DNA from: an uncultured Planctomycetota bacterium
Lineage (GTDB): Bacteria > Planctomycetota > PLA2 > JAEUHO01
Direction: 5' to 3'
Assembly (NCBI GenBank): GCA_963752285.1
Contig: CAVVXN010000001.1
Span: 192,253-256,252, forward strand
Length of the DNA: 64,000 bases
Shown: positions 1 to 64,000 of the stretch, piece after piece
Numbering within the stretch: the first letter of the stretch is position 1
Layout: every line of letters begins with the position of its first letter
Notes under the pieces: generated by a model
Seen by the model: only the letters and a program-made list of their open reading frames with translations
What the model was told of the DNA's origin: nothing
The model's database searches: none
Translations under genes and position numbers: made by a program

Positions 1-217
1 CCCCATCGAGAAGTTCATGCGCGACGCCAAGATCACGCAGATCTACGAGGGGACGAACCAGGTCCAGCGCATGGTCATCGCCCGCCACGTCATCAAGCGG
101 GCGCGCTCCCTGGACCACCTGAGGCCGTTCATCCCCCTGCCGGACCACCCGAACACCGAGGCGGAACGCGCCAGCGAGGGGCAGCCCGCCTCCTCGGCCC
201 CCGCGTCGGCCGGCTAG
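1..217 (+). CDS. acyl-CoA dehydrogenase family protein, C-terminal fragment (5' end outside window)
   Basis: The frame runs in from the window edge. [30 protein letters not shown] matches the conserved C-terminal helix of ACAD flavoenzymes. Stop TAG at 215-217. Confidence 0.8.
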
Positions 218-244
218 TCTTTCGGGCCCCCGCGAGAGACCCTC

Positions 245-1759
245 ATGCAACCCGATTCCCGCACGCCGACGGGCTTGGCCCTGGACGCGAAGACGATGAG
301 GCGGATTCGCACTGGCCTCATCGCGCTCGGCGTCGTCGCGGTCATCGTGATCGCCTGGCTCGTCGTCCGCACGATCCACCACGACCGCGTCCTCGGTCGC
401 TGGGACGAGCTGGCGCGCCTCGAACACGACTACGACATCTCGGTTCAGGACGACCCGCTCTTCGAGGACCCGACCGGAACGTACTCGGAGCGGCGCGACC
501 ACTACATCAACGCGCTCGAGGCGTTCCTGCCCCGGGCCGAGGAATCGGACGACGCGCTCGCACCGCAGGTCCACTACCTGATCGCCTCGCTCTCGACCGA
601 CCAGTTCTACTCCGCGCGCGACCCGCTCCAGTCCGACGTGCGCGAGAAGGCGTACGCGAAGGCGATCCAGCACTGGGAGATCCTCCGAGACCGCTATCCC
701 GACTTCCAGGGCAACTGGATGCGCTTCCAGCCGCCCGGACACACGAGCATCGTGCGCATGGTGATCTCGACCCTCGAGGCGAACCACGACTGGGCGAAGC
801 AGAACTTCGCGCGCGAGGTCGCGCCCGAGCAGGACGTGGTCGTCGTCCTCCGCACGGAGCGCGGCGACATGCGCCTCGGCCTCTACTCGAAGGAGGCGCC
901 CGAGCTCGCGAAGCGTTTCCTCGCTCGCGTCGTGAACGGCGAGTACGACGGCACCTCGTTCTACGCGAAGGAGGACACGGGCTCGGCCGACGAGCCCGTC
1001 GAACGTACGATCCGCGGGCTCGACGCGCGTTCCCGCGGCCTCGCCCCGTTCGACGCGGACGCCGTTCGTCCGCTCGCGACGGACGTGCCGCCCGAGGATC
1101 CCGTCATCCCCGCGCCCTCGCGCTTCTCGGTGGCCGCCGCAAAGGGCGTCGTCGCGGCATGGCACGACCCCCACGACCTCTACGACGGTGCGGCGGCGAT
1201 CCTCCTGTGCGTGGACCGCTCACCGGCGGTGGACTCCATGTTCTCGCCGCTCGGGCGGCTCCTCGACGAGCCGTCCCGGGCTACCGCCTCCCGGATCTTC
1301 GAGGGCAAGACCTGGTACGACCAGACGGAGCCCCCGAAGAACCTGAAGGAGATCGGCACCTTCCTCCGCGCGCCCGTGGTGGTGGTCAAGGCCCTCGCGT
1401 ATCGCGACGGGAAGCTGATCCTCCCGGAGGGCACCCCCTCGGCCAGCCGGGTGCCGCCGGAGGCCTCCGAGGAGACGCTCGAGGGCATGAAGCGCGACCA
1501 GTACCTGAAGGAGCCCCCTGCCGAGCCCGCGCCGCCGAAGAAGTCGGCCCCCGGGGACGAAGGCGCGGGCGGCGAGAAGGGCGCGGGGGAGGGCCACGAG
1601 GGCTCCACGCCCGGACCTGGGAAGCCCTCCGACCAGGGCCCGGCTCCTGGCGGCGAGAAGGCGCCGGGCGCCTCCGACGCGCCCCCCCCGCCGACCGACG
1701 GCGAGAAGGGACCCGAGGGCGACCACGGCGCGGGCGAGACGCCCGGCGACGGGAACTAG
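245..1759 (+). CDS. membrane-anchored protein with degenerate cyclophilin-like (PPIase-fold) domain and Pro/Gly/Glu-rich tail
   Basis: N-terminal TM helix (LIALGVVAVIVIAWLVV). VVVVLRTERGDMRLGLYSKEAPELAKRFLARVVNGEYDGTSFY resembles the first strands of cyclophilins, but the FHRV..QGGD catalytic block is absent. The C-terminal ~90 aa are low complexity (GEK/PGP). Confidence 0.55.
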   Translation: MQPDSRTPTGLALDAKTMRRIRTGLIALGVVAVIVIAWLVVRTIHHDRVLGRWDELARLEHDYDISVQDDPLFEDPTGTYSERRDHYINALEAFLPRAEESDDALAPQVHYLIASLSTDQFYSARDPLQSDVREKAYAKAIQHWEILRDRYPDFQGNWMRFQPPGHTSIVRMVISTLEANHDWAKQNFAREVAPEQDVVVVLRTERGDMRLGLYSKEAPELAKRFLARVVNGEYDGTSFYAKEDTGSADEPVERTIRGLDARSRGLAPFDADAVRPLATDVPPEDPVIPAPSRFSVAAAKGVVAAWHDPHDLYDGAAAILLCVDRSPAVDSMFSPLGRLLDEPSRATASRIFEGKTWYDQTEPPKNLKEIGTFLRAPVVVVKALAYRDGKLILPEGTPSASRVPPEASEETLEGMKRDQYLKEPPAEPAPPKKSAPGDEGAGGEKGAGEGHEGSTPGPGKPSDQGPAPGGEKAPGASDAPPPPTDGEKGPEGDHGAGETPGDGN

Positions 1760-1841
1760 TCCGACCCGGTCCCCCACCGTGGGACCGCGCCCGCGCCTCC
1801 TCGGTCACGACGACACGGTCGTCACCGAGCGCGCCCGGTAG

Positions 1842-1857
1842 AACTACATATGTAGTT
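1842..1857. repeat. perfect 16-bp AT-rich palindrome AACTACATATGTAGTT between convergent genes
   Basis: Read directly: the sequence is its own reverse complement and is 25% GC against a very GC-rich background. It lies 20 nt beyond the parB stop. Confidence 0.9.
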
Positions 1858-1876
1858 TGTTCCCGGCGCGCGGCCG

Positions 1877-2782
1877 TCAGGCCCCCAGACGCTCGAGGAG
1901 GCGATCGAGGTCGTCGGGATCGTGGTAGTGCACCTCGATCCGACCGCTCTTGCCCTGCGTCCTGATCCGGACCTGCGTCGAGAGGGAACGCTCGAGGCGC
2001 GTCTCGAGGTCCCGCAGGTAGGGATCCTCACCTCGGGCGCGCCGCCGCCCTACCGTGGGGCCCGAACGTGCCCGTCGCTCGATCTCGCGGACCGACAGGC
2101 CGCGCTCCACGGCCAGGCGCGCGAGCGAGAGCCGCCGCTCGGTTCCCTGGGCCTGGAGCAGCGCCCGGGCGTGGGCCCCGCTGAGCCGCCCCTCCTCGAC
2201 CCACGCCTGGATCTCGGAGGGGAGGTCGAGGAGCCGAAGGATGTTCGCGATCGTGGTCCGTGCCTTCCCCACGCGGCGCGCCACGTCTTCCTGCGTGAGC
2301 CCGAAGTTCCGGAGCATCGCATTCATCGCCCGCGCCTTCTCCATCGCGTTCAGGTCCTCGCGCTGGAGGTTCTCGACGAGGGCGAGCGTCTGCATCTCCT
2401 CGTCGCTGGCCCGGCGGACCAGCGCCGGGATCCGATCGAGGCCGATGCGTTCGGCGGCGCGGAGGCGGCGCTCGCCGGCGATCAGCTCCCAACCGCCCGT
2501 CGGGGAAGGACGCACGACGACCGGCTGGATGACCCCGTGCTCCCGGATCGATGACGCGAGCTCGTCCAGCGCCTCCTCCGCGAATGCGGTCCGAGGCTGG
2601 AACGGATTGCGCCGGATCTCCCCTACGGGCAGGGCGCGCGTTCCGATTTCGGCCCCCTCGCGCGCCGCATCGGCCGCCTCGGGAGGGGAAAACGACCGTC
2701 GCTCCACCGCGTCCGGGCTCGTCGTCTCGGGGGTCGCGCCGAGCAGGTTCCCCAGCCCGCGCCCCAGTCGCTTCGGTCGCAT
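1877..2782 (-). CDS. parB: chromosome partitioning protein ParB/Spo0J
   Basis: MRPKRLGRGLGNLLG N-terminal box. ParB-box region PFQPRTAFAEEALDELASSIREHGVIQPVVVR and GERRLRAA. HTH LTQEDVARRVGKARTTIANILRLL. ATG at 2782 chosen; an upstream in-frame ATG at 2983 would add an acidic disordered extension. Confidence 0.85.
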   Translation of the reverse strand: MRPKRLGRGLGNLLGATPETTSPDAVERRSFSPPEAADAAREGAEIGTRALPVGEIRRNPFQPRTAFAEEALDELASSIREHGVIQPVVVRPSPTGGWELIAGERRLRAAERIGLDRIPALVRRASDEEMQTLALVENLQREDLNAMEKARAMNAMLRNFGLTQEDVARRVGKARTTIANILRLLDLPSEIQAWVEEGRLSGAHARALLQAQGTERRLSLARLAVERGLSVREIERRARSGPTVGRRRARGEDPYLRDLETRLERSLSTQVRIRTQGKSGRIEVHYHDPDDLDRLLERLGA

Positions 2783-2899
2783 CGCCGTCTCCTTCCGTCC
2801 CGGGGTCCGTCCCGAGATCGTGCGCCGGCCCGGATCGGCGGTGCCTTCCGGGCGCCCGGAGGGCCGGTCCTCCCGAGGGGGCCGGCCCGCCTCGTACTC

Positions 2900-2933
2900 G
2901 TCTTCCTGCCGGTCTTCCTGCTCGTCTTCCTGC
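2900..2933. repeat. three direct copies of GTCTTCCTGC at exact 12-bp spacing in the parB upstream region
   Basis: Copies at 2900-2909, 2912-2921 and 2924-2933. On the minus strand they would read QEDEQEDRQEDE if parB started at 2983. Confidence 0.8.
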
Positions 2934-3041
2934 CCGGGGCCGCGGCCCGACGTCGCCCCAAACGGCGGCGGTGAGACGCGCATCGCGGCACTCTCTGACT
3001 TCGGCTCGCGGGTCGCCCGAACGCAGCCCGCACGCAGACGA

Positions 3042-3057
3042 TGTTCCCCGGGGAACA
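3042..3057. other. parS-like centromere site, perfect palindrome TGTTCCCCGGGGAACA (copy 1)
   Basis: 16-bp perfect inverted repeat. The outer arms TGTT..AACA match the canonical parS TGTTNCACGTGAAACA. It lies 260 bp upstream of parB. Confidence 0.6.
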
Positions 3058-3236
3058 GACCCATGCTGCCCGAAGGGGAGGACACGCGCCGGCGCCCGGC
3101 CCCCCGCACGCCAACGAGGTCGCTGGGCCCGTGCGCCCGGAGAACACGGACCTCGACAGGGCCACAGCGCCCGGACCCGCAATCCCCTCCGGCGTCGCGC
3201 CGGCACGGACCTCGCGACCTCCCCGGTACGCGAGGA

Positions 3237-3252
3237 TGTTCCCCGGGGAACA
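3237..3252. other. parS-like centromere site, identical palindrome TGTTCCCCGGGGAACA (copy 2)
   Basis: Identical 16-mer 195 bp from copy 1. These two sites cause the repeated MFPGEH peptides seen in the shadow ORFs. Confidence 0.6.
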
Positions 3253-3267
3253 CGGAGGGGGCGTACC

Positions 3268-4002
3268 ATGCGCTCCCGCCTGGGGACCGCCGTGGCCTGG
3301 ACGCTCGACACCCTCCGCCGCGCCGCCCGCTCGCCCTCCGCCTGGGGCCTTGCCGTTTGCGGCCTCGTCGCCGGGTGGGCCGGTATCGCGCTCTCCGTCC
3401 TGGCTCTCGGAGCCGCGGAGGCGCAGGCCGCGTCCCTCCTTCTGGCGACCGGCCAGGCGTGGGCCGTGATCTTGGTGCTCTGGGTCCTCACCCGCCTTCT
3501 CGAGGAGGACCGCGCATCCGCGTTCACGGCCGCCTCGGACGCAGCCCGCCCCGGCCGCGGTGGGCGCCTGCTGGGTCGGTGGGGGGGCTCCGTGCTCGCG
3601 GCGGCCCCGACGGCGGCGCTCGTCGCGTCCCTGCCCGGGTGGATCGCCGGGGCTCCGGCTCCAAATTTCCTATGCTTGTTCCTTACAAGCATTGTCCTCG
3701 CCGCCGTGGCCGGAGCCTGGGCGCTGCTCGTGGGGGGCGCGGGCGGCGGGCCCTGGCCCTTCCTGGTCGTCCTCGGCCTCTGGGCGGTGGGCCACCTGCC
3801 CTTCGGGGCGCCGGGCGTCCTCGGGGGGCGGGTCGGACGGGTCGTCGGCGCCGTCCTGCCCGGTCCGCTCCCGGCGGCGCCGTCCGCGGGGTCGCTCCTC
3901 GGGAGCGCCCTCGTCGTCGCCGGGCTCCTCCTGCTCGCGCTCGCGATCGCGACCCGCGGGATGCCCGTGCCGGCCGCGCGGCTCCCCGCGCGCACCGAGT
4001 AG
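3268..4002 (+). CDS. hypothetical polytopic membrane protein
   Basis: ATG at 3268 preceded by GGAGGGGG. The translation has about 6 hydrophobic segments (GLAVCGLVAGWAGIALSVLAL, AWAVILVLWVLT, FLCLFLTSIVLAAVAGAWALLV, and others). No recognisable family. Confidence 0.5.
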   Translation: MRSRLGTAVAWTLDTLRRAARSPSAWGLAVCGLVAGWAGIALSVLALGAAEAQAASLLLATGQAWAVILVLWVLTRLLEEDRASAFTAASDAARPGRGGRLLGRWGGSVLAAAPTAALVASLPGWIAGAPAPNFLCLFLTSIVLAAVAGAWALLVGGAGGGPWPFLVVLGLWAVGHLPFGAPGVLGGRVGRVVGAVLPGPLPAAPSAGSLLGSALVVAGLLLLALAIATRGMPVPAARLPARTE

Positions 4003-4026
4003 CCTGTGCCCGCCCGGGGGGGGTCG

Positions 4027-4746
4027 ATGCGCTACGGGATCTTCGGCGACGTCCACGCCAATCTCGCCGCACTCGAGGCCGTGCTCGGCGCGCTCGAGAC
4101 GCACGGCGTCGATCGCTACGTCTTCCTCGGCGACCTCGTGGGCTACGGCGCCGACCCGAAGGCGTGTCTCGACATCGTCCGCGCGCTCGACCCGTTCGTC
4201 GTCGGCGGCAACCACGACTGGGGCGTCGGCGGCCGGCTCGGGCTCGCCTGGTTCAACCAGGCCGCGCGCGCGGCCATCGAGTGGACGCAGACCGTCCTGC
4301 CCGTGCAGGACCAGATGTGGCTCGCCTCCCTGCCGCTCGTCCGTCGGTTCGACGCGTTCACGATCGCGCACAGCACGCTGCACGAGCCGCAGCTGTTCGA
4401 CTACCTGTTCACGGCGTACGACGCGTATCTCTCGTTCCGACACCTGACGACCCCGTTGGCGTTCGTCGGGCACAGCCACGTTCCCGTGACGTTCTTCGAC
4501 GGCAACCCGATTCGCTACACGACCGCGACGGAGGTGACGCTCGACGAACGACGCGTGATCGCGAACGTCGGCAGCGTGGGCCAACCGCGCGACGAGAATC
4601 CCGACGCCGCGTTCGGCGTGTACGACGAGGCCGAAGCGCGCATCGTGGTGCATCGGGTCCCGTACGACATCGAGGCGAGCGCGAGCAAGATCCTCGACGC
4701 GGGCCTGCCGCCGATCCTCGCCGAGCGACTGCGCGTCGGGCGATGA
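4027..4746 (+). CDS. metallophosphoesterase (calcineurin-like, YfcE/MJ0936-type)
   Basis: MRYGIFGDVHAN, GDLVGYG, GNHD and GHSH motifs in the canonical order. A G-rich SD precedes ATG 4027; the ORF could also start at GTG 4006. Confidence 0.8.
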   Translation: MRYGIFGDVHANLAALEAVLGALETHGVDRYVFLGDLVGYGADPKACLDIVRALDPFVVGGNHDWGVGGRLGLAWFNQAARAAIEWTQTVLPVQDQMWLASLPLVRRFDAFTIAHSTLHEPQLFDYLFTAYDAYLSFRHLTTPLAFVGHSHVPVTFFDGNPIRYTTATEVTLDERRVIANVGSVGQPRDENPDAAFGVYDEAEARIVVHRVPYDIEASASKILDAGLPPILAERLRVGR

Positions 4747-4754
4747 GCCGCGGG

Positions 4755-5225
4755 TCAGGCGCCGAGGCGCTCCGCACGCGCCGACGCGAGCGGGACCTCG
4801 CGAAGTCCGCATGCGCGACGGCTCCACGCGCGGACCACCGGAGCGACGCCGGCCCCACGACCGACGATGACGAGGAGGGGGAGTCGTCCTTCCACGCCCT
4901 CGGCCGCCGCGAGGCCCTCTCGGTCGCCGTGGCCGGGCGCGGCCGGACCCGCCAGGTGTCCGTGCCAGTAGCCGACCACCTCCGCGTCGTCCGCGCGCGC
5001 CTCGCGCTGGATCCGTGCGTGGTCCTCGGGCGCGACCAGGAAGTTCGATCCGGGGCGGGGGTGGGCGTTACGGGCCTGCGGGGCCTCGCGGATCCTGGCC
5101 GTCCCGGCGGTCGTCCGGCCGAGGAGGAGACCGCACGGCTCGCGACCGCCCGCGGCGGCGTACGCGTCGAGGATGCTCCGCACGGCGGAGGGGCGGATCC
5201 AGGCCCTGACGATCGGGCGGGTCAT
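4755..5225 (-). CDS. JAB/MPN (Mov34) domain protein, JAMM motif with Ser->Gly
   Basis: EPCGLLLGR followed by VVGYWHGHLAGPAAPGHGD, which is HxHx7(G)xxD. Start at ATG 5225 (MTRPIV); the upstream part of the ORF looks non-coding. Confidence 0.65.
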   Translation of the reverse strand: MTRPIVRAWIRPSAVRSILDAYAAAGGREPCGLLLGRTTAGTARIREAPQARNAHPRPGSNFLVAPEDHARIQREARADDAEVVGYWHGHLAGPAAPGHGDREGLAAAEGVEGRLPLLVIVGRGAGVAPVVRAWSRRACGLREVPLASARAERLGA

Positions 5226-5358
5226 CGAGATCGGGTCCCCGGGGCGGCCCGGCGACACGGGGATCGTACCGCCGCGCGGGACCCGGGCCGTCCGTCGTTC
5301 CGGGGCGCCCTCTCGCGCGGTCCGTAGAATCGCGGGTTTCGTCCTTCGGGAGACCGAG

Positions 5359-5862
5359 ATGAGCGAAGAGGCGGAGACCATCTTCAAGTTCACCGCCGAG
5401 GGCATCGACCTCGAGTTCTCGGGCAGCGAGGCCTTCGTCGAGAAGCAGGTCGAGCGCTTCCGCGCCTTCCTCGAGGGGGCGGTCGGCCAGGCGGCGAGCG
5501 CGGCCGGCGTGCTGACCGTCACCGAGACCGGCGCCGAGCCGGGAGAGGGCGACAAAGGGCCCGAGTCTCTCGTGGACTTCTACGCCGCACGCCCGACCCG
5601 CGAGGGACGCGGCGCCATCCAGGACCGCATCCTGCTCTTCATCTACTACCTCCAGCGCGTGCAGGGCAAGCAGGCCGCGTCCAAGGAGGACATCGCGTGG
5701 TGTTTCCAACAGGTCGGCCTGGGCGTGCCGAAGAACCTCTTGAACGCGCTCGGCAACATGAAGCGCAAGCTCGGATACCTCGACGGGGGCGGACGTCGTG
5801 GGCTGTACAGCCTCTCGCAGAAGGGCGAGCAGTACGTGACGGAGCGCTTCGCCGCCGTCTGA
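5359..5862 (+). CDS. hypothetical protein, possible C-terminal winged-helix
   Basis: ATG 5359 (MSEEAETIFKF). Normal amino-acid composition, unlike the surrounding shadow frames. The C-terminal part (LLFIYYLQRVQGKQAASKEDIAWCFQQVGL..LSQKGEQYV) looks wHTH-like. Confidence 0.5.
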   Translation: MSEEAETIFKFTAEGIDLEFSGSEAFVEKQVERFRAFLEGAVGQAASAAGVLTVTETGAEPGEGDKGPESLVDFYAARPTREGRGAIQDRILLFIYYLQRVQGKQAASKEDIAWCFQQVGLGVPKNLLNALGNMKRKLGYLDGGGRRGLYSLSQKGEQYVTERFAAV

Positions 5863-5893
5863 GCGCCGCCGATCGCGCGCGCGCGACGGGCCC

Positions 5894-7054
5894 TCACTCG
5901 GCCGTCAGGATCTCTCGCGACGCCTCGGCCTCCGGGAGGAGGTCGCGGAGCACGCCCGAGAGCACGTCGAGCCCCGCGTCGGTCGCACGAAGCGTGGAAC
6001 CGGCGCGCACGAGCAGACCCGTCGCGACGTGCGTGTCGATCCGCTCCGCGGCGCTCGCCTGCAGGTCGTGACCCGTGTGCTCGCGGATGCGACGCAGGTC
6101 GACGCCGCGCACGAGACGCAGGCCCATCATCAGCGCCTCGAACGCCTGGAGCGCGGGCGGCGTGGTCTCACGCCAGGCCGTCGCGTCGCCCGTCTCCTCG
6201 ATGCACCGCGCGTAGCGCGCCGGGTCGTCCACGTTCTTCCAGCGCCGCGGCCCCTCGTGCGAGTGCGCACCGGCGCCGAGGCCGATCCAGTCCTCGTCGA
6301 GCCAGTACGCCACGTTGTGCGCGCACTCGGCCCCGGCGCCGCGCGCGAAGTTGCTGACCTCGTACCGATCGAACCCCGCCGCGGCGAGGCGCTCGATCGC
6401 GAGGTGCAGGTGCGCGAGGTCGCGCGTGTCGTCGGGCGCGGCGAAGCGTCCCTCGGCCGCGCGCCGGGCGAACGCGGTGCCGGGCTCGAGCGTCAGCACG
6501 TAGGCGCTCACGTGCTCCGGCTCGAGGTCGAGCGCGCGCGCGAGGTCCCGTTCCTGGTCGGCGAGCGACTGCCCCGGGATCGCGAGGATCAGGTCCACCG
6601 AGAGACGTTCGATCCCTCCGTCCTTCGCGAGAGACGCGGAGCGCACCGCGTCCCGCGCGTCGTGCGCCCGTCCGAGCGTCGCGAGGAGCCGGTCGTCGAA
6701 CGACTGGACGCCGAGGCTCAGCCGGTTCACGCCGAGCGCGCGAAGCACGCGCACCTTCTCGCGGTCGAGGGACCCCGGGTTCGCCTCGATCGTGATCTCG
6801 GCGCCGGCGCCCGGGTCGAGCACCTCGAAGAGCCCGTCGAGGAGTCGATCGAGCCGCGCGGCGTCGAGGTGCGTCGGCGTACCGCCGCCCACGAACACCG
6901 TCCGGGGGGCGGCGCCGCGCGCACGCCGGCGCGCCTCCTCGAGGAGCGCCGCGACGTAGGCGCCCTGTTCGCCGTCGCGCCCCGCATGCGAGTTGAAGTC
7001 GCAGTACGGGCACTTCGAGGCGCAGAAGGGGACGTGGACGTACACGTGGCGCAC
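5894..7054 (-). CDS. hemW: radical SAM heme chaperone / oxygen-independent coproporphyrinogen oxidase-like HemW
   Basis: VYVHVPFCASKCPYCDFNS CxxxCxxC radical-SAM motif. Length and C-terminal HemN_C-like region fit. GTG start. Confidence 0.9.
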   Translation of the reverse strand: MRHVYVHVPFCASKCPYCDFNSHAGRDGEQGAYVAALLEEARRRARGAAPRTVFVGGGTPTHLDAARLDRLLDGLFEVLDPGAGAEITIEANPGSLDREKVRVLRALGVNRLSLGVQSFDDRLLATLGRAHDARDAVRSASLAKDGGIERLSVDLILAIPGQSLADQERDLARALDLEPEHVSAYVLTLEPGTAFARRAAEGRFAAPDDTRDLAHLHLAIERLAAAGFDRYEVSNFARGAGAECAHNVAYWLDEDWIGLGAGAHSHEGPRRWKNVDDPARYARCIEETGDATAWRETTPPALQAFEALMMGLRLVRGVDLRRIREHTGHDLQASAAERIDTHVATGLLVRAGSTLRATDAGLDVLSGVLRDLLPEAEASREILTAE

Positions 7055-7124
7055 GACTCGGCTCCGTGGAGCGCCGAGGATGCGGTGGGGGGGAGGGGCG
7101 CGGGCGCGCCGAGACGACGAGCGC

Positions 7125-7985
7125 CTACCTCGCCCGACCGCCGTTCACGTGACGGGACCCGGCGCCGCCCATCTCGCGAGACAGCCGTGCGAGGGCCTCG
7201 TGCTCGAGCTGGCGGACGCGTTCTCGCGAGATCCCGAGGACGCGGGAGATCTGCCGGAGCGTGTGCGCCGTGTCGTGGTCGCCCAGGCCGAAGCGGAGAC
7301 GGAGGATCTGCGCCTCGCGCTCGGGCAGACGATCGAGCAGCTCGAGGACGCGCGCGCGGTCCATCGTGCCGTAGTCCACCAGGTCGGGTCGCTGCGCACG
7401 CGGGTCCACCAGAGCCTCGACGCTCTCGAAGAGGTTGTCGAGCGACACGGTGTCGCCGCCGGCGGAGGCCCCGTGGTAGAGGCGCAGGAGGAAGCGCTTG
7501 CGGGGCACCGGCGGCTTCAGCGCCAGGACGAGCTCCTCGTCCCGCGGCGAACGACCGTGCTCCTGCTCGAAGCCCCGAGCGAACGCCCGCCACCGCGAGA
7601 GCTCTTCCGCCATGTAGCTCGGGATGCGCACGGTCTTGCCGGTGTTGTTGATCGAGCGTCGGATCGCCTGCCGGATCCACCACGTCGCGTACGTCGAGAA
7701 GCGCGTCTCCCAGGACGGGTCGAACTTCTCGACCGCGTGGACGAGGCCGATGTTGCCCTCCTCGACCAGATCGGAGAGCGAGATCCGGTGGTGGCGGTAC
7801 CGCTTCGCGACCGAGATCACGAGCCTCAGGTTGGCGCGGATCATCCGGTCGCGGGCGTCCCAGGCCTCCCAGGTGTCGCCCTGGATCACGTGGGCGAGGT
7901 GGCGCTCCTCCTCGGCGGTGAGCAGGGGGTACCGGCGGACCTCCTGGAGGTACGTCTCGAAGTCCGGGTCGCCTCGCCCTTCCAT
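7125..7985 (-). CDS. RNA polymerase sigma factor, sigma-70 family (RpoD/RpoS-like regions 2-4, no region 1.1)
   Basis: MIRANLRLVISVAKRY, EGNIGLVHAVEKFD, FSTYATWWIRQAIRRSI and a region 4 HTH LRQISRVLGISRERVRQLEHEAL. Confidence 0.9.
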   Translation of the reverse strand: MEGRGDPDFETYLQEVRRYPLLTAEEERHLAHVIQGDTWEAWDARDRMIRANLRLVISVAKRYRHHRISLSDLVEEGNIGLVHAVEKFDPSWETRFSTYATWWIRQAIRRSINNTGKTVRIPSYMAEELSRWRAFARGFEQEHGRSPRDEELVLALKPPVPRKRFLLRLYHGASAGGDTVSLDNLFESVEALVDPRAQRPDLVDYGTMDRARVLELLDRLPEREAQILRLRFGLGDHDTAHTLRQISRVLGISRERVRQLEHEALARLSREMGGAGSRHVNGGRAR

Positions 7986-8075
7986 GGGGTCGCCACCTTC
8001 CGGCGCCGGGGGGGATCGGCCCCGGACGCTCGCCCGGGTTCCCGTTCGGCCAGATCGCGAGCCTACCTGAACGGT

Positions 8076-9260
8076 CTACTGGTCGGATACCTCCCGCCCG
8101 GCGGTCGCCGGAGCATCCGGGGGGAACGTCCCTTCCAGCACCGAGGCGTAGACGGCCTCGTACTGGGGGACGACGGCGTCCCGGGAGAAACGCTCCACCG
8201 CGGAGCGCCGAGCGGCCGCCTTCAGGCGGGCGAGCCGTTCGCGGTCCTCGAGGAGGTCCGCGGCCCGTTCGCCGAGGTCGTCGATCGCCTCCTCCGGCAC
8301 GAGGAGGCCGTCCACGTCGTCCCGGACGACCTCGGGCAGGCCGCCGGCCCGCGTCACGATCGGCACCACGCCGCAGGCCATGGCCTCGAGCGCGGCCAGG
8401 CCGAACGACTCGTACTCGCTCGGGAGGAACAGCACGTCCGCCGCGGGCAGGAGCGTCTCGACGTTGGCCTGGGCGCCGAGGAATCGCGTGCTCGACCGGA
8501 GCCCGAGGTCCCGCGCGCGCGCCTCGCAGGGCGCCCGATCCGGGCCGTCGCCGATCATCAGGAGCGTCGCCGGACCGCGCGCCCGCACCCGCGCGAAGGC
8601 CTCCACGACCTTCACGGCGCGCTTCACGGGGCGGAAGTTGCTCATGTGGACAACGACCGGCTCACCGCGCGGGGCGAAGCAGGTCTTGACGCTCGGCGAG
8701 ACGTCGGGACGGAACCGCTCGGGGTCCACGAAGTTCGTGATGACCTCGATGGGGCGGTCCACGTCGAAGATGCGTCGGGTCTCCTTCTCGAGGTAGCTCG
8801 ACACGCAGGTGACCGCGTCGCTCGCGAGCAACGCGTGGCGTGTCACGCGCGCGTACGAACGGTCCTGGCCCACGATGGTGATGTCGGTTCCATGGAGCGT
8901 GGTGACGACCGGGAAGGGCCGCGGTTTGAGGATGTCCTTCACGAGCAGCGCCGCGATGGCGTGCGGGATCGCATAGTGCACGTGCACGAGGTCGAGAGAC
9001 GCTTCCTCGGCGACGTCCGCGAGGCGCGAGGCGAGCGCGAGGTCGTACGGGGGATAGCGGAAGAGCGGATACGAGGAGACCTCGACCTCGTGGAGCCGGA
9101 TGTGCTCGTCGAAGACATCGAGGCGCGCGGGCGGCGCGTACGAGACGAGGTGCACCTCGTGACCGTGGAGAGCGAGACCGCGGCCGAGCTCGGTCGCCAC
9201 GACGCCCGAGCCGCCGAAGGTCGGATAGCAGACGATGCCGATCCTCACAGCACCGCCCAT
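8076..9260 (-). CDS. bshA: N-acetyl-alpha-D-glucosaminyl L-malate synthase (GT4 glycosyltransferase), BshA
   Basis: IGIVCYPTFGGSGVVATELGRGLALHGHEVHLV is a BshA-type N-terminus, and EYESFGLAALEAMACGVPIV is the GT4 motif. Adjacent to bshB and bshC. ATG 9260 overlaps the bshB stop by 16 nt. Confidence 0.8.
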   Translation of the reverse strand: MGGAVRIGIVCYPTFGGSGVVATELGRGLALHGHEVHLVSYAPPARLDVFDEHIRLHEVEVSSYPLFRYPPYDLALASRLADVAEEASLDLVHVHYAIPHAIAALLVKDILKPRPFPVVTTLHGTDITIVGQDRSYARVTRHALLASDAVTCVSSYLEKETRRIFDVDRPIEVITNFVDPERFRPDVSPSVKTCFAPRGEPVVVHMSNFRPVKRAVKVVEAFARVRARGPATLLMIGDGPDRAPCEARARDLGLRSSTRFLGAQANVETLLPAADVLFLPSEYESFGLAALEAMACGVVPIVTRAGGLPEVVRDDVDGLLVPEEAIDDLGERAADLLEDRERLARLKAAARRSAVERFSRDAVVPQYEAVYASVLEGTFPPDAPATAGREVSDQ

Positions 9261-9985
9261 CCGCGCTTGCGGAGTGCCGAGACTGGATCGTCGAGCGCGA
9301 TCACCCGCTCCGCGACGTACGGCTCCGCCCACGCCGCGCCGACGCGCGCGCCCCAGTACGCGAATCGCGCCTCGTACCGCCGCATGAAGTCGGGCGAGGA
9401 GAGGTTCGTCGCGGGTCCGCCGTCGGAGGGCCGCCCGAGCTGCGACGCGTAGCAGCTCACGAGCTCGCGCCGCCGCTCCCAAACGTCCGACACGTCGATC
9501 ACGAACGTCGGCGGCGGCTCGAGGTGCCCAAGGTAGTGGAGGATCGCATCGGGACGGTGCGGGGGGAGCCCGTCCACGTCGATCCCGGCGATGGTGGAGA
9601 GGTAGTACGCGCGCTTCACCAGCGCCGCGCCGGCCACGTGGTCGGGATGGAGGTCCACCGGCGCGGGCGCGAGCACGACGCGCGGGCGCCAGCGTCGGAT
9701 CGCCGCGATCGCGGGCCGCGTCGCCTCCGGCGTCGCGACGACGGCGCCGTCGGGAAGCCCGAGGTTCTCCCGCGCGACGAGTCCCATCAGCTTCGTGGCG
9801 CGCGCCGACTCCGCACGCCGCGTCTCGGGAGTGCCCCGGCTGGCGGACTCGCCCGCGGTCAGGTCCACGACGACCGTGCGGCGGCCCTCGTCACGAAGGC
9901 GGAGCATCCAGCCCCCCGCGCAGAGCTCGACGTCGTCGGGGTGCGGGCCGAAGGCCAGCACGTCGATCGGCTCGGGTCTCTCCAA
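9245..9985 (-). CDS. bshB: LmbE/PIG-L family deacetylase, BshB1-like
   Basis: VLAFGPHPDDVELCAGG and HPDH motifs. TTG start with a strong SD (AGGAGG, 7 nt upstream). Confidence 0.8.
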   Translation of the reverse strand: MERPEPIDVLAFGPHPDDVELCAGGWMLRLRDEGRRTVVVDLTAGESASRGTPETRRAESARATKLMGLVARENLGLPDGAVVATPEATRPAIAAIRRWRPRVVLAPAPVDLHPDHVAGAALVKRAYYLSTIAGIDVDGLPPHRPDAILHYLGHLEPPPTFVIDVSDVWERRRELVSCYASQLGRPSDGGPATNLSSPDFMRRYEARFAYWGARVGAAWAEPYVAERVIALDDPVSALRKRGWAVL

Positions 9986-9996
9986 GGTCCTGCCTC

Positions 9997-11655
9997 CTAT
10001 CCGCCCGCGCCGAGAAGGTGCACCAGATGGTGGCCCTCGGCGAGCGGATCGAGGCCGGCGAGCCCCTCGCGAAACGCCTCGACCCCGTGCCGGGCGACGA
10101 GCGACAGAGGCGAGAGGACCCGCTCCTGGGGGCGATCGCGCGGCCAGAGCCAGTCGTGGAGGCGCCGGCGGCGGTCCGCACCGACCCCCCGGTCCCGGTC
10201 GAAGGCGGCGAGGACCGACGGGGCCGACTCCCGCGCCGCCCCGGCGACGCGCTCCCCGGCGCGGGCGAGCGCGCGGGCCACCTCGCCACCGCCCTGCACG
10301 TAGGGGCGAAGGTCCTCAGTCTCTGTCCCGAGGCGCGCGGCCCACGCCGCGAGCGCGCGCTCGAGCGCCGCGCGCTCCTCGGCGTCGGGGACCGCGGACC
10401 GGTCCAGGAGCGCGGGGTCCGAGAGCAGAGCCGCGAGGTCGAGACCGAACGCCCGGACGTTCTTCTCGATCTTCGGCTCGAGCCAGGTGGCGGCGGGACG
10501 CGGCACCGCGAGCGAGGGTCCGAGCCCGACCGCGGGGCGGGCCGCGGCGACCTCGGCGTGGTACGCGAGCTCGGTCGGGCCGCCGACGTAGGCGAGCACG
10601 GGGAGGAGGAGGTCCTGGACGAGGACGCGACCGGCGGCGTCGCCGGACGCGAGGAACGGATCCTCGCGGATGCGCCGCGCCACCTCCGCCACGTCGAGAC
10701 CCGAGGCGCGCCCGCGGAGGAGGACCTCGCCCCCCGGGGTGACGGTCACGCGGAGTCGGGGGCCGCCGCGCTCCTCGCGGAGGAAGAGCGGCGCCTCGCC
10801 GGGCGCCGGGGCGAGCGGCGCGGCGAGCCCGGCCGCCTCGAGCGCGCGGCGGGCGCCGTCGAGCGCCGCGCGGACCTCGGCGTGGCGCTCGAGGAGGCGC
10901 GCGAGCGCGTCGCCCGCGAACGGCAGGAGGACCGGCGGCTCGACGATCACCAGGCCCGCGTCGCCGAGGAGCGACGCGAGCTGGCGCGCCGACCACGTCG
11001 CCAGGTCCTCGCCCTCGTCCGGTTCCGGCAGGGACGCGAGGGCGGCGCGCGCGCGTTCGGTGTCGGGTAGGATGCCCGCCACCTCCTCGCGGAGCGCGGC
11101 GGCGGCCGCGCGGTCCACGGTTCGGTCCATCAGGCTCCGCCCGTCGGCCTCGCCAGGCAGCGAGAGACGGCGCGGACGCCCGTCCCGGTCGAGGAGGCAC
11201 GCGCGGTTCGCCTCGTCGAAGTCGTGGTCCTCGGAGGCGAGCCAGAAGACCGGTACGACGGGCCGACCGTCGAGCGCGGCGAGACGGCGCGCGAGGTGGA
11301 TCGCGCCCGCCGCCTTGTGAAAGGTCATGAGCGGCCCGCCGAGGAGGCCGGGCTGCTGTCCCGTCACCACCGCGACGGCGTCCGGCTCCGCGAGCGCGCG
11401 GGCCGCGGCGACGGCGCGCGGCCCGAGGCCCAACGCGGTCTGACGGGCCGCGACGGCCAGGACGAGGTCGGCCGGCGGACGCGAAGCCTCCCGCCGCGCC
11501 CGGGTGAGCGCCGTCCCCCAGGCCGCGTCGTCCCTCGGCAGCACAGGGAGGAAGCGCGACGCCGGACCCTCGCCCCGGAGCAGCGCGGCGGGGAACGGGC
11601 CGGGCGACGGCGCGCGGTCCGGCGGGATGCGCTCGATCCGGGCCGCCTCGCCCAC
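9997..11655 (-). CDS. bshC: bacillithiol biosynthesis cysteine-adding enzyme BshC
   Basis: VVTGQQPGLLGGPLMTFHKAAGAIHLARRL and VFWLASEDHDFDE signatures. About 550 aa. GTG start 6 nt after the upstream gene's stop. Confidence 0.8.
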   Translation of the reverse strand: MGEAARIERIPPDRAPSPGPFPAALLRGEGPASRFLPVLPRDDAAWGTALTRARREASRPPADLVLAVAARQTALGLGPRAVAAARALAEPDAVAVVTGQQPGLLGGPLMTFHKAAGAIHLARRLAALDGRPVVPVFWLASEDHDFDEANRACLLDRDGRPRRLSLPGEADGRSLMDRTVDRAAAAALREEVAGILPDTERARAALASLPEPDEGEDLATWSARQLASLLGDAGLVIVEPPVLLPFAGDALARLLERHAEVRAALDGARRALEAAGLAAPLAPAPGEAPLFLREERGGPRLRVTVTPGGEVLLRGRASGLDVAEVARRIREDPFLASGDAAGRVLVQDLLLPVLAYVGGPTELAYHAEVAAARPAVGLGPSLAVPRPAATWLEPKIEKNVRAFGLDLAALLSDPALLDRSAVPDAEERAALERALAAWAARLGTETEDLRPYVQGGGEVARALARAGERVAGAARESAPSVLAAFDRDRGVGADRRRRLHDWLWPRDRPQERVLSPLSLVARHGVEAFREGLAGLDPLAEGHHLVHLLGAGG

Positions 11656-11661
11656 GACGCC

Positions 11662-12444
11662 TCAGCGCACCCGGCGCGCCACGCGGATCCAGCGCGGGGC
11701 GTCGGCGTGGAGGGGATTCCCCTCGAAGTCGCCGTACGGCTCTCCCTCGACCGCGAATCCCGCTTCCTCGAGGAGCGCGTCGAGCTCGGACGACGTGTAG
11801 AGCCGGACGCGCTCTTCGTAGCTCCGCTCGACGTGCCCCGTGTCCCGGAGCATCGCCGTCACCGTCTTCCGAACGACGGGGCCTCCGGGCGTGCTCTCGT
11901 CGATCTCGCGCTCGAGGCGGAAGCGGTAGCGACCACGCGTGATCTCGGTGACGGGCTCGAGCGCGCGACGGACGGCGTCGGCGTTCAGGTAGTCGATGAG
12001 GAACCGCCCGCCCGCGACGAGCGCCCGGTTCACGCCCTGCATGATCGCGAGATCGTCTGCTCGCTGCTCGAAGTACCCCAACGACGTGAAGAGCGACACC
12101 GCGGCCTCGAACTGCATGAAGAAGGGGAGCTGTCGGATGTCCCAGCGGACGTAGTCGGGCGCGCCGGGGAGGTCCGCGCTGCGCTCGCGCGCCTCCTCGA
12201 GGAGTTCCGCCGACAGGTCCACGCCGGTCACCTGGAGTCCGCGTCGTCCGAGCGCGCGCGCGTACCGGCCGGCGCCGCACGCGACGTCGAGCACGCGCTG
12301 CCCCGCGCGGAGCCCGAGGAGGCGCAGGATCTCGGGCGCGTGCCGCTCCGCCTCCTCGTCGTCCCGGTGGGGGTAGAGGTGGAGGTACAGGCGGTCGAAC
12401 GCCCGGACGAACCAGGGCGCGTCAGACACGGACGACGGCGGCAT
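11662..12444 (-). CDS. class I SAM-dependent methyltransferase (candidate bacillithiol N-methyltransferase)
   Basis: VLDVACGAGRYARALGRRGLQVTGVDLS motif I. Lies directly upstream of bshC. Start at ATG 12444 or GTG 12429. Confidence 0.75.
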   Translation of the reverse strand: MPPSSVSDAPWFVRAFDRLYLHLYPHRDDEEAERHAPEILRLLGLRAGQRVLDVACGAGRYARALGRRGLQVTGVDLSAELLEEARERSADLPGAPDYVRWDIRQLPFFMQFEAAVSLFTSLGYFEQRADDLAIMQGVNRALVAGGRFLIDYLNADAVRRALEPVTEITRGRYRFRLEREIDESTPGGPVVRKTVTAMLRDTGHVERSYEERVRLYTSSELDALLEEAGFAVEGEPYGDFEGNPLHADAPRWIRVARRVR

Positions 12445-13306
12445 GGAGCTCCTCCTTGGCGTGGCGCGCGGCGGCGGCGACCGCGTCGCGCCAGGAGCCC
12501 GAGGCGACGGGCGGATGGATGATGCTGCGGGACGCATTCACGATCATCCCGCTGCCGTCCGGGCGGCAGCCGGACACCACGTCGGTGGCGGTGGCCCCCT
12601 GCGCGCCGTAGCCGGGGACCAGGAACCCTGCGTCGGGCAACAGCGCGCGGAGCTCGGCGAGCGCCTCCGGGGCCGTCGCACCGACCACCGCGCCGACGGG
12701 GGGGAAGCCGGACCCGCCGCCTCCCGCGCGCGCGCCCAGTCGCTCGACGAGACGCGCGGTCTCGACGAAGAGCGGCCGGCCGGACGCTCCGACCGGCAGC
12801 TCCTGGAGGTCGCGCGCGCCGGGGTTGCTCGTCCGCACGAGCACGTAGATCGCCTTGCCGTTTCGGGCCGCGACGTCCACGAACGGCTCGAGGGCGTCGG
12901 CGCCGAGGTACGGGTTCACGGTGATCGCGTCCACCTCGAGGTCGCCGCCGGGCTCGAGGTGACCCGCGGCGTAGGCCGCGGCCGTGCTCCCGATGTCGCC
13001 TCGCTTCACGTCGCCGATCACGGGGACGCCGAGGCGACGTGCCTCCTTCAGGATCGCGACGTACGCGCGAAGCCCCGCGAGGCCGTGCGCCTCGAAGAAC
13101 GCGATCTGCGGCTTCACGCAGGCCGCGTGCTCGCGCGTCAGCTCGAGGATCTCGCAGCCGAACCGGGCGAGGATCGACTCGACGTCGCCGCCGGCGCGCC
13201 GGCGGACCTCCTCCGGGATCTTCTCGAGGCGCGGGTCGATGCCGACCGCGAGGATCGTCTCGCGGCGCTGCCGGGCCTCCTCCATCCGCTCGAAGAACGC
13301 GCTCAT
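12422..13306 (-). CDS. pyrF: orotidine 5'-phosphate decarboxylase (type 2)
   Basis: ILAVGIDP, FFEAHG and VIGDVKRGDIGSTAAAYA motifs. ATG 13306 (MSAFFERM). Confidence 0.85.
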   Translation of the reverse strand: MSAFFERMEEARQRRETILAVGIDPRLEKIPEEVRRRAGGDVESILARFGCEILELTREHAACVKPQIAFFEAHGLAGLRAYVAILKEARRLGVPVIGDVKRGDIGSTAAAYAAGHLEPGGDLEVDAITVNPYLGADALEPFVDVAARNGKAIYVLVRTSNPGARDLQELPVGASGRPLFVETARLVERLGARAGGGGSGFPPVGAVVGATAPEALAELRALLPDAGFLVPGYGAQGATATDVVSGCRPDGSGMIVNASRSIIHPPVASGSWRDAVAAAARHAKEELHAAVVRV

Positions 13307-13394
13307 GGTCCGCGTGACTCTACCGCCGCGCGGCGCGACGCCCCCGCCGAGCCCGAGCCCCCGGGCCTCGCGGCGGCGTCCGGCCGCGCGGCCC

Positions 13395-14105
13395 TCATCG
13401 CACGACGCGCCCCGACGCGCGCGGGCGCGCGCCCGCGCGACGGAGGAACGCGGCAACGATGCGCGGCCCGAGGGGCGTCAGGTAGCTCTCGGGATGGAAT
13501 TGGACGCCCTCCACGGGGTGCGATCGATGGCGGAGCGACATCACGTCGCCCTCGCTCGACCACGCGGTGGCCTCGAGGCCCCGGCCCGGTCGCGCCGGAT
13601 CCACCACGAGCGAGTGGTACCGCGCCGCGGGGAAGGGCGACGGGAGGCCGCGGAGGAGACCGGCGCCCTCGTGCCGGACCAGGTCGGCGGACCCGTGGAG
13701 CGGGCGGCGCGCGGTCGAGATCCGTCCGCCGTACGCCACGGCGATCGCCTGGTGGCCGAGGCAGATCCCGAGCACCGGGACCCGGGGCCCGAGGCGCCGG
13801 ATCAGCTCGACGCTCACGCCCGCGTTCTCGGGGCGGCCGGGGCCCGGCGAGATCACCAGCGCCCGCCAGGCGCCGCGGGCGAGCTCCGCCGCGGAGGCCT
13901 CGTCGTTGCGCACGACCTCGACGGGCTGGCCGAGCTGTACGAGGAGGTGGACCGCGTTCACGACGAAGGAGTCGTAATTGTCGATCACGAGAACGCGCGG
14001 ACCGCGCGGGGGCCTGTCCCCCTCGGTGGTCCACGACCGTGGAGCCCTCGTGGAGGAGGCGACGCAACCCGTTCCCAGTCCACGCTTCCCGCTGTCTCGT
14101 GCCAT
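13395..14105 (-). CDS. trpG: anthranilate / aminodeoxychorismate synthase component II (class I glutamine amidotransferase)
   Basis: VLVIDNYDSFVVN, VISPGPGRP, GICLGHQAI and QFHPES triad motifs. ATG 14105 chosen; an internal GTG just before IDNYD is also possible. Confidence 0.85.
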   Translation of the reverse strand: MARDSGKRGLGTGCVASSTRAPRSWTTEGDRPPRGPRVLVIDNYDSFVVNAVHLLVQLGQPVEVVRNDEASAAELARGAWRALVISPGPGRPENAGVSVELIRRLGPRVPVLGICLGHQAIAVAYGGRISTARRPLHGSADLVRHEGAGLLRGLPSPFPAARYHSLVVDPARPGRGLEATAWSSEGDVMSLRHRSHPVEGVQFHPESYLTPLGPRIVAAFLRRAGARPRASGRVVR

Positions 14106-14270
14106 GGTGGAGAACGCGCTGCGCCGGGGCGGGGAGGAGCACACCGACCGCGCGCGCGCACCCCGCGACGCTCCCAGGTCGAACGTGTCCTGGATCATCC
14201 CTGCGGGCTCCCGGTCCCCCGGCCGGCGCGCGCTCGCAGCACACCGGGCGGGGCGGCCTACGATACGCCG

Positions 14271-15422
14271 ATGTCGATCGAGCCCCGCGTCTACCTCGAT
14301 CACGCCGCGTCCACGCCGATCCGGTCGGACGTCCTCGCCGCCGTCACCGAAGCGCTCGCCGCACCCGGGAACCCCGGGAGCGCGCACGCGGAGGGCCGCG
14401 CGCAGAAGGACCGTCTGGAGTCCGCACGGAGCCGGGTCGCGGCGGCGTGGGGCGCGCGGCCCCGCGAGGTGGTGTTCACCGCGTCCGGAACCGTCGCGGC
14501 ACAGCTCGCACTGGTCGGCGCCGCGCGCGCGGGGCGCGCGCGCTCGCCCCGCGTCGTCCTCTCCGCGATCGAGCACCCGGCGGTGGCCGACGCCGGCGAC
14601 CTCCTCGCCGCCGAGGGGTTCGAGGTCCTACGGGTCCCGCCCGACGCGGACGGGCTCGTGCCGGCGGCCGCCTTCTCGGGGGCGCTGGAGGACGGCGCGG
14701 CGGTGGCCGCGCTCCTCCTCGCGAACCACGAGACCGGCGCGGTCCAGCCCGTCCTCGAGGTCGCCGCCTCCGCGCGCGCGCGGGGCGTGCCCCTCCTGGT
14801 GGACGCCTGTCTCGGACCCGGGCGCGTCGCCTCGCGCCCCGCCGACCTCGGCGCCGACCTCCTGGTCGCCTCGTCGCACAAGCACGGCGGCCCGGCCGGC
14901 GTGGGCCTCCTCTACGTGCGACGGGGCGTCCGGCTCGAGCCGCTCTGGCGCGGGGGACGGCAGGAGGAGGGGCTCCACGCCGGTACGGAGGCGGTGGCGC
15001 TCGCCGTGGGCGCGTCGATCGCGATCGAACGGGCGATCGAGGAGACCGACACGCGCGCGTCGCGCGACGCGGCCCTCCTCGCCGAGGTGCTCGCCGCGCT
15101 CGCGGACGTGCCGCGCTGGCGCCCGGTCGCGCCCGCGGCGCACACGCTGCCGGGCTGGGCGACGATCGAGGTCGCCGGCGTCGAAGGCGAGGCGGCGATG
15201 ATCAACCTGGACCTCGCCGGCGTCTCCGTAGCGACGGGCAGCACGTGCGCGCTCGGCGCCGCCGAACCCGCAGCGTCCCTCCTGGCGATGGGCTTCACGC
15301 ACGCGCGCGCGGCGAGCACGCTTCGTATCACGACCGGTGAAGGCGTGACCACGAACGGCGCGCGACGTGCAGGTCGGGCGCTTCGAGACACGATCGAGAG
15401 GCTCCGGCGACTCGCGAGATGA
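14271..15422 (+). CDS. cysteine desulfurase (class V aminotransferase, NifS/IscS-like)
   Basis: VYLDHAASTP, SSHKHGGPAGVGLLYVR (PLP lysine) and the TGSTCA active-site Cys loop. Confidence 0.85.
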   Translation: MSIEPRVYLDHAASTPIRSDVLAAVTEALAAPGNPGSAHAEGRAQKDRLESARSRVAAAWGARPREVVFTASGTVAAQLALVGAARAGRARSPRVVLSAIEHPAVADAGDLLAAEGFEVLRVPPDADGLVPAAAFSGALEDGAAVAALLLANHETGAVQPVLEVAASARARGVPLLVDACLGPGRVASRPADLGADLLVASSHKHGGPAGVGLLYVRRGVRLEPLWRGGRQEEGLHAGTEAVALAVGASIAIERAIEETDTRASRDAALLAEVLAALADVPRWRPVAPAAHTLPGWATIEVAGVEGEAAMINLDLAGVSVATGSTCALGAAEPAASLLAMGFTHARAASTLRITTGEGVTTNGARRAGRALRDTIERLRRLAR

Positions 15423-15685
15423 CGTTCGCCTGCGAAGGCGGATTTCCGGGCTTCCGTCGAGACGCATCGTTCGACGCCCTAGAACACGCCCCGGGCGACA
15501 CTTGGTTGACGACCGAAGTGGACGCGCCTACGTTGCGCGCCTCACGCTCACGTCGAGCAGGTCGCAGCCGAGGGACTGCGACCCTCGCATCGCGAGCGAC
15601 GTCGGTGAGTCGGGGACACGCACGGGCAGGGTGCGGGTCGTCGTCGGGTGTTTCGAGGCGGGCGGGATCGGAACGGAGGCTACGC

Positions 15686-17110
15686 ATGGGCGAGGTGAGC
15701 GTGCCGGTGGACCGTCGTCGAGGAAGCGACGGGTTCTCTCGGCTCCTCGAGGCGATTCGCAAGCGGGTCAACAAGCAGCAGTACGCGACGTGGTTCCAGC
15801 GCACCACGCTCGTGAGCTGGGAGCCCGGCCATCTCGTGATCGGCCTCCCCAACCGGTTCTACGAGGAGTGGTTCCAGCGTCACTTCCGCGGTCTGATCGA
15901 GCGTGCCGCGGAGGAGCTCGGCGAGGCGCCGATGCGCGTGGGGTTCGAGGTCGTCGAGGGCCCGCCCTCGGCGGGCGACGAGGCGGAGGCCCGCACGGCG
16001 CCCGCGCGGGCCCCCTCTCCCTCGTCGCCCGAAGCGTCGGCGGCGCCAGAGCTCGTGACCGCGCCCGCCGCGGCCGCCGCCGGGTTCGGCCTCCGTCTGA
16101 ACGAGCTCTACACATTCGACAACTTCATCATCGGTCCGAGCAACCGTGTCGCGGCGGCAAGCGCCCGCGCGGTCGCGAACGATCCCGGGCGCGCGTACAA
16201 CCCGCTCTTCCTGCACGGCTCGGTGGGGCTCGGCAAGACCCACCTCCTCCACGCCGTCTGTCACGCCTTCCTCTCGGGCCGTGGTGGGCAACGAATCTGC
16301 TTCCTCTCGTGCGAGGAGTTCACGAACGAGTTCGTCCAGGCCCTCCAACGACACGATCTGGAGACGTTCCGACAGCGCTTCCGCAACGTGGACCTGCTCG
16401 TCATCGACGACATCCACTTCCTGGTCGGGAAGGAACGCATCCAGGACGAGTTCTTCCACACCTTCAACCGCCTCTACCAGACCCATCACCAGATCGTGCT
16501 GTCGAGCGACGCCCCGCCGACCGAGATCCCCACCCTCCAGGACCGCCTCGTCAGCCGGTTCAAGTGGGGTCTCGTGGCGAACATCGACAAGCCCGAGATG
16601 GAGACGCGGATGGCCATCGTCCAGCGCAAGACGAACCTGCTGGGCATGGCGGTCCCGAACGACGTGGTCGAGTTCATCGCGGCGAACTTCAGGAACAACA
16701 TCCGCGAGCTCGAGGGCGCCCTGCACAGCGTGACGGCGCGCGCGGGCGTCCTGAACGTGCCGATCGACCTGACCCTCGCCCAGGAGGCGCTCGAACCGTC
16801 ACTCCTCGGGGGCCGGCCCCCGATGACGCTGGACCGCATCACGGAGGCCGTGGCGGCGCACTACCAGGTCAAGATCTCGGACCTGCGTTCGAAGCGACGG
16901 AGCCGGAGCGTCTCGACCCCCCGGCAGATCGTGATGTACCTGGCGCGCGAGACCACGGACCTCTCGCTCGATGAGATCGGCGATCACTTCGGTGGACGGG
17001 ACCACAGCACGGTCCTCTACGCGATCCGCCGGATCCGGGACCAGGTCGAGTCCGACACGCGTTTTGCCGCCGAGGTCGGCCGCCTCCGGGACCGCCTGGG
17101 CGCCCGTTGA
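15686..17110 (+). CDS. dnaA: chromosomal replication initiator DnaA
   Basis: FDNFIIGPSNRVA, YNPLFLHGSVGLGKTHLLHA (Walker A), DLLVIDDIHFL, box VII/VIII and the C-terminal DNA-binding signature HSTVLYAIRRI. GGAGG SD 6 nt upstream of ATG 15686. Confidence 0.95.
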   Translation: MGEVSVPVDRRRGSDGFSRLLEAIRKRVNKQQYATWFQRTTLVSWEPGHLVIGLPNRFYEEWFQRHFRGLIERAAEELGEAPMRVGFEVVEGPPSAGDEAEARTAPARAPSPSSPEASAAPELVTAPAAAAAGFGLRLNELYTFDNFIIGPSNRVAAASARAVANDPGRAYNPLFLHGSVGLGKTHLLHAVCHAFLSGRGGQRICFLSCEEFTNEFVQALQRHDLETFRQRFRNVDLLVIDDIHFLVGKERIQDEFFHTFNRLYQTHHQIVLSSDAPPTEIPTLQDRLVSRFKWGLVANIDKPEMETRMAIVQRKTNLLGMAVPNDVVEFIAANFRNNIRELEGALHSVTARAGVLNVPIDLTLAQEALEPSLLGGRPPMTLDRITEAVAAHYQVKISDLRSKRRSRSVSTPRQIVMYLARETTDLSLDEIGDHFGGRDHSTVLYAIRRIRDQVESDTRFAAEVGRLRDRLGAR

Positions 17111-17576
17111 TGCCGGGTGCCGCGGGCCGCACGCAGAAGCCCTTGTCTCCCAAGGGCTTGAGGGTGCACCGTGCCCTCTCCGAGGTGCGGCCTGCCCACG
17201 CCGGGAGCGTCCGATTCCGGTGGAGAACCGGGGAGCCGCGGGGAGGCCGGTGGGGAGAGCGCGCGGAGTACCGTGACCCGGGTCGCCGGGGGGCTCCGGA
17301 AGGGCTGAAATCCCTGTCTCTCCACCCTCGGGACCGTACAATGTGGGACTCTTCCCCAGCGCCTTTCCACCGTCGCGACACACGTCGCAAATCGTTGGCG
17401 GCCAAGGGCTTCGAAGGACGCGCCACGGTGGCGATCGGGAATCCGACGCGGATCGAGACGACGACGACGAACCATCTATCTCCTTCTCTTCGTACCCGTC
17501 GGGAGAAGGCTCGGACGAGACGGGCGGACCGATGCGAGGTACCCCCCTCCGCGTCGCCGTCGAGGGGGTCCTCCCA
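17111..17576. other. candidate oriC (dnaA-dnaN spacer with DnaA-box-like motifs and local AT-rich stretch)
   Basis: 466-bp non-coding spacer. TCCAC-core boxes: TTCTCCACC (17219-17227, minus), CTCTCCACC (17318-17326), CTTTCCACC (17363-17371) and AGTCCCACA (17342-17350, minus). CCAAGGGCTT occurs at 17150 and 17402. The least GC-rich stretch is ACCATCTATCTCCTTCTCTTCGTA at about 17471-17494. Confidence 0.45.
17137..17159 (+). terminator. hairpin directly after dnaA stop (AAGCCCTTG-tctcc-CAAGGGCTT)
   Basis: 9-bp perfect stem with a 5-nt loop, 27 nt after the dnaA stop. There is no T-tract, so terminator function is uncertain. Confidence 0.4.
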
Positions 17577-18680
17577 ATGAAGGTCACGCTGCCCACCGCC
17601 CGGCTCGTGGACGCCGTCGGTCACGCCGCGAGCGTCGCCGCGTCGAAGAGCCCGAAGCCCTCGCTCGAGTGCGTGGCGCTTACCGCCGACCCGAGCACGG
17701 GACTCTCGCTCGAGGCGACCGACCTCGACGTGGGCGTCCGCATCCGCCTGCCCGAGGCGGACGTGGCGGAGGGGGGCACGGTCCTGGTCGCGGCCGGTCG
17801 TCTCGCGTCCGTGCTGCGCGAGGTCCAGGACGAGGAGACCACGCTCACGGGGGACGAAGGTGGCCTCAGCCTGCGGACCGGTCGCAGCCAGTTCCGACTG
17901 CGCGGGGACGATCGCGAGGGCTTCCCCGAGATCCCCACGTTTCCCGAGGAGGGCCGGCTGACGGTTCCGGGGGAGACGCTCCGCAACATGATCCGGCGCA
18001 CGGCCTTCGCCACCGCCAAGGAGGCGGGACGCTACGCCCTGCACGGCGTGCTCTTCCTGGCGCAGGGCGGACAGCTCGAGCTCGTGGCGACCGACGGTCG
18101 CCGCCTCGCGCGTGCGGTTCGGCCTCTCGACGCCTCCTCGGACGCCACCCTGCGCGTGATCGTCGGTGCGAAGGGCCTCTCGGTCCTGGACCGTGTGATG
18201 GGGACGCCTGCCGGCGACGTCGCGATCGCCTTGGGCGAGCGCCAGGTGCTCTTCCAGGTCGGGGGCACGCTCCTGGTGAGCCGGTTGATCGACGGTTCCT
18301 TCCCGGCCTACGAGGACGTGATCCCGCGCACGAGCACCGGCATGCTCCGGATCGGCGCCGCGGATCTCGCGGGGGCGCTCAGGAAGGTGCAGCTGCTCAC
18401 GACCCGCGACGCGATCTCCGTGCAGTTCGAGATCGCGCCCGAGACGCTCACGATCCGGTCGCGTGCCGCCGAGGTGGGGGAGGCGCGCGTCGAGGTACCC
18501 ATCTTCTACGAGGGCGACCGCCTCCAGCTCGGGTTCAACCCGCTCTTCCTGAGCGACGCCCTGAAGGTCATGGACCCGGCCGCCGAGGTGCGGTTCGAGT
18601 TTTCGGACGGCAAGGCCCCCGGCAAGCTGACCGACGACGACGCGTACGTCTACGTCGTGATGCCGATTGCGCTCGAATGA
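17577..18680 (+). CDS. dnaN: DNA polymerase III beta sliding clamp
   Basis: MKVTLPTARLVDAVGHAASVA N-terminus, three-domain length (367 aa), LGFNPLFLSDALK near the C-terminus. GAGGGGG SD upstream of ATG 17577. Confidence 0.95.
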   Translation: MKVTLPTARLVDAVGHAASVAASKSPKPSLECVALTADPSTGLSLEATDLDVGVRIRLPEADVAEGGTVLVAAGRLASVLREVQDEETTLTGDEGGLSLRTGRSQFRLRGDDREGFPEIPTFPEEGRLTVPGETLRNMIRRTAFATAKEAGRYALHGVLFLAQGGQLELVATDGRRLARAVRPLDASSDATLRVIVGAKGLSVLDRVMGTPAGDVAIALGERQVLFQVGGTLLVSRLIDGSFPAYEDVIPRTSTGMLRIGAADLAGALRKVQLLTTRDAISVQFEIAPETLTIRSRAAEVGEARVEVPIFYEGDRLQLGFNPLFLSDALKVMDPAAEVRFEFSDGKAPGKLTDDDAYVYVVMPIALE

Positions 18681-18742
18681 CGGCGGCTCGCGCATGGAAC
18701 GCTCCCACGGGACGCCCCGCGCCGGGGGAAGCACGGACCCGG

Positions 18743-19093
18743 ATGAACAAGCGACGACGCCACATTGCATCCGTCGGCGAGCTGCTGGGCCCCGCGCTCC
18801 GCGACCTCGGCATGCCGTCGGCGCGGCTCACGAAGCGCGTGCTCGTCGCGTGGGCCCAGGCGGCCGACCCCGCCTGGCGGGACGACGCCACGCCCCTCCG
18901 CCTCGACGGCGGCGTCCTGGTGGTCGGCGTCCGCTCGTCCGCGCTCCGCCAGGAGCTGACACAGTTTCACCGCACCCGACTGCTCCACGTCCTCAAGACG
19001 GCGCTTCCGGACGTGCCGCTCGTGGGGCTCCACTTCGGCGTCTACGACCAGACGCCGCCGGTCGGGGGCTCAGTACCCGGAGACGATCGATGA
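18743..19093 (+). CDS. DUF721 (DciA-like) protein
   Basis: 116 aa. LRDLGM..L..RVLVAWAQAADPAW..DATPLRLDGGVLVVGVRSSALRQEL pattern in the classical dnaN-X-gyrB position. Its stop overlaps the gyrB ATG (ATGA). Confidence 0.7.
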   Translation: MNKRRRHIASVGELLGPALRDLGMPSARLTKRVLVAWAQAADPAWRDDATPLRLDGGVLVVGVRSSALRQELTQFHRTRLLHVLKTALPDVPLVGLHFGVYDQTPPVGGSVPGDDR

Positions 19094-21606
19094 CGCCCGA
19101 ACCCGCTCCCCCCGTCGAGACGACCGGCGACGTCGGCGCCACGCCCGGCGGGGTGTCCGCCGATCCGGCGGCCGCAGGCGACGGAGGCTACAACGCCGAC
19201 ACCATCCAGGTCCTCGAGGGCCTGGAAGCCGTTCGAAAGCGCCCCGGTATGTACATCGGGGACACGAGCTCCCGCGGCCTCCACCATCTGGTCTACGAGA
19301 TCGTCGACAACGCGATCGACGAGGCGATGGCGGGCTACTGCAAGAACATCAGCGTGCGCGTGACGGCGGACAACGGCGTCGTCGTGACCGACGACGGCCG
19401 CGGCATCCCGACCGACATCAACAAGTCGCAGGGGATTGCCGGCGTCACGATCGCGTACACGAAGCTCCACGCGGGTGGGAAGTTCAACAAGGGCGTCTAC
19501 AAGGTGAGCGGTGGCCTGCACGGCGTCGGCGCGAGCGTCGTGAACGCTCTCTCCGAGCTCTGTGAGGTGGAGGTCTACCAGGCCGGCCACATCCACTTCC
19601 AGGCGTTCGTGCGGGGTCGCCCGCAGGCGGACCTGGAGCGCCGCGGCAAGACGGAACGCCGGGGCACGAAGGTCTACTTCAAGCCCGACCGTCAGATCTT
19701 CGGAGAGTACCGGTTCGACACGAACCTGCTCACGAACCGGTTGCGCGAGCTCGCGTTCCTGAACCGTGGGGTCCTGATCCGATTCGTAGACGAGCGGGGC
19801 GACCCGCCGGTCGAGCGTGAGTTCCGCTTCGAGGGGGGCATTCAGGAGTTCGTCCTGCGCCTGAACGAGGGGCGCCGTCCGCTCCACGACGACGTCATCT
19901 ACGTCGAGGCCGAGCAAGACAACGTGGTCGTCGAGATCGCGGTCCAGTTCCACGACGGCTACTCGGAGAACGTGCAGGCCTTCGCCAACAACATCCCCAC
20001 GCACGAGGGGGGCACGCACGTGTCGGGCTTCCGCACGGCGCTCACGCGGAGCCTGATGAACTACGCGCGGCGCGAGAACCTCTTCAAGGCCACCGACAAG
20101 CCCTCCGGCGAGGACTTTCGCGAGGGCCTGACGGCCGTCATCAGCGTGAAGGTGCCCGAGCCGCAGTTCGAGGGCCAGACGAAGACGAAGCTCGGCAACA
20201 GCGAGATCGAGGGCATCGTGGCGACGGTCTGGGGCGAGGCGCTCAAGACGTACCTGGAGGAGCACCCCAAGAACGCGCGCAACATCCTCGACAAGGCGAT
20301 CCAGGCGTACCAGGCCCGCGAGGCGGCGCGGAAGGCGCGCGACCTCGTGCGGAGGAAGGGTGCGTTGTCGTCCGGTGGCCTCCCCGGACGGCTCGCGGAC
20401 TGCTCGAGCCACGACGTCGAGACCACCGAGCTCTTCCTGGTGGAGGGCGAGTCGGCCGGCGGGTCGGCGAAGGGCGGGCGCGACCGCAACACGCAGGCGA
20501 TCCTGCCGCTCAAGGGCAAGATCCTGAACGTCGAGAAGGCGCGCATCGACAAGATGCTCGCCCACGAGGAGATCCGTTCCCTCATCACCGCGCTCGGCAC
20601 GGGCATCGGCGTCGAGGACTTCGACGGGTCGAAGTGCCGGTACGGCAAGATCATCATCATGACCGACGCGGACGTGGACGGAAGCCACATCCGCACGCTG
20701 CTCCTCACGTTCCTCTTCCGTCACATGCGCGAGCTGATCGAGATGGGTCGCATCTACGTGGCCCAGCCGCCGCTCTTCAAGCTCTCGCGCCGGAAGCACG
20801 AGGAGTACATCTTCGACGAGCGCGACCTCGAGCGTCGCCTCGAGGAGCTCGGCGCCGGGTCGCTCACGCTCGAGAGCTCCGGGATGAACGGGTTCGAGCC
20901 CGTGACCGGTCCGCGGTTGCGGAACCTGGCGGAGGCCCTCGCTCGCATCCAGGGCATCGCGCGCTCCATCGAGCGCCGCGGTCTCCCGCCGGGCGAGTAC
21001 CTCGCGGAGGCCGCCGGCGACGGCACGCTTCCGGTCGCGTTCGTCACGAGCGCCCGCGCGCCCGAGAACCGGGTCTTCGCCCGGTCCGAGGAGGACATCA
21101 CGCAGTTCATCGACCAGGAAGAGGCGATGATCGGGCGCGAGGCGCGCGTGTTCGAGAAGGACGAGAAGAACGGATCGGCCGCGGAGGCCGACGTCGTCGT
21201 GACGCGGATCTACGAGCACGTGGAGCTCGAGGACCACGTCCGGGTCATCCTCGACTTCGGGCTCGACCCCCGCGACTGGAAGGGTGGCGCGGAGGCGCGG
21301 TACGTCCTGAAGGTCCAGGATGGGGAGCCGATCCTCCTCAGCTCGCTCGAGGACGTGCTGGTCCACGTCCGCAAGGCCGGCCAGCGGGGCGTGGACGTGC
21401 AGCGCTACAAGGGACTCGGCGAGATGAACCCGGACCAGCTCTGGGACACGACGATGGACCCGACCAAGCGCACTCTGCTCCGCGTCAACCTCTCGGACGG
21501 CGCGGAGGCCGACCGCCTCTTCAGCCTGCTGATGGGGGAGAGCGTCGAGCCGCGGCGCCACTTCGTCGAGCAGCACGCCCTCGACGTGCAGGACCTCGAC
21601 ATCTGA
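19090..21606 (+). CDS. gyrB: DNA gyrase subunit B
   Basis: IQVLEGLEAVRKRPGMYIGDT, HHLVYEIVDNAIDEA, GGLHGVGASVVNALS, the Toprim block ELFLVEGESAGGSAKGGRDR and IMTDADVDGSHI. Confidence 0.97.
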   Translation: MTPEPAPPVETTGDVGATPGGVSADPAAAGDGGYNADTIQVLEGLEAVRKRPGMYIGDTSSRGLHHLVYEIVDNAIDEAMAGYCKNISVRVTADNGVVVTDDGRGIPTDINKSQGIAGVTIAYTKLHAGGKFNKGVYKVSGGLHGVGASVVNALSELCEVEVYQAGHIHFQAFVRGRPQADLERRGKTERRGTKVYFKPDRQIFGEYRFDTNLLTNRLRELAFLNRGVLIRFVDERGDPPVEREFRFEGGIQEFVLRLNEGRRPLHDDVIYVEAEQDNVVVEIAVQFHDGYSENVQAFANNIPTHEGGTHVSGFRTALTRSLMNYARRENLFKATDKPSGEDFREGLTAVISVKVPEPQFEGQTKTKLGNSEIEGIVATVWGEALKTYLEEHPKNARNILDKAIQAYQAREAARKARDLVRRKGALSSGGLPGRLADCSSHDVETTELFLVEGESAGGSAKGGRDRNTQAILPLKGKILNVEKARIDKMLAHEEIRSLITALGTGIGVEDFDGSKCRYGKIIIMTDADVDGSHIRTLLLTFLFRHMRELIEMGRIYVAQPPLFKLSRRKHEEYIFDERDLERRLEELGAGSLTLESSGMNGFEPVTGPRLRNLAEALARIQGIARSIERRGLPPGEYLAEAAGDGTLPVAFVTSARAPENRVFARSEEDITQFIDQEEAMIGREARVFEKDEKNGSAAEADVVVTRIYEHVELEDHVRVILDFGLDPRDWKGGAEARYVLKVQDGEPILLSSLEDVLVHVRKAGQRGVDVQRYKGLGEMNPDQLWDTTMDPTKRTLLRVNLSDGAEADRLFSLLMGESVEPRRHFVEQHALDVQDLDI

Positions 21607-21658
21607 GCGGGATCGATCCGCGGCGCCCGAAGGCGCCTTCCGGGTCCCGCTATGTGCC

Positions 21659-21669
21659 GGTCGATAGGG
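21659..21669 (+). repeat. GGTCGATAGGG intergenic motif, copy 1
   Basis: Exact 11-mer. The same 11-mer recurs at 21762-21772 and 29021-29031; a 9/11 variant lies on the minus strand at 41277-41285. Confidence 0.7.
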
Positions 21670-21761
21670 CCTCCGGCCGGGACCGCCCTGCCGCCGACGC
21701 CCCTGAGCGGCCGCGGCGCTCCCCGCCCCCTCCGCCGGCCCCTCATGTCGGGCGGGGGGCG

Positions 21762-21772
21762 GGTCGATAGGG
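21762..21772 (+). promoter_or_regulatory. GGTCGATAGGG intergenic motif, copy 2 (18 nt upstream of the 21791 ATG)
   Basis: Exact repeat of the 21659 copy. Its position directly upstream of a start codon suggests a promoter or operator element. Confidence 0.4.
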
Positions 21773-21790
21773 ACCGCGGAGATCCGCGTC

Positions 21791-22318
21791 ATGGACAGCC
21801 CCAACCGGTTCGAGCGCCGCAGCCTCCGCGACGTCCTGGTCGCCCAGGGGTTCCTCACGGACGAGCTGGCCGACGAGCTCGTGAACTCCGCCCGCGAGGA
21901 GAACGAGCCCTTCGGAGCGGTGGTCGTCGAGGCCGGGCACCTGACGGCCTGGGACCTCGCCAAGATCGTCACCCTCCACTACAACATGCCGTGTCTCCCC
22001 CTCCACGAGTTCACGTACGACGCCGTGCTCGCCGACGGGCTCCCGGCGGCCACCCTGTACCAGTACCAGGTGCTTCCGGTCGGCCGGTTCGGGAAGGCCC
22101 GCTCGTTCGCCGTGGTGGAACCGCCCTCGCGCACGTTGCTCGACGCGCTCACCGAGTCGTGCGGTTCGCACCTCTTCTTCTTCGTCGCCGAGGCTCCCGA
22201 GATCCGCCGGCTCCTGTCGGAGCACGTGAAGGTCGTGGACCCGAGCGCCGACGCCTCGTGGCAGGACGTCTTCGACGCTGCCGAGGAAAACCTGGTCGGC
22301 GACAAGAACGACGACTGA
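21791..22318 (+). CDS. stand-alone T2SSE_N / MshEN-like domain protein
   Basis: RSLRDVLVAQGFLTDELADELVNSAREE and YNMPCLPL..LPAATLYQYQVLPV resemble the N-terminal domain of GspE/PilB ATPases. No ATPase domain follows. Confidence 0.7.
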   Translation: MDSPNRFERRSLRDVLVAQGFLTDELADELVNSAREENEPFGAVVVEAGHLTAWDLAKIVTLHYNMPCLPLHEFTYDAVLADGLPAATLYQYQVLPVGRFGKARSFAVVEPPSRTLLDALTESCGSHLFFFVAEAPEIRRLLSEHVKVVDPSADASWQDVFDAAEENLVGDKNDD

Positions 22319-22369
22319 TCGTCGCCGCGTCCTTGGCCCGCGCGCCTCCGCCGGCGTCGCGGCCGGAGA

Positions 22370-22738
22370 TCAGACCGGGGGCGGCTCGTCCGCGGCGCCG
22401 GCGGCTCGTGTCCGCGGGACCTCGCGCGGAGGCGGCTCGGTCGGGGCCGGGCGCGGCGCGTCGCCCTCCGTCGCCTCCGGGGCGGCCGTCGTCTCGCTCG
22501 CCGGCTTCGTCCCGCGGGCGGGCGGCTTCGGCCGCGGCTTCGAAGTCCTCGCGTCGAGCCCTCGGATCTCGTTTCGGAGGGGCGTGGTCGCGTCCTCCAG
22601 GCCCTGCTTGAACTTCGCGTACGACCGACCGAGGTTGTGCATGACCTCGGGAAGCCGACCGCCGAACACGAGGAGGGCGACGAACGCGACGAGGAGGATC
22701 TCCCCGCTTCCCACCGAGAGCATCGCGATCGGCGTCAT
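22370..22738 (-). CDS. tatA: twin-arginine translocase subunit TatA/E with Pro-rich tail
   Basis: GSGEILLVAFVALLVFGGRLPEVMHNLGRSYAKFKQG, a TM helix plus amphipathic helix. The ATG overlaps the upstream stop (ATGA). Confidence 0.85.
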   Translation of the reverse strand: MTPIAMLSVGSGEILLVAFVALLVFGGRLPEVMHNLGRSYAKFKQGLEDATTPLRNEIRGLDARTSKPRPKPPARGTKPASETTAAPEATEGDAPRPAPTEPPPREVPRTRAAGAADEPPPV

Positions 22739-25700
22739 CGGGTCGCGCCCCGGAGGATGATCTCGGTCGGATCGACCTCCTTCAGGTTCCCGGTTTGGAG
22801 ATCGATGACGATGCGGCGCTGGCGGCTCACGATGCTCGGGTTCTCGTCGGGACCGCGCTGGAACGCGAGGTCGCGCGTCCCTTCGCCGGTCAGGATCGCC
22901 ATCGAGTGTACGACGTCGAGTCGGAAGCGGTCGCCCCAGATGCGGATCCGCTTCTCGGCCTGACCGACCTCGAAGACCGTGTGCGGTCCCGAGGCCTCCA
23001 CCTCGCGCACGTCCGCGCCCGCGCGGGACAGGAGGTCGTTCCCCGCCACGGTCAGGCGGTCGGCCCACAGGGTCGCGGGCGCGCCCCAGTCGGCCCCGGG
23101 GGCGCGTCGGACGAGTCGCCGGATCTCGATCGGGCCGTCCGACGTCAGCTCGCGGGGGTTCACCTCGATCGGCGCGCTGCACGTCACGGTGAAGCGCTCC
23201 CAGGTCGAGGCCGCGCGGTCCCGCCGGATCAGGACGGCCACCGCGGGGACGCCCGGCGAGGACGAGGCCTCGAGACGTTCCGGGCCGTTCGTTCCGAGCC
23301 ACAACGTCAACGTCGGGGCCCAGACCTCGTTCCGCGCGTCCTCGGGGCCGAAGATCGCCTGGGCGCGCGGCGTGCCGTCCGCGGTGGCCTCGTGGTGGAC
23401 GGCGTCGTACGCGATGCGCCGGCCCTGGATCGTGCCGTCGGGTCCCTCGAGCTTCGCCTGACCGATGGCCTCGAGGCCGACGAGACCGTTCGCGTCGAGG
23501 CGCGCGGAGAGCCGGTCGGACGTGAGGTCCCAGCGCACGCGCTTCGGCGGCGGCGCGCCGGCCGCGGCGGGGCTGCGCGTGGGCCGCGCACCGCCCCCGC
23601 CCAGGCTCGCGACGCCGCCCAGCGGCGGCGCCGTCGGCTCGAGGACCGTGCGCCGGAGGCTCACCTGCAGCGTGTCGGCCCGGATCTCGTCCACCGCCGT
23701 CGTCGCGGTGGCGAGCTCGGCCCGGACATCCCCTTCGATGCGGATCTCCTGGTCGGCGTCGAGGCGGGGCCGCCGAGGTGACGGCGACAGGCGAGCGCGG
23801 ATCTCGATCCGCCCGCTCGTCGTGACGCCGATGGTCGTGGGCGAGCCGACCTCGGGCGACCGCAGACCGAGGGCCCCGAGGCCGACGGAGCGCGGCGCGT
23901 CCATCGCCACGTAGACCGAGGCCGAGACGCCGCCGTCCGCCGTGACGATGCCTTCGGCCCGTTCGAAGCTCATGGATCGAGCCGCCACGGTGTGGCGCGG
24001 TCCCGACGGATCGCCGACCGCGACGCGCGCGGGCGCCGTACCTCCACCGAGGAGGCGCGCCCGGTCCGAGATCCGGTCGTACGCGAGCGCGGCGCCCTCG
24101 ATCCGCACGGGCAAGCCGACCGTCGCTCCGCCGAACGAGGTCGTCGCGACCACGTCGCCGTCCGCGCGCAGGCTCTGGAGCACCCAGGACTCGCGCTCCC
24201 TCGTCGGCGTGGCGACCCCGTCACCCGTCTTCCCGGCCGCACCCGGTCCGTGGCCGCCCAGCAGGCGCTCGCCGCTCCTCAGTCCGTGGAAGGCGAAGCT
24301 CGTCCCGGGACCTTCCGCGACGACGACCGGCTCGTCGGAGTCGAGGTGCTCTCCGACCAGCCGGTCCGTCGTGCCGCTCATCCGCGTTCCGCCGAGCCGG
24401 ACGTTTCCGAGCAGCGCGAACGAGGTCGCGACGAGACGCTCCCCCGAACCGGCCGGTCCCAGGCCCTCCGGCCGAGTCGTCTGTCCGCCGGTCGGCGGGA
24501 CCTTCTCGAGGAGGAGCGTCAGCTCGTCGCCCTCGAGGCGGTCCCAGTCGTCGGCCAGGCCGACGTCCTCGCGCTCGAGGCGCGCGCCCTTCTCGAGGAC
24601 GATCCTCAGGTAGTCCTCGGGTCGGGCTCCAGGACCGATCTCGACCGGGTCGGGCGTCTCGATCCGGGCCGACTCTTCGGCGCTCGCCCGGAGCGTCCCC
24701 ATGGGCTTCGAGAGCGCGACGCCCTGCAGGGGAACGTCGCCGTGGAGCTCGATGCGCGGCTCACCGAGGAGGATGCTCGTCGCGGTCCCGTCCTCCATCA
24801 CCTCGTGGTGGAGCTTTTGCCCCGCGAGCGAGACGAGGTAGCGACGCCCGCGTTCGGTGACGTCGGGATACTCCACGACGACGCCGCCCTCGGCGTCGAA
24901 CGTGTCGAGGTGCCAGCGCGGCCGCGGCGCGCCCGCGGCCACGACCCCGCGGTGCGCGACGACGAGCGTCCGCTCCGCGTCGAGCGTCCGGCCGCCCTCC
25001 TGCTCCGCGTGGACGTGGTGTTCGAGCGACGCCCGGAGCGTCTCCCGGCCGAACGCCTCCTCCCGCGTCAGGACCGCGCCGCCCTCGGCGGTCACGAAGC
25101 CGGGTTTGAACCCCTCGCCCCCGAACGCGAGGAGGGGCCGCCCGTCGGCGCCCGCGAGGTCCTTGAGGATGCGCAGCGTGACGTCCTTCATCACGTGCAC
25201 CTTCTCGTGGCCGTTGTCGCGCTCGAGCTCGAGGTCGCGGCCGGCGAGCGAGAAGGCCTCGTGCCGCACCTCGAACAAGCCGCGGCCGTGCGCACGGCCG
25301 CGCCCGGGCTCGAGCTCGACCTCCTGGCCCTCGACCGTGATCCCCTCCTCCAGGTCCTGGAGCAGGAATCCGCCCTTCACGGTGAGGGTCGCGTCGCGGG
25401 ACGCGGAGCGCGCCTTGCGGTCCGTGAGGCTCAGCCCTTCGCGGAGCCACTCCGCCTCGGCGAGCGGCGCGACGACGTACCAGCGCAGGATGCGGGCCCG
25501 TGCGCCGGGCCGTCCCTCGATCAGCCCGCGTGCCTCCTCGACCGTGCGCGGCTCCCGGTAGACCGACACGCGCACGTTCACGGCCTGGAGGGCCTGGCGG
25601 TCGCTGGCCCGCGCGCTCGCCGGCCGCACCTCGCGCGCCTCGATCTCCTGGCGCACGAAGTCGGGCACCACGATCGACGCGCCCGTCACCGGGTCGGTCA

Positions 25701-25929
25701 CCTTCACGGGCTCGGGATCGCTCGCGAGCCGGAGGCCCTGCGCGCCGTGGATCGCCACGGGGTCGCCGTTGGGCGGGACGATCCGCGCGCCGGGGTCCGT
25801 GCCCGCGGGGATGTCGGGAACCGACGAGCCCTGCCCCGACGCGCGAGACCGCGCGGGCGCCCACGTCACCGAGTAGAGCACCGCGATCGCGGCGACGTGG
25901 ACGAGCAGGACGAGCGCGAGCCGCCGCAT
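22735..25929 (-). CDS. large secreted protein, possible multi-repeat OstA/LptA-LptC-like
   Basis: Signal or anchor MRRLALVLLVHVAAIAVLY. The 1064 aa are beta-rich with recurring A-D-x-L..(G)xV patterns (IRADTLQVSL, LWADRLTVAGNDLL). It starts 3 nt after kdsC, the position lptC/lptA occupy in the E. coli kdsC-lptC-lptA operon. Confidence 0.5.
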   Translation of the reverse strand: MRRLALVLLVHVAAIAVLYSVTWAPARSRASGQGSSVPDIPAGTDPGARIVPPNGDPVAIHGAQGLRLASDPEPVKVTDPVTGASIVVPDFVRQEIEAREVRPASARASDRQALQAVNVRVSVYREPRTVEEARGLIEGRPGARARILRWYVVAPLAEAEWLREGLSLTDRKARSASRDATLTVKGGFLLQDLEEGITVEGQEVELEPGRGRAHGRGLFEVRHEAFSLAGRDLELERDNGHEKVHVMKDVTLRILKDLAGADGRPLLAFGGEGFKPGFVTAEGGAVLTREEAFGRETLRASLEHHVHAEQEGGRTLDAERTLVVAHRGVVAAGAPRPRWHLDTFDAEGGVVVEYPDVTERGRRYLVSLAGQKLHHEVMEDGTATSILLGEPRIELHGDVPLQGVALSKPMGTLRASAEESARIETPDPVEIGPGARPEDYLRIVLEKGARLEREDVGLADDWDRLEGDELTLLLEKVPPTGGQTTRPEGLGPAGSGERLVATSFALLGNVRLGGTRMSGTTDRLVGEHLDSDEPVVVAEGPGTSFAFHGLRSGERLLGGHGPGAAGKTGDGVATPTRERESWVLQSLRADGDVVATTSFGGATVGLPVRIEGAALAYDRISDRARLLGGGTAPARVAVGDPSGPRHTVAARSMSFERAEGIVTADGGVSASVYVAMDAPRSVGLGALGLRSPEVGSPTTIGVTTSGRIEIRARLSPSPRRPRLDADQEIRIEGDVRAELATATTAVDEIRADTLQVSLRRTVLEPTAPPLGGVASLGGGGARPTRSPAAAGAPPPKRVRWDLTSDRLSARLDANGLVGLEAIGQAKLEGPDGTIQGRRIAYDAVHHEATADGTPRAQAIFGPEDARNEVWAPTLTLWLGTNGPERLEASSSPGVPAVAVLIRRDRAASTWERFTVTCSAPIEVNPRELTSDGPIEIRRLVRRAPGADWGAPATLWADRLTVAGNDLLSRAGADVREVEASGPHTVFEVGQAEKRIRIWGDRFRLDVVHSMAILTGEGTRDLAFQRGPDENPSIVSRQRRIVIDLQTGNLKEVDPTEIILRGATR

Positions 25930-25932
25930 CGG

Positions 25933-26451
25933 TCAGGCACCGCCGAGGGACACGAGGATCTCGTCCCACGCGCCGAGCTGGCGGAGGAGGGTCTCGATCG
26001 CTTCGCGGACCGCGCCCCGGCCGCCGGCCGTGCGACACACGTACGTCGCGACCTTCCGGACCTCCGGGTCTGCGTCGGCCGGCGCGGCGCTGAAGCCCGC
26101 CCGCCGCATCGGCGGGAGGTCCGTCAGGTCGTCGCCCACGTACGCCACGCCTTCCCACGCGAGGCCGGCGCGCTCCCGCAGCCGGTCCACGGCCGCGAGC
26201 TTGTCTCGCGCCCCCTGGACGACCTGTTCGATCCCGAGCTCGCGCGCCCGGCGGTCCACCGCCGGCGAGGAGCGCCCGGTCACGATCGCCGGCACGACGC
26301 CCGCCCGGGCGAGGAGCTGGATCCCCGCGCCGTCCCGGGCGTGGAACGACTTGAGCTCCGACCCGTCCGCGCCGTACGTGATGGTCCCGTCCGTGAGCGT
26401 GCCGTCCACGTCCATGACGAACAGTCGGATCTTCAACGACGGGGCGGGCAC
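25933..26451 (-). CDS. kdsC: 3-deoxy-D-manno-octulosonate 8-phosphate phosphatase (HAD-IIIA)
   Basis: LFVMDVDGTLTDG, ...DG.G, ..VTGR, ..YVGDDLTDLP motifs. No upstream ATG exists, so GTG 26451 (or TTG 26436) was taken as the start. Confidence 0.8.
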   Translation of the reverse strand: MPAPSLKIRLFVMDVDGTLTDGTITYGADGSELKSFHARDGAGIQLLARAGVVPAIVTGRSSPAVDRRARELGIEQVVQGARDKLAAVDRLRERAGLAWEGVAYVGDDLTDLPPMRRAGFSAAPADADPEVRKVATYVCRTAGGRGAVREAIETLLRQLGAWDEILVSLGGA

Positions 26452-26718
26452 GGGCGAACGTCCTCGCGAGGGAGAGAACCGAGATACTAGATCGGCCGGT
26501 CGTGGTCCGGCCCCCGGGATCCGAAGCCCTGGGACCACGAGGGACCCTGCGGGCGGGCGGGGCCCCGGCCCGTAACTCCCGCGTGGGCCTTTGGTTGGGC
26601 CCGGATGGGGCCGCGCGCGGTCCCGGGGCGGCTCGTGCCCGCGCCCCGGACCGGGGCCGCGGACGATCACCGGGCCTCAACACGGGGCGCCAGGGCAAGG
26701 CGGATAGACTCCCGGCCG

Positions 26719-28476
26719 ATGGAGGAGCTCCGCGTCGATCTCGAGACGTTCCAGGGTCCCCTGGACCTCCTGCTCCACCTCGTGCAGCAGGAGGAGGTGG
26801 ATGTCCAGGACGTTCCCCTGGCCCGGGTCGCGGACCGTTTCCTCGAGATCTGCCGGAGCCAGGTCGAGAAGCTCGACGTGGACCAGGCGGGCGAGTACCT
26901 GGTCGTGGCGAGCCAGCTCCTCGTGCTCAAGAGCCGGGCACTCCTGCCGCGCGACACGCCGCTCGACCTCGAGGAGATCGACCCGCGGCTCGACCTCGTC
27001 CGCCAGCTCCTCGAGTACCGCGGCTTCAAGCAGGTGGCGGGCGAGCTGGGCCGGCGGGCGGGAGACGAGGAGCTCCGTGTGCCGGTCCAGGTCGCCACCG
27101 AGCGCGTCCAGGCGGGCGAGGAGGAGCCGGAGCTCGAGGTCGATCTCTATGCGCTCGTCCGCTCGTTCCAGCGGCTCCTGCGCGAGACGGGGGAGGACGC
27201 GGTCGTGGCGGTGCCGCGCGAGCGGCTCCCGATCACGCACTACGTGGAGATCATGTTCGACCGGTTGAGCGCGGCCGGCGGGCGACTCACGTTCACGGAG
27301 CTCCTCGGTGGAGGTCGCGACCGCTCGTACGTGATCGGCGCGTTCCTCGCGCTGCTCGAGCTGATCAAGCTGAGGAAGATCCTCGTCCTCCAGGACGGCT
27401 TCGGCGAGATCCAGATCGAGGTCCGCGAGGACGCGCTCGAGAGCGAAGCGGGCGGGGAGGCCGGCGCCGCGACGCGGGCCATCGAGCAGCCGGAGCTCGG
27501 CGGAAGCGGGCGGCTTCGGCTCGTGTTCATGGGGAGCCCGCGGTTCGCGGTGCCCTCGCTCCAGAGTCTCGTGGGCGCCGGCCTCGCGCCGCAGCTCGTC
27601 GTGGTCCCACCGCCGCGACCGGCCGGGCGCGGGCAGCGGCGCCGCGAGGTGCCCCTCGCCGAGGAGGCCGAGCGGCTCCAGCTCCCGATCCACCGCACGA
27701 GCGACGTGAACGGCCGCACCTCGCGCGAGGCGATCGAGGAGACGACGCCGGACGTGATCGTGACGGCGGGCTTCGGCCAGAAGCTCGGGAGCGCGCTCCT
27801 GAGCCTCCCGCGCCGGAGGTGCGTGAACCTCCACGCGAGCCTCCTTCCGCGCTACCGCGGCGCGAGCCCGATCGTCGCGGCGCTGCGCGAGGGCGCGACG
27901 GAGACGGGCGTCACCATCTTCGTGATGGACGAGGAGCTCGACCGCGGCCCGATCGTCGCGCAGGCCGCCCTGCCGCTCAGAGGCGAGGAGACGTCGGACG
28001 AGGTGGCCGAGGCCCTCTCGAAGCTCGGCGCCGACCTCCTCGTCCGGACGATTCCCGCCTACGTGGACGGCGAGATCGAGCCCCAGCCCCAGGACGCGTC
28101 CCTCGCCACGTACGCGCGGAAGCTCGCGAAGGAGGAAGGGCAGATCGACTGGTCCCGCTCCGCGCGCGAGGTCAAGGACCACGTGCGCGCGATGACCAGC
28201 TGGCCCGGCGCGCAGACCGCGTGGCAGCCCAAGGTGAAGCACGAACCTCTCCCGCTCGTCGTCACGAAGGTCGAGATCGTGAGCGAGGCCGGCGAGGCGT
28301 CCGCGTCGGGGGCCGCGCCCGGCGCGGTGCTCTCGGCCGAGCCGGAGGGCCTGGTCGTGCAGTGCGGCCTCGGGAGGGTGCGCGTCACGCGACTCCGCCC
28401 GACCGGGGGTCGCGACATGGCGGTGAAGGAGTTCCTGAACGCGCGCCGGGTCGTCGCGGGCGACCGGCTGACGTAG
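26719..28476 (+). CDS. single ORF fusing segregation/condensation protein ScpA (N) to methionyl-tRNA formyltransferase Fmt (C)
   Basis: ScpA part: LETFQGPLDLLLHLVQQEEVDVQDVPLARVADRFL ... AFLALLELIKLRKILVLQDGFGEIQIE. An approximately 30-aa linker follows with no stop (checked codon by codon, 27361-27540). Fmt part: LVFMGSPRFAVPSL, VNLHASLLPRYRGASPI, ETGVTIFVMDEELDRGPI. Confidence 0.7.
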   Translation: MEELRVDLETFQGPLDLLLHLVQQEEVDVQDVPLARVADRFLEICRSQVEKLDVDQAGEYLVVASQLLVLKSRALLPRDTPLDLEEIDPRLDLVRQLLEYRGFKQVAGELGRRAGDEELRVPVQVATERVQAGEEEPELEVDLYALVRSFQRLLRETGEDAVVAVPRERLPITHYVEIMFDRLSAAGGRLTFTELLGGGRDRSYVIGAFLALLELIKLRKILVLQDGFGEIQIEVREDALESEAGGEAGAATRAIEQPELGGSGRLRLVFMGSPRFAVPSLQSLVGAGLAPQLVVVPPPRPAGRGQRRREVPLAEEAERLQLPIHRTSDVNGRTSREAIEETTPDVIVTAGFGQKLGSALLSLPRRRCVNLHASLLPRYRGASPIVAALREGATETGVTIFVMDEELDRGPIVAQAALPLRGEETSDEVAEALSKLGADLLVRTIPAYVDGEIEPQPQDASLATYARKLAKEEGQIDWSRSAREVKDHVRAMTSWPGAQTAWQPKVKHEPLPLVVTKVEIVSEAGEASASGAAPGAVLSAEPEGLVVQCGLGRVRVTRLRPTGGRDMAVKEFLNARRVVAGDRLT

Positions 28477-28489
28477 CGAGGAGGGCGCG

Positions 28490-28939
28490 GTGCAGGGCTT
28501 TCAGCGGCTGCTGGTCCCCATCGACTTCTCGGAGGTCTCCGAACCGACGCTCGACATGGCCGTTCGTCTCCTCGCGCCCGACGGCGTCGCGACGCTGCTC
28601 CACGTGGTCGAGTGGCTGCCCGTGGTCACGGAGGGGGCGTTCGGCGTGTATCCCCACCGGCGCGACATCGAGCAGCTGAAGCGGCTCTCGCGCGAGAAAC
28701 TCGAGGCGTACGCGAAGGCGCGTGAGGGGGTGGGCGTCCGTGTGAAGGTGGGCGAGGGGAAGCCCGCGACCGTGATCCTCGAGGAGGCCCTGGCCTTCGA
28801 CCCCGAGCTGATCGTGATCGGCTCCCACGGGCGAAGCGGCCTCGACCACCTCCTGATCGGATCGGTGACCGAACGCGTCCTGCGGAAGAGCGAGACCGCG
28901 GTGCTGGTGGTCCGCGCCCCGGGCACGCCCGCCGCGTAG
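28490..28939 (+). CDS. universal stress protein (UspA family)
   Basis: RLLVPIDFSE and VIGSHGRSGLDHLLIGSVTERVLRKSETAVLVV. GTG start with a GAGGAGGG SD. Confidence 0.85.
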   Translation: MQGFQRLLVPIDFSEVSEPTLDMAVRLLAPDGVATLLHVVEWLPVVTEGAFGVYPHRRDIEQLKRLSREKLEAYAKAREGVGVRVKVGEGKPATVILEEALAFDPELIVIGSHGRSGLDHLLIGSVTERVLRKSETAVLVVRAPGTPAA

Positions 28940-29020
28940 CCCGCCCGCGACGCCGGTCGCACCCGTTCCGCGCCGGGAATCCGGGCTTCGCGAAGGAGGG
29001 TGTCGAAGGTCCGGGTCCCT

Positions 29021-29031
29021 GGTCGATAGGG
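29021..29031 (+). promoter_or_regulatory. GGTCGATAGGG motif, copy 3, followed 20 bp later by GGTCGATCCG
   Basis: Exact 11-mer 68 nt upstream of the PAS-kinase ATG. The half-motif GGTCGAT is repeated at 29041. Confidence 0.4.
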
Positions 29032-29098
29032 AGGAGCCCCGGTCGATCCGTGCCCCGACCGGCCGCGGGCGCGGTCCACGGTGGGAGGGGGAGGCGCG

Positions 29099-30220
29099 AT
29101 GAACCTCGATCGGATGGCCCTGAACGCCCTCTCGCGCCTCGACGCCGCGAGCCGGGTCGGGCGGGACCGCCCCGCGGACACCCGGTCCCCCCAGGACCGG
29201 CTGCCCCCCGGGCGCCACCGGGTGCTCTTCCAGGCCGCGCCGGTGGCCATCCTGCTCTGCGACCCCCGCGGGCGGATCCTCGACGCGAACGACGAGGCGG
29301 TCCGCCTCTCGGGCTGGCCGAAGGACGCGCTCCGGCGCACGACCGTCCACGCGATCGTCGCGGCGCCGCCCCGCGCCGAGCGCACGGGGCCCTCGTGCGG
29401 CGGGTGCTGGGACGGCCGGTTGGAGCACGCCGAGGGGCCGCCGCGTCCCGTCCGCGTGCTCGAAGGCCGCCCGCTCGGCGGCGAGGACGGCCCGCGACCG
29501 ATGTTCCTCCTCGACCTCGGCGACGAGCGAGTCGCCCAGGACGCGGCGAAGGAGGAGGCCGAGGTCGAGACGATCGCGACCATGGCCCGCGGCGTTTCGC
29601 ACGAGCTGAGCGGTCTCCTGACCACCGTGCTCGGCTACGTGGACCTGCTCCGCCCGCACCTCGAGGCGGGCGGCTCGGGGCCGATGTTCCTCGACGACCT
29701 CTCCCACGCGCTCGACTCGGCGGTGGGGCTCGCGCAGAGCCTCGGCGCGCTCTCTGTGCGCGACCCGGTCACGCCCGCGCCGGTCGCGGTCGCCGACCTC
29801 TTCGCGCGCCTCGTAGAGCCCGTCACGCAGGCTCTCGGTTCGGCCGTGCGCCTCGCGCTCGACATCCCGTCCGACGTGCCCGACGTGTCGGTCGATCCCG
29901 ACCTGGTCTCGGCGGCTTTCGTCGCGGTCGCGCGCGGGACCCGCGCGGCGCTCGTGCAGGGGGGCCGGTTCGAGGTCCGCGTCGCCGCCGTGGACGCGAC
30001 GAGCGTGGAAGTGCTCCTGTCCGACACGGGAAGCGCGGTCGATCCGCGTCAGGCGCACGCGGTCTTCGTCCCGTACGCCCCCTACCGCGCGGACCAGCGC
30101 GGCGCGGGTCCCCACCTCGCCGAGGCGCGTGGAGCCCTCCGGAGGACCGGTGTCGGGATCGAGCTCGACGCGATCGGGGTCCGGGGTCTCTCGCTGCGGG
30201 TCCGGTTCCCCCGGAGCTGA
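29099..30220 (+). CDS. PAS-domain sensor histidine kinase (degenerate ATPase domain)
   Basis: PAS: FQAAPVAILLCDPRGRILDANDEAVRLSGW. H-box: ATMARGVSHELSGLLTTVLGY. The C-terminal HATPase motifs are weak (DTGSAVD, FVPY, GAGPHL). Confidence 0.7.
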   Translation: MNLDRMALNALSRLDAASRVGRDRPADTRSPQDRLPPGRHRVLFQAAPVAILLCDPRGRILDANDEAVRLSGWPKDALRRTTVHAIVAAPPRAERTGPSCGGCWDGRLEHAEGPPRPVRVLEGRPLGGEDGPRPMFLLDLGDERVAQDAAKEEAEVETIATMARGVSHELSGLLTTVLGYVDLLRPHLEAGGSGPMFLDDLSHALDSAVGLAQSLGALSVRDPVTPAPVAVADLFARLVEPVTQALGSAVRLALDIPSDVPDVSVDPDLVSAAFVAVARGTRAALVQGGRFEVRVAAVDATSVEVLLSDTGSAVDPRQAHAVFVPYAPYRADQRGAGPHLAEARGALRRTGVGIELDAIGVRGLSLRVRFPRS

Positions 30221-30329
30221 GACGCAGCGGGCACGGCGGCGGAGATGTCGGGGGGCCGGGATTCGCTCCCGACCCCCCGTCCCTGTATCGGTCCCCTCGG
30301 GGTCACCCGACCCCGCGGAATCCAGAGGC

Positions 30330-30365
30330 ATCGCCGTTCGGTCTCACCCACCGAACGGTGGCGAT
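30330..30365 (+). other. strong imperfect hairpin in the 30221-30537 spacer
   Basis: ATCGCC-GTTCGGT ctcaccc ACCGAAC-ggt-GGCGAT: a 13-bp stem with a 3-nt bulge. No T-tract. Confidence 0.4.
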
Positions 30366-30537
30366 TCTCACACGCGACGTACCGCATGGCGTGCCGCGGG
30401 GACCCGAGGAACGTAAGTCGGTTCCCCGCCACGTGTTGTGCCCCTGCGCGGCCGGCGCGGCCCGGGCACGCCCGTCGCGCCCGGAGGACACGCGTCCTCG
30501 GGCGCCGACGGCGCGCCCGGCGGCTACGATCCGCGAG

Positions 30538-31542
30538 GTGGACCTCCCCCCTCGCCCGGCGACCCGACTCCCGGGCCGCCTCGTCCCCTCCGTTGCCCTC
30601 CTCATGGTGCCGCTCGCGGTCCTGCTCGGGCCCGGGGCCCGGATCGGCCACGCCGAGGCGACACCCTCCGTGACCGTCCGCTGGGACGCGGGCCTCGAAC
30701 GGCTCGGACGGGCGGCCGAGGAGGTCGTGCCGGGGATCGCGCGCGAGGTCGAGCGCCGGCTCGGATGGACCTACGAAGGGAAGCCGCCGGAGGTCTTCCT
30801 CGTTCGTGGCGCCGACCGGATGAGCGAGGTCGCGAGCGCGGCGGTTCCCTCGTGGGCGGTGGGGGCGACCGTGTCGGCCGACGCGCGGATCGTCGTGCGC
30901 GCCGACCTGCTGGCTCTGGGGTACGGGGGCGGGCTCGTGCCCGTGCTGCGCCACGAGTGGGTGCACCTGCTCTGGGGCGCCCACGCGGGCCCTCGGCGCC
31001 GGCTCCTACCGCTGTGGGCGGAGGAGGGGGTAGCCGAGGAGATCGGGGGCGGGGTGAGTGTGGACCAGGGCGCCGCACTCGACCTCGCGGTCACGTTCGG
31101 AAACCTGATCCCCTTCGACGAGCTCCAGACGTCGTTCCCCGCGGACGGCCACGACGCCGACCTGGCGTACAAGGAGAGTCGGAGCTGGGTCGCGCACCTC
31201 GCGTCGCGCTGCGGGTGGTCGGTGTGGCCCGAGATCCTGTCCGACCTCGTGTCCGGCCGGGCGGACGCCTGGGCGCGCGGCGGGAGCCCCTTCGCCGCGG
31301 CGGTCCGGCGGCGGAGCGGGCTCTCGCTCGGGGAGTGCGACTCGCTCTGGCGGCAGGCGATCGAGGCCGAGGCGCGGCCGTGGTTCCACATCTTCCTGCG
31401 CGACCTGCCGGGGCTCCTCTTCAGCCTGATCGGCGTGGCCGCGATCGTCGGATCGGTGGCGTTCTTCCGCCGTCGTCGCCGGGAGATCGAGCGTCTCCCC
31501 GACGACGCGGTCCCCCCGGTCGGTGGCTCCGGCCTCGGGTAG
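30538..31542 (+). CDS. secreted/membrane-tethered HExxH metallopeptidase-like protein (peptidase MA-like)
   Basis: Signal-like LVPSVALLMVPLAVLLGPGA, an HEWVH zinc motif and a C-terminal TM helix (LLFSLIGVAAIVGSVAFF). GTG 30538 or ATG 30604 as start. Confidence 0.6.
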   Translation: MDLPPRPATRLPGRLVPSVALLMVPLAVLLGPGARIGHAEATPSVTVRWDAGLERLGRAAEEVVPGIAREVERRLGWTYEGKPPEVFLVRGADRMSEVASAAVPSWAVGATVSADARIVVRADLLALGYGGGLVPVLRHEWVHLLWGAHAGPRRRLLPLWAEEGVAEEIGGGVSVDQGAALDLAVTFGNLIPFDELQTSFPADGHDADLAYKESRSWVAHLASRCGWSVWPEILSDLVSGRADAWARGGSPFAAAVRRRSGLSLGECDSLWRQAIEAEARPWFHIFLRDLPGLLFSLIGVAAIVGSVAFFRRRRREIERLPDDAVPPVGGSGLG

Positions 31543-31864
31543 GTCGCCAGGGCGCGACGCGGGGGAGGTTGGGGCGGGCCTGCCGTCGGCGGCGAAGAAG
31601 GCGGGGACCCAGGGCACGCCGAGCGGACAGACCCGCCCCGTGATCGTGACCACGAGGAGGGCGACAGCCTGGACCCCGATCTGCTGCAGGACGAGGTGCG
31701 AGGCTCTCATGCCCTGGGAATCGCACGACCCGTGCCGGAGGCCTCGCCGTGGGGAGATTTCCCAAGTCACGCGAGGGCAACGACTTGTGTCTCCACATCC
31801 CCGGTGGACAAGTGGAGAAGTCGGGTGGAGTGGGACTCGGCCCGCCCAATCGCGACAAATGGCG

Positions 31865-34800
31865 TCAGACCCCGGTCCGTCGGCGGTAGACGCGGGCCCG
31901 CGCTTCGCCGTGCGCTTCGACCAGCCGGTGGTCTACGAGCCGCCCCAACTCCCGGTTGACCGTGCGGGGCGAGACGCCGAGCTCGCGGGCGAGAGCGGGG
32001 GCGGCGAGCCAGCGCTTCTCGAGCAGCGTGAGGAGACGTTCCGACCGTGGACCGCGCGCCGCGGGTTCGAGCCGCCGGCCGAGCGCCTTTCGGGTGAGGC
32101 GGGCCCGCTGCGCGATCGCGTTCTCGACCACGTCGGGCGGGACCGAAGGTCCGTCCGAGAGCAGGGCGGCGGCGCGGAGCACGCTGTCGAGCTCGCGGAC
32201 GTTGCCGGGCCACGAGTAGGTGGAGAGCGCCGCGAGGGTGTCGGGCTCGAGGATGCGCGGCGGGTCGAGCTTCTCGAGCAGGTACGCGGAGAGGAGCGCG
32301 AGGTCTCCGCCGCGTTCGCGGAGCGGAGGCAGGAAGATCGTCACGACGCTGAGTCGATGAAAGAGGTCCTCTCGGAAGCGGCCCGCCGCCACCTCGTCCG
32401 CGAGGTCCTGGTGGCTGGCCGAGACGATGCGTACATCGACCTCTCGCGTGCGGGTCCCGCCTACCGGGGTCACGCGCTTCTCCTCGATCACGCGCAGGAG
32501 CGCCACCTGCATGGCGGGCGACATGTCCGCGACCTCGTCGAGGAACAACGTGCCGCGGTGCGCCCGGACGATGACGCCCATGCGGTTCCGGTCCGCGCCG
32601 GTGAACGCGCCACGGACGTGTCCGAAGAGCTCCGAGGCCAGCACGTCGGGTGCGACGGCGCCACAGTTCAAGGGTACGAACGGACCTTGTGCCCGGCCGG
32701 ACGCGGCGTGGAGTGCGTGGGCGATGCGCTCCTTCCCGGTGCCGGTCTCGCCGCGGAGAACGACCGCGCACCGAGACCTCGCGACGCGCATCACCTGGTC
32801 GATGACGCGGCGCCAGGGGCGCGAGCGACCGATCAGCCCCTCGCCCGCGAGCGCCGGCATCTCGGCGGGGCGGCGCCGCACGGCCTCGAGAGCGGTCCGG
32901 CTCGACGGGTCGGCCTTCCGCGTCTCGAAGAACCGGAGGACCGCGCGGACGGCGCGGATCTCGCGCCTCGTGAACTTCCGGCGTCGTGCCAGGCACGCCA
33001 CACCGTCGCCGATCGGCACACAGAGCACGCTGCGCGGCCGTCGCTGTTCCGGCCGCCAGAACTCGGGCCGCGGCCGGACGCCCCGCGGCCGAAAATGCCG
33101 CTCGCGCACGAGACAGTGGATCGTCCACGTCGAGAGCGTGTGCTCGGCCTGCGGCCGCATGTAGAGGTAGTCGCCGCGCCGGTAGTGGAAGAGCACCCAC
33201 CCCCCGACCATCCGCGCGAGCTCCCGAGTCAACCGCCGCTCGATCTCGTCCTCCCGCCCCACACGCCCCGCCGCAATCAGCGCATCCAAGGCATCAATCA
33301 CCCGCGCTGGGCGTGCGCGTCCACTCGTAACTGCAACCCGCCTAGCCAGCGCCCTGACACAAACAGGCAAATTCCGCAGCGCTGGGCCGTCGAAGCCGTG
33401 TGCCTTCGCCACTCGCTCACAACATGATCTGTAGTCCTCAAGAAGGGGTATGGATGGTTCCCGCCCAAATCGTCTCGAAAGCCCGGCCAACTTGACGTAT
33501 GCATCCAGCCCACACGCCAGTGCACCGATGGCCGAAGCCAGGTCGGATGCCCAAATGTGCTGGCGTGCCGCCGCGAGCGAGAGGAGAAGGTGTCTGGCCC
33601 ACGACGGCTCACCGCGCGCCTCGCGGCTGAGGTACTGGCGGTACTTCCGGGGGACTGGTCGGCCTCTCCACGTGCTGCCGCACAGCCGCAGGAGCAAGCC
33701 CTCGCTGACGCTGGGCGCCTCCGGGCTTGCGAGTACCGGTGCCGCGGAGGACCTTGCTTCGCGGTACTGCGCCAGAAGAGGCGCCGGACTCGCCATCGCG
33801 TGCTCCGTGCCGGGAGAGTTCCGCAATCCGGGTGGGAGTACTCCAAGCGAGTGCAAATGCAGGGCGACGCGGCTCTCATCAGGCAACGACGCGGCCTTGC
33901 GCGCCAGACCCGTGAACCGGTTCTTGTCTAGTGCTTCGAGTACGCTGAGGTGGATTCGCAGTTCCGGTGTCATCGGGATGCGCGTCGAGCCAAACCGATG
34001 GGATTTGTCCAGAAGCTTGGCGCGCGTGGGATGAAGGCGATAGCCCTGACCCGCTCGCTCCATGACGTCCACAATCAAGGACGCTCGAGAGCGTGAAAGG
34101 TGCCCGGCTCGGTGCTCCGAAACCGCGCAGTCCGTCGTGGCGTTCCACGCGGACGATCTGATGCCAGCGAGTAATACTGTGCGCAAACCACGGTGGACAA
34201 CACGAGTAATCTGCGTGCGTTCGAACTGCCACGCCATGCGTCTTCGAAACGAGCGGGCCAGAGCTGCCATCTTCTTCAGGCCGGCGGCGCGGCAACGCAC
34301 TTCCGCCCGCATTGCAAGTCGATGGCGATATGTCACCGGATGAGCCGAATACGAGGCGGCGACCGCGAGCCCGTAGGCGGCGAAGGCTCGCATAATGAGC
34401 GCCGCGCCTGGCGGCGCCGAGCGCAGGTGTGTCCGGATGCCCGCGATCGTCGGCCGGTCTCGCTGCAGGATCGCCGCCAGAATCGCCTGCGCGTATGGAG
34501 ATAGGCCACTCAAGTGGCGGTGAAGCTTGCCCGCTATCAATTTGTAGACACTGCGCGCGATGCGACGCTGTCCATCTGTCTTAGGCAACATGACGACCAA
34601 GTGTTCAGCGATCTGCAGCAGTCGTAATTGTGAATCCGAACGCCGCGCGAGCCAGCGCAATTTGGCGAGGTACCCCTCGTGCTCTGCGTTCTGCCGCAGA
34701 AGGAATGAAGATGCGCTCCGGGATCTGCGTCGTCGCGGACGGTCCAGGAACAGCGTGCGCACAAACCGCAGGGTGGCCGGTGTGGGGTCGCAGTAGGTCA

Positions 34801-35050
34801 GCAGCATCGCGAGAGCCAAGGAGTGGGCCGGAACAGCAGAATTGATGCTGATCGCGATGACCGTGGGGGCGGGCCGGCCTCGCGCCCGCCTTCTCGACAG
34901 CTCCAGCGCGAGGGCCATGGCGCCGTCAGTCGCCTCCGGACGCGGGATCACAACTCTGCGCCCGACGCGCCGGTTCGCCCCCGTTCCCTTATGGGGACCC
35001 CTCGGCCTACTCCCCGAAACCGCAACTAACAAGGGGCGAACATACATCAC
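31865..35050 (-). CDS. sigma54-dependent transcriptional activator (GAF-like + AAA+ + wHTH) with ~580-aa N-terminal extension of unknown function
   Basis: AAA+ core: VLRGETGTGKERIAHALH, GAFTGA, GTLFLDEVADMS, WPGNVREL. C-terminal HTH: LARELGVSPRTVNRELGRL. The ORF is uninterrupted for 1061 codons although its upstream 1.7 kb lies in lower-GC DNA. First codons are GTG 35050 and ATG 35047; the true start is uncertain. Confidence 0.7.
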   Translation of the reverse strand: MMYVRPLLVAVSGSRPRGPHKGTGANRRVGRRVVIPRPEATDGAMALALELSRRRARGRPAPTVIAISINSAVPAHSLALAMLLTYCDPTPATLRFVRTLFLDRPRRRRSRSASSFLLRQNAEHEGYLAKLRWLARRSDSQLRLLQIAEHLVVMLPKTDGQRRIARSVYKLIAGKLHRHLSGLSPYAQAILAAILQRDRPTIAGIRTHLRSAPPGAALIMRAFAAYGLAVAASYSAHPVTYRHRLAMRAEVRCRAAGLKKMAALARSFRRRMAWQFERTQITRVVHRGLRTVLLAGIRSSAWNATTDCAVSEHRAGHLSRSRASLIVDVMERAGQGYRLHPTRAKLLDKSHRFGSTRIPMTPELRIHLSVLEALDKNRFTGLARKAASLPDESRVALHLHSLGVLPPGLRNSPGTEHAMASPAPLLAQYREARSSAAPVLASPEAPSVSEGLLLRLCGSTWRGRPVPRKYRQYLSREARGEPSWARHLLLSLAAARQHIWASDLASAIGALACGLDAYVKLAGLSRRFGREPSIPLLEDYRSCCERVAKAHGFDGPALRNLPVCVRALARRVAVTSGRARPARVIDALDALIAAGRVGREDEIERRLTRELARMVGGWVLFHYRRGDYLYMRPQAEHTLSTWTIHCLVRERHFRPRGVRPRPEFWRPEQRRPRSVLCVPIGDGVACLARRRKFTRREIRAVRAVLRFFETRKADPSSRTALEAVRRRPAEMPALAGEGLIGRSRPWRRVIDQVMRVARSRCAVVLRGETGTGKERIAHALHAASGRAQGPFVPLNCGAVAPDVLASELFGHVRGAFTGADRNRMGVIVRAHRGTLFLDEVADMSPAMQVALLRVIEEKRVTPVGGTRTREVDVRIVSASHQDLADEVAAGRFREDLFHRLSVVTIFLPPLRERGGDLALLSAYLLEKLDPPRILEPDTLAALSTYSWPGNVRELDSVLRAAALLSDGPSVPPDVVENAIAQRARLTRKALGRRLEPAARGPRSERLLTLLEKRWLAAPALARELGVSPRTVNRELGRLVDHRLVEAHGEARARVYRRRTGV

Positions 35051-35156
35051 TCCGGATCATCCACTACCCGCGGAGTGCCGTGCAAGGCCTAAAACTACGG
35101 GCCCCACCCGCCAGAGGACATCTGGGTCCGGTGTTCAGAAATCTAAACGCCCAAAG

Positions 35157-35185
35157 TTGAGATTTCGCGCGGCGTGTCCTATTCT
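35157..35185 (+). promoter_or_regulatory. sigma70-like promoter candidate TTGAGA-N17-TATTCT
   Basis: Read directly in the AT-richer spacer, 58 nt upstream of ATG 35243. It overlaps the inverted repeat GAAATCT-N15-AGATTTC (35138-35166). Confidence 0.3.
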
Positions 35186-35242
35186 CTCACCACCTCGATG
35201 GGCGCTCGGTGCGTCGAGGAGTAGCACGTGGAGGGTGGCTCG

Positions 35243-35578
35243 ATGCGAAAGCTCGTGGCGCTCACGTTAGTGGTCGCCGTAGCCATAGCGCTGACGGCAT
35301 CGGCGAAGGCTGGCCCGAGCCCGATGGGCGTGCGGTATCAGCACGACGGCTTCCTCGGGACTCTGAGTTTCGCCGAAGCGCAGGGGCATCTCTATATCGC
35401 GGAAGATTCGCATGGTCTCCCGGTCGGCACCGGGCCCATCCCCCTTCCGCTGTGGAGCGTGCCGACGCCCAACTGTGGGCCGGACAAGAACGGGACGATC
35501 CTACGGGTGCACATCCTCCCGGAGGACATCCTTGTCACCATCTCGGACAACGACGAAGACTGGCGCTGGCTGCGCTAG
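35243..35578 (+). CDS. orphan small secreted protein (111 aa)
   Basis: GGAGGG SD 7 nt upstream of the ATG. Signal peptide MRKLVALTLVVAVAIALTASAKA. The mature part has no recognisable family. A hairpin terminator follows. Confidence 0.5.
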   Translation: MRKLVALTLVVAVAIALTASAKAGPSPMGVRYQHDGFLGTLSFAEAQGHLYIAEDSHGLPVGTGPIPLPLWSVPTPNCGPDKNGTILRVHILPEDILVTISDNDEDWRWLR

Positions 35579-35616
35579 CCACGATCCAAGTTCGAGATCC
35601 GCTTGGGCAACACTCG

Positions 35617-35640
35617 GGGCCGGCTCGGAAGAGCCGGCCC
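35617..35640. terminator. bidirectional GC hairpin between convergent genes (GGGCCGGCTC-ggaa-GAGCCGGCCC)
   Basis: 10-bp perfect stem with a GGAA loop. It abuts the hybrid-kinase stop (35641) and lies 38 nt after the small ORF's stop. Confidence 0.6.
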
Positions 35641-37770
35641 TTACTCTGCGCCCGCCGATACGAAGCGCGCGAGTAGTTGGCTTGCCCGCTCCATGGGGAA
35701 GGGTTTCGCCAGAACCTCAGCAGCGCCCGCGGCTAGTGCCCTATTCGGATCCACATCGCTTGCCCACCCGCTCATGAGAACCACCGGAAGGTTGGGGTGC
35801 AAAGCGCGCAACTGGCTGCACAGTTCAATGCCACTCATCCCCGGCATGCCAACGTCAGAAAGGACTACATCTGGCCTCTCCGCCCGAGCAATGCGAAGCG
35901 CCTCCTCGCCGCTCGTGGCCCGAATGACCCGAAAATTGCGGCGTTCTAGATAGGAGCACACCGGGTCAAGGACGGATGCATCGTCATCTACTACGAGCAC
36001 CGTCCCTGATCCGGGGCGATCCTTCCGGGGCGCAGGCACATCATCGCCCCGGCCGGCCGTGGCGCGCTGAGCGGCCGGAAGGGAGAAGGTCACTACAGTT
36101 CCCTTTCCGGGTGGGCAGGCGAGGGAAATCCTGCCGCCGTGCTTCTCCACGATTTGCTGGCATAGGCAAAGCCCGAGCCCTGTCCCGCGCTCACCCTTCG
36201 TTGTAAAGAATGGATCGAACACTCGCTCCCTAAGTTGCACCGCGATCCCACAGCCGTTGTCGCGCACGGTGACTTGAACCCGGCCGCCTCGCCGTGCCGC
36301 GGTAACGCCGATGCGGCCACCGACTTCGATCGCCTCAAGAGCATTTTTCAACAGGTTTGTCATCACCTCGCGGAGTTCCGTGGGGTCGCCTCGCACTTGA
36401 AGTTGGGTTTCACACCGAAGTTGGACAACGGCTGTCTGCTCGCTGCCGCCGCGCCCGCCGCGCCAAAGAGGGCGCAGAAGATCGATCGCGTCGCGACACA
36501 CGTCCTCCATATTCAGCACACGGAAGTCATGTTGCCTTTGATTCCTGCTGAACGTCTGTAGCCTGCGCACAACCTCTGCCGCGTCGAGAGCGGCACGCTC
36601 TATTAGCGCCAAATCTGCTTGCGCCTGGCCTGCGAGTGAGCCAAGGCTCATCATCTGTACGCGCGCCAGTATGGACGTGAGAAGATTATTGAACTCATGC
36701 GCGACGCCACTACTGATTTCTCCAATGACGCGTAGACGTTCGCCCCTAACAAGCCGGTCCTGGAGCGTCTTCAGTTCCAAGAACGACGCCTGGATGTTCT
36801 CGAGTAGCCTCGTGGACTCCAGAGCCGCAGCCGCTTGCTCGGCGAACAGTGAGAGGACTTCCAGGTCGATACGGTCGAATGCGATGGCCCGGTCGGTGTC
36901 CACATACAACACTCCGTACATGACATCATTGCGAAGCATTGGCACACAGAGGATCGATTGCCGAAGAAGCATAATGCTGTGAGCGCCGGCAAGTTCGTTC
37001 GGAGATAGTCCCTGTACCGAAGAGGAGTCCAGGCCGTCAGATGCAGGGCTAAGATTGACAGGGCGCCTGGTCGACCGGACCTTCTCGATCACCGTGTGGC
37101 TGAGGTCGCTTAGGCTGACCTGCTCGCCCGCCGAAGCGGCCCAGCTACTGGCGCCAAGAGCGAGGGATTGAGATTCGTCGACCAGAACGACGCAGGCCCG
37201 CTGGGCCCCCATGATCTCGGTCATGTGGCCAGTCAGGCCGTCCAGTAGTTGTTTCAAGCCCCCGCCGGAGCGCATGGCGGCAGAGGCCTCAAGCACGCGC
37301 CGAAGCGCGAGGGCGAGACGCTGGTCCGGAACAACGGTGGACCCCTGGTCCACCAGTGCCTTGTGCGCAACCGCATGAAGGTCTAAGAGGCCTAGTTTCC
37401 TTGGAAGCGGCAAGCCGGACGCGGCAGAGAGGTCCTGGGCGGCTAGCCGAACTTCATCTGAGAGTCCGGTGCGCGTTCCTGCATGTTGAATACCAATGCG
37501 GTCCAGGGTGGAGACCGCGCTCGAGAACAAACTGGCGCGCACGCGAGCCGAATGGGGAGGGGTGGCTGCGCACATTGCGGCAAGAACTCTTGCGGCTAGC
37601 GAACGCAGATTCGAGGCACGCGCGAAAGCATCCAAAACAGGAAACAGAGCGCGGCGCACGCCGTCGGACCCGGACGCGTGCAGTGCGCAAGCAGTATTCG
37701 GCTGCAAGGCGCCCGTCCTGGCCCGCGGGTATTGCGGGGGCGGGGGGCCGACGCGCCGAGGAGGAATCAT
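35641..37770 (-). CDS. GAF-domain hybrid sensor histidine kinase with C-terminal receiver
   Basis: GAF-like MTEIMGAQRACVVLVDES..CVPMLRNDVMYGVLYVD. H-box SSGVAHEFNNLLTSIL. N/G boxes LLKNALEA, DNGCGI, GTGLGL. REC: VLVVDDD..DVVLSDVGMPGMSG..LAKPF. The N-terminal 105 codons overlap ORF 37454-38260, so the start is uncertain. Confidence 0.85.
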   Translation of the reverse strand: MIPPRRVGPPPPQYPRARTGALQPNTACALHASGSDGVRRALFPVLDAFARASNLRSLAARVLAAMCAATPPHSARVRASLFSSAVSTLDRIGIQHAGTRTGLSDEVRLAAQDLSAASGLPLPRKLGLLDLHAVAHKALVDQGSTVVPDQRLALALRRVLEASAAMRSGGGLKQLLDGLTGHMTEIMGAQRACVVLVDESQSLALGASSWAASAGEQVSLSDLSHTVIEKVRSTRRPVNLSPASDGLDSSSVQGLSPNELAGAHSIMLLRQSILCVPMLRNDVMYGVLYVDTDRAIAFDRIDLEVLSLFAEQAAAALESTRLLENIQASFLELKTLQDRLVRGERLRVIGEISSGVAHEFNNLLTSILARVQMMSLGSLAGQAQADLALIERAALDAAEVVRRLQTFSRNQRQHDFRVLNMEDVCRDAIDLLRPLWRGGRGGSEQTAVVQLRCETQLQVRGDPTELREVMTNLLKNALEAIEVGGRIGVTAARRGGRVQVTVRDNGCGIAVQLRERVFDPFFTTKGERGTGLGLCLCQQIVEKHGGRISLACPPGKGTVVTFSLPAAQRATAGRGDDVPAPRKDRPGSGTVLVVDDDASVLDPVCSYLERRNFRVIRATSGEEALRIARAERPDVVLSDVGMPGMSGIELCSQLRALHPNLPVVLMSGWASDVDPNRALAAGAAEVLAKPFPMERASQLLARFVSAGAE

Positions 37771-38260
37771 CGAGATGCTCTCTCAAGCGGGTGCGTCGGG
37801 CCCATAGCATCGCGCGATAGAGTGCGCGATACTGTGTATGCAGGGCGGGCCGTCGAGCTTGGGGAGTAGCAGAGAGCGTCACCGTGCCGCCCGCACCGGC
37901 CTCAGAAAGGTGCGAGAGGTAGTCGAGTCCGTCACGCTCGTTTTGGAGAAGTGCGTCTCGGTATCGGGACGCGCGTGAGAGGGACACTGTGTGCCGTTGA
38001 CTGAGGCCTGCGTGCAGGTGTGCAAGTGCTGCGCTGTAGTAGTGCATCCCTCTGACATATAGGGGTGTGTTCTCGGCTGGGACGCCGCTAGAAAGCGGCG
38101 CCTCACGCGCTGCCGTTGCAGTCGTACGCAGCACTTCCACGTAGACCGACATAGCTCCAAGAGCGGCGGCGAGTGGCGCGAGTTCGCGTGCGACCGCCGG
38201 TGCTTGATCGAACCTGGAAAACCGTTTCGCTACATGCCATGCTCGCATGTACGCAGTCAT
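37454..38260 (-). pseudogene. probable detached C-terminal continuation of the 38332-41232 kinase gene (frame-shifted); 3' third likely non-coding
   Basis: This frame stays open upstream to about 38460. Inserting one G in the G5 run (C5 on plus strand, 38395-38399) joins ..MARIHAKRG to ELVHAVLFASDCVGIAQRHGLTDTLIRALRELADAYDRQYRPDLAMTAYMRAWHVAKRF.., which continues the helical-repeat character. Downstream of about 37780 the translation becomes R/S/C-rich while the hybrid-kinase frame looks genuine. Confidence 0.4.
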
Positions 38261-38331
38261 GGCGAGGTCAGGTCTGTACTGGCGGTCGTACGCGTCGGCA
38301 AGTTCTCTAAGAGCGCGAATGAGGGTGTCGG

Positions 38332-41232
38332 TTAGCCCGTGCCTCTGGGCAATGCCAACGCAATCGGAGGCGAAGAGTACGGCATGGACGAGTTCCCCCT
38401 CTTGGCGTGGATGCGGGCCATGTTGAGCGTGGTGAACGCAGCTCCGCGCACGTCTCCTAGTCGCTTGGCAAAGCGCGCAGCGCGGGCGAAGCTCCGCGTC
38501 GCCTCCCGACCGCGCTGCATTTGGGCCAGCGCAATACCTTGATTGTTAAGGATGCGGCTCTGCATTGAGCGGTCGCGTATGAGGCGGGCGTACTGCTGGG
38601 CCAGACGGAGGCAGCGAAGGGCCTGGGATGATCTGCGAAGCAGGAACTTGGAACGTGCGACTGCAGTCAGGTACTCGGCGCGCATGCGCAGAAAGGCGTG
38701 GTTAACGGGCGCCTGCACGCGAAGAGAGCGTCGGCACTCCCTCAGAAAGGATCGGGCCTCATCGATGCTACGTCGATCAAACGCGAGTGAGGCTCGTGCG
38801 ATGAAGTACTTGGCAGCCAAGATCGCGTCGGTCGTAGTCGATGGATACCAAGCCTCGAGTAGCGTCTCCGCGAGCGCCGGCTCCTCCGCGTCCTCCATGA
38901 TGCGCGCTAGGCGGAGCGCTGAGTCCGGAGTGTCTGCGTCTGGGGTGAGGTGCGCAGCGAGGATCCGGGCTGGACCTAGGCCCTCGTGGCTTGAGGGGAT
39001 GAGGGCGCACAGCACTCTGCGCGCCTCTGGGGATGCGAGAAGTGCAGCGTTCTGTGAGACGGCCGATACCAGCCGGGGCTGGAGGCGGGAGAGAGCTTTC
39101 GGATCTAAGGGCGGTTCATGTTGGGCGATCAGTTGAATGGCGTCGAAATGGCGCCCGAGCGCAAAGAGGAGGATCGCGCGCTCAAGGCGATTCGAGATTG
39201 TGGGTGCCGACTCATAGGCGGAGAGGAGGGACTGGCGGGAGGCCTCCAGATCAAAGGCAGGGACCTCCGATCGAAGGGCGTCACGCAAGGCGGCGTCGGC
39301 GAGGGCACAACAGGGGCCTTGGTCGGTAGGAACGACAGAGAGAAGGGGCGTGGAGAAGACAAGGTGGCGAATCGGCGCATTGAGGAATACGCGCTCGAGA
39401 ACCTGCATGGGCACACTGCCCTCAGCGGCGAGGAGCACCGTCAAAACGCTGCGGAGTAAAGGGCCCGCGTCAGCGACTGCGTTGCGCATGGAGGGTGCGA
39501 GGCGGGCTGGGACGTCATATTCTGGCAGGCACGACGTTTCCCAAATCCAATTCCCGTATCCTCCAGAGAGGTCGCCGCGTCTTGCTGCCGCTGCGGCGTA
39601 GTCGACGATCCGACCGGACTTGTGTTGTGTGAGTTGTGCAAGAGCTTCCCTGGGCGCCGGTCCCGCATGCTGGGGACCCAGCCGCGTCTCGATCAGTTGC
39701 CAGGCTTCCTGAGCTGACAAGGCGCCAATGTGGCATAGGACGTCTCCTGGAGACGATGTGTCATGAATAATTAGTGATTGCGTGTCTAGACCGCCGGCGT
39801 CCAGAGCAAGGACCAAGGGCGGCGGGGGCTCGGAGAGCAGGTGCTCCGTGCGCGAGAGCATTTCGCGCGACAGGGCGGCCAAGGCGTCCCGGGCTAGTTT
39901 TGGCAAGTCGGAGTAGTCGTCCACGAGGATCGCATATGCACCCTGGGCCGACGCCTGGATGGCCCTACGCACAAAGTACTCAATCGCGTGTCCAGCGGGC
40001 CAGGATGCAAGAGACCGCGCCCGTTGCTGTGCCAGTTCGGAGGGCTGTACGCGCGATGCTAGGGTGTCGATAGAATCCAGCAGCGCGGCGATCGGGGACT
40101 CTTCACTCGGCCAATCGCGTCGACCAGAGAGATAGACAGTGGCACACTCGAGCAGGCGGGCTTGGTGGAGGAACTCGCGCACGAGGCGGGTCGCGCCGGA
40201 GCGTGGGGGCGCGGTGAGTATCAGTACGGAGTCTGCTCCGCGGCGGGCGCTGAGTCCAGCGACGCCCGTCGCTTGGCGGCGGAGGAGGGTGACCATCTTG
40301 CGGAAGCGGGTCAGGGCTTCCTCTTGGCCGATCAGCGGGCCGCTCTCGATCCGGGCGTAGATCTCGGCGGGGCGGACTTCGGGAACCTCCCAAGACACGT
40401 GCTGGGCGAGCTGGAGCAGGATGGCTCGACCGTCCGAGGGGCGCTGGTTCGGGTCGCGGGCGAGTAGGGCGAGGATCAGGTCTTCGAGGGCGGTAGGGAT
40501 GTCGTTTCGGAGCGCACTGGGACGGGGAGGAAGCTCCTCGCGCCGGCGGCGGAGCATGTCGGCCGCGCCGTCGTCGGGCATCGGGATCGCGTCCTGTCCC
40601 GTGACGAGGCGGTACGCGATCAGTCCGAGGGAGTAGAGGTCTACGCGGTGGTCGTGGCCCTGGTCCTCGGTGACCTCGGGAGCCATGTACAGCGGCGTGC
40701 CGCGCGCGACGCCCTCGACGGGCCCGACGCTCGCCAGGGCGCCGTCCGTGAGGATGAAGCGCGGGCCGTCCTTCGTCTCCTCGAGGATCCAGTTGGACGG
40801 CGTCACGTCGTAGTGGATGACGCCGAGGTCGTGCACCGCGCGGAGTACGCGGGCGCCGTCCTCGAGGAATCGCCACACGAACTCGAACGGCTGGGGGCCG
40901 TCGAGGTGATCGAGGCTCTCGCCGTCCACGTAGCGCTGGGCCTGGAACCAGGACTCGACCGTGGGCCCCCCTGCGGTCGTGTCGGCGGGAACCACCCCGG
41001 CATCGAGGACCTGGGCCCAGTTGGGGTGACGGAACCAGTGGAGGACGCGGGCCGCCTCCTCCATGAAGGCGTAGCCCTCGCGGGACGACTGGGTCAGCTT
41101 GAGGGCGACCTGCTCGCCCCCGCGCGCGAGGTCCTCGGCGAGGTAGACCGTGCTGTGGGCGCCCTGACCGATGACCCGGCCGAGGCGATACCGACCGACC
41201 AGGATCTGGGTGAGGTCGGGATCGTTCGCCAT
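38332..41232 (-). CDS. Ser/Thr protein kinase fused to AAA_16/STAND-like NTPase (degenerate P-loop) and TPR-like helical repeats
   Basis: Kinase: YRLGRVIGQGAHSTVYLA, VALK, HYDVTPSNWIL, TDGAL, GTPLYMAPE. NTPase: LILTAPPRSGATRLV (Walker A Lys replaced by Ala) and AILVDDYSD (Walker B). C-terminal TPR-like repeats (NNQGIALAQMQRGREATRSFARAARFAKRLGD). Confidence 0.85.
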   Translation of the reverse strand: MANDPDLTQILVGRYRLGRVIGQGAHSTVYLAEDLARGGEQVALKLTQSSREGYAFMEEAARVLHWFRHPNWAQVLDAGVVPADTTAGGPTVESWFQAQRYVDGESLDHLDGPQPFEFVWRFLEDGARVLRAVHDLGVIHYDVTPSNWILEETKDGPRFILTDGALASVGPVEGVARGTPLYMAPEVTEDQGHDHRVDLYSLGLIAYRLVTGQDAIPMPDDGAADMLRRRREELPPRPSALRNDIPTALEDLILALLARDPNQRPSDGRAILLQLAQHVSWEVPEVRPAEIYARIESGPLIGQEEALTRFRKMVTLLRRQATGVAGLSARRGADSVLILTAPPRSGATRLVREFLHQARLLECATVYLSGRRDWPSEESPIAALLDSIDTLASRVQPSELAQQRARSLASWPAGHAIEYFVRRAIQASAQGAYAILVDDYSDLPKLARDALAALSREMLSRTEHLLSEPPPPLVLALDAGGLDTQSLIIHDTSSPGDVLCHIGALSAQEAWQLIETRLGPQHAGPAPREALAQLTQHKSGRIVDYAAAAARRGDLSGGYGNWIWETSCLPEYDVPARLAPSMRNAVADAGPLLRSVLTVLLAAEGSVPMQVLERVFLNAPIRHLVFSTPLLSVVPTDQGPCCALADAALRDALRSEVPAFDLEASRQSLLSAYESAPTISNRLERAILLFALGRHFDAIQLIAQHEPPLDPKALSRLQPRLVSAVSQNAALLASPEARRVLCALIPSSHEGLGPARILAAHLTPDADTPDSALRLARIMEDAEEPALAETLLEAWYPSTTTDAILAAKYFIARASLAFDRRSIDEARSFLRECRRSLRVQAPVNHAFLRMRAEYLTAVARSKFLLRRSSQALRCLRLAQQYARLIRDRSMQSRILNNQGIALAQMQRGREATRSFARAARFAKRLGDVRGAAFTTLNMARIHAKRGNSSMPYSSPPIALALPRGTG

Positions 41233-41276
41233 CTGTAGCCCCGAGGTCTGAGCGGGCCTGCCCTGGACGCGCGGTT

Positions 41277-41285
41277 CCCTATCGG
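41277..41285 (-). promoter_or_regulatory. CCGATAGGG (variant of the GGTCGATAGGG motif) 45 nt upstream of the kinase ATG
   Basis: The minus strand reads GGCCGATAGGGAAC. It overlaps the plsC stop codon. Confidence 0.3.
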
Positions 41286-42046
41286 CCTCCTCTTAGCCGG
41301 GCCTGAACGGATGACGGTCCGGCTCTCGAGGCGACGCGTGCTCCCTCGATCCTAGGACCGGGCGCGGCCCGGCGCACGCGTCGAGCTGGTCGGGTGCCAG
41401 CCGCGAGCGCACGCGCCCGGGCCGCCTGGATGGCCTCCATGATCCGCTCGACGTACGCCGTCTCCGCCTCGCGGTTGCCCGCGACGTCGGCGGGCGGAGG
41501 CGCCAGCGGCGCCCCGAAGGCCAGGCGGACGTGCGCGCGGCGGAACCAGCGGGCGCCCCGCGGCCACGTCTCGAAGTTCCCGGCGAGCCCCACCGGGACC
41601 ACGGGGGCCCGCCCCTTGCGCGCGAGGATCGCCACCCCGCGCCGCCCGCGCCCGATCTTGCCGTCGCGGCTGAGCCTCCCCTCGGGGAAGATCGCGACGG
41701 GCTGACCCTCGCGGAGCAGAGCCACGGCGCGCCCGATCCCCGCTCGGGCCAGGCCGCCGCTCCCGACGGGGATGGCGCCGACGAGCTTGAAGAACCACCG
41801 GCCGGCCCAACGCCGGTAGAAGTCGTCGGTCATCATGAAGACGACCCGGCGGCGGATCACCAGCTGGAGGAACGCCGGGTCGAGATAGCTCGCGTGATTC
41901 GCGCAGACGATCGACGCTCCGCGCGGGAGGCGGGGCCGCGGGCCGATCGTGCGAACGAGGAAGAGTGGGCGGGCGAAGAAGAGGACGACCGCGCGGAGCG
42001 CCCCGTAGCCGAACTCGTAGACCGGGTTCCAGATGCGCCCCCACAT
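41279..42046 (-). CDS. plsC: 1-acyl-sn-glycerol-3-phosphate acyltransferase family protein
   Basis: VCANHASYLDP (HxxxxD block), FPEGRLS and the VPVGL block. ATG 42046 (MWGRIWNP). Confidence 0.8.
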   Translation of the reverse strand: MWGRIWNPVYEFGYGALRAVVLFFARPLFLVRTIGPRPRLPRGASIVCANHASYLDPAFLQLVIRRRVVFMMTDDFYRRWAGRWFFKLVGAIPVGSGGLARAGIGRAVALLREGQPVAIFPEGRLSRDGKIGRGRRGVAILARKGRAPVVPVGLAGNFETWPRGARWFRRAHVRLAFGAPLAPPPADVAGNREAETAYVERIMEAIQAARARALAAGTRPARRVRRAAPGPRIEGARVASRAGPSSVQARLRGGR

Positions 42047-42108
42047 GTCCGGGGGGCCCGGCAGACCGGGGGCGATCACCTGGGGTGCACGCGGACCGAC
42101 GCGCTCCG

Positions 42109-43395
42109 CTAGTTCCCGTCGGTGGTGCTGGGAGCAGAGGTCGTGCCCGCCTCGGGCGAGCACCCCTCGTCGATGCGCTGCTTGAGGGCGAGGCCTTCCT
42201 TGATGAGGAGTCGCTTCTCTTCGCCGGACTCCAACATGTCCACCGCGCGCCGATAGAACTCGTACGCCCGGTGCGCGAGGTCACAGTCCTTCTCGCCCGT
42301 CAGCTTGAAGACGGTGTTGAACACGCGAGCCACCCCTCGCGTGGCGCCGAACAGATCGCGCTGTTGTGCGAAGTCCTTGTAGAGGAGGGTCACGCGCAGG
42401 TAGTGCAGCGCGGCCTGGTCGAGGAGCTCCCGCACCTTCTCGTGCGCGGTCTTCGAGCCCGCGGCGTTCGCCTGGAGCTGAGAAGCCTCGGTGAAGGCCA
42501 GGTCGCCGAGGCCGGTGTACACGCCCGCGAGCACGCCCTTGTCGGTCGCGGTCGAGGCCTCGTCGAGGATCTGCTCGTATTGCTTCTTCGCCTCGTCGGC
42601 CTTGTTCTGGTTCCGGAGGGCCTCGCCGAGCGACATGAGGATGCGGAACCGCGGCACCTCGGCGAGCTCGTGGTGCGGAGCCCTGACGAGGTCGGTGAGG
42701 AGCGAGCGGTAGGCGTCCTCGGCGGCCGCCCACTTCTTGGGGCTGTCCGCGCCGAGGCTCTTGCTCAGGAGGGTCGCGAGGTACATCGCGCTGAAGTTGT
42801 CCCGCACGTTCATGTTCTGGATGTCACTGACGAGCTTCAGCGCCGCGAGCGCGTCGGCCAGCTTGCCCCGGAGCGCGAAGATGCGCGCACGGGTTTCCTG
42901 GGCCGGCCCGAAGTAGTACGTCTTCGGGTTGGCGGCGAGGAGGTCGTCGGCCGCCTTCAGGGTCGCGGCCTGGTCGCCGGTGTTCGCGAGGGAGAGCATC
43001 CGCTTGTAGAGCGCCTGCTCCTTGGCGAGACCCTGGAGCTCCTCCGAAGCGGCTCCGAACGCCTGCGCGGCCTCCGGCCAGAATGCGTTCTGGCCGTTCC
43101 GCTCGCCCTCGTTGAAGCGCTGGTTCGCGATCGTGTCGGTGAGCCAGAACGCGGCCACGGCGGCAGCGTCGCCCGACGCGCCCGAGAGCTTGTACGAGTC
43201 GTAGCTCAGGTCGAGGTTCCGCTTCCCGCTGTCCTGGAGCTCCTGGTCGCTCGGCGGCGTGCCCCAAGGCGACTTGACGCTCTTCGGAAGGCGCGTCTTC
43301 CCGTCGCTGAGGTCGAGGATGTCGGCTCGCGCGATGGGCGCGAGGATCCCACCGAGGAGCGCCGCGAGGGCGGCGCCGAAGATGGCGGTGCGCAT
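42109..43395 (-). CDS. secreted all-helical (TPR-like) protein
   Basis: Signal peptide MRTAIFGAALAALLGGILAPIARA. Balanced composition with K, N and Q residues that are unusual for shadow frames. Helical-repeat character; no family recognised. Confidence 0.6.
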   Translation of the reverse strand: MRTAIFGAALAALLGGILAPIARADILDLSDGKTRLPKSVKSPWGTPPSDQELQDSGKRNLDLSYDSYKLSGASGDAAAVAAFWLTDTIANQRFNEGERNGQNAFWPEAAQAFGAASEELQGLAKEQALYKRMLSLANTGDQAATLKAADDLLAANPKTYYFGPAQETRARIFALRGKLADALAALKLVSDIQNMNVRDNFSAMYLATLLSKSLGADSPKKWAAAEDAYRSLLTDLVRAPHHELAEVPRFRILMSLGEALRNQNKADEAKKQYEQILDEASTATDKGVLAGVYTGLGDLAFTEASQLQANAAGSKTAHEKVRELLDQAALHYLRVTLLYKDFAQQRDLFGATRGVARVFNTVFKLTGEKDCDLAHRAYEFYRRAVDMLESGEEKRLLIKEGLALKQRIDEGCSPEAGTTSAPSTTDGN

Positions 43396-43590
43396 GACGT
43401 TCGAAACCCCCTGGGAACGGGACGTGCGGGGCGAATCCGGAGGGTACAGGCCGTGGGATCGGCGGTCAACCGCACCCGAGGCGGTTCGGGGCGGGTGGAC
43501 CTCGGCGGGTCCCCGCCGCCGTCACCGGTGGTTCGAGGGCGTCTTCGGGGCGTCCGGACCGCCCGCGCGCCGGGCCGGCCGCGACCCGGG

Positions 43591-44430
43591 TCAGAGGCTG
43601 CCCACCTGGTGGAGCGCGAGGAGGTCCATGCTGAGGGCGACGCCGTAGTGGAGGAACCACCCGTAGAGGATCGTCTCGGTCCGCCACGAGAGGAGACCGA
43701 GCACGAGCCCCGCGCCGATCGCGCCCATCGCCTCGGGGAAGGGCTTGTAGTAGTGGATCATGCAGTAGGGCGCGATCATCACGAGCACGCTCGCCACGCC
43801 GATCCGACGCTTCAGGCCGAGCACGATGAAGCCGCGGAAGAAGAACTCGATCGCGAAGAACTGCAGGCAGTACACCGCCTCGAAGAGGAGGAAGTCCGCA
43901 CCGAGGTGCCCGGGCATCGGCTTGTAGAAGGGATACGTCTTCTGGAAGTCCGCGCGCTGGCTCACGAGCCAGATCACGGGGAAGAACACGACGAAGAGTG
44001 TGAGATAGGTCCACGCGTCGCGCCCCGTACCCTTCAAGCGGATGCCGAGTCGGCGCGGCGAGAGACCGCTCGCGGCGCCGACGCACATCGGGATCAGCAC
44101 CAGCAGGACGATCACCGAGAGGCCCCACCAGAGGTACGGCTGGAGCGTCTCCCATCGCGCGTCCGTGAGACCCGCGGGCCGCGGGAACCGGATGCCCATC
44201 ATCCAGGTGATGCCCGGCGGAGGCGGGTTGGAGGTGATCTGCGCCTCCCGGAGGTGCCACCGCGTGTAGTGCCACGGCAGCCCGAAGAACTCGAGCAGCG
44301 TCAACACCACGGGAACCGTGACCAGGATCGCCACCGCGACGCGGTCGAGGGCCAGCAGGTCCCGTACGAGGCGGAGCGGGCTCGCGTGCCCCGGCGGCGG
44401 GGCCGGCGGCGGCCCGGGTCGATCGTTCAT
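43591..44430 (-). CDS. CPBP family intramembrane glutamic endopeptidase (CAAX protease-like)
   Basis: AIEFFFRGF (EExxxR-type motif 1), later FxxxH and HxxxN/D-like helices, multiple TM segments. The ATG overlaps the xdhC stop (ATGA). Confidence 0.8.
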
Positions 44431-45302
44431 TCCACGGGCTCCGCCGGGTCGTGCACCGCGCGCGGGCGCGTCGAGGCCGCCTTCTTCAGGGTCTCGTCGT
44501 CGAGGCGCTTCCGACGCAACCCGTCGAGACATCCGCGCCGGTGCGCGACGAGCTCCGCGACCACCGCCACGGCGATCTCGCCGTGCGTCTGCGCTCCCAG
44601 GTCGAGCCCGATGGGCGCGTGGAGGCGCGCGAGGTCCACGCCCCCGAGCCGGCCCGCGTCGCGGAGGCGGCCGAGGAGCGCGCGGACCTTCACGCGACTC
44701 CCGATGAGCCCGACGTACGACGCGGTCGTATGCAGGGCGAAGTCCGTGCACTCGAGGTCCATCGCGTGCCCACGCGTCACGACGACGCACGACGTCGAGG
44801 GCGTGACCCTGAGCTCGCGGAAGGCTTCCTCGAACGTGGGGCGCGCCACGACCCTCCGGGCGCTCGGAAACCGTTCGACGTTCGCGAACGCCTCGCGGTC
44901 GTCCACGACCGTCACGGCAAAGCCCGCGCGTGCTGCGATGTCGGCGAGGTCGCGGCTCACGTGTCCCGCGCCGAAGACGACCACCGCGGGCACCGCGATC
45001 GGCTCGATGAAGACCTCGATCTCGCCGCCGCAGAGCAGCCCCGCCGTCCCGGTGGCGGACTCGGTCAGGCGGAGTCGGACCCGGCGGGGACGGTCCTCCT
45101 CGATGACCTCGCGGGCCGCGTCCACCACCTCGGCCTCGACGCAGCCGCCGCCGACCGTCCCGAGGAAGCCACCCGACTCCCGGACGAGCAGACGCATCGT
45201 CTCCCGTCCGGGCGTGCTCCCCCGGGTCGAGATGACAGTGGCGAGGGCGCCGCGCTCTCCCTCGGCCCGCATGCGGGCGACTTCCTCGAAGATGTCCAGC
45301 AT
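44427..45302 (-). CDS. XdhC/CoxI family molybdoenzyme maturation protein
   Basis: [31 protein letters not shown] and [30 protein letters not shown] (Rossmann part). Confidence 0.8.
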
Positions 45303-45364
45303 CGTCGGACCGGATGCTAGCCGACCGCCTGCCCCCGGGGCCAACGCGGCCCCGGCCCGACCGT

Positions 45365-46768
45365 ATGTTCCGCGGAATGCCGCCCCCGACTCCCACCCAC
45401 GTTCCGGGTCTCCGTCACGCCCTCTACGCCGCGCTCGCGCTGGCGGCGGTCGCGCTCGGATCGACGGCCCGGGCCGGCGACGAGCCCGACGGGGCGGCAC
45501 TGCGGCGGAGCCCCGTCGTCCGCGCGGTCGAGAAGGCGCGGCGCGCGGTCGTCCCGATCCACACGACGCGGATCATCCACCGGGCCTGGTTCCCGGCGGC
45601 CGTGGACCTCCCGCAGGAAGGGAAGGGCGTCGGATCCGGCGTGATCTTCCACCCGGGCGGCTACGTGATCACCAACGCGCATGTCGTCGCGCGCGCCAGC
45701 GAGATCTTCGTGGACGTGCTCCGGGACGACGGCACGGCCGACACGCACGAGGCGCACATCTTCGCCGTGGACCTCGCGAACGACCTCGCGATCGTGAAGC
45801 TCGCGCCCGAGGGCGGCGGCCCGTACCCCCACCTCGGGATCGGAACGTCGGACGACCTCATGCTCGGCGAGACCGTCATCGCGATCGGGAACCCCTTCGG
45901 CATCGGCCTCACGGTCACCACCGGGGTCATCGGCGGGCTCGGACGTCGCCTCGAGGTCGGCGACGCGAGTCGCGTGTTCGACGACTTCGTGCAGGTGGAT
46001 GCGGCCGTGAACCCCGGCAACTCCGGCGGCGCGCTGCTGGACGTGACGGGGCGCTGGATCGGCGTGACGACCGCGATCGTGAACCACCAGTCGGGCGCGG
46101 AGGGGATCGGATTCGCCATTCCGGCCAAACGAATCCGCACGCTCGTCGCCCGCGCCTTCAAGCGCCGTCTCCTCCAGGGCGACTGGCTCGGGATCGAGCT
46201 CGAGTCGGGCCCGGGCGAGGCGGCCCGCGTCGCGAACGTGTTCCCCGGAGGGCCGGCCGCGCTCGCCGGGGTAGAGCGGGGCGACGTGATGACCTCGCTC
46301 GACGGGCAGCCCACGCCCACGCTCTTCGACCTGCGGTGGCGGATGTCCTTCGTACCCCGCGGCGCGCCGCTCCGGCTCGGGATCCAGCGCGACGGCCGCA
46401 CGCTGCCCGATGCGATCACGGTTCGCCTGGTGCCGCTCCCCACCGACGACCTCTCCCGCGCGAGGCTGGGCTTCACCGCGAAGGACGTCGGGGAGAAGGA
46501 GAACCTCGAGCGGCAGATCGCGTTCGACGCGGGCGTGATGGTGGACGAGGTCCGTGCGGGCGGGCCGGCGGACCGAATCGGTCTCCGGTCGGGCGACCTC
46601 GTGGTGGGGCTCGGGAACTACCGGATCCGCCACTCCGACGACCTCCTTCTCTTCCTCCAGTACGTGCAGGCCGGTGACGTCGTGCAGGTGAAGGCGATTC
46701 GGTTCGTGGACCTCCCCAACGGGCGGGCCTTCCGACAGGGCCGGGAGGGTCGGCTCATCGCCGAGTAG
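45365..46768 (+). CDS. HtrA/DegP-family serine protease with PDZ domains
   Basis: GSGVIFHPGGYVITNAHVV (His), NDLAIVKL (Asp), NPGNSGGALLD (Ser), followed by PDZ-like segments. ATG 45314 and ATG 45377 are alternative starts. Confidence 0.85.
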   Translation: MFRGMPPPTPTHVPGLRHALYAALALAAVALGSTARAGDEPDGAALRRSPVVRAVEKARRAVVPIHTTRIIHRAWFPAAVDLPQEGKGVGSGVIFHPGGYVITNAHVVARASEIFVDVLRDDGTADTHEAHIFAVDLANDLAIVKLAPEGGGPYPHLGIGTSDDLMLGETVIAIGNPFGIGLTVTTGVIGGLGRRLEVGDASRVFDDFVQVDAAVNPGNSGGALLDVTGRWIGVTTAIVNHQSGAEGIGFAIPAKRIRTLVARAFKRRLLQGDWLGIELESGPGEAARVANVFPGGPAALAGVERGDVMTSLDGQPTPTLFDLRWRMSFVPRGAPLRLGIQRDGRTLPDAITVRLVPLPTDDLSRARLGFTAKDVGEKENLERQIAFDAGVMVDEVRAGGPADRIGLRSGDLVVGLGNYRIRHSDDLLLFLQYVQAGDVVQVKAIRFVDLPNGRAFRQGREGRLIAE

Positions 46769-46845
46769 GGACCGCGCGGGTCCCCGCCGGGCCGGGCGCG
46801 AGCGCGGACCGGGTGCCCGACGCGGCGATCCCCGCGTGCCGCGCG

Positions 46846-47457
46846 CTACGTGATCACCACGCGCTTCGTGCCGAGGATGTCGGCCACCTGCTCGTCGATG
46901 GAGCCGATGCGGAGCACGTGCTCGATCACGATGGGCGCGGACTCCCGCGGCGTCGTGAGGATCATGCGCCCCGAGCCGGCGAGGATCCGCTCGAGCACGT
47001 CCGGGATCTCCTTGAACCACCGCAGGTCCTCGGTGCTGTAGCGCTTGATGTCGGCGAACATCCCGCGGCGGTGGATCACCTCGTTGTACCGGAACTCCCA
47101 GTAGTCGAAGCGGGTCTTCACGAACACCACCGCGAAGAAGATCGTGAAGAGGCCGAACATCGTGAAGTAGAAGCTCCGGCTCATGGCGAGCTGCAGGTCC
47201 CGGAACCAATCGCCGACGAAGCCGAGGAAACCCCAGTGGAGGCCCGCGATCAGGATCGCCGCCACGATCGCCAGCAGCATCACCGACACGACCTCGTTGA
47301 AGTCGAACGAGATCACGAGGAGGTTGAAGGCGAAGACGCACATCCAGACCGTGCCGAGGTGCTGCCCGCCGCCGATGACCCCCGCGACGAGGGACATCAG
47401 CCAGGTCAGCCAGAAGAAGATGACCTTCGGGTAGGACCGGACGATCACCCGCGGCAT
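46846..47457 (-). CDS. membrane protein with C-terminal PH-like (bPH) region
   Basis: Four hydrophobic helices (VIFFWLTWLMSLVAGVIGG and others) followed by a soluble approximately 80-aa tail. Realistic composition. ATG 47457. Confidence 0.55.
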   Translation of the reverse strand: MPRVIVRSYPKVIFFWLTWLMSLVAGVIGGGQHLGTVWMCVFAFNLLVISFDFNEVVSVMLLAIVAAILIAGLHWGFLGFVGDWFRDLQLAMSRSFYFTMFGLFTIFFAVVFVKTRFDYWEFRYNEVIHRRGMFADIKRYSTEDLRWFKEIPDVLERILAGSGRMILTTPRESAPIVIEHVLRIGSIDEQVADILGTKRVVIT

Positions 47458-47671
47458 CTCGTGGGCGGGCGTCGGGGTGGGGGACGGCGAGGACGGAGTC
47501 GGCTCGGCCACGGCTTCTCTCCTGCTCGGGTTCGGGGATCCGACGCGCGGGCCGCAGCCGGGCCGACGGGGCCCGCGGGCCCGGTGGCGCCTGCGCGACC
47601 TCGCCTCGACGGCGGCCGAACCGCTCGGAGGCATGATCCTACGGGGAGGGGGACCGGCCGGGAACGCGGGT

Positions 47672-48268
47672 TCAGGGCTCCGTCGTTCCACCACGGGCCG
47701 CGACGCCGCACGCGACCTGGCGCGCACGGCCGGCCTCGGGACCCTCGGGCTCCGAGAGCTCGAGCCCGGCGGAGAGGGACCGGACCCGGGACCGAAGCGG
47801 CGAGTCCGCGGCGCCGGCGTCGGGCGGGGCGGTCGCCGCGAGCCAGCGGCGCAGGGCCCCGGCGCCCGGCGTCATGACGCGCACGGGGAGGTCCCGGCGC
47901 CGGAGGCCGGCGAGGACGCGGGCGAGGGCCTCGGCGGCCGCGGGCTCCTCGCCCGTCGGCCCCAGCCGGAAGGCGAGCTCGCGGCGCCGGTCGCGCCAGA
48001 CGAGGACCGCGCCGACCGCGCGATCGCCCTCGAGGCCCGCGGGCTCGACGTGGAGCCAGATGCGGATCGGGTCGGCCCCGGCGGGAACGCGCTGCTCCTC
48101 GCCCCCGACCGGACCGAGGTCCTCGGGCCGGACGCTGTAGGTCCGTGCGTCGTCGGGCCGGTACCTCAGGCTCGCGAGCCCGCGCTCGTCGAGCCGCGGG
48201 GACCCCGCGCGGTCCACGAGTACCCAGGCCTTCTGTTCGCGATAGCGCCGGCGCGCCCAGCTCTCCAC
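47672..48268 (-). CDS. hypothetical protein (weak RNase H-like pattern)
   Basis: The ORF must start internally because its 5' end would overlap carB; GTG 48268 was taken. IRIWLHVEP..GAVLV..EEPAAAEALARVL..VRVMT loosely follows the RNase H fold order but lacks the catalytic Asp residues. Confidence 0.3.
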   Translation of the reverse strand: MESWARRRYREQKAWVLVDRAGSPRLDERGLASLRYRPDDARTYSVRPEDLGPVGGEEQRVPAGADPIRIWLHVEPAGLEGDRAVGAVLVWRDRRRELAFRLGPTGEEPAAAEALARVLAGLRRRDLPVRVMTPGAGALRRWLAATAPPDAGAADSPLRSRVRSLSAGLELSEPEGPEAGRARQVACGVAARGGTTEP

Positions 48269-48449
48269 GCGCGCGATCCTATCCGGGACGCGACCGCGGC
48301 GCCCGAGCGGTGCCTTCCCCCTTCGGCGGGGCTCGCGAAGCCGGTATCCTCCCCCGGCGCTGCCGCGAGGAAGGCCCGGGACGGGGCCGAGCGGCCCGGG
48401 GTGAGGCTTCCCGGCCGTCAGCCTCGACGGAGAGTGCCGGGTCCTCGCC

Positions 48450-51400
48450 ATGCCGCGCCGCGACGACATCCATCGGATCTTGATCCTCGGCTCCGGGCCG
48501 ATCGTGATCGGACAGGCGGCGGAGTTCGACTACTCCGGGACCCAGGCGCTCAAGGCCCTCCGGGAGGAGGGCTACGAGGTCGTCCTCGTCAACAGCAACC
48601 CCGCCACGATCATGACCGACCCGGAGATGGCCGACCGGACGTACATCGAGCCGGTCACCGCCGAGATGGTCGAGAAGGTGATCGCGCGGGAGCGACCGGA
48701 CGCGCTCCTGCCGACCATGGGGGGGCAGACGGGTCTCAACGTCTCGATCGAGCTCCACGACCAGGGGGTCCTCGACCGGTACGGCGTGCAGATGCTCGCG
48801 GCGAGCCCGCAGGTGATCCGCAAGGCGGAGAACCGCGAGGAGTTCCGCCGGGCCATGCTCGAGATCGGGCTCGACCTGCCGCGGAGCCGGACGGTTCGCA
48901 CCATCCAGGACGCGATGGAGGCGCGGGACGAGATCGGGCTGCCGTGCGTGATCCGCCCCTCGTTCACGCTCGGCGGGACGGGCGGCGGGCTGGCCTGGAA
49001 CGTGGACGAGTTCGCCGACATCAGCCGGCGGGGGCTCGAGCTCTCCCCCGTGAGCGAGATCCTCGTCGAGGAGAGCGTCGCCGGCTGGAAGGAGTTCGAG
49101 CTCGAGGTGATGCGCGACCGCGCGGACAACGTCGTCGTCATCTGCAGCATCGAGAACATCGACCCGATGGGCGTCCACACCGGCGACTCCGTCACCGTGG
49201 CCCCCGCCCAGACCCTGACCGACCGCGAGTACCAGGCCATGCGCGACGCCGCGATCCGTGTGATCCGCGAGATCGGCGTCGAGACCGGCGGGAGCAACAT
49301 CCAGTTCGCGGTGGACCCCGCGACCGGGCGTCTCGTGGTCATCGAGATGAATCCGCGGGTGTCGCGCTCGTCCGCGCTGGCGAGCAAGGCGACGGGCTTC
49401 CCCATCGCGAGGATCGCCGCGAAGCTCGCGGTCGGCTACACGCTCGACGAGCTCCAGAACGACATCACGAAGAAGACCCTGGCCTGTTTCGAGCCCACGA
49501 TCGACTACGTGGTGACGAAGGTACCGCGCTTCAACTTCGAGAAGTTCCCGGAGGCCGAGGCGGTCCTCACGACACAGATGCGCAGCGTGGGCGAGGCCAT
49601 GGCCATCGGCCGCACGTTCCGCGAGAGCTTCCAGAAGGCGCTGCGCAGCCTCGAGATCGGGCGCTACGGGTTCGGCGCGGACCGGAAGGACGCGGAGGAC
49701 CGCCGGATCAGCGACGAGGACCTGAAGCGGCGACTCCAGCGACCGGGGCCCAACCGGGTCTTCCGCATCCGGGAGGCATTGCGCCGCGGCTGGACGCTCG
49801 AGACGGTCGCGGACCTGACGCACTTCGACCCCTGGTTCCTCGAGCAGATGCGCCTCCTCCTGGACCGCGAGGCCGAGGTCCGGGCCGTCGGAACGCTCGC
49901 GAAGCTCCCGGACCCCTTGCTGCGGGCCGCGAAGCGGGACGGGTTCTCGGACCACCAGCTGGGCACGATCCTCGGCGCGTCCGAGACCGAGGTCCGCGCG
50001 GAGCGCACCCGGCGCGGCGTCCTGCCCGTCTACAAGGTCGTGGACACGTGCGCGGCCGAGTTCGAGGCCGCGACGCCGTACTACTACTCGTCCTACGACG
50101 AAGAGGACGAGCTGCGGCCGGCCGTGAAGGACCGCATCGTGATCCTCGGCGGCGGCCCGAACCGCATCGGGCAGGGCGTGGAGTTCGACTACTGCTGCGT
50201 CCAGGCGGCCTTCGCGCTCCGCGAGGCGGGGTACGAGACCGTCATGGTCAACTCGAACCCCGAGACCGTCTCCACCGACTACGACACCAGCGACGTGCTC
50301 TTCTTCGAGCCCCTGACCACGGAGCACGTGCTCGACGTGATCCAGCGGACGGGCGCGAAAGGCGTGATCGTCCAGCTGGGCGGGCAGACGCCCCTGAACC
50401 TCGCGCGCGACCTCGAGAGGGCCGGCGCGCCGATCATCGGCACCTCCCCCGACTCGATCGACCTGGCCGGGGACCGCGGCCTGTTCAAGGGCCTGCTCGA
50501 GTCGCTGGGTCTCCGCCAGCCGACGAACGGCACGGCGACCGAGTTCGAGGGCGCGCTCGCGGTCGCGCGGCGGATCGGGTATCCCGTCCTCGTGCGACCG
50601 TCGTTCGTGCTCGGCGGACGGGCGATGGAAATCGTCTACGACGACGAGTCGCTGCGACGCTACATGCGGGAGGCTGTCGAGGCTTCGCCCGAGCGGCCGA
50701 TCCTGATCGACAAGTTCCTCGAGGACGCGATCGAGATCGACGTCGATGCCGTGGCCGACGGCACGCGATGCGTCATCGGCGCGATCATGGAGCACATCGA
50801 GGAGGCCGGGATCCACTCGGGCGACTCGTGCTGCACGCTGCCGACGTTCAGCCTGAAACCCCGGGTCCTCGACGAGATCCGCGAGGCGACGCATCGGCTC
50901 GCCTCGGCGCTCGCGGTGAAGGGGCTCATCAACGTCCAGTTCGCCGTCAAGGACGACGTCGTGTACGTCCTCGAGGCGAATCCGCGCGCGAGCCGCACCG
51001 TGCCCTTCGTGAGCAAGGCGACCGGCGTACCCCTCGCGCGGTTCGGCGCCCGGATCATGGCCGGCGAGATGATCGACGTGCTCGGCATGCCCGACGAGGT
51101 GATCCCGCCCTACTTCGCCGTGAAGGAGCCGGTGTTCCCCTTCAACCGCTTCCAGGGGACCGACATCATCCTCGGGCCCGAGATGCGGAGCACCGGCGAG
51201 GTGATGGGTATCGACCCGGCGCTGCCGACGGCCTTCGCAAAGGCGAAGCTCGGCGCGACGCTCTCCCTCCCGAAGAAGGGGGCGATCTTCCTCAGCGTGA
51301 AGGACGCCGACAAGCGCCTCGTGATCCCGATCGCCCGGCGCCTGGTGGCCCTCGGGTACGACCTCGTGTCCACGGAGGGCACGTGGCGGCTCCTCACCCG

Positions 51401-51692
51401 GTCCGGGGTCCCATGCCGCAAGGTGCACAAGATCGCCGACGGCGCGCGCCCGAACGTGCTCGACATCGTCAAGAACCGCGAGGTCCGGCTCATCGTGAAC
51501 ACGCCGAACGGTCGGGGGGCACGCACCGACGAGGGCCACATCCGTGGCGCGGCGGCGGTCCTGAACATCCCGTGCATCACGACGATGAGCGGCGCCGAGG
51601 CGCTCGTCCGCGCGCTCGAGGCGTACGATCGGGAGCCCTTCCAGGTACGCTCGCTCCAGGAGTACCAGTCCCTGGCGCTCGCGCGGACGTGA
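48450..51692 (+). CDS. carB: carbamoyl-phosphate synthase large subunit
   Basis: 1080 aa with duplicated ATP-grasp halves: [46 protein letters not shown] and the C-terminal MGS-like domain. Confidence 0.97.
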
Positions 51693-51713
51693 CGGCTCGC
51701 GCGTCGCGCCGCG

Positions 51714-52346
51714 CTACTGGAGCGTCGGAACGCGGAGCGAGACCTGGATCTGGGGCTTCTTGATCCGGTCGAAGGGCGGGGAGGGGTTGTCCGTCGGCTC
51801 CGCCGCCTGCCACATGATCTCGCTCACCCGATAGCGACCCGTCGCCTCGATGTTCCACACGAGGTTCAGGAGCTGGGCCAGGCGGGGCAGGGCGTCGCCC
51901 TCGCTCAAGTAGTCGTACCGCTGCGTGATGGTCTCGTAGCGGCCCCCGCCCCCCGTGATCGGCCGCTCCGCGGAGCTGTACTTCTGGACGAGGTGCGCGT
52001 TCAGGGCGAGGCGGTCCATCATCTCGCTCGGGATCCCGCGCTCGAGCCCGCCGCCGCCCGACGCCTGTTGGTATGCGTTCGACAGCGACTCGACCTCCCA
52101 CGCCAGGTCGGGGATCGTGCTCGGCGGCCGGTCGTCGGACCGCGCGGGGCCCTGGAAGGACATCATCCGCTCGAGCGACTTGTTCGCCTCCGCGTACTCG
52201 TTGCGTGTGCCGTTGATCATGAAGTAGAGGACGGCGATCACGACGACCAGCAAGGCCATCACGACCGTGAAGAGCTTGAGGGGGTCGCCCTCCTTGCCCT
52301 TCGCTGCGCTGCCCTTCGCCGCGCTGGCCTTCTCCTTGCGCGCCAT
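51714..52346 (-). CDS. bitopic membrane protein, GspM/PilO-like position
   Basis: Lys-rich N-terminus, one TM helix (LFTVVMALLVVVIAVLYF) and an approximately 160-aa periplasmic domain. The ATG overlaps the stop of the PilM/GspL-like gene by 1 nt (TGATG). Confidence 0.5.
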   Translation of the reverse strand: MARKEKASAAKGSAAKGKEGDPLKLFTVVMALLVVVIAVLYFMINGTRNEYAEANKSLERMMSFQGPARSDDRPPSTIPDLAWEVESLSNAYQQASGGGGLERGIPSEMMDRLALNAHLVQKYSSAERPITGGGGRYETITQRYDYLSEGDALPRLAQLLNLVWNIEATGRYRVSEIMWQAAEPTDNPSPPFDRIKKPQIQVSLRVPTLQ

Positions 52347-54121
52347 CAGTCTTCCTCCTTGAACCGGAGGTTGAAGTCGCGCTGCTGCCGTCCGCCCTGG
52401 TTCTGGGTGGCCCCGGGCTCGATCACGCGGCTGGTCTTGGAGCGTTCCTTGAAGTAGGGGCTGTCCTCGATCTGCTGTCGCACCTTGTCGAAGGTCGCCG
52501 GGTCCTCCACCTCGACGCGGATCGTGGTGGTGTGCGCCTTGATGTCCATGCGCAGGATCTTGAGGTAGCCGTACTCCGCCCGTGGCCTCCGGTTGAGCGC
52601 GCGAACCAGCTCGAGCCACACCTGCAGGGCGCTCTGTACCTGGGGGATGTCGCGGCGCAGCCCCAGGTTGCTCTGGAGCGTATTGAAACGGTCGAGCAGG
52701 CGGGACCGAAGCCACGTGGCCATCCGGTAGTCCGGCGGCGCGTTGCGCACCGCCTCGTCGATGCGCGCGCTCGCGTCCGCGGCGGTCTTCGCCTCCACCT
52801 TCTGGAGGTAGGCCAGCTCCGCGGTCCGGTAGAACGAGATCGCCTTTCCCACGACGTTGCTGAACCGCCCCCGCTCCGCGTCGCGGCGGGTCATGGCCAC
52901 GAGGGCGAGGGCGAGGAGCACGAAGAAGAGCAGCGTCACGCCCGTCGCGAGGGCGTGCTTCAGCACGTCGAAGCGGTTCGTCGGCGCCAGCTCGTCCTGG
53001 AGCAGCTCCACGCCGAGCGGGTCGTAGCCGAGCACGCGGAGCGCGCCGCCGATCGCGGCCGGCGCGACGGCCTGGGTCAGCTCCGTGTCCTGCCCGCGGT
53101 CGCGCCACTCGACGCGCTGGGCGAGGTCCACGCGCTCGACCGGGAGGCGGAACCGCTCCTCGAGGGCCTGGGAGAGACCGGGGAGCAGGGAGCCCCCGCC
53201 GAGGAGCAGGATGCGGTCCGGCGCGCTCTCGTTCTGTACGGCGGCCAGCGACCGGATCGACTCGCGATGGAGCTTCCGAACGAACTCGAGTCGCTGGTCC
53301 GCGACGGCCTCGCCCTCGATCCGGGAGAGCGACTTCTCGGTCTCGTCCGCGGGGGGATCGAGCTCGCTCATCGGGACGAGGAGGTCGTCACTGCGCGGTC
53401 CCTCGGGCAGGCGGACCCGACGACGCGCCTCGGCGGGCGCCACCTGGAGCTCCCGGCTCGTGTGCTCGACCACCAGGTCCGTGCCGAGGCGGAACGAACG
53501 CATGGTGAGGGGGCGGCCGTTCGCCACCAGGAGCAGCGAGCTGCTGTGCGCCCCGATGTCGATGATCACGACGTTCGGGTGGTCGCGGAACACGCCCGCG
53601 GCCTCGTACGCCGTGAACACCGCGGAGCCGTCGAGGTCCACGGAGGCCGGCTCGATCCCGGCGGCCCGCATCGTCGCGAGACGCTCGACGAGCAGGTCCT
53701 TGGGCGACGCGAAGATCGTCAGGCGGCTGCCGTCGCGGTTCTCGCCGGTCTTGATCCAGTTGACGACGACGTCCTCGATGGAGTGGCTGTGGAGGTGGTT
53801 CTCCGCCTCGAACCGGACCACCTTGCGGATCTGGTCCTCGTCCGTGAAGGGGACCGTGATCTCGCGGAAGATCGTGTCGCCCGAGGGGAAGGTCGCGCAC
53901 ACCTCGGTTCGCGGGAGCTTCAGCGAGTCGAAGACGTCGCGGAGGATCCCGCTGACCGGGCCGCCCGGGCTGGCCGCCTCCTGACCCTCCTCGGGCTCGG
54001 CGGGGGTGTCCGGAATCTCCCGGATCACCACGCGCTGCACCTTGAACGCCTTCGCGCTCCCGGTCAGCTCGACGATCTTGATCGTCCGACTTCCGATGTC
54101 GAGGCCGAGGGCCCGTGCCAT
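52346..54121 (-). CDS. PilM/GspL-like actin-fold protein fused to TM + periplasmic domain
   Basis: ALGLDIGSRTIKIVEL and VIIDIGAHSSSLLLV are actin-like ATPase phosphate motifs. A TM helix follows (TGVTLLFFVLLALALVAM), then an approximately 190-aa C-terminal domain. Confidence 0.65.
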   Translation of the reverse strand: MARALGLDIGSRTIKIVELTGSAKAFKVQRVVIREIPDTPAEPEEGQEAASPGGPVSGILRDVFDSLKLPRTEVCATFPSGDTIFREITVPFTDEDQIRKVVRFEAENHLHSHSIEDVVVNWIKTGENRDGSRLTIFASPKDLLVERLATMRAAGIEPASVDLDGSAVFTAYEAAGVFRDHPNVVIIDIGAHSSSLLLVANGRPLTMRSFRLGTDLVVEHTSRELQVAPAEARRRVRLPEGPRSDDLLVPMSELDPPADETEKSLSRIEGEAVADQRLEFVRKLHRESIRSLAAVQNESAPDRILLLGGGSLLPGLSQALEERFRLPVERVDLAQRVEWRDRGQDTELTQAVAPAAIGGALRVLGYDPLGVELLQDELAPTNRFDVLKHALATGVTLLFFVLLALALVAMTRRDAERGRFSNVVGKAISFYRTAELAYLQKVEAKTAADASARIDEAVRNAPPDYRMATWLRSRLLDRFNTLQSNLGLRRDIPQVQSALQVWLELVRALNRRPRAEYGYLKILRMDIKAHTTTIRVEVEDPATFDKVRQQIEDSPYFKERSKTSRVIEPGATQNQGGRQQRDFNLRFKEED

Positions 54122-54225
54122 GCAGGCAGTCGCTCCTTCGTGCGATTTCCACGCCGCCGCGAGGCGGGATTATAGGCCCTGTCCGGAGGCGGGCCGTCCG
54201 CCTTTCGGGGGTTCCGCCCCCGTTC

Positions 54226-54564
54226 CTACTTGGGCTCGAGGACCTCTCCGATCCGGCGCGACGCCTCGTCGAACAGGCCCCGGAACTTGTCGGCATTCTG
54301 CTGCCTGAGCTCCCAGATCAGCGCGCCCACCTTCTGGTCGAATCGCTGGAGCTCCTGCCGGACCTGATCGGTCCGGGTGTCGTCCAGGTGGTACTCGCGG
54401 CGGTAGAGGTCCACGAGCATCTCGATCTTCGGGTTCGGGTCGCGCGCCGGGCCGGTCAAGAGGTCGCCGGGGCCCATGGCGCGCAGCGCGCGGGCCGTGA
54501 ACACCCCGAGGGCGATGCCCGCGAGGAGCATGAGGATGGAGACGGTGCGCAGGCTGGGCGTCAT
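54226..54564 (-). CDS. small membrane-anchored helical protein downstream of anti-sigma factor
   Basis: TM helix VSILMLLAGIALGVF followed by a charged helical region. Starts 2 nt after the anti-sigma stop. Confidence 0.5.
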   Translation of the reverse strand: MTPSLRTVSILMLLAGIALGVFTARALRAMGPGDLLTGPARDPNPKIEMLVDLYRREYHLDDTRTDQVRQELQRFDQKVGALIWELRQQNADKFRGLFDEASRRIGEVLEPK

Positions 54565-54566
54565 GG

Positions 54567-55022
54567 TCAGCGTCCCTTCATCGCGGCGAACTGCGTCATG
54601 TCCCACTCGACGCGGCCCTGGTGCGCGAGGCGCTCGCTCTCGAGAACGCGGATGGCGGCGCCGGTCTCGAGGAGGGAGGCGGTCCCGGGGCGCGGGCCGA
54701 GCACGGAGGCGCCCGTCACGCCGAGGCCGAGGAGGACCAGCGCGGCCGCGGCGTAGCGCCACGCGATCCGCGTGTCCGAGGACGACGAGCGCTCCGCCCG
54801 GGCGAGGACGCGCTCGGCGAGGAGGCCCGGGTCGATGTCCGCGACCGCGCGCCGGACGTCGTCCCGCCACAGGTCGGCGTTCTCGCGCCAGCGCTGGATG
54901 CGGCGCTGGAGCGCGGGGTCCCCGGCGAGACGGGTCTCGAAGCGCCGGCGCGCCTCGGGGGAAAGCTCGCCGTCGAGGTAGAGAGACTCCTCGCGGGCGG
55001 GCTCGGGTTCGAACGAGGTCAC
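54567..55022 (-). CDS. anti-sigma factor (zf-HC2-like N-terminus degenerate, single TM)
   Basis: YLDGELSPEARRRFETRLAGDPALQRRIQRW is a typical anti-sigma N-terminal helix. TM helix AAALVLLGLGVTGASVL. The GTG start overlaps the ECF sigma stop (GTGA). Confidence 0.6.
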   Translation of the reverse strand: MTSFEPEPAREESLYLDGELSPEARRRFETRLAGDPALQRRIQRWRENADLWRDDVRRAVADIDPGLLAERVLARAERSSSSDTRIAWRYAAAALVLLGLGVTGASVLGPRPGTASLLETGAAIRVLESERLAHQGRVEWDMTQFAAMKGR

Positions 55023-55666
55023 GATCCTTCTCCTTCGTCGAGCGCGCCCGAGTGCGGCGTCTCGCCGCGCCGGCGCGCCAGCCGCCCCTCCAGGCGCCGT
55101 CGCGCTCGGAAGAGGCGGGACTCGACCGTGCCGAGCGAGAGGCTCAGCACCTCGGCGATCTCCTGGTAGGTCATCCCCTCGAGCTCGCGGAGCGCGAGAA
55201 CGGTCCGGTAGCGCTCGGGGAGGGCGGCGATGGCCGCCCGGACCGCGAGCCGGCGCTCGCGACGCTCGAGGTCCTCGAGCACCGGCGGGCCCCCGGCGGG
55301 GATCCGGGCCGACATCGCGTCGTCCAGCGGCGTGAGCGGGCGCCGGCGCCGGCTCTTCACGTAGTCCTTCGCGGCGTTCACCGCCACGCGGTAGAGCCAC
55401 GTGTAGAGCCCCGAGTCGCCGTGGAACGACTCGATGCGGAACCAGGCCTTGGTGAAGGTCGCCTGCACGACGTCGTCCACGGCGTCCCGGTCCCGGAGGA
55501 TCCCCGCCACAACGCTCGCCAGGCGCTCGCCGAAGGCCACGACGACCTCCCCGAGCGCCGTCTCGTCCCGCGCCCGGAGCCGCTCGACCCAGTCCGCCTG
55601 CCGGCCCGCGTCGGGGCTGGCCGGGCGCCGGGTGGGGGAGGCCGCGGCGAGGGGCGTGGCGGACAT
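55019..55666 (-). CDS. ECF (group 4) RNA polymerase sigma factor
   Basis: Region 2: DDVVQATFTKAWFRIESF..LYTWLYRVAVNAAKDY. Region 4: PERYRTVLALRELEGMTYQEIAEVLSLSLGTVESRLFRAR. Confidence 0.9.
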   Translation of the reverse strand: MSATPLAAASPTRRPASPDAGRQADWVERLRARDETALGEVVVAFGERLASVVAGILRDRDAVDDVVQATFTKAWFRIESFHGDSGLYTWLYRVAVNAAKDYVKSRRRRPLTPLDDAMSARIPAGGPPVLEDLERRERRLAVRAAIAALPERYRTVLALRELEGMTYQEIAEVLSLSLGTVESRLFRARRRLEGRLARRRGETPHSGALDEGEGS

Positions 55667-55776
55667 GGGGTCCTCCGACGACGAGGGCGACGCGCCGTGC
55701 GCCGCCCTCTCCTTGGACGACCTCTCCTCCGCCGGCTTCCCCCGGTCCGCGGGCGGTCGGGGCGGCTCCGGCGGGC

Positions 55777-58700
55777 TCACGGGGCGCCGAGCCGCCGGTC
55801 GAGGTGTCGGGCCACCTCCTCGTAGACGGAGAGGAGGTGCCGGATCACGTCCTGGTGGCCGCCGGGGTACCAGGCGACCCGCGCGCCGCCCCACGCCTTC
55901 GCCAGGGCCTCTACCCCACTCTGGGGCGCCACGGGGTCGCTGTCCCCCGCCACGAGCAGCACGCGGTCCGCGAGGTCGGGCCGCGCGAGGGCCGCGGGAT
56001 CGATGGGGCCGAGGAGGTCCCGGGCCTCCTCGGGGCCGACCCCGCGGCGCAGGAGCTCCCTCGTGATCCGGTCGGTCACCCCGTTCGGCCGAAAGAGGGC
56101 GCCCCCGGGGTGGCTCGACGCGAGGAGGAAGACGCCGGCGGCGAATCGGTCGGGGTACGCCCCGAGCGCGAGCGAGGCGACGTGCCCGCCGAGGCTGATC
56201 CCGAGAATCGCCTGCCGGTCGGGCGGGAACCCCCGGGCCGACTCGAGCCATAGACTCGCGCGCTTCGCGTCCGCGGCGCCCTGGAAGGCCGCCTCACGCG
56301 TGCGCGCTAGGTCACGGGAGAGGGTCAGCGCGCCCGAGCCGACGCCCTCCGGGGCCCGGTCGTACTGCCACGGCAGTGGGAGGAGCATCACGGCGTAGCC
56401 GTGCCGTGCGAACGCGAGGGCCAGCAGCCGTTCTCCCGGCGCCGAGCGGGCCTCCTTCCAGTGGGGGAGCTGGATCACCGCGCCGCGCGGCGCCCGCGGT
56501 GTGAAGAGGTCGGCCTCGAAGTGGTCGTTCCCCGGGTCGCCCGAGCGGACCGGCGAGTCGAGCTCCACCCGCTCGACCCTGACGCCCGCGAAGTCGTCGA
56601 GCACCACGCGCGTCGTGACGTCGCCGGGCCCCGTCACGGTCCAGGGGGGCGCGTACCGCGCGGCCACGTCGGGGGGCAGCAGGTCGGCGAGGTCGTAGTC
56701 GGCGAACGTGAGGCCCCGGCCCGCCCCCCGGGGGCGGACGCCCGCGTCCCGCGCGACGTGGAAGCGTCCGAGCTCGGGCTCGAAGACGACCGCCAGGAGC
56801 GTCCCGTCGTTCAGGACGCCGCCGTCCTCGAGCGCGAGGGCCGACTCGACGTCGGCGAGACGGATCTTCGTCGAGCGGTCCTCGAGGACGCGACGGACGG
56901 CGGGGTAGCGGCGGCGGGACGACCCGTCGCTCGTCGGGATCGTGGGATCGGGCGGGCCCTCGAACGCCTGGGGGGGCGCGCCGGGGTCCACGCCGAGGAG
57001 GAGGCCTCCGACGGGCCGACGGACCTCGGCGTGGCGGGCCGTCACCTCGACCACGCGGGCGTCGAGCGCGCGCCCGTCCGAGATCGTGATCTTGTAGCCA
57101 CAGGTCCCCGGCCCCTCCCGCGCCCTACGGACGGCGTCGCCGAGCGACCCCGCGTGTTGGACGACGTCGCGGATCAGAAGATTCACGGGGATCCCGTCGC
57201 GGGTCGTGTCGTCCGGGGCGGCGCACGACTCCTCGGTCACCGCGATGCCCTGTGCGCCCATCGCGCGGAGCGCCCCGACCATCCCCGGCCAGGTGACGCT
57301 CACGAACGGATGTCCCTCGGCCGGCACGAGCACCTCGGTCACGACACGGGGCTTCAGCACCTCGCCGAGCCCCCAGTCGAGGGTCGAGCCGTGGAGGAGC
57401 TGGCCCATGCTGGTCGCGTCGCCGAGGGCCACGACGTTCGTGCACCGCGCCGGGAGCGACAGGTACGAGGTCTTGTCGGGCTGCTCCGCGAGCGTCAGGA
57501 ACAGGTTCTCGAGCAGGATCGCGTCGTACGGGACGCCGGCGCCGCGCGCAATCCCCTCCATCTCGGCCAGGTAGGCCGGCGGGACGTGTCGCTGGAGACG
57601 ACGCGCGTGGAGCACGAGCAGGGGGAGCACGAGGTCGCGGGGCCTGAGCCCGGTGGCGACGAAGGCGGGGAGGAGGGCCAGGCCTCCGCCGTGCCCGAGC
57701 ACCTCGTCCACGATCTCTCCGCCCGCGGCCCGGAGCAGGTCGCGGACCTGGGGCCGGAGCCGGCGGCCCTGGGCGAGGCCGAGGGCGAGGCCGGGAGGGT
57801 CGTCGGGGACGTCCGCGCCGGCGCGGATGAGGACGGGGGCCCCGGGGACCGCGGCCGGGGCCCCGGCGCCTCCCGGGCCGCCTCCCGTCGGGTCGGCCTC
57901 CGCGTCTTCGCCCGCCGCGGCGGCGGCGAGGCGGTCGGCGGCGTCGGGCCCGAAGAGGGAGAGGTCGGCCTCGTACCCGCCGCGGTAGAAGCCCGCGCGG
58001 CTGACGAAGTAGCCGAGGTGGTCGCCGGCACAGGCGAGGACCCACGTGGACCGGCCCTGCCCCAGGCGCCGGCCCACGGCGAACGTCGGCTCGCCGGGCA
58101 CCGTCACGAGGTGGAGGCCGGCGATCTCGAGCCGGGAGACGGGGAGCGCGAAGGTGGCGGACGGTGCGAGCGGGTCCTCGTCCGAGCCCAACAGGCGCGA
58201 CGCGACCGTCGGGGCGTGGACCTCGCGCGTGCCGAGCACGCGGAGGGCGCCTCCTCGGGTCGCGCCGGACCCGGCGCTCGGGGCGGGGCGGTCCGCCGGG
58301 GCCCCGAGCGCCCGGAGCGCGACGTCGGCCACGGTGCGGCCGAACGCCTCGGCGCGGTCGAAGGGGTCTCGCCCGGCGTCGTCCGGCGCGACCGGCGACA
58401 CGTCGCCCATCGCGCCGTTCCAGAAGATCGCGACGGTTCCCGGTCGGCGACGCTCGATCTCGCGCCGGAGCGCCCCGGGCCAGCCCGCGGAGAGCGCCGT
58501 CACGTCGGAGCCGAGGATCGTCGGGTGGGCCGCCGCGTGCACGACGACGGCGCGAAGCGCCCCGCCCGGCGACTCGATCGCCAGGACGCCGACGGTCGGG
58601 TCCACGGGCCCGTCCGGAAACGCGCGATTCCGTACCGGGAGTCCTTCGGTGCGCGTCCACGAGACGCGGGCCGGCGCGAGGTCCGCGTACGCCCTGCGGA

Positions 58701-59175
58701 CCGCGCTCTCCACGCGCGCGGCGGTGCGCCGGAACAGCGCCGGGTCGAACCGGCCCATGGCGGGGCGCCAGAGGGGCACTTCGGAGAGGGCGCCGGGACC
58801 CGCGTGCGTGTGCGTGGCGAGGATCACGACGTCGCCGAGGCCGAGGTCCGAGACGCGCTCGCGCACCAGGTCCACCAGGGAACGGCTCACGCCCACGAGG
58901 TCGAGCGCGACGATCGCCACCGACGCCCCGCCCTCGCGCAGCACGAGGGCGCGCGCTTCGATCGGGTCGTGGACGCCGGTGCTCGGCCTGCCGTGTCGCG
59001 CGGCGTAGCCGCCGAGGGGAACGGGACCCTCCGGGGTCAGGTCCACGACCGCGAGCCCCGCCTCGAGGCCGCCCGGCTCGGGGTCGGCCGGAGCGGACGT
59101 CCCGAACGCCGCCGCGAGCGCGAGGAGGAGGACGATGGTCGGGAGGAGCCGGGCCGCCGGGCGCGCTCGGGGCAT
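55777..59175 (-). CDS. secreted three-domain hydrolase fusion: neutral-ceramidase-like + Ntn (C45/acyltransferase-like) + alpha/beta hydrolase
   Basis: Signal LLPTIVLLLALAAAFG. Ceramidase-like: GGYAARHGRPSTGVHDPIEARALVL, ILATHTHAGPGA. Ntn-like: ARCTNVVALGDATSMGQLLHGSTLDWG..VTWPGMVGALRAMGAQGIAV. Alpha/beta part: GISLGGHVAS (GxSxG), GDSDPV, GGHQD. Confidence 0.7.
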   Translation of the reverse strand: MPRARPAARLLPTIVLLLALAAAFGTSAPADPEPGGLEAGLAVVDLTPEGPVPLGGYAARHGRPSTGVHDPIEARALVLREGGASVAIVALDLVGVSRSLVDLVRERVSDLGLGDVVILATHTHAGPGALSEVPLWRPAMGRFDPALFRRTAARVESAVRRAYADLAPARVSWTRTEGLPVRNRAFPDGPVDPTVGVLAIESPGGALRAVVVHAAAHPTILGSDVTALSAGWPGALRREIERRRPGTVAIFWNGAMGDVSPVAPDDAGRDPFDRAEAFGRTVADVALRALGAPADRPAPSAGSGATRGGALRVLGTREVHAPTVASRLLGSDEDPLAPSATFALPVSRLEIAGLHLVTVPGEPTFAVGRRLGQGRSTWVLACAGDHLGYFVSRAGFYRGGYEADLSLFGPDAADRLAAAAAGEDAEADPTGGGPGGAGAPAAVPGAPVLIRAGADVPDDPPGLALGLAQGRRLRPQVRDLLRAAGGEIVDEVLGHGGGLALLPAFVATGLRPRDLVLPLLVLHARRLQRHVPPAYLAEMEGIARGAGVPYDAILLENLFLTLAEQPDKTSYLSLPARCTNVVALGDATSMGQLLHGSTLDWGLGEVLKPRVVTEVLVPAEGHPFVSVTWPGMVGALRAMGAQGIAVTEESCAAPDDTTRDGIPVNLLIRDVVQHAGSLGDAVRRAREGPGTCGYKITISDGRALDARVVEVTARHAEVRRPVGGLLLGVDPGAPPQAFEGPPDPTIPTSDGSSRRRYPAVRRVLEDRSTKIRLADVESALALEDGGVLNDGTLLAVVFEPELGRFHVARDAGVRPRGAGRGLTFADYDLADLLPPDVAARYAPPWTVTGPGDVTTRVVLDDFAGVRVERVELDSPVRSGDPGNDHFEADLFTPRAPRGAVIQLPHWKEARSAPGERLLALAFARHGYAVMLLPLPWQYDRAPEGVGSGALTLSRDLARTREAAFQGAADAKRASLWLESARGFPPDRQAILGISLGGHVASLALGAYPDRFAAGVFLLASSHPGGALFRPNGVTDRITRELLRRGVGPEEARDLLGPIDPAALARPDLADRVLLVAGDSDPVAPQSGVEALAKAWGGARVAWYPGGHQDVIRHLLSVYEEVARHLDRRLGAP

Positions 59176-59184
59176 TCCCCGATC

Positions 59185-59616
59185 CTACGGCGTCGGCCCG
59201 CGGAGCGCGTCCACCCCGGACGCGCACCAGCCGAGCGGGAGCCAGGGGCAGGTGGTGCAGATCGTGGGGAGGTCCGCGCCCCGGACCCGCTCGGTCACGT
59301 GACCGAGCACCTCGCGCCAGGGGAGCCGCCGTCCCTCTTCCAGGCCGAGGCGTCGGAGGACCTCGCGGTCCTGGGCGCGCATGTGGGCCTCGTGGTCGGG
59401 CCCCGAGAGCGTGCAGCCCCCCCGGTGGTGGGGGCACGCGTCGCAGAGGACGTCGGGGCGGACGAGCAGCAGGACCTCGCGGTCGGGGTCGAGTCGGAGG
59501 GCCTCGGCGACCACGGTCATGCGACGGACGAAGCCCTCGGAGTACCCCTTCCCCCGGTAGCCGAGGAGGCAGAGGAGGTTGTGCGCGCGAAGGGGGATCG
59601 GAGACGCGAGGTCCAC
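59185..59616 (-). CDS. DUF1284-like Cys-rich (putative Fe-S) protein
   Basis: LRAHNLLCLLGYRGKGYS, LCDACPHHRGGC and ICTTCPWLPLGWC cysteine clusters. GTG start. Confidence 0.7.
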   Translation of the reverse strand: MDLASPIPLRAHNLLCLLGYRGKGYSEGFVRRMTVVAEALRLDPDREVLLLVRPDVLCDACPHHRGGCTLSGPDHEAHMRAQDREVLRRLGLEEGRRLPWREVLGHVTERVRGADLPTICTTCPWLPLGWCASGVDALRGPTP

Positions 59617-59809
59617 GGGACCGGAGTCTACGCTCCGGCCGAAAGCGTCCCTTCCGGCTGTCCTCGGCCGGGGACAGGACCATGGGCCAGGGCGTCGCCC
59701 GACGATCGCAACCCCATACGAGGAACCGGGTTATGGTCTTCCAAACGACGAGGCCCCGGTCCGGCACGGGGCGTGAGGATCCACCCCCGACACCTTGAGG
59801 AGCACTTCG

Positions 59810-60250
59810 ATGAACGCCTCCCGCATCTCCCTCGGTTTCGCCCTCGCGCTGGGCCTGGTCTTCCTGGGGACCTCCGCCGCCGAGGCGGCGCCCGTCACGG
59901 GGCTCGTCCCCGCGCCGGCCGCGATCCACGCGGGCGGCTTCGGCGTCGGGATCGCCGTCGGCGTGCCGATCCGCGTGGCGCCGCCGCCGCGCCGGGTCGT
60001 CGTGGCCCCCTCCGGATACTGGACGTGGCGGACCGAGTCGGTCTGGGTGCCCGGTCAGGTGATCGGCTACGACGGCTGGGGACGGGCGATCCAGACGCAG
60101 GGCTACTGGACCGAACGCCAGGTCCGAATCTGGGTGAGCACCCCGGCGCCCGTGACCGTGTACCGTCGCGCGCCCGTGGTCGTGGCGCCGAGGCCCCGCG
60201 TGACGATCGGTCTGGGCTTCGGCTTCGGCTTCGGCCACCACGGGCACTAG
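59810..60250 (+). CDS. small secreted protein with YxW-type repeats and GFGFGFGHHGH tail
   Basis: GAGGAG SD. Signal ISLGFALALGLVFLGTSAAEA. GYWTWRTESVWVPGQ and GYWTERQVRIWV repeats. The (GGCTTC)x3 tandem repeat encodes GFGFGF. Confidence 0.5.
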   Translation: MNASRISLGFALALGLVFLGTSAAEAAPVTGLVPAPAAIHAGGFGVGIAVGVPIRVAPPPRRVVVAPSGYWTWRTESVWVPGQVIGYDGWGRAIQTQGYWTERQVRIWVSTPAPVTVYRRAPVVVAPRPRVTIGLGFGFGFGHHGH

Positions 60251-60313
60251 CCCCACGCTCCCATGGACCGGCGGACGGCCCTGGACCCCTCGGGGTCCGG
60301 GGCCGTTCGCGTT

Positions 60314-61312
60314 TCAGGCCCTCACGCGGAGCACGGCGGAGCCGCGGACGCGGTCCTCCTCGATCGCGAGGAGCCCCGCGTTCACGTCCTCGAAGTCGTA
60401 CGACGTCACCTCGGTCCGGATCGCGCCCTCGCCGGCGATCTCCAGGAGCTCGCGGCCGTCCTCGCGCGTGTTCGCCGTCGTGCTGCGAAGCGTCCGCTCG
60501 CCGAAGAGCACCGCGTCGTAGTCGATCGGCGGGATCTCGCTCATGTGGATCGCGGCGGACGAGACCGTGCCGCCCCACCGGACCGCCCCGAGCGCCTCCA
60601 GCACGACCTCGCCCGCGGGGGCGAAGACGACCGCGCGATCGAGGGGCTCGGGGGGCTTCTCGCCCGGCCCTCCGACCCACTCGGCGCCCATCTGCCGGGC
60701 GTGCTCCTGGTGCGCTTCGCCGCGCGTGACGACGTGGACCCGGCACCCCATGTGGTGCGCGATCTGGAGCGCGATGTGCGCGGACGATCCGAACCCGTAG
60801 AGGCCGACCGTCTCCCCCTCCTCCACGTCGGCCTGCTTGAGGGCGCGGTACCCGATGATGCCGGCGCACAGCAGCGGCGCCGCCTGGAGGTCGTCGATTC
60901 CCTCCGGCAGCAGGTACGCGTACGCCTCGGGGACCTTCACGTACTCCGCGAAGCCGCCGTTCTCCGTGTAGCCGGTGTACCGGGCGTTTCGGCAGAGGTT
61001 CTCGTCGCCGCGGAAGCAGTCCGCGCACGCGTCGCAGGTCTCGTGGAGCCACGCCACGCCGACGCGTTGCCCCGGCTCGAAGCGCTGCCCGCCGCCGACG
61101 ACGCGGCCGACCACCTGGTGTCCGGGGATCAGCGGCAGACGGGGCAGGGGGATCTCGCCCTGGACGACGTGGATGTCCGTGCGGCACAGGCCGCAGACCG
61201 AGACCTCGACCAGGACCTCGCCGTTCTCCGGCGTGGGGTCCTCGACCTCGTCGAGCACCAGCGGCCCCGTCCGGGACAGGGGCCCGGGCTTCTCGAGGAT
61301 CCAGGCCTTCAT
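60314..61312 (-). CDS. zinc-dependent alcohol dehydrogenase (MDR family)
   Basis: VCGLCRTDIHVVQGE, GHQVVGRV, a structural Zn cluster CDACADCFRGDENLC and GLYGFGSSAHIA (Rossmann). Confidence 0.9.
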   Translation of the reverse strand: MKAWILEKPGPLSRTGPLVLDEVEDPTPENGEVLVEVSVCGLCRTDIHVVQGEIPLPRLPLIPGHQVVGRVVGGGQRFEPGQRVGVAWLHETCDACADCFRGDENLCRNARYTGYTENGGFAEYVKVPEAYAYLLPEGIDDLQAAPLLCAGIIGYRALKQADVEEGETVGLYGFGSSAHIALQIAHHMGCRVHVVTRGEAHQEHARQMGAEWVGGPGEKPPEPLDRAVVFAPAGEVVLEALGAVRWGGTVSSAAIHMSEIPPIDYDAVLFGERTLRSTTANTREDGRELLEIAGEGAIRTEVTSYDFEDVNAGLLAIEEDRVRGSAVLRVRA

Positions 61313-61421
61313 GCGCGCACCCTCCGCCGGGATTCTCCCAGGTCGGGGCGCGCGGGGGAACGGGCCAATGTCCCCCCCCGGGGGGCGTCAGGGACGCGTG
61401 GGGAGCGGCGTGGCCGCTCGA

Positions 61422-64000
61422 TCAGACGTCGAGGGGGTCGAGCTTCTCGGGGTCGATCTCGAGCGTCTCGATCGCCGCAGCCACCTCGGCGGGCTCCGCG
61501 AGGCCGTCCCGGGCGAGCGCGGTGAGCGCGGCCAACGCGATGTGTGCGGCGTCCACCTCGAAGTGCCGGCGGAGCATCTCGCGCGTGTCGCTCATCCCGA
61601 AACCGTCGGTGCCGAGGGTCACGTACGTCGCGTCCACCCACGGCGCGATCTGGTCCGCGACGAGCTTGAGGAAGTCGCTGGCCGCGACGATCGGGCCCTC
61701 GACGTTCTCGAGCGTCCTTCGGAGGAACGACACCTTCGGCTCCGCCTCCGGGTGGAGGCGGTTCCAGCGGTCCGCGCGGAGCGCGTCGCGTCGCAGCTGC
61801 TGGTAGCTCGTCGCGCTCCACACGTCGGACGACACGTCGAAGGTCTCGGCAAGCAGCTCCTGCGCCTCGAGCGCGCGCTCGAGGATCGCGCCGCTCCCAA
61901 AGAGGTTCACGTGACGGCGTCCCCGCGCGGGCGCGGACTGGTAGCGGTAGAGGCCGTGGAGCACGCCCTCACGGATCTCGCCGAGCGGGCCCGGGAGCCG
62001 AGGCTGCGGGTAGTTCTCGTTGTGGATGGTGAGGTAGTAGAAGACGTCCTCTTCGCGCTCGATCATGCGTTCGAGCCCGTCCTCCACGATCATCGCGATC
62101 TCGTACGCCCACGCCGGGTCGTAGGACCGGAGGTTCGGGATCACCGTGGCGAGGAGCTGGCTGTGGCCGTCCTCGTGCTGCAGGCCCTCGCCGTTCAGCG
62201 TCGTGCGTCCCGCGGTGGCGCCCATGAGGAAGCCGCGGCCGCGCGCGTCGCCGAACGCCCACATCAGGTCGCCCGTCCGCTGGAATCCGAACATGGAGTA
62301 GAAGATGTAGAAGGGGACCATCGGCTGGCCGTGCGTGGCGTACGACGTCCCCGCGGCCGTGAACGAGGCCATGGACCCGGCTTCGGTGATGCCCTCCTCG
62401 AGCACCTGGCCGTCCTTCGTCTCTCGGTAGTAGAGGAGCTGCTCCTTGTCCACGGGCTCGTACAGCTGACCGTGCGCGGCGTAGATCCCCACCTGGCGGA
62501 AGAGCGGCTCCATCCCGAACGTGCGCGCCTCGTCGGGGATGATCGGTACGACGCGGCGACCGAGCTGCGGGTGCTTGATGAGCTTCGTCATGAGACGAAC
62601 GAACGCCATCGTGGTGGACACGCCGCCGGGATTGGACGTTCCCTCGTGGAACTCCTCGTAGAGCGTCGCCTCGGGGAGCTCGAGTCGGACGATCGTCTTC
62701 GACGAACGTTCGGGCACCACGCCGCCGAGCTCCCGTCGCCGCTCCGCGAGGTACTCGACCTCCGGGCTCCGGGGCCCCGGGTGGTAGTAGGGCGCCTCGT
62801 GCAGCCGCTCGTCGGCGATGGGGAGGTCGAGGCGGTCGCGGAAGGCCCGGAGCTGGTCGTCGTTGAGCTTCTTCATCTGGTGCGTGACGTTCCTCCCCTC
62901 GAAGCCCTCGCCGAGCGCGAACCCCTTGACCGTCTGGGCGAGCACCACGGTGGGGCGCCCCTGGTGGACGACGGCCATGTGGTACCCCGCGTAGATCTTG
63001 CGGATGTCGTGGCCGCCGCGCCGCAGGTCCTTGATCTGCGCGTCGGTGAGGTGCGAGACCAGCGCGAGGAGCTCGGGGGACGTGCCGAAGAAGTGCTTCC
63101 GGATGTAGCCGCCCGTCTCCGCGCGGAACTTCTGGAGGTGCCCGTCGAGCACCTCGTTCATGCGCCGGTGGAGGAGCCCGTGCTGGTCGCGCGCGAGCAG
63201 GTCGTCCCAGTCTCGCGACCACAGGACCTTGATGACGTTCCACCCCGCGCCCCGGAAGATCGTCTCGAGCTCTTGGACGATCTTCCCGTTCCCGCGCACG
63301 GGCCCGTCGAGCCGCTGCAGGTTGCAGTTGACGACCCACGTCAGGTTGTCGAGACCCTCGCGCGCCGCGACCGAGATCGCGCCGAGCGTCTCGGGCTCGT
63401 CGGACTCGCCGTCCCCCACGAAGGCCCACACGCGCGGCTCGGGGCCCTCGAGGATCCCCCGCGCGGCGAGGTAGCGGTTGAAGCGCGCCTGGTAGATCGA
63501 GTTGATGGGACCGAGGCCCATGGAGACGGTCGGGAACTGCCAGAAGTCGGGCATCAGGCGCGGGTGGGGGTACGAGGACAGGCCCTTTCCGCGCTCGACC
63601 TCGCGCCGGAAGCGGTCGAGGTGGTCCACCGTGAGACGGCCCTCGAGGTACGCGCGCGCGTAGATGCCCGGCGCGCCGTGGCCCTGGAAGAACACCTGGT
63701 CGGCCGAGCGGTGGTCCCCGGGGCCCCGGAAGAAGTGGTGGAAGCCGACGTCGTAGAGCTCGGCGGACGACGCGTACGTGGACAGGTGCCCGCCGAGACC
63801 CGAGAACCGCACGTTCGCCCGGCTCACCATCACGGCGGCGTTCCACCGGATGATGTCGCCGATGCGCGTCTCCATCGCCTCGTCGCCCGGGAAGGCCGGC
63901 TCCTTCTCGGGGGAGATCGTGTTGACGTAGTCGGTCGCGAGGAGGCCCTCGGGCAGGCAGCCGATGCGCCGTGCGCGGTCCAGGAGGCGGGAGAGGACGT
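61422..64000 (-). CDS. aceE: pyruvate dehydrogenase E1 component, homodimeric type (N-terminus beyond window)
   Basis: IIRWNAAVMVSRAN..GGHLSTYASSAELYDVGFHHFF, GDGESDEPE and the transketolase-like C-terminal half. The frame stays open upstream of M63875 to the window edge (..DYVNTISPEKEPAFPGDEAME). Confidence 0.9.
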   Translation of the reverse strand, partial: VLSRLLDRARRIGCLPEGLLATDYVNTISPEKEPAFPGDEAMETRIGDIIRWNAAVMVSRANVRFSGLGGHLSTYASSAELYDVGFHHFFRGPGDHRSADQVFFQGHGAPGIYARAYLEGRLTVDHLDRFRREVERGKGLSSYPHPRLMPDFWQFPTVSMGLGPINSIYQARFNRYLAARGILEGPEPRVWAFVGDGESDEPETLGAISVAAREGLDNLTWVVNCNLQRLDGPVRGNGKIVQELETIFRGAGWNVIKVLWSRDWDDLLARDQHGLLHRRMNEVLDGHLQKFRAETGGYIRKHFFGTSPELLALVSHLTDAQIKDLRRGGHDIRKIYAGYHMAVVHQGRPTVVLAQTVKGFALGEGFEGRNVTHQMKKLNDDQLRAFRDRLDLPIADERLHEAPYYHPGPRSPEVEYLAERRRELGGVVPERSSKTIVRLELPEATLYEEFHEGTSNPGGVSTTMAFVRLMTKLIKHPQLGRRVVPIIPDEARTFGMEPLFRQVGIYAAHGQLYEPVDKEQLLYYRETKDGQVLEEGITEAGSMASFTAAGTSYATHGQPMVPFYIFYSMFGFQRTGDLMWAFGDARGRGFLMGATAGRTTLNGEGLQHEDGHSQLLATVIPNLRSYDPAWAYEIAMIVEDGLERMIEREEDVFYYLTIHNENYPQPRLPGPLGEIREGVLHGLYRYQSAPARGRRHVNLFGSGAILERALEAQELLAETFDVSSDVWSATSYQQLRRDALRADRWNRLHPEAEPKVSFLRRTLENVEGPIVAASDFLKLVADQIAPWVDATYVTLGTDGFGMSDTREMLRRHFEVDAAHIALAALTALARDGLAEPAEVAAAIETLEIDPEKLDPLDV

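What the first reader, a model, noticed from the sequence alone, without database searches (positions are those of the whole stretch)
26719..28476. In-frame fusion of the SMC kleisin ScpA with methionyl-tRNA formyltransferase
- Both parts are full length: ScpA is about 264 aa ending ..LVLQDGFGEIQIEVRED, and Fmt is about 317 aa beginning LVFMGSPRFAVP.
- They are joined by an approximately 30-aa Gly/Ala/Glu linker. I read every codon from 27361 to 27540 and found no stop.
- These two functions (chromosome condensation and initiator-tRNA formylation) are normally separate genes, and scpB is not downstream.
- Internal starts at GTG 27523 and ATG 27529 could still produce free Fmt. ScpA, however, cannot terminate before the Fmt stop.
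Basis: seen in the sequence. Interest (0 to 1): 0.6.

Follow-up and report, generated by a model that had tools for sequence, protein, structure and literature searches.

The report
Conserved ScpA–Fmt fusion gene
In one family of uncultured soil and wetland Planctomycetota, the SMC ring-closing protein ScpA and the enzyme that formylates initiator tRNA (Fmt) are made as a single 585-residue protein; this real, inherited fusion was probably born when two overlapping neighbour genes lost their shared stop/start signal, and databases label it only as Fmt.

Summary
ATG 26719 to TAG 28476 is one open frame of 585 codons:
- a complete ScpA (residues 1-238),
- a disordered acidic linker of about 28 residues,
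- a complete Fmt (267-585) with its catalytic Asn/His/Asp intact.

It is not an assembly error. All 29 species genomes of the same family carry the fusion: 26 have it full length and uninterrupted, and 3 are cut by contig ends. About 100 protein clusters from independent metagenomes carry it too.

In the sister family (11 genomes) scpA and fmt are adjacent but separate. Five of the ten junctions read share the 4-nt overlap ccGTGAag. Removing 2 nt there gives ...P-K-L-V-F-F-G, which matches the fused junction G-P-R/K-I-V-F-M-G.

A tree places all fused sequences in one clade (100/100), so the fusion arose once. No second scpA exists in these genomes, and apart from two bins no second fmt. smc, scpB and def are present but unlinked.

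No start codon is conserved upstream of the first Fmt strand, so Fmt depends on the ScpA start.

A search of 1.84 billion representative proteins found no independent ScpA-Fmt fusion. Four text searches found no paper describing it.

Whether the fusion has a function beyond co-expression is unknown. I rate it a new domain architecture built from two ordinary families, of moderate interest.

The parts
26719..28476 (+). Whole scpA-fmt fusion CDS (585 codons plus TAG)
   Evidence: Uninterrupted frame. Orthologues at 53-73% identity in all family genomes have no internal stop.
26719..27432 (+). ScpA (kleisin) module, residues 1-238: N-terminal helical domain, a disordered middle region aligned to the ScpB-binding part of ScpA, and a C-terminal winged-helix domain
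   Evidence: Pfam PF02616 covers 21-234, profile 1-230/232, E 1.8e-28. PDB ScpA chains 3w6j_A (5-156), 4i98_A and 3zgx_C (1-80) match. The AF2 secondary-structure pattern H172-185/E189-191/H192-195/H202-217/E221-225/E231-235 is consistent with a winged helix. Mean identity across 59 fused proteins is 64%.
27433..27516 (+). Acidic, poorly conserved linker, residues 239-266
   Evidence: pLDDT is below 50 over 245-262. Measured over residues 236-266 in 59 proteins: length 29-46 aa (median 32), net charge -6.7, 29% identity, and every length change is in frame. Only a weak D-x-A-A-x-x-L-D-x-x-E pattern is present.
27517..28476 (+). Fmt (methionyl-tRNA formyltransferase) module, residues 267-585
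   Evidence: TIGR00460 scores 235.3 bits against a cut-off of 201.5. E. coli Fmt 1fmt_A residues 3-313 align at E 1.6e-59. The model superposes on Fmt crystal structures at target-normalised TM 0.92-0.94 and rmsd 1.6-2.4 A. pLDDT is above 90.
27826..27834 (+). Codons for catalytic Asn370 and His372 (N-L-H of the NLHASLLPRYRG motif)
   Evidence: They align with E. coli N108/H110 (residue numbering from my knowledge of E. coli Fmt). Both are invariant in 59 fused proteins.
27940..27942 (+). Codon for catalytic Asp408
   Evidence: It aligns with E. coli D146 (residue numbering from my knowledge of E. coli Fmt) and is invariant in the 59 fused proteins.
27505..27537 (+). Fusion junction and first Fmt strand (G-R-L-R-L-V-F-M-G-S-P), including GTG 27523 and ATG 27529
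   Evidence: In most family members this reads G-P-R-I-V-F-M-G: 48 of 59 have G-P-x. No start codon is conserved upstream of the strand; only 8 of 23 have one within 14 codons. M271 is invariant.
28490..28939 (+). Downstream universal stress protein gene, 13 nt after the fusion stop, preceded by GAGGAGGG
   Evidence: Pfam Usp, E 6.7e-34. It is found next to the fusion in 21 of the 23 fused-family loci searched, one of those hits cut by a contig end.
25933..26400 (-). Divergent upstream HAD phosphatase gene (KdsC-like)
   Evidence: Pfam Hydrolase_3/HAD. It is found next to the fusion in 19 of the 23 fused-family loci searched, two of those hits cut by contig ends, and in no sister-family locus fetched.

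Best explanation
This is a genuine, vertically inherited gene fusion. It encodes one polypeptide that carries the cell's only ScpA and its only Fmt.

Origin (inferred). In the common ancestor of one family of uncultured Planctomycetota, a translationally coupled scpA-fmt pair lost its shared stop/start signal. That pair still exists in the sister family, where the stop and start overlap as ccGTGAag. The most economical event is a 2-nt deletion in the overlap, which turns ...Pro-stop plus Met-Lys-Leu-Val-Phe into ...Pro-Lys/Arg-Ile/Leu-Val-Phe. The flexible acidic tail of about 30 residues that ScpA already carried became the linker.

Translation (shown from sequence). Fmt has no conserved start of its own, so it is translated from the ScpA start.

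Function of the two halves. Shown from sequence: both halves remain under purifying selection and keep their defining features. Inferred: each does its ordinary job. The ScpA half bridges the SMC dimer through its N-terminal domain on the neck and its winged helix on the head cap, and binds ScpB. The Fmt half formylates Met-tRNAfMet while hanging from the winged helix on a disordered tether, or as unassembled fusion protein.

Meaning of the fusion (inferred). The fusion itself is most likely a tolerated, near-neutral event that fixes 1:1 co-expression, not evidence that the two pathways are mechanistically linked.
For: Continuity and domains:
- One open frame holds a complete ScpA and a complete Fmt.

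Distribution:
- The order holds 40 species genomes. All 29 of family f1 carry the fusion: 26 full length without a stop and 3 truncated only by contig ends.
- All 11 genomes of family f2 lack it. In 10 of them the two genes lie adjacent in the same order; the eleventh locus is cut at a contig end.
- About 100 clusters at 90% identity, from JGI, ENA, NCBI and Logan assemblies, have all three Pfam domains.
- A maximum-likelihood tree of ScpA+Fmt puts the fused sequences in one clade (100/100) and the unfused in another (100/100).

Junction:
- Of the ten f2 junctions read, five have the 4-nt [A/G]TGA overlap and ScpA ends in Pro in all five. Removing TG in silico gives ...P-K-L-V-F-F-G.
- Of the 59 fused proteins, 48 read G-P-x before [ILV][IV][FLYM]-M-G, and 2 read G-P-K. 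L017 reads ggt ccg aag atc gtc.
- Unfused f2 ScpA is 249-269 aa (one is 313), which equals the fused ScpA plus linker.

No independent Fmt start:
- Only 8 of 23 have any ATG/GTG/TTG within 14 codons upstream of the first strand, and none is positionally conserved.

Both halves constrained:
- ScpA is 64% identical, Fmt 58% and the linker 29%. All linker length changes are in frame.
- N370, H372, D408 and G303-R304-G305 are invariant.

Structure:
- Fmt has pLDDT above 90 and TM 0.92-0.94 to solved Fmt. The linker has pLDDT below 50, and pTM is 0.57, as expected for two domains on a tether.

Sole copies and partners:
- The own genome has no second scpA or fmt, only a weak formyltransferase hit at E 1.3e-11.
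- scpB, smc and def are present elsewhere.
- The ScpA architecture (winged helix on the head cap, N-domain on the neck, ScpB in the middle) is taken from PMC4442127.
Against: - There is no protein-level evidence. No cultured member, proteome or transcript data were available, so the size of the mature product is unknown.
- The 2-nt deletion is an inference. It rests on comparing present-day junctions, and other small indels could give similar results.
- In the clade containing the window itself the junction is R-L-R rather than G-P-R, so it has diverged further.
- M271 is invariant in the fused family but is F or L in the sister family. That could hint that this ATG has a use.
- Two family bins (G042, G044) also hold a stand-alone Fmt at 41-42% identity, either from contamination or as a true paralogue.
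- The genome is 89% complete, so a second copy in the own genome cannot be strictly excluded.
Confidence: 0.8

Rival explanations
1. The fusion is functionally meaningful. Tethering Fmt to the SMC head through the kleisin would recruit formylation to the nucleoid, couple the amounts of the two proteins for regulation, or use the bulky Fmt domain to modulate SMC head engagement or loading.
For: - The fusion has been kept without exception through a family-level radiation, with identity down to 53%.
- Linker length is narrowly distributed: 54 of 59 lie within 30-33 aa. The linker carries a weak conserved D-x-A-A-x-x-L-D-x-x-E pattern.
- Even before the fusion, scpA and fmt were translationally coupled in the sister family.
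- Earlier unchecked notes of this scan report another tRNA enzyme (CCA-adding) fused to ScpA, and trpS next to scpA, in other phyla.
Against: - No known pathway connects SMC complexes with initiator-tRNA formylation.
- Once Fmt lost its own start, the fusion could not be undone without losing the only Fmt, so persistence needs no benefit.
- AF2 gives no sign of a fixed interface: pTM is 0.57 and the linker is disordered.
- The architecture arose only once among 1.84 billion representative proteins.
- None of 43 fmt loci from other phyla has scpA within 6 kb.
Confidence: 0.1
2. The gene is fused but the cell still makes two proteins. Either the polypeptide is cleaved in the exposed acidic linker, or ribosomes also start internally at the invariant ATG 27529 (or GTG 27523) to give free Fmt.
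For: - The linker is disordered and exposed, so it is a plausible protease target.
- M271 is invariant in 59 of 59 fused proteins, while the sister family has F or L at that position.
- Planctomycete genes often lack Shine-Dalgarno sequences (my general knowledge), so the absence of one does not exclude initiation.
Against: - A product starting at M271 would lack the R-I-V-F strand that opens the Rossmann fold, which aligns to E. coli Fmt residues 4-8.
- GTG 27523 is present in only about half of the orthologues, and no start upstream of the strand is conserved.
- The linker holds no conserved cleavage-like motif.
- F-M-G-T/S-P is a common Fmt motif, for example in Bacillus anthracis 4iqf, so Met at this position needs no special explanation.
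Confidence: 0.12
3. The fusion is an artefact: a sequencing or assembly indel in this metagenome-assembled genome removed the scpA stop.
For: - The genome is a MAG.
- Public short-read contigs of the same organism were too shallow (about 3x) and stopped before the junction, so no direct read check was possible.
- Some other assemblies of this family do show frameshifted gene calls (P0106, P0108).
Against: - The same uninterrupted frame occurs in 26 other species-level genomes and in about 100 protein clusters from independent projects and assemblers.
- The linker differs in length among them, always in frame.
- Fmt lacks any start of its own in these genomes.
Confidence: 0.01

Closest known systems
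Canonical ScpA kleisin of the bacterial Smc-ScpAB complex (Bacillus/Geobacillus; PDB 3w6j, 3zgx, 4i98)
   Same: - There is a full-length match to the SMC_ScpA profile.
- The N-terminal helical domain is homologous to the SMC-neck-binding and ScpB-binding pieces that have been crystallised.
- The C-terminal region is predicted as a winged helix.
- smc and scpB are present in the genome.
   Different: - The C-terminus does not end after the winged helix. It runs on through a linker of about 28 residues into a 319-residue enzyme.
- scpB is unlinked, whereas many bacteria have it directly downstream of scpA (my general knowledge).
- Scores stay below the cut-offs of the lineage-specific NCBIfam ScpA equivalog models.
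Stand-alone methionyl-tRNA formyltransferase (E. coli Fmt, PDB 1fmt/2fmt; TIGR00460)
   Same: - It has both domains, the catalytic Asn/His/Asp, and the Arg-containing insertion loop.
- It scores above the equivalog cut-off.
- The model superposes on solved Fmt at TM 0.92-0.94.
   Different: - It has no start codon of its own; the first strand follows directly on the linker.
- It is not next to def, which is the usual neighbour in many bacteria (my general knowledge). def lies on another contig.
Def-Fmt fusion proteins (P0169, 508 aa; P0233, 485 aa, from the representative library)
   Same: The upstream neighbour gene is fused to the N-terminus of a complete Fmt. This shows that Fmt tolerates N-terminal fusions.
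   Different: In those proteins the partner is peptide deformylase, which belongs to the same pathway. Here the partner is a chromosome-organisation protein with no known link to formylation.
Formyltransferase-domain fusions such as ArnA, 10-formyl-THF dehydrogenase and the LgrA F domain
   Same: The same formyltransferase fold is joined to another module in one chain.
   Different: - Those formyltransferase domains are paralogues acting on sugars, folate or peptidyl carriers, and they sit at the N-terminus.
- Here a true Fmt orthologue sits at the C-terminus of a non-enzymatic partner.
CCA-adding-enzyme::ScpA fusion noted earlier in this scan (Acidaminobacter; unchecked AI note)
   Same: A kleisin ScpA is covalently joined to a tRNA-acting enzyme, derived from neighbouring genes.
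   Different: The partner, the phylum and probably the end of ScpA that is fused all differ. I did not verify it here.

Membership tests
ScpA (SMC_ScpA, PF02616), kleisin of Smc-ScpAB | End-to-end match to the family profile above the curated cut-off | tested here: met
   100.5 bits against a cut-off of 24.6; profile positions 1-230 of 232 at residues 21-234.
ScpA (SMC_ScpA, PF02616), kleisin of Smc-ScpAB | N-terminal helical domain homologous to the SMC-neck- and ScpB-binding region | tested here: met
   phmmer hits to 3zgx_C (residues 1-80, E 8.3e-18), 3w6j_A (5-156, E 3.1e-24) and 4i98_A (6-131).
ScpA (SMC_ScpA, PF02616), kleisin of Smc-ScpAB | C-terminal winged-helix domain | tested here: met
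   The profile covers the C-terminal part. The AF2 secondary-structure order over 172-235 is consistent with a winged helix, at pLDDT 75-85. No direct structural superposition on a ScpA winged helix was obtained.
ScpA (SMC_ScpA, PF02616), kleisin of Smc-ScpAB | Partner subunits SMC and ScpB encoded in the same genome | tested here: met
   ScpB: 167 bits at G000:C5:1190534-1191010, and present in 40 of 41 relatives. SMC hinge: inside a 1236-aa frame at C5:1464411-1464731.
ScpA (SMC_ScpA, PF02616), kleisin of Smc-ScpAB | NCBIfam ScpA equivalog cut-off (NF000995 and relatives) | tested here: not met
   154.7 bits against a cut-off of 315. The ScpA models listed are numbered sub-models of PRK00104 with high cut-offs, so I read this as distance from those models, not as absence of ScpA identity.
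ScpA (SMC_ScpA, PF02616), kleisin of Smc-ScpAB | Physical bridging of the SMC neck and cap, and binding of an ScpB dimer | not testable with these tools
   Needs pull-down, cross-linking or complex structure prediction.
Fmt (methionyl-tRNA formyltransferase, TIGR00460) | Equivalog score above the curated cut-off over the whole model | tested here: met
   235.3 bits against a cut-off of 201.5; model positions 2-308 of 315.
Fmt (methionyl-tRNA formyltransferase, TIGR00460) | Catalytic Asn-His-Asp (E. coli N108, H110, D146) | tested here: met
   N370, H372 and D408 align with the E. coli residues and are invariant in 59 fused proteins. The E. coli residue numbers come from my knowledge of that enzyme.
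Fmt (methionyl-tRNA formyltransferase, TIGR00460) | Fmt-specific insertion loop with the Arg used in tRNA recognition, and a C-terminal beta-barrel domain | tested here: met
   - PRPAGRGQRRR aligns with E. coli PDRPAGRGKKL, and G303-R304-G305 are invariant.
- PF02911 scores 76 bits.
- The whole Fmt part superposes on 2fmt_A and 4iqf at TM 0.92-0.94.
Fmt (methionyl-tRNA formyltransferase, TIGR00460) | Formylation of Met-tRNAfMet | not testable with these tools
   Needs an enzyme assay or complementation. Indirect support: it is the only fmt found in the genome, and def is present.
Evolved gene fusion (as opposed to a sequencing artefact) | The same continuous frame in independent assemblies, with separate orthologues in an outgroup | tested here: met
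   26 full-length uninterrupted copies among 29 family genomes, and about 100 metagenomic clusters. The genes are separate and adjacent in the sister family. The fused sequences form one clade at 100/100 support.

The most novel reading that the evidence does not exclude
The kleisin-Fmt tether has a function. Every SMC ring in these bacteria would carry an initiator-tRNA formyltransferase at its head. This could place formylation at the nucleoid or origin region, or let the 35-kDa domain tune head engagement or loading.

Earlier unchecked notes report ScpA fused or adjacent to other tRNA enzymes (CCA-adding enzyme, TrpRS). Taken with those, the fusion could point to an unrecognised link between bacterial condensin and the tRNA/translation-initiation machinery.
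Probability: 0.08. Interest if true: 0.75.

Novelty: new variant of a known kind. Interest (0 to 1): 0.42.

Why it matters
1. Annotation. Public records call these proteins only 'methionyl-tRNA formyltransferase'. Genomes of this family therefore appear to lack the essential kleisin of Smc-ScpAB, and pathway or completeness analyses would wrongly score ScpA as missing.

2. Gene-fusion mechanism. This is an unusually clean natural example of how a fusion is born from a translationally coupled pair. The extant sister family still shows the GTGA overlap, and the fused junction still carries its trace.

3. SMC biology. It is a natural experiment showing that the C-terminus of the kleisin winged helix, which sits on the SMC head cap, tolerates a permanently attached 35-kDa globular domain over long evolutionary time.

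4. A cheap test. If the tether turned out to matter functionally, it would connect chromosome organisation with translation initiation. That is unlikely but inexpensive to test.

Tried and rejected
- Read support at the junction. The public runs holding this organism are soil metagenomes kept as Logan contigs at about 3x depth. The contigs laid on 27200-27700 end at 27346 and 27362, before the linker, and the wetland runs hold only relatives. The check was uninformative, and conservation across assemblies replaces it.

- Assembly artefact. Rejected on the distribution.

- Reversion or exceptions inside the family. The three apparent partial hits (G008, G018, G044) are genes cut by contig ends. 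P0106 and P0108 are frameshifted gene calls in other assemblies.

- Conserved internal start for Fmt. None was found upstream of the first strand.

- Genus g20 of the sister family as the direct intermediate. It has an in-frame stop, one codon, then ATG. The tree nests it inside the unfused clade, and the fused junction keeps no Met before the first strand, so the 2-nt deletion in a GTGA overlap fits better.

- Independent ScpA-Fmt fusions elsewhere. None appears among the top 150 of 1.84 billion representatives; the long hits are Def-Fmt fusions or Fmt with other extensions. No scpA lies within 6 kb of fmt in 43 loci from other phyla.

- Literature. The searches 'ScpA + formyltransferase + fusion' and 'methionyl-tRNA formyltransferase + kleisin' gave nothing relevant.

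- The longer ORF start at ATG 26605. Rejected because orthologues align from ATG 26719.
Full report
**Observation**

The window holds an open frame at 26605..28476 on the + strand. Read from ATG 26719 it gives 585 residues with no stop until TAG 28474-28476. ATG 26719 is the real start. In 19 of 23 orthologues the aligned codon is ATG or GTG, while the upstream in-frame extension is not conserved.

- Pfam finds SMC_ScpA at residues 21-234, covering profile positions 1-230 of 232, then Formyl_trans_N (292-445) and Formyl_trans_C (468-576).
- NCBIfam's Fmt equivalog TIGR00460 matches residues 267-580 at 235.3 bits, above its cut-off of 201.5.
- The NCBIfam ScpA equivalog models match end to end but stay below their high cut-offs.

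The only correction is that the folded ScpA ends near residue 238, and residues 239-266 are the linker.

**Is it real?**

The window is G000:C1:192253-256252 of a 4.6-Mb, 5-contig, 89%-complete genome. Named records of close relatives are uncultured Planctomycetota or Planctomycetia MAGs, and the runs that hold the sequence are soil and wetland metagenomes.

The GTDB order holds 40 species genomes.
- All 29 of the window's family (f1, 16 genera) have the fusion. 26 are full length with no internal stop, at 53-73% identity. The other three (G008, G018, G044) are cut by contig ends.
- A search of 5.8 billion clustered proteins returns about 100 clusters with all three Pfam domains, from JGI, ENA, NCBI and Logan assemblies. 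Where named, they are called only 'methionyl-tRNA formyltransferase'.

An indel artefact in this one assembly is therefore excluded. A direct read check was attempted, but the public contigs of this organism are about 3x deep and stop before the junction.

**Origin**

In the sister family f2 (11 genomes) the two genes are separate. In the 10 genomes where both could be read they lie adjacent in the order scpA then fmt.
- Five of the ten junctions read share the 4-nt overlap [A/G]TGA (for example ctgccGTGAagctcgtc). This is the classic arrangement for translational coupling.
- Two junctions have spacers of 5 and 49 nt.
- Genus g20 has an in-frame stop, one codon, then ATG.

The unfused ScpA proteins are 249-269 aa (one is 313) and already carry a proline- and acid-rich tail of about 30 residues. 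That length equals the fused ScpA plus linker.

A maximum-likelihood tree of ScpA+Fmt separates a fused clade and an unfused clade, each at 100/100 support, so the fusion arose once. Genus g20 nests inside the unfused clade and is not the direct intermediate.

In all five overlap junctions ScpA ends in Pro, and Fmt begins M-K/N/S-(L/T/V)-.... Removing the TG of the overlap in silico yields ...P-K-L-V-F-F-G in one frame. The fused family reads G-P-x-[ILV]-[IV]-[FLYM]-M-G in 48 of 59 proteins (42 G-P-R, 2 G-P-K). One locus reads literally ggt ccg aag atc gtc. A 2-nt deletion that destroyed stop and start together is thus the most economical origin. This is inference, not proof.

Outside this order:
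- One other planctomycete family keeps scpA and fmt 552 nt apart, with a thioredoxin-like ORF between them.
- The other four phylum members sampled have the two genes apart.
- None of 43 fmt loci from other phyla has scpA within 6 kb.

**Anatomy and constraint**

I aligned 59 fused proteins.

| Region | Mean identity to the query |
|---|---|
| ScpA half | 64% |
| Fmt half | 58% |
| Linker | 29% |

- Linker length, measured over residues 236-266, ranges from 29 to 46 aa, with 54 of 59 at 30-33 aa. Every length change is in frame.
- The linker's net charge averages -6.7, and it carries only a weak D-x-A-A-x-x-L-D-x-x-E pattern.
- Invariant residues are spread over both halves. In Fmt they include N370, H372 and D408, which align with the catalytic N108, H110 and D146 of E. 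coli Fmt. They also include G303-R304-G305 of the tRNA-recognition loop.

AlphaFold2 on this alignment gives the following.
- The Fmt half has pLDDT mostly above 90.
- The ScpA half has pLDDT 60-85, with the expected disordered middle segments (120-140, 160-169).
- The winged-helix-like region is 172-235.
- The linker falls below 50 over 245-262.
- pTM is 0.57, as expected for two domains on a flexible tether.

The Fmt part superposes on solved Fmt structures (4iqf, 5uai, 2fmt, 1fmt) at target-normalised TM 0.92-0.94.

**Can Fmt be made on its own?**

Only 8 of 23 orthologues have any ATG, GTG or TTG within 14 codons upstream of the first strand, and none is positionally conserved. GTG 27523 is present in about half.

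The invariant ATG 27529 (M271) lies inside the strand motif V-F-M-G. A product started there would lack the strand that opens the Rossmann fold (the alignment to E. coli residues 3-8 is). Met at this position is common in Fmt generally, for example in B. anthracis 4iqf.

The sister family has F or L there, so I record the invariance as an unresolved detail. Cleavage within the exposed linker cannot be tested here.

**Genomic setting**

- The fusion is the only scpA and the only fmt in the genome. The second-best hit is a weak formyltransferase at E 1.3e-11.
- Across the family, second hits are of the same weak kind, except for a stand-alone Fmt at 41-42% identity in two bins, G042 and G044.
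- scpB (C5:1190534-1191010), smc (a 1236-aa frame around C5:1464411-1464731) and def (C5:1948542-1948982) are all present and unlinked. ScpB is found in 40 of 41 relatives.
- Locally the gene is flanked by a divergent KdsC-like HAD phosphatase and, 13 nt downstream, a universal stress protein gene. Both neighbours recur next to the fusion in most family loci searched (21 and 19 of 23) and in no sister-family locus fetched.

**Mechanism proposed**

Shown:
- One gene, one frame, both domains intact and constrained.
- Fmt lacks its own start.
- The partner genes are present elsewhere in the genome.

Inferred: the protein acts as ScpA in the Smc-ScpAB ring. Its N-domain sits on the neck of one SMC, its winged helix on the cap of the other head, and ScpB binds in the middle (architecture from PMC4442127). 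The Fmt domain hangs from the end of the winged helix on an acidic tether of about 30 residues and formylates Met-tRNAfMet. Protein not assembled into rings can do the same.

The fusion was probably tolerated because ScpA already ended in a flexible tail and because Fmt accepts N-terminal fusions. Def-Fmt fusions exist in the representative library. Once Fmt had lost its start, the fusion could not be undone without losing the only Fmt, so persistence alone does not prove a benefit.

**Comparison and novelty**

Each half is an ordinary member of a well-known family. The architecture is not ordinary.
- Among 1.84 billion representative proteins, the only full-length ScpA-Fmt hit is the representative of this same family (P0076). 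The other long Fmt hits are Def-Fmt fusions or Fmt with other extensions.
- Full-text searches found no paper describing the fusion.
- Earlier notes of this scan record the same fusion in another genome, consistent with my distribution data. They also record a CCA-adding-enzyme::ScpA fusion and a trpS-scpA adjacency in other phyla. I did not check those and treat them only as a lead for the speculative reading that kleisins and tRNA enzymes are linked.

**Verdict**

This is a real, single-origin, family-wide fusion of ScpA and Fmt, a new domain architecture of known parts. It is most likely a near-neutral product of translational coupling. Interest is moderate, mainly for three reasons:
- annotation, because ScpA is hidden under the Fmt name;
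- the unusually legible way the fusion arose;
- evidence that the kleisin C-terminus at the SMC head tolerates bulky cargo.

Noticed in passing
L022 (G028), L023 (G032), L024 (G031): scpA-fmt junction: In genus g20 of the sister family the scpA stop (TGA or TAG) is in frame with fmt, separated from its ATG by one codon (ctcTGAaggATGcgg). A single stop-codon read-through or point mutation would give a second, independent ScpA-Fmt fusion.
   Followed up: partly
G042:C106:3916-4851 and G044:C153:3094-4035: Two bins of the fused family also hold a stand-alone Fmt at 41-42% identity to the fused Fmt half. The bins are 70% and 88% complete with 2-3% contamination. This could be contamination or a true second copy.
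   Followed up: no
window 27529-27531 (M271): The Met of the V-F-M-G strand motif is invariant in all 59 fused proteins, whereas the unfused sister family has F or L at that position. It may simply be a lineage trait, or the ATG may have some use.
   Followed up: partly
P0169 (508 aa) and P0233 (485 aa) from the representative library: These are peptide deformylase-Fmt fusion proteins (Pep_deformylase + Formyl_trans_N + Formyl_trans_C). Their source organisms were not looked up.
   Followed up: partly
P0106 and P0108 (other assemblies of the same family): The gene calls run into Arg/Ser/Pro-rich nonsense part-way through the fusion. These are frameshift errors in those assemblies, not split genes.
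   Followed up: partly
window 25933-26400 (-), 28490-28939 (+): The arrangement of a divergent KdsC-like phosphatase, then scpA-fmt, then usp recurs in most fused-family loci searched (kdsC in 19 and usp in 21 of 23) and in no sister-family locus fetched. The usp start follows the fusion stop by 13 nt and has a GAGGAGGG Shine-Dalgarno sequence, so the two genes are probably co-transcribed.
   Followed up: partly
L032 (G039:C123:143000-147400): In another planctomycete family, scpA and fmt are 552 nt apart with a thioredoxin-like ORF (…WCGPCK…) between them. This suggests the scpA/fmt neighbourhood is older than the order.
   Followed up: no
window 22735-25929 (-): A 1064-aa ORF lies directly after the KdsC-like gene. 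I did not examine it.
   Followed up: no

Follow-up and report, generated by a model that had tools for sequence, protein, structure and literature searches.

Sigma54-dependent activators (bEBPs) are modular. Those of the NtrC/NifA/NorR/RtcR class share a Sigma54_activat domain with Walker A, GAFTGA and Walker B motifs, behind which come an AAA lid and, at the C-terminus, a helix-turn-helix (HTH). In NorR, the N-terminal GAF domain is reported to repress the AAA+ ATPase until the signal comes (PMC2941729). Here we analyse a locus from an uncultured Planctomycetota bacterium, lying within a stretch of 64,000 nucleotides (the window), whose activator has the same motor but, unlike known bEBPs, carries 735 N-terminal residues that match no REC, GAF, PAS, V4R, CARF or FHA model. 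We consider it probable (roughly 80 %) that this gene encodes a single intact, vertically inherited bEBP composed of a lineage-specific N-terminal input module, a linker module, an AAA+ motor and a winged-helix-type HTH. The frame is intact, its architecture, start and gene order are conserved among relatives, and its phylogeny looks vertical.

The activator gene occupies positions 31865..35047 of the minus strand and encodes 1060 aa followed by a stop codon. The open frame itself extends over 31865..35050 (1061 codons), and the preliminary description had taken the GTG at 35050 as the start; sequence context points instead to the ATG at 35047 (MYVRPLL...) as the likely start, the start codons of homologues being found 2-5 codons ahead of a conserved RPLL motif. 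An N-terminal extension of approximately 580 codons, in frame with a sigma54 activator, had also been claimed, and this extension is real. Codons 1-583 contain no stops as compared with the 14.7 expected from base composition (P ~4e-7), every one of 20000 shuffles of the 583-codon stretch contained at least one stop, and the five remaining frames over the same stretch hold 9-18 stops each, while the AAA+ domain begins only near residue 739. A search for RNA runs holding the window sequence found none.

The C-terminal part of the protein is that of a sigma54 activator. The sigma54 interaction (AAA+) domain (32336..32836, minus strand; residues 739-905) matches PF00158 with E=9e-63 and 211 bits against a gathering cut-off of 20.2, and its translation contains a Walker A motif (GETGTGKE), a GAFTGA loop and a Walker B motif (LFLDEV), which are conserved in all homologues. 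An AAA+ lid domain (AAA_lid_14, PF25601, E=2e-13) follows at 32099..32320 on the same strand (residues 911-984). The closest profiles to this motor are RtcR/PspF-like, NifA and NorR models, although the equivalog scores fall far under their cut-offs and cover the AAA+ part alone. PADLOC matches were confined to generic AAA+ and kinase domains. The C-terminal DNA-binding HTH (31901..32053, minus strand; residues ~1000-1050) differs from that of the usual bEBP in giving weak winged-helix-type matches: Pfam models MarR_2, HTH_38, HTH_Crp_2 and HTH_11 match with E of about 4e-4 to 1e-2, each under its own cut-off, and HTH_8 is absent among the Pfam matches listed for the activator at E<=0.1. HTH_11 matches one homologue at 5e-7. 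Judged from these profiles, the domain looks winged-helix or MarR-like rather than of the usual Fis type. The same genome encodes rpoN (PF04552, E=4.7e-60).

Between motor and N-terminal region lies a conserved alpha/beta linker module (residues 584-735; 32843..33298, minus strand), with invariant alignment columns and two near-invariant motifs, HTLSxW and EFWRPEQRRP, the latter at 33035-33064. Its secondary structure is taken from a low-confidence single-sequence model only. The label 'GAF-like' previously given to these residues was not borne out, as there is no Pfam GAF match in the window protein. A GAF match appeared in 1 of 10 homologues (E=0.075, in a Pfam scan at E<=1), and comparison of the linker with the adjacent kinase's GAF domain by hhalign returned a probability of 0.2%.

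Residues 1-583 have no relatives among the Pfam, NCBIfam or PDB entries searched: no Pfam model matches residues 1-735, no NCBIfam family matches residues 1-583, and a Pfam scan of 10 family members at E<=1 gave nothing useful. An alignment-based AlphaFold2 model (pLDDT 75.5, pTM 0.57), built on an alignment of 15 sequences only, predicts a small cap followed by a helical-repeat region; at this pTM it is uncertain how the repeats are arranged relative to one another. A single-sequence model of residues 1-736 reached pLDDT 37 and is usable for secondary structure only. The predicted alpha/beta cap (residues 1-105; 34733..35047, minus strand) comprises strands 6-11, 31-34 and 63-68 and helices 36-56, 73-85 and 90-101, with pLDDT mostly 86-93 except in loop 16-28, and carries the RPLL motif and a second conserved motif, CDPTP. 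We considered the cap as a pseudo-receiver, since a strand with the pattern V[IV]A[IL]E[IV]D[PS] resembles receiver beta3; the order of strands misfits, the acidic residues are not retained in the window protein, and the assignment is no more than speculative.

The remainder (residues 114-575; 33323..34708, minus strand) is predicted to be an all-helical, TPR-like alpha-solenoid region of ~25 helices, each of 10-21 residues, and is the fast-evolving, low-GC3 part of the protein, with pairwise identities of 15-33% and GC3 of 0.63-0.71 among homologues. It shares with TPR and alpha-solenoid domains (TSK/BRU1 TPR, APC5 and LGN TPR, the top-probability Foldseek matches, with a probability of 0.93-0.96 for 7t7t) a predicted build of antiparallel helix pairs (12-20 residues) stacked along ~460 aa. 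These Foldseek matches are weak (best E=0.02-0.1, TM-scores <=0.36), and none at E<=1e-3 occurred among the 50 best listed from each of PDB and BFVD. 'TPR-like' is therefore a label of architecture that does not imply homology to the TPR family, as all E-values exceed 0.01. PDB sequence-profile searches with both alignments likewise gave chance-level TPR-ish matches only (TTC21B, E=0.06; YscY, E=0.22), and, unlike TPR families, these proteins have no significant match to a Pfam TPR model (TPR_14 at E=0.31 in 1 of 10 members).

A word-indexed homologue search with residues 1-600 gave no matches, because members of the family have diverged too far to share 5-mers, and homologues were collected instead by whole-genome tblastn-type searches and exhaustive phmmer. 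Eighteen genome loci were found, all in Planctomycetota MAGs, and the family derives from uncultured soil and wetland Planctomycetota. The full ~1060-aa architecture is present in at least 14 other Planctomycetota MAGs, which represent about 10 genera within a single family. Of 41 related genomes, 15 have matches to the first 583 aa; all 15 belong to this family and none lies outside it, and most of the matches sit in open frames of ~1035-1115 aa. By tblastn, 7 of 11 loci match over almost the entire protein in a single segment of 36-43% identity; in the remaining 4 the match begins only at residue 219-467, with 40-47% identity. Residues 1-583 share 24-33% identity among homologues, with some columns invariant. 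Exhaustive phmmer against 1.84 billion representative proteins yielded 16 matches, and every match of sufficient length had Sigma54_activat at the expected offset, the others being short fragments. Two in-frame stops occur in the N-terminal region of one homologue (G009/L015) and may be long-read indel errors or genuine decay. We conclude that residues 1-583 are a real, fast-evolving domain, predicted to be of helical-repeat type and probably serving as an input domain, that is restricted to the sigma54 activators of one Planctomycetota family.

The activator resides in a conserved gene order of acyltransferase, Ser/Thr kinase (STK), (orf268), histidine kinase (HK), small secreted protein and activator. 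Divergent from the activator is a gene for a 111-aa protein with a signal-peptide-like N-terminus (35243..35578, plus strand), which tblastn detects in six other genomes (30-41% identity), again placed between the genes for kinase and activator. Beyond it lie, on the minus strand, a hybrid GAF-HisKA-HATPase-receiver histidine kinase (35641..37770) and a Ser/Thr protein kinase (38332..41232) whose C-terminal part is long, helical and TPR-containing, both assigned by Pfam and synteny. We found no site with <=1 mismatch to the sigma54 promoter TGGCAC-N5-TTGC anywhere in the window, and sites with two mismatches numbered 27 versus 34 expected; near the cluster, none is conserved. Nor did scans of the intergenic region between the divergent genes in 15 loci, or of the STK upstream region, reveal a conserved sigma54 promoter, and the lone TGGCAC-N5-CAGC site ahead of the STK gene is not conserved.

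The preliminary description preferred to view the N-terminal region as a decayed tyrosine recombinase, from an integrase gene that lost its stop codon and now reads into an activator of ~470 aa, with a step in GC content marking the border of the insertion. That step, near codon 600, is real in the window: GC3 of the activator runs at about 0.60-0.78 up to codon 600 and at about 0.85-0.92 thereafter, and overall GC is 62-67% between ~33300 and 40400 as compared with a genome mean of 73%. A sharp step, a lower-GC block of ~7 kb whose composition changes inside two genes (GC3 of the STK gene is 0.92 in the kinase domain and about 0.68 in the remainder), and a perfect 15-nt direct repeat at 32859 and 40361 are all features that a mobile-element remnant could leave. 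This exact pair was all that the search for att-like repeats near the borders produced, however, and it is at chance level, with about 0.3 such repeats expected in 9 kb by our estimate and one copy lying ~400 nt into the high-GC side; nor does the window contain a tRNA gene. The likeness to tyrosine recombinases (PF00589) consists solely of a loose order of three short segments in the window sequence. These segments, proposed as box I, box II and the Tyr region, align to columns that are variable or gapped; conservation is also lacking for the candidate Arg, no conserved His or Tyr column fits the proposed box II/Tyr pattern, and the invariant N-terminal columns (R52, L82, R289 and N376) misfit the catalytic R..K..HxxR..H/W..Y pattern. 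Phage_integrase (PF00589) had no match at E<=0.1 in the window protein or at E<=1 in 10 members, PDB profile searches returned no recombinase, and Foldseek listed none among its 50 best matches from each of PDB and BFVD, only the weak TPR/solenoid ones. The predicted cap and helical repeats are not a recombinase catalytic fold, the fusion is kept with its start and gene order across about 10 genera, and trees agree inside and outside the low-GC block. An integrase origin is thereby refuted, in part by criteria that the preliminary description had itself set, and is extremely improbable. The evidence favours the fallback offered in the same description, a new sensory domain.

Two further explanations retain the activator and differ on the status of its upstream part. 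Lower GC3 and poorer codon usage upstream, together with in-frame GTG and ATG codons near residues 584 and 614, could mean that the protein exists in cells mainly as a short form initiated near V584/M614, with the upstream part rarely translated or otherwise used. Residues 1-583 are nevertheless conserved at the protein level, as is the start context, in about 10 genera; at least 14 homologues, with GC of about 66%, are free of stops, the upstream part keeps the GC1>GC2<GC3 pattern, and the alignment-based AlphaFold2 model draws on covariation in that frame, which makes a predominant short form very unlikely. Alternatively, the block from the activator N-terminus to the STK C-terminus may have been acquired by homologous replacement from a lower-GC relative in the ancestor of the genus, giving a recombinant chimera of old architecture. 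In the window and its same-genus relative low GC3 indeed takes in the HK gene as well as the C-terminal part of STK, where other genera have 0.8-0.9, and the HK of the window is no more similar to that of the same-genus relative (51% identity) than to those of other genera (49-54%). Yet the HK, activator N-terminal and STK C-terminal trees pair the window with this relative (support 100/99, 88/96 and 99/98) just as the flanks do, and the long branches of the two genomes fit acceleration rather than import. GC3 of the activator N-terminus is depressed in all genera, and synonymous sites are saturated between the two same-genus genomes, so that an old import should have ameliorated. We regard such a replacement as distinctly unlikely.

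The behaviour of the GC step across the family likewise fits an intact, vertically inherited activator. All homologues show the GC3 step within the gene, and block GC3 follows amino-acid identity across homologues (Spearman 0.81; 0.58 within the N-terminal part). Inheritance looks vertical because all five partition trees, from inside and outside the low-GC block, place the window as sister to its same-genus relative. In the N-terminal and STK C-terminal trees, the pairing of these two long branches could be due to long-branch attraction. A step that is common to all homologues and follows protein conservation, in a block whose phylogenetic placement is that of its flanks, is not the border of a mobile element; in this cluster low GC3 is a lasting feature of the segments that evolve fastest and not an insertion scar.

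By analogy with other bEBPs, the N-terminal module would be a domain confined to this lineage that serves regulation or the binding of a partner and so gates the AAA+ ring, controlling its assembly or its ATPase activity in the mode of the NorR GAF domain. Because it presents a predicted helical-repeat surface and not a small-molecule pocket, it may act by binding a protein partner or by being modified by one, and the most plausible partners would be the co-conserved adjacent Ser/Thr kinase and hybrid histidine kinase. A more specific proposal, which we regard as unlikely, is that residues 1-580 form an undescribed, family-restricted receptor arm, evolving ~4x faster than the AAA+ motor, that gates the activator by recognizing a variable protein partner, be it the adjacent STAND-like Ser/Thr kinase, the hybrid kinase or a protein of external or invader origin. 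Such an arm would resemble the TPR sensor arms that gate STAND NTPases, and the cross-genus depression of GC3 would then be the compositional footprint of this lasting rapid evolution, one possible route being a reduced rate of GC-biased gene conversion in sequences that diverge too fast to recombine.

The regulator is of an ordinary kind and probably carries a new input domain, and the general picture of bEBPs is unchanged; the practical impact is modest as the organisms are uncultured. The locus also provides a lesson for other high-GC genomes, in that an intragenic GC step taken as a scar of horizontal transfer is here vertically inherited and follows the local rate of protein evolution. 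Finally, new bEBP input domains reveal which signals sigma54 regulons can read, and the constant presence of two kinases, one Ser/Thr and one hybrid histidine, as neighbours suggests that eukaryote-like and two-component phosphorylation may meet at one sigma54 activator in this family.

The minus-strand frame between 31865 and 35050 stays open for 1061 codons, as seen in the ORF list and translation, and encodes a sigma54-dependent activator (bEBP). Pfam places a sigma54-interaction AAA+ domain (Sigma54_activat) at residues 739–905, an AAA lid at 911–984 and weak winged-helix HTH matches at residues ~1000–1050; residues 1–735 have no match in Pfam or NCBIfam. The preliminary description had reported an in-frame N-terminal extension of ~580 codons on this activator, and this is borne out. 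The first 583 codons contain no stops versus 14.7 predicted by base composition (P ~4e-7), none of 20000 shuffles was free of stops, and 9–18 stops occur in each of the other five frames across this stretch; the long open extension is present, far beyond chance. Because Walker A, GAFTGA and Walker B are all intact in the translated motor and sigma54 is encoded in the same genome, the protein is probably a working activator. RtcR/PspF-like models score best for its AAA+ part. The DNA-binding domain (31901–32053, minus strand) gives only weak winged-helix-type matches to MarR_2, HTH_Crp_2, HTH_11 and Csa3 wHTH (E=0.004), and the Fis-type HTH_8, which is typical of NtrC-class bEBPs, is absent among the Pfam matches listed.

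A single-sequence AlphaFold2 model was useless (pLDDT 37); aligning 15 sequences of the extension as input gave one with pLDDT 75.5 and pTM 0.57. The latter model predicts a small alpha/beta cap at residues 1–105 (strands 6–11, 31–34 and 63–68; helices 36–56, 73–85 and 90–101) and a TPR-like alpha-solenoid arrangement of ~25 helices of 10–21 residues at residues 114–575. A Foldseek search of PDB and BFVD gave nothing at E<=1e-3, and the matches of highest probability were generic TPR/solenoid proteins (the TSK/BRU1 TPR, APC5 and LGN). We therefore use ‘TPR-like’ for the predicted architecture, in which the likeness lies, and claim no homology.

The reading initially preferred for the extension was a decayed tyrosine recombinase, the remnant of a mobile element, on the strength of an apparent order of catalytic boxes. 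We reject this reading. The segments likened to box I, box II and the Tyr region fall at alignment positions that vary or are gapped within the family, and the columns invariant over 15 sequences (M1, R52, L82, R289 and N376) do not match the recombinase pattern. Phage_integrase was not matched by any of ten family members searched against Pfam at E<=1, no recombinase is among the Foldseek matches listed for PDB and BFVD, and profile searches against PDB sequences yielded TPR-like matches at chance level only (E 0.06–0.2). There is no integrase or transposase gene inside the lower-GC block and no tRNA gene anywhere in the 64-kb window. As to att-like repeats near the borders, the sole exact repeat is a 15-nt direct repeat (ATCTCGGCGGGGCGG) at 32859–32873 and 40361–40375, with copies 7502 nt apart, one at the GC3 step of the Ser/Thr protein kinase (STK) gene and the other ~400 nt within the high-GC part of the activator; with an estimated ~0.3 pairs expected in 9 kb of this composition, we judge it to be at chance level.

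Used as a query against 41 related genomes, the 583-aa extension was matched in 15, spanning 10 genera of a single family, and there were no matches outside that family among these genomes. Open frames of 1035–1115 aa contain nearly all of these matches. With the whole activator as query, eleven loci gave matches of 36–47% identity, seven of them through one approximately full-length segment. The start codon lies 2–5 codons ahead of a conserved RPLL motif in almost all aligned homologues, and the start in the window was therefore placed at ATG 35047. When 1.84 billion representative proteins were searched exhaustively with phmmer, only 16 matched; their offsets and lengths are consistent with the same architecture, clipped at contig ends. 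Sigma54_activat occurs at the expected position in every match of sufficient length, and no stand-alone version of the extension was seen among the homologues found. A scan of GTDB species genomes gave 18 loci, every one in a MAG with Planctomycetota or Planctomycetia in its title. The DNA runs containing the sequence were soil and wetland metagenomes, and no RNA run contained it. On these sequence comparisons, the fusion is old. One homologue (L015, G009:C3, ~8766–12032, from a genome of 10 contigs) is interrupted by two in-frame stops and loses homology around residues 470–530. Some of what is missing from the match can be read in another frame, a pattern suggestive of paired frameshifts, from long-read indel errors or in a decaying copy.

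The GC step that had been taken as an insertion border is real, but it is not such a border. Activator GC3 is ~0.60–0.78 before codon 600 and 0.85–0.92 after, and bulk GC is 62–67% from ~33300 to 40400 against a genome average of 73%. All eleven homologues examined show the fall in GC3 over the N-terminal half (~0.65–0.70). Mean GC3 by alignment column in 13 homologues is 0.63–0.74 over residues 1–440, 0.75–0.80 over 441–600 and 0.80–0.88 past residue 600, and A/T-ending codons are commoner in the N-terminal part for all four-fold codon families. Across alignment blocks, GC3 rises with amino-acid identity (Spearman 0.81; 0.58 for the N-terminal part alone). Maximum-likelihood trees of five partitions (activator C-terminus, activator N-terminus, hybrid histidine kinase, STK kinase domain and STK C-terminus) all recover the window and its same-genus relative as a group (support 88–100); the low-GC partitions are on long branches, which the tool warns meet in two of the five trees. 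Because the drop is shared by all homologues examined, follows identity and is accompanied by congruent trees, we read the step as vertically inherited and tracking the rate of protein evolution, not as an un-ameliorated insertion border. One possible cause of the lower GC3 in fast-evolving segments is that divergence prevents homologous recombination there and so weakens GC-biased gene conversion. In the window and the same-genus relative, the region of low GC3 extends to the hybrid kinase and the STK C-terminal part, for which other genera have GC3 of 0.8–0.9. Within this vertically inherited signalling cluster, GC3 is low where evolution is fast, both at 33300–40400 and in the homologous loci L011–L039. 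Genome-wide there are 56 similar low-GC stretches, ~5% of genome length.

Gene order is conserved across genera: acyltransferase, STK (38332–41232, minus; with a long helical C-terminal part), orf268, hybrid kinase (35641–37770, minus; GAF-HisKA-HATPase-receiver), a 111-aa protein and the activator. The 111-aa ORF (35243–35578, plus) runs divergently from the activator and converges on the hybrid kinase gene, has a signal-peptide-like N-terminus (MRKLVALTLVVAVAIALTASAKA) with GGAGG upstream, and is kept at the same position in six other genomes (30–41% identity); it has no match in the Pfam-independent libraries NCBIfam and PADLOC. The poorly conserved orf268 (37454–38260, minus, 268 aa), between the two kinase genes, overlaps the start region of the hybrid kinase, has flat GC3 (0.62) and no family match, and is weakly conserved over its first ~160–200 residues only, in two relatives (31–34% identity). 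It may be a gene in its own right or an STK tail shifted out of frame.

Residues 584–735, which link the extension to the AAA+ domain, are the most conserved part of the activator outside that domain, with HTLSxW and EFWRPEQRRP (33035–33064) nearly invariant. Their description as ‘GAF-like’ was not confirmed: a Pfam GAF match is absent in the window protein and occurs in one of ten family members (E=0.075), and hhalign against the GAF alignment of the neighbouring kinase gave 0.2% probability. An alpha-alpha-beta(5)-alpha order comes solely from the poor single-sequence model (pLDDT 37), and the segment remains a putative, unassigned alpha/beta module.

No -24/-12 site at up to 1 mismatch occurs in the 64-kb window; allowing 2 mismatches gives 27 sites where 34 are expected. 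Neither the divergent intergenic region nor the region upstream of the kinase operon has a conserved site. About 150 nt upstream of where STK starts, the 3'-terminal part of the acyltransferase gene contains a TGGCAC-N5-CAGC sequence (41385–41399, minus) whose -24 element is perfect; it is missing in all nine relatives having the STK N-terminus.

The conserved extension, the lack of a recombinase signal and the predicted helical-repeat fold support the fallback proposal of a new sensory domain, and with it a bEBP carrying an undescribed, family-restricted input module of predicted helical repeats. The N-terminal domain of bEBPs typically governs ring assembly or ATPase activity, and by analogy the extension would control one of these in the activator. 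A report on NorR (PMC2941729) describes its GAF domain as repressing the AAA+ domain, and a like role may fall to the N-terminal part of the activator. The modelled helical-repeat surface suggests that a partner protein or a modification, and not a small ligand, would provide the input; the two co-conserved kinases, STK and the hybrid kinase, would be the obvious candidates.
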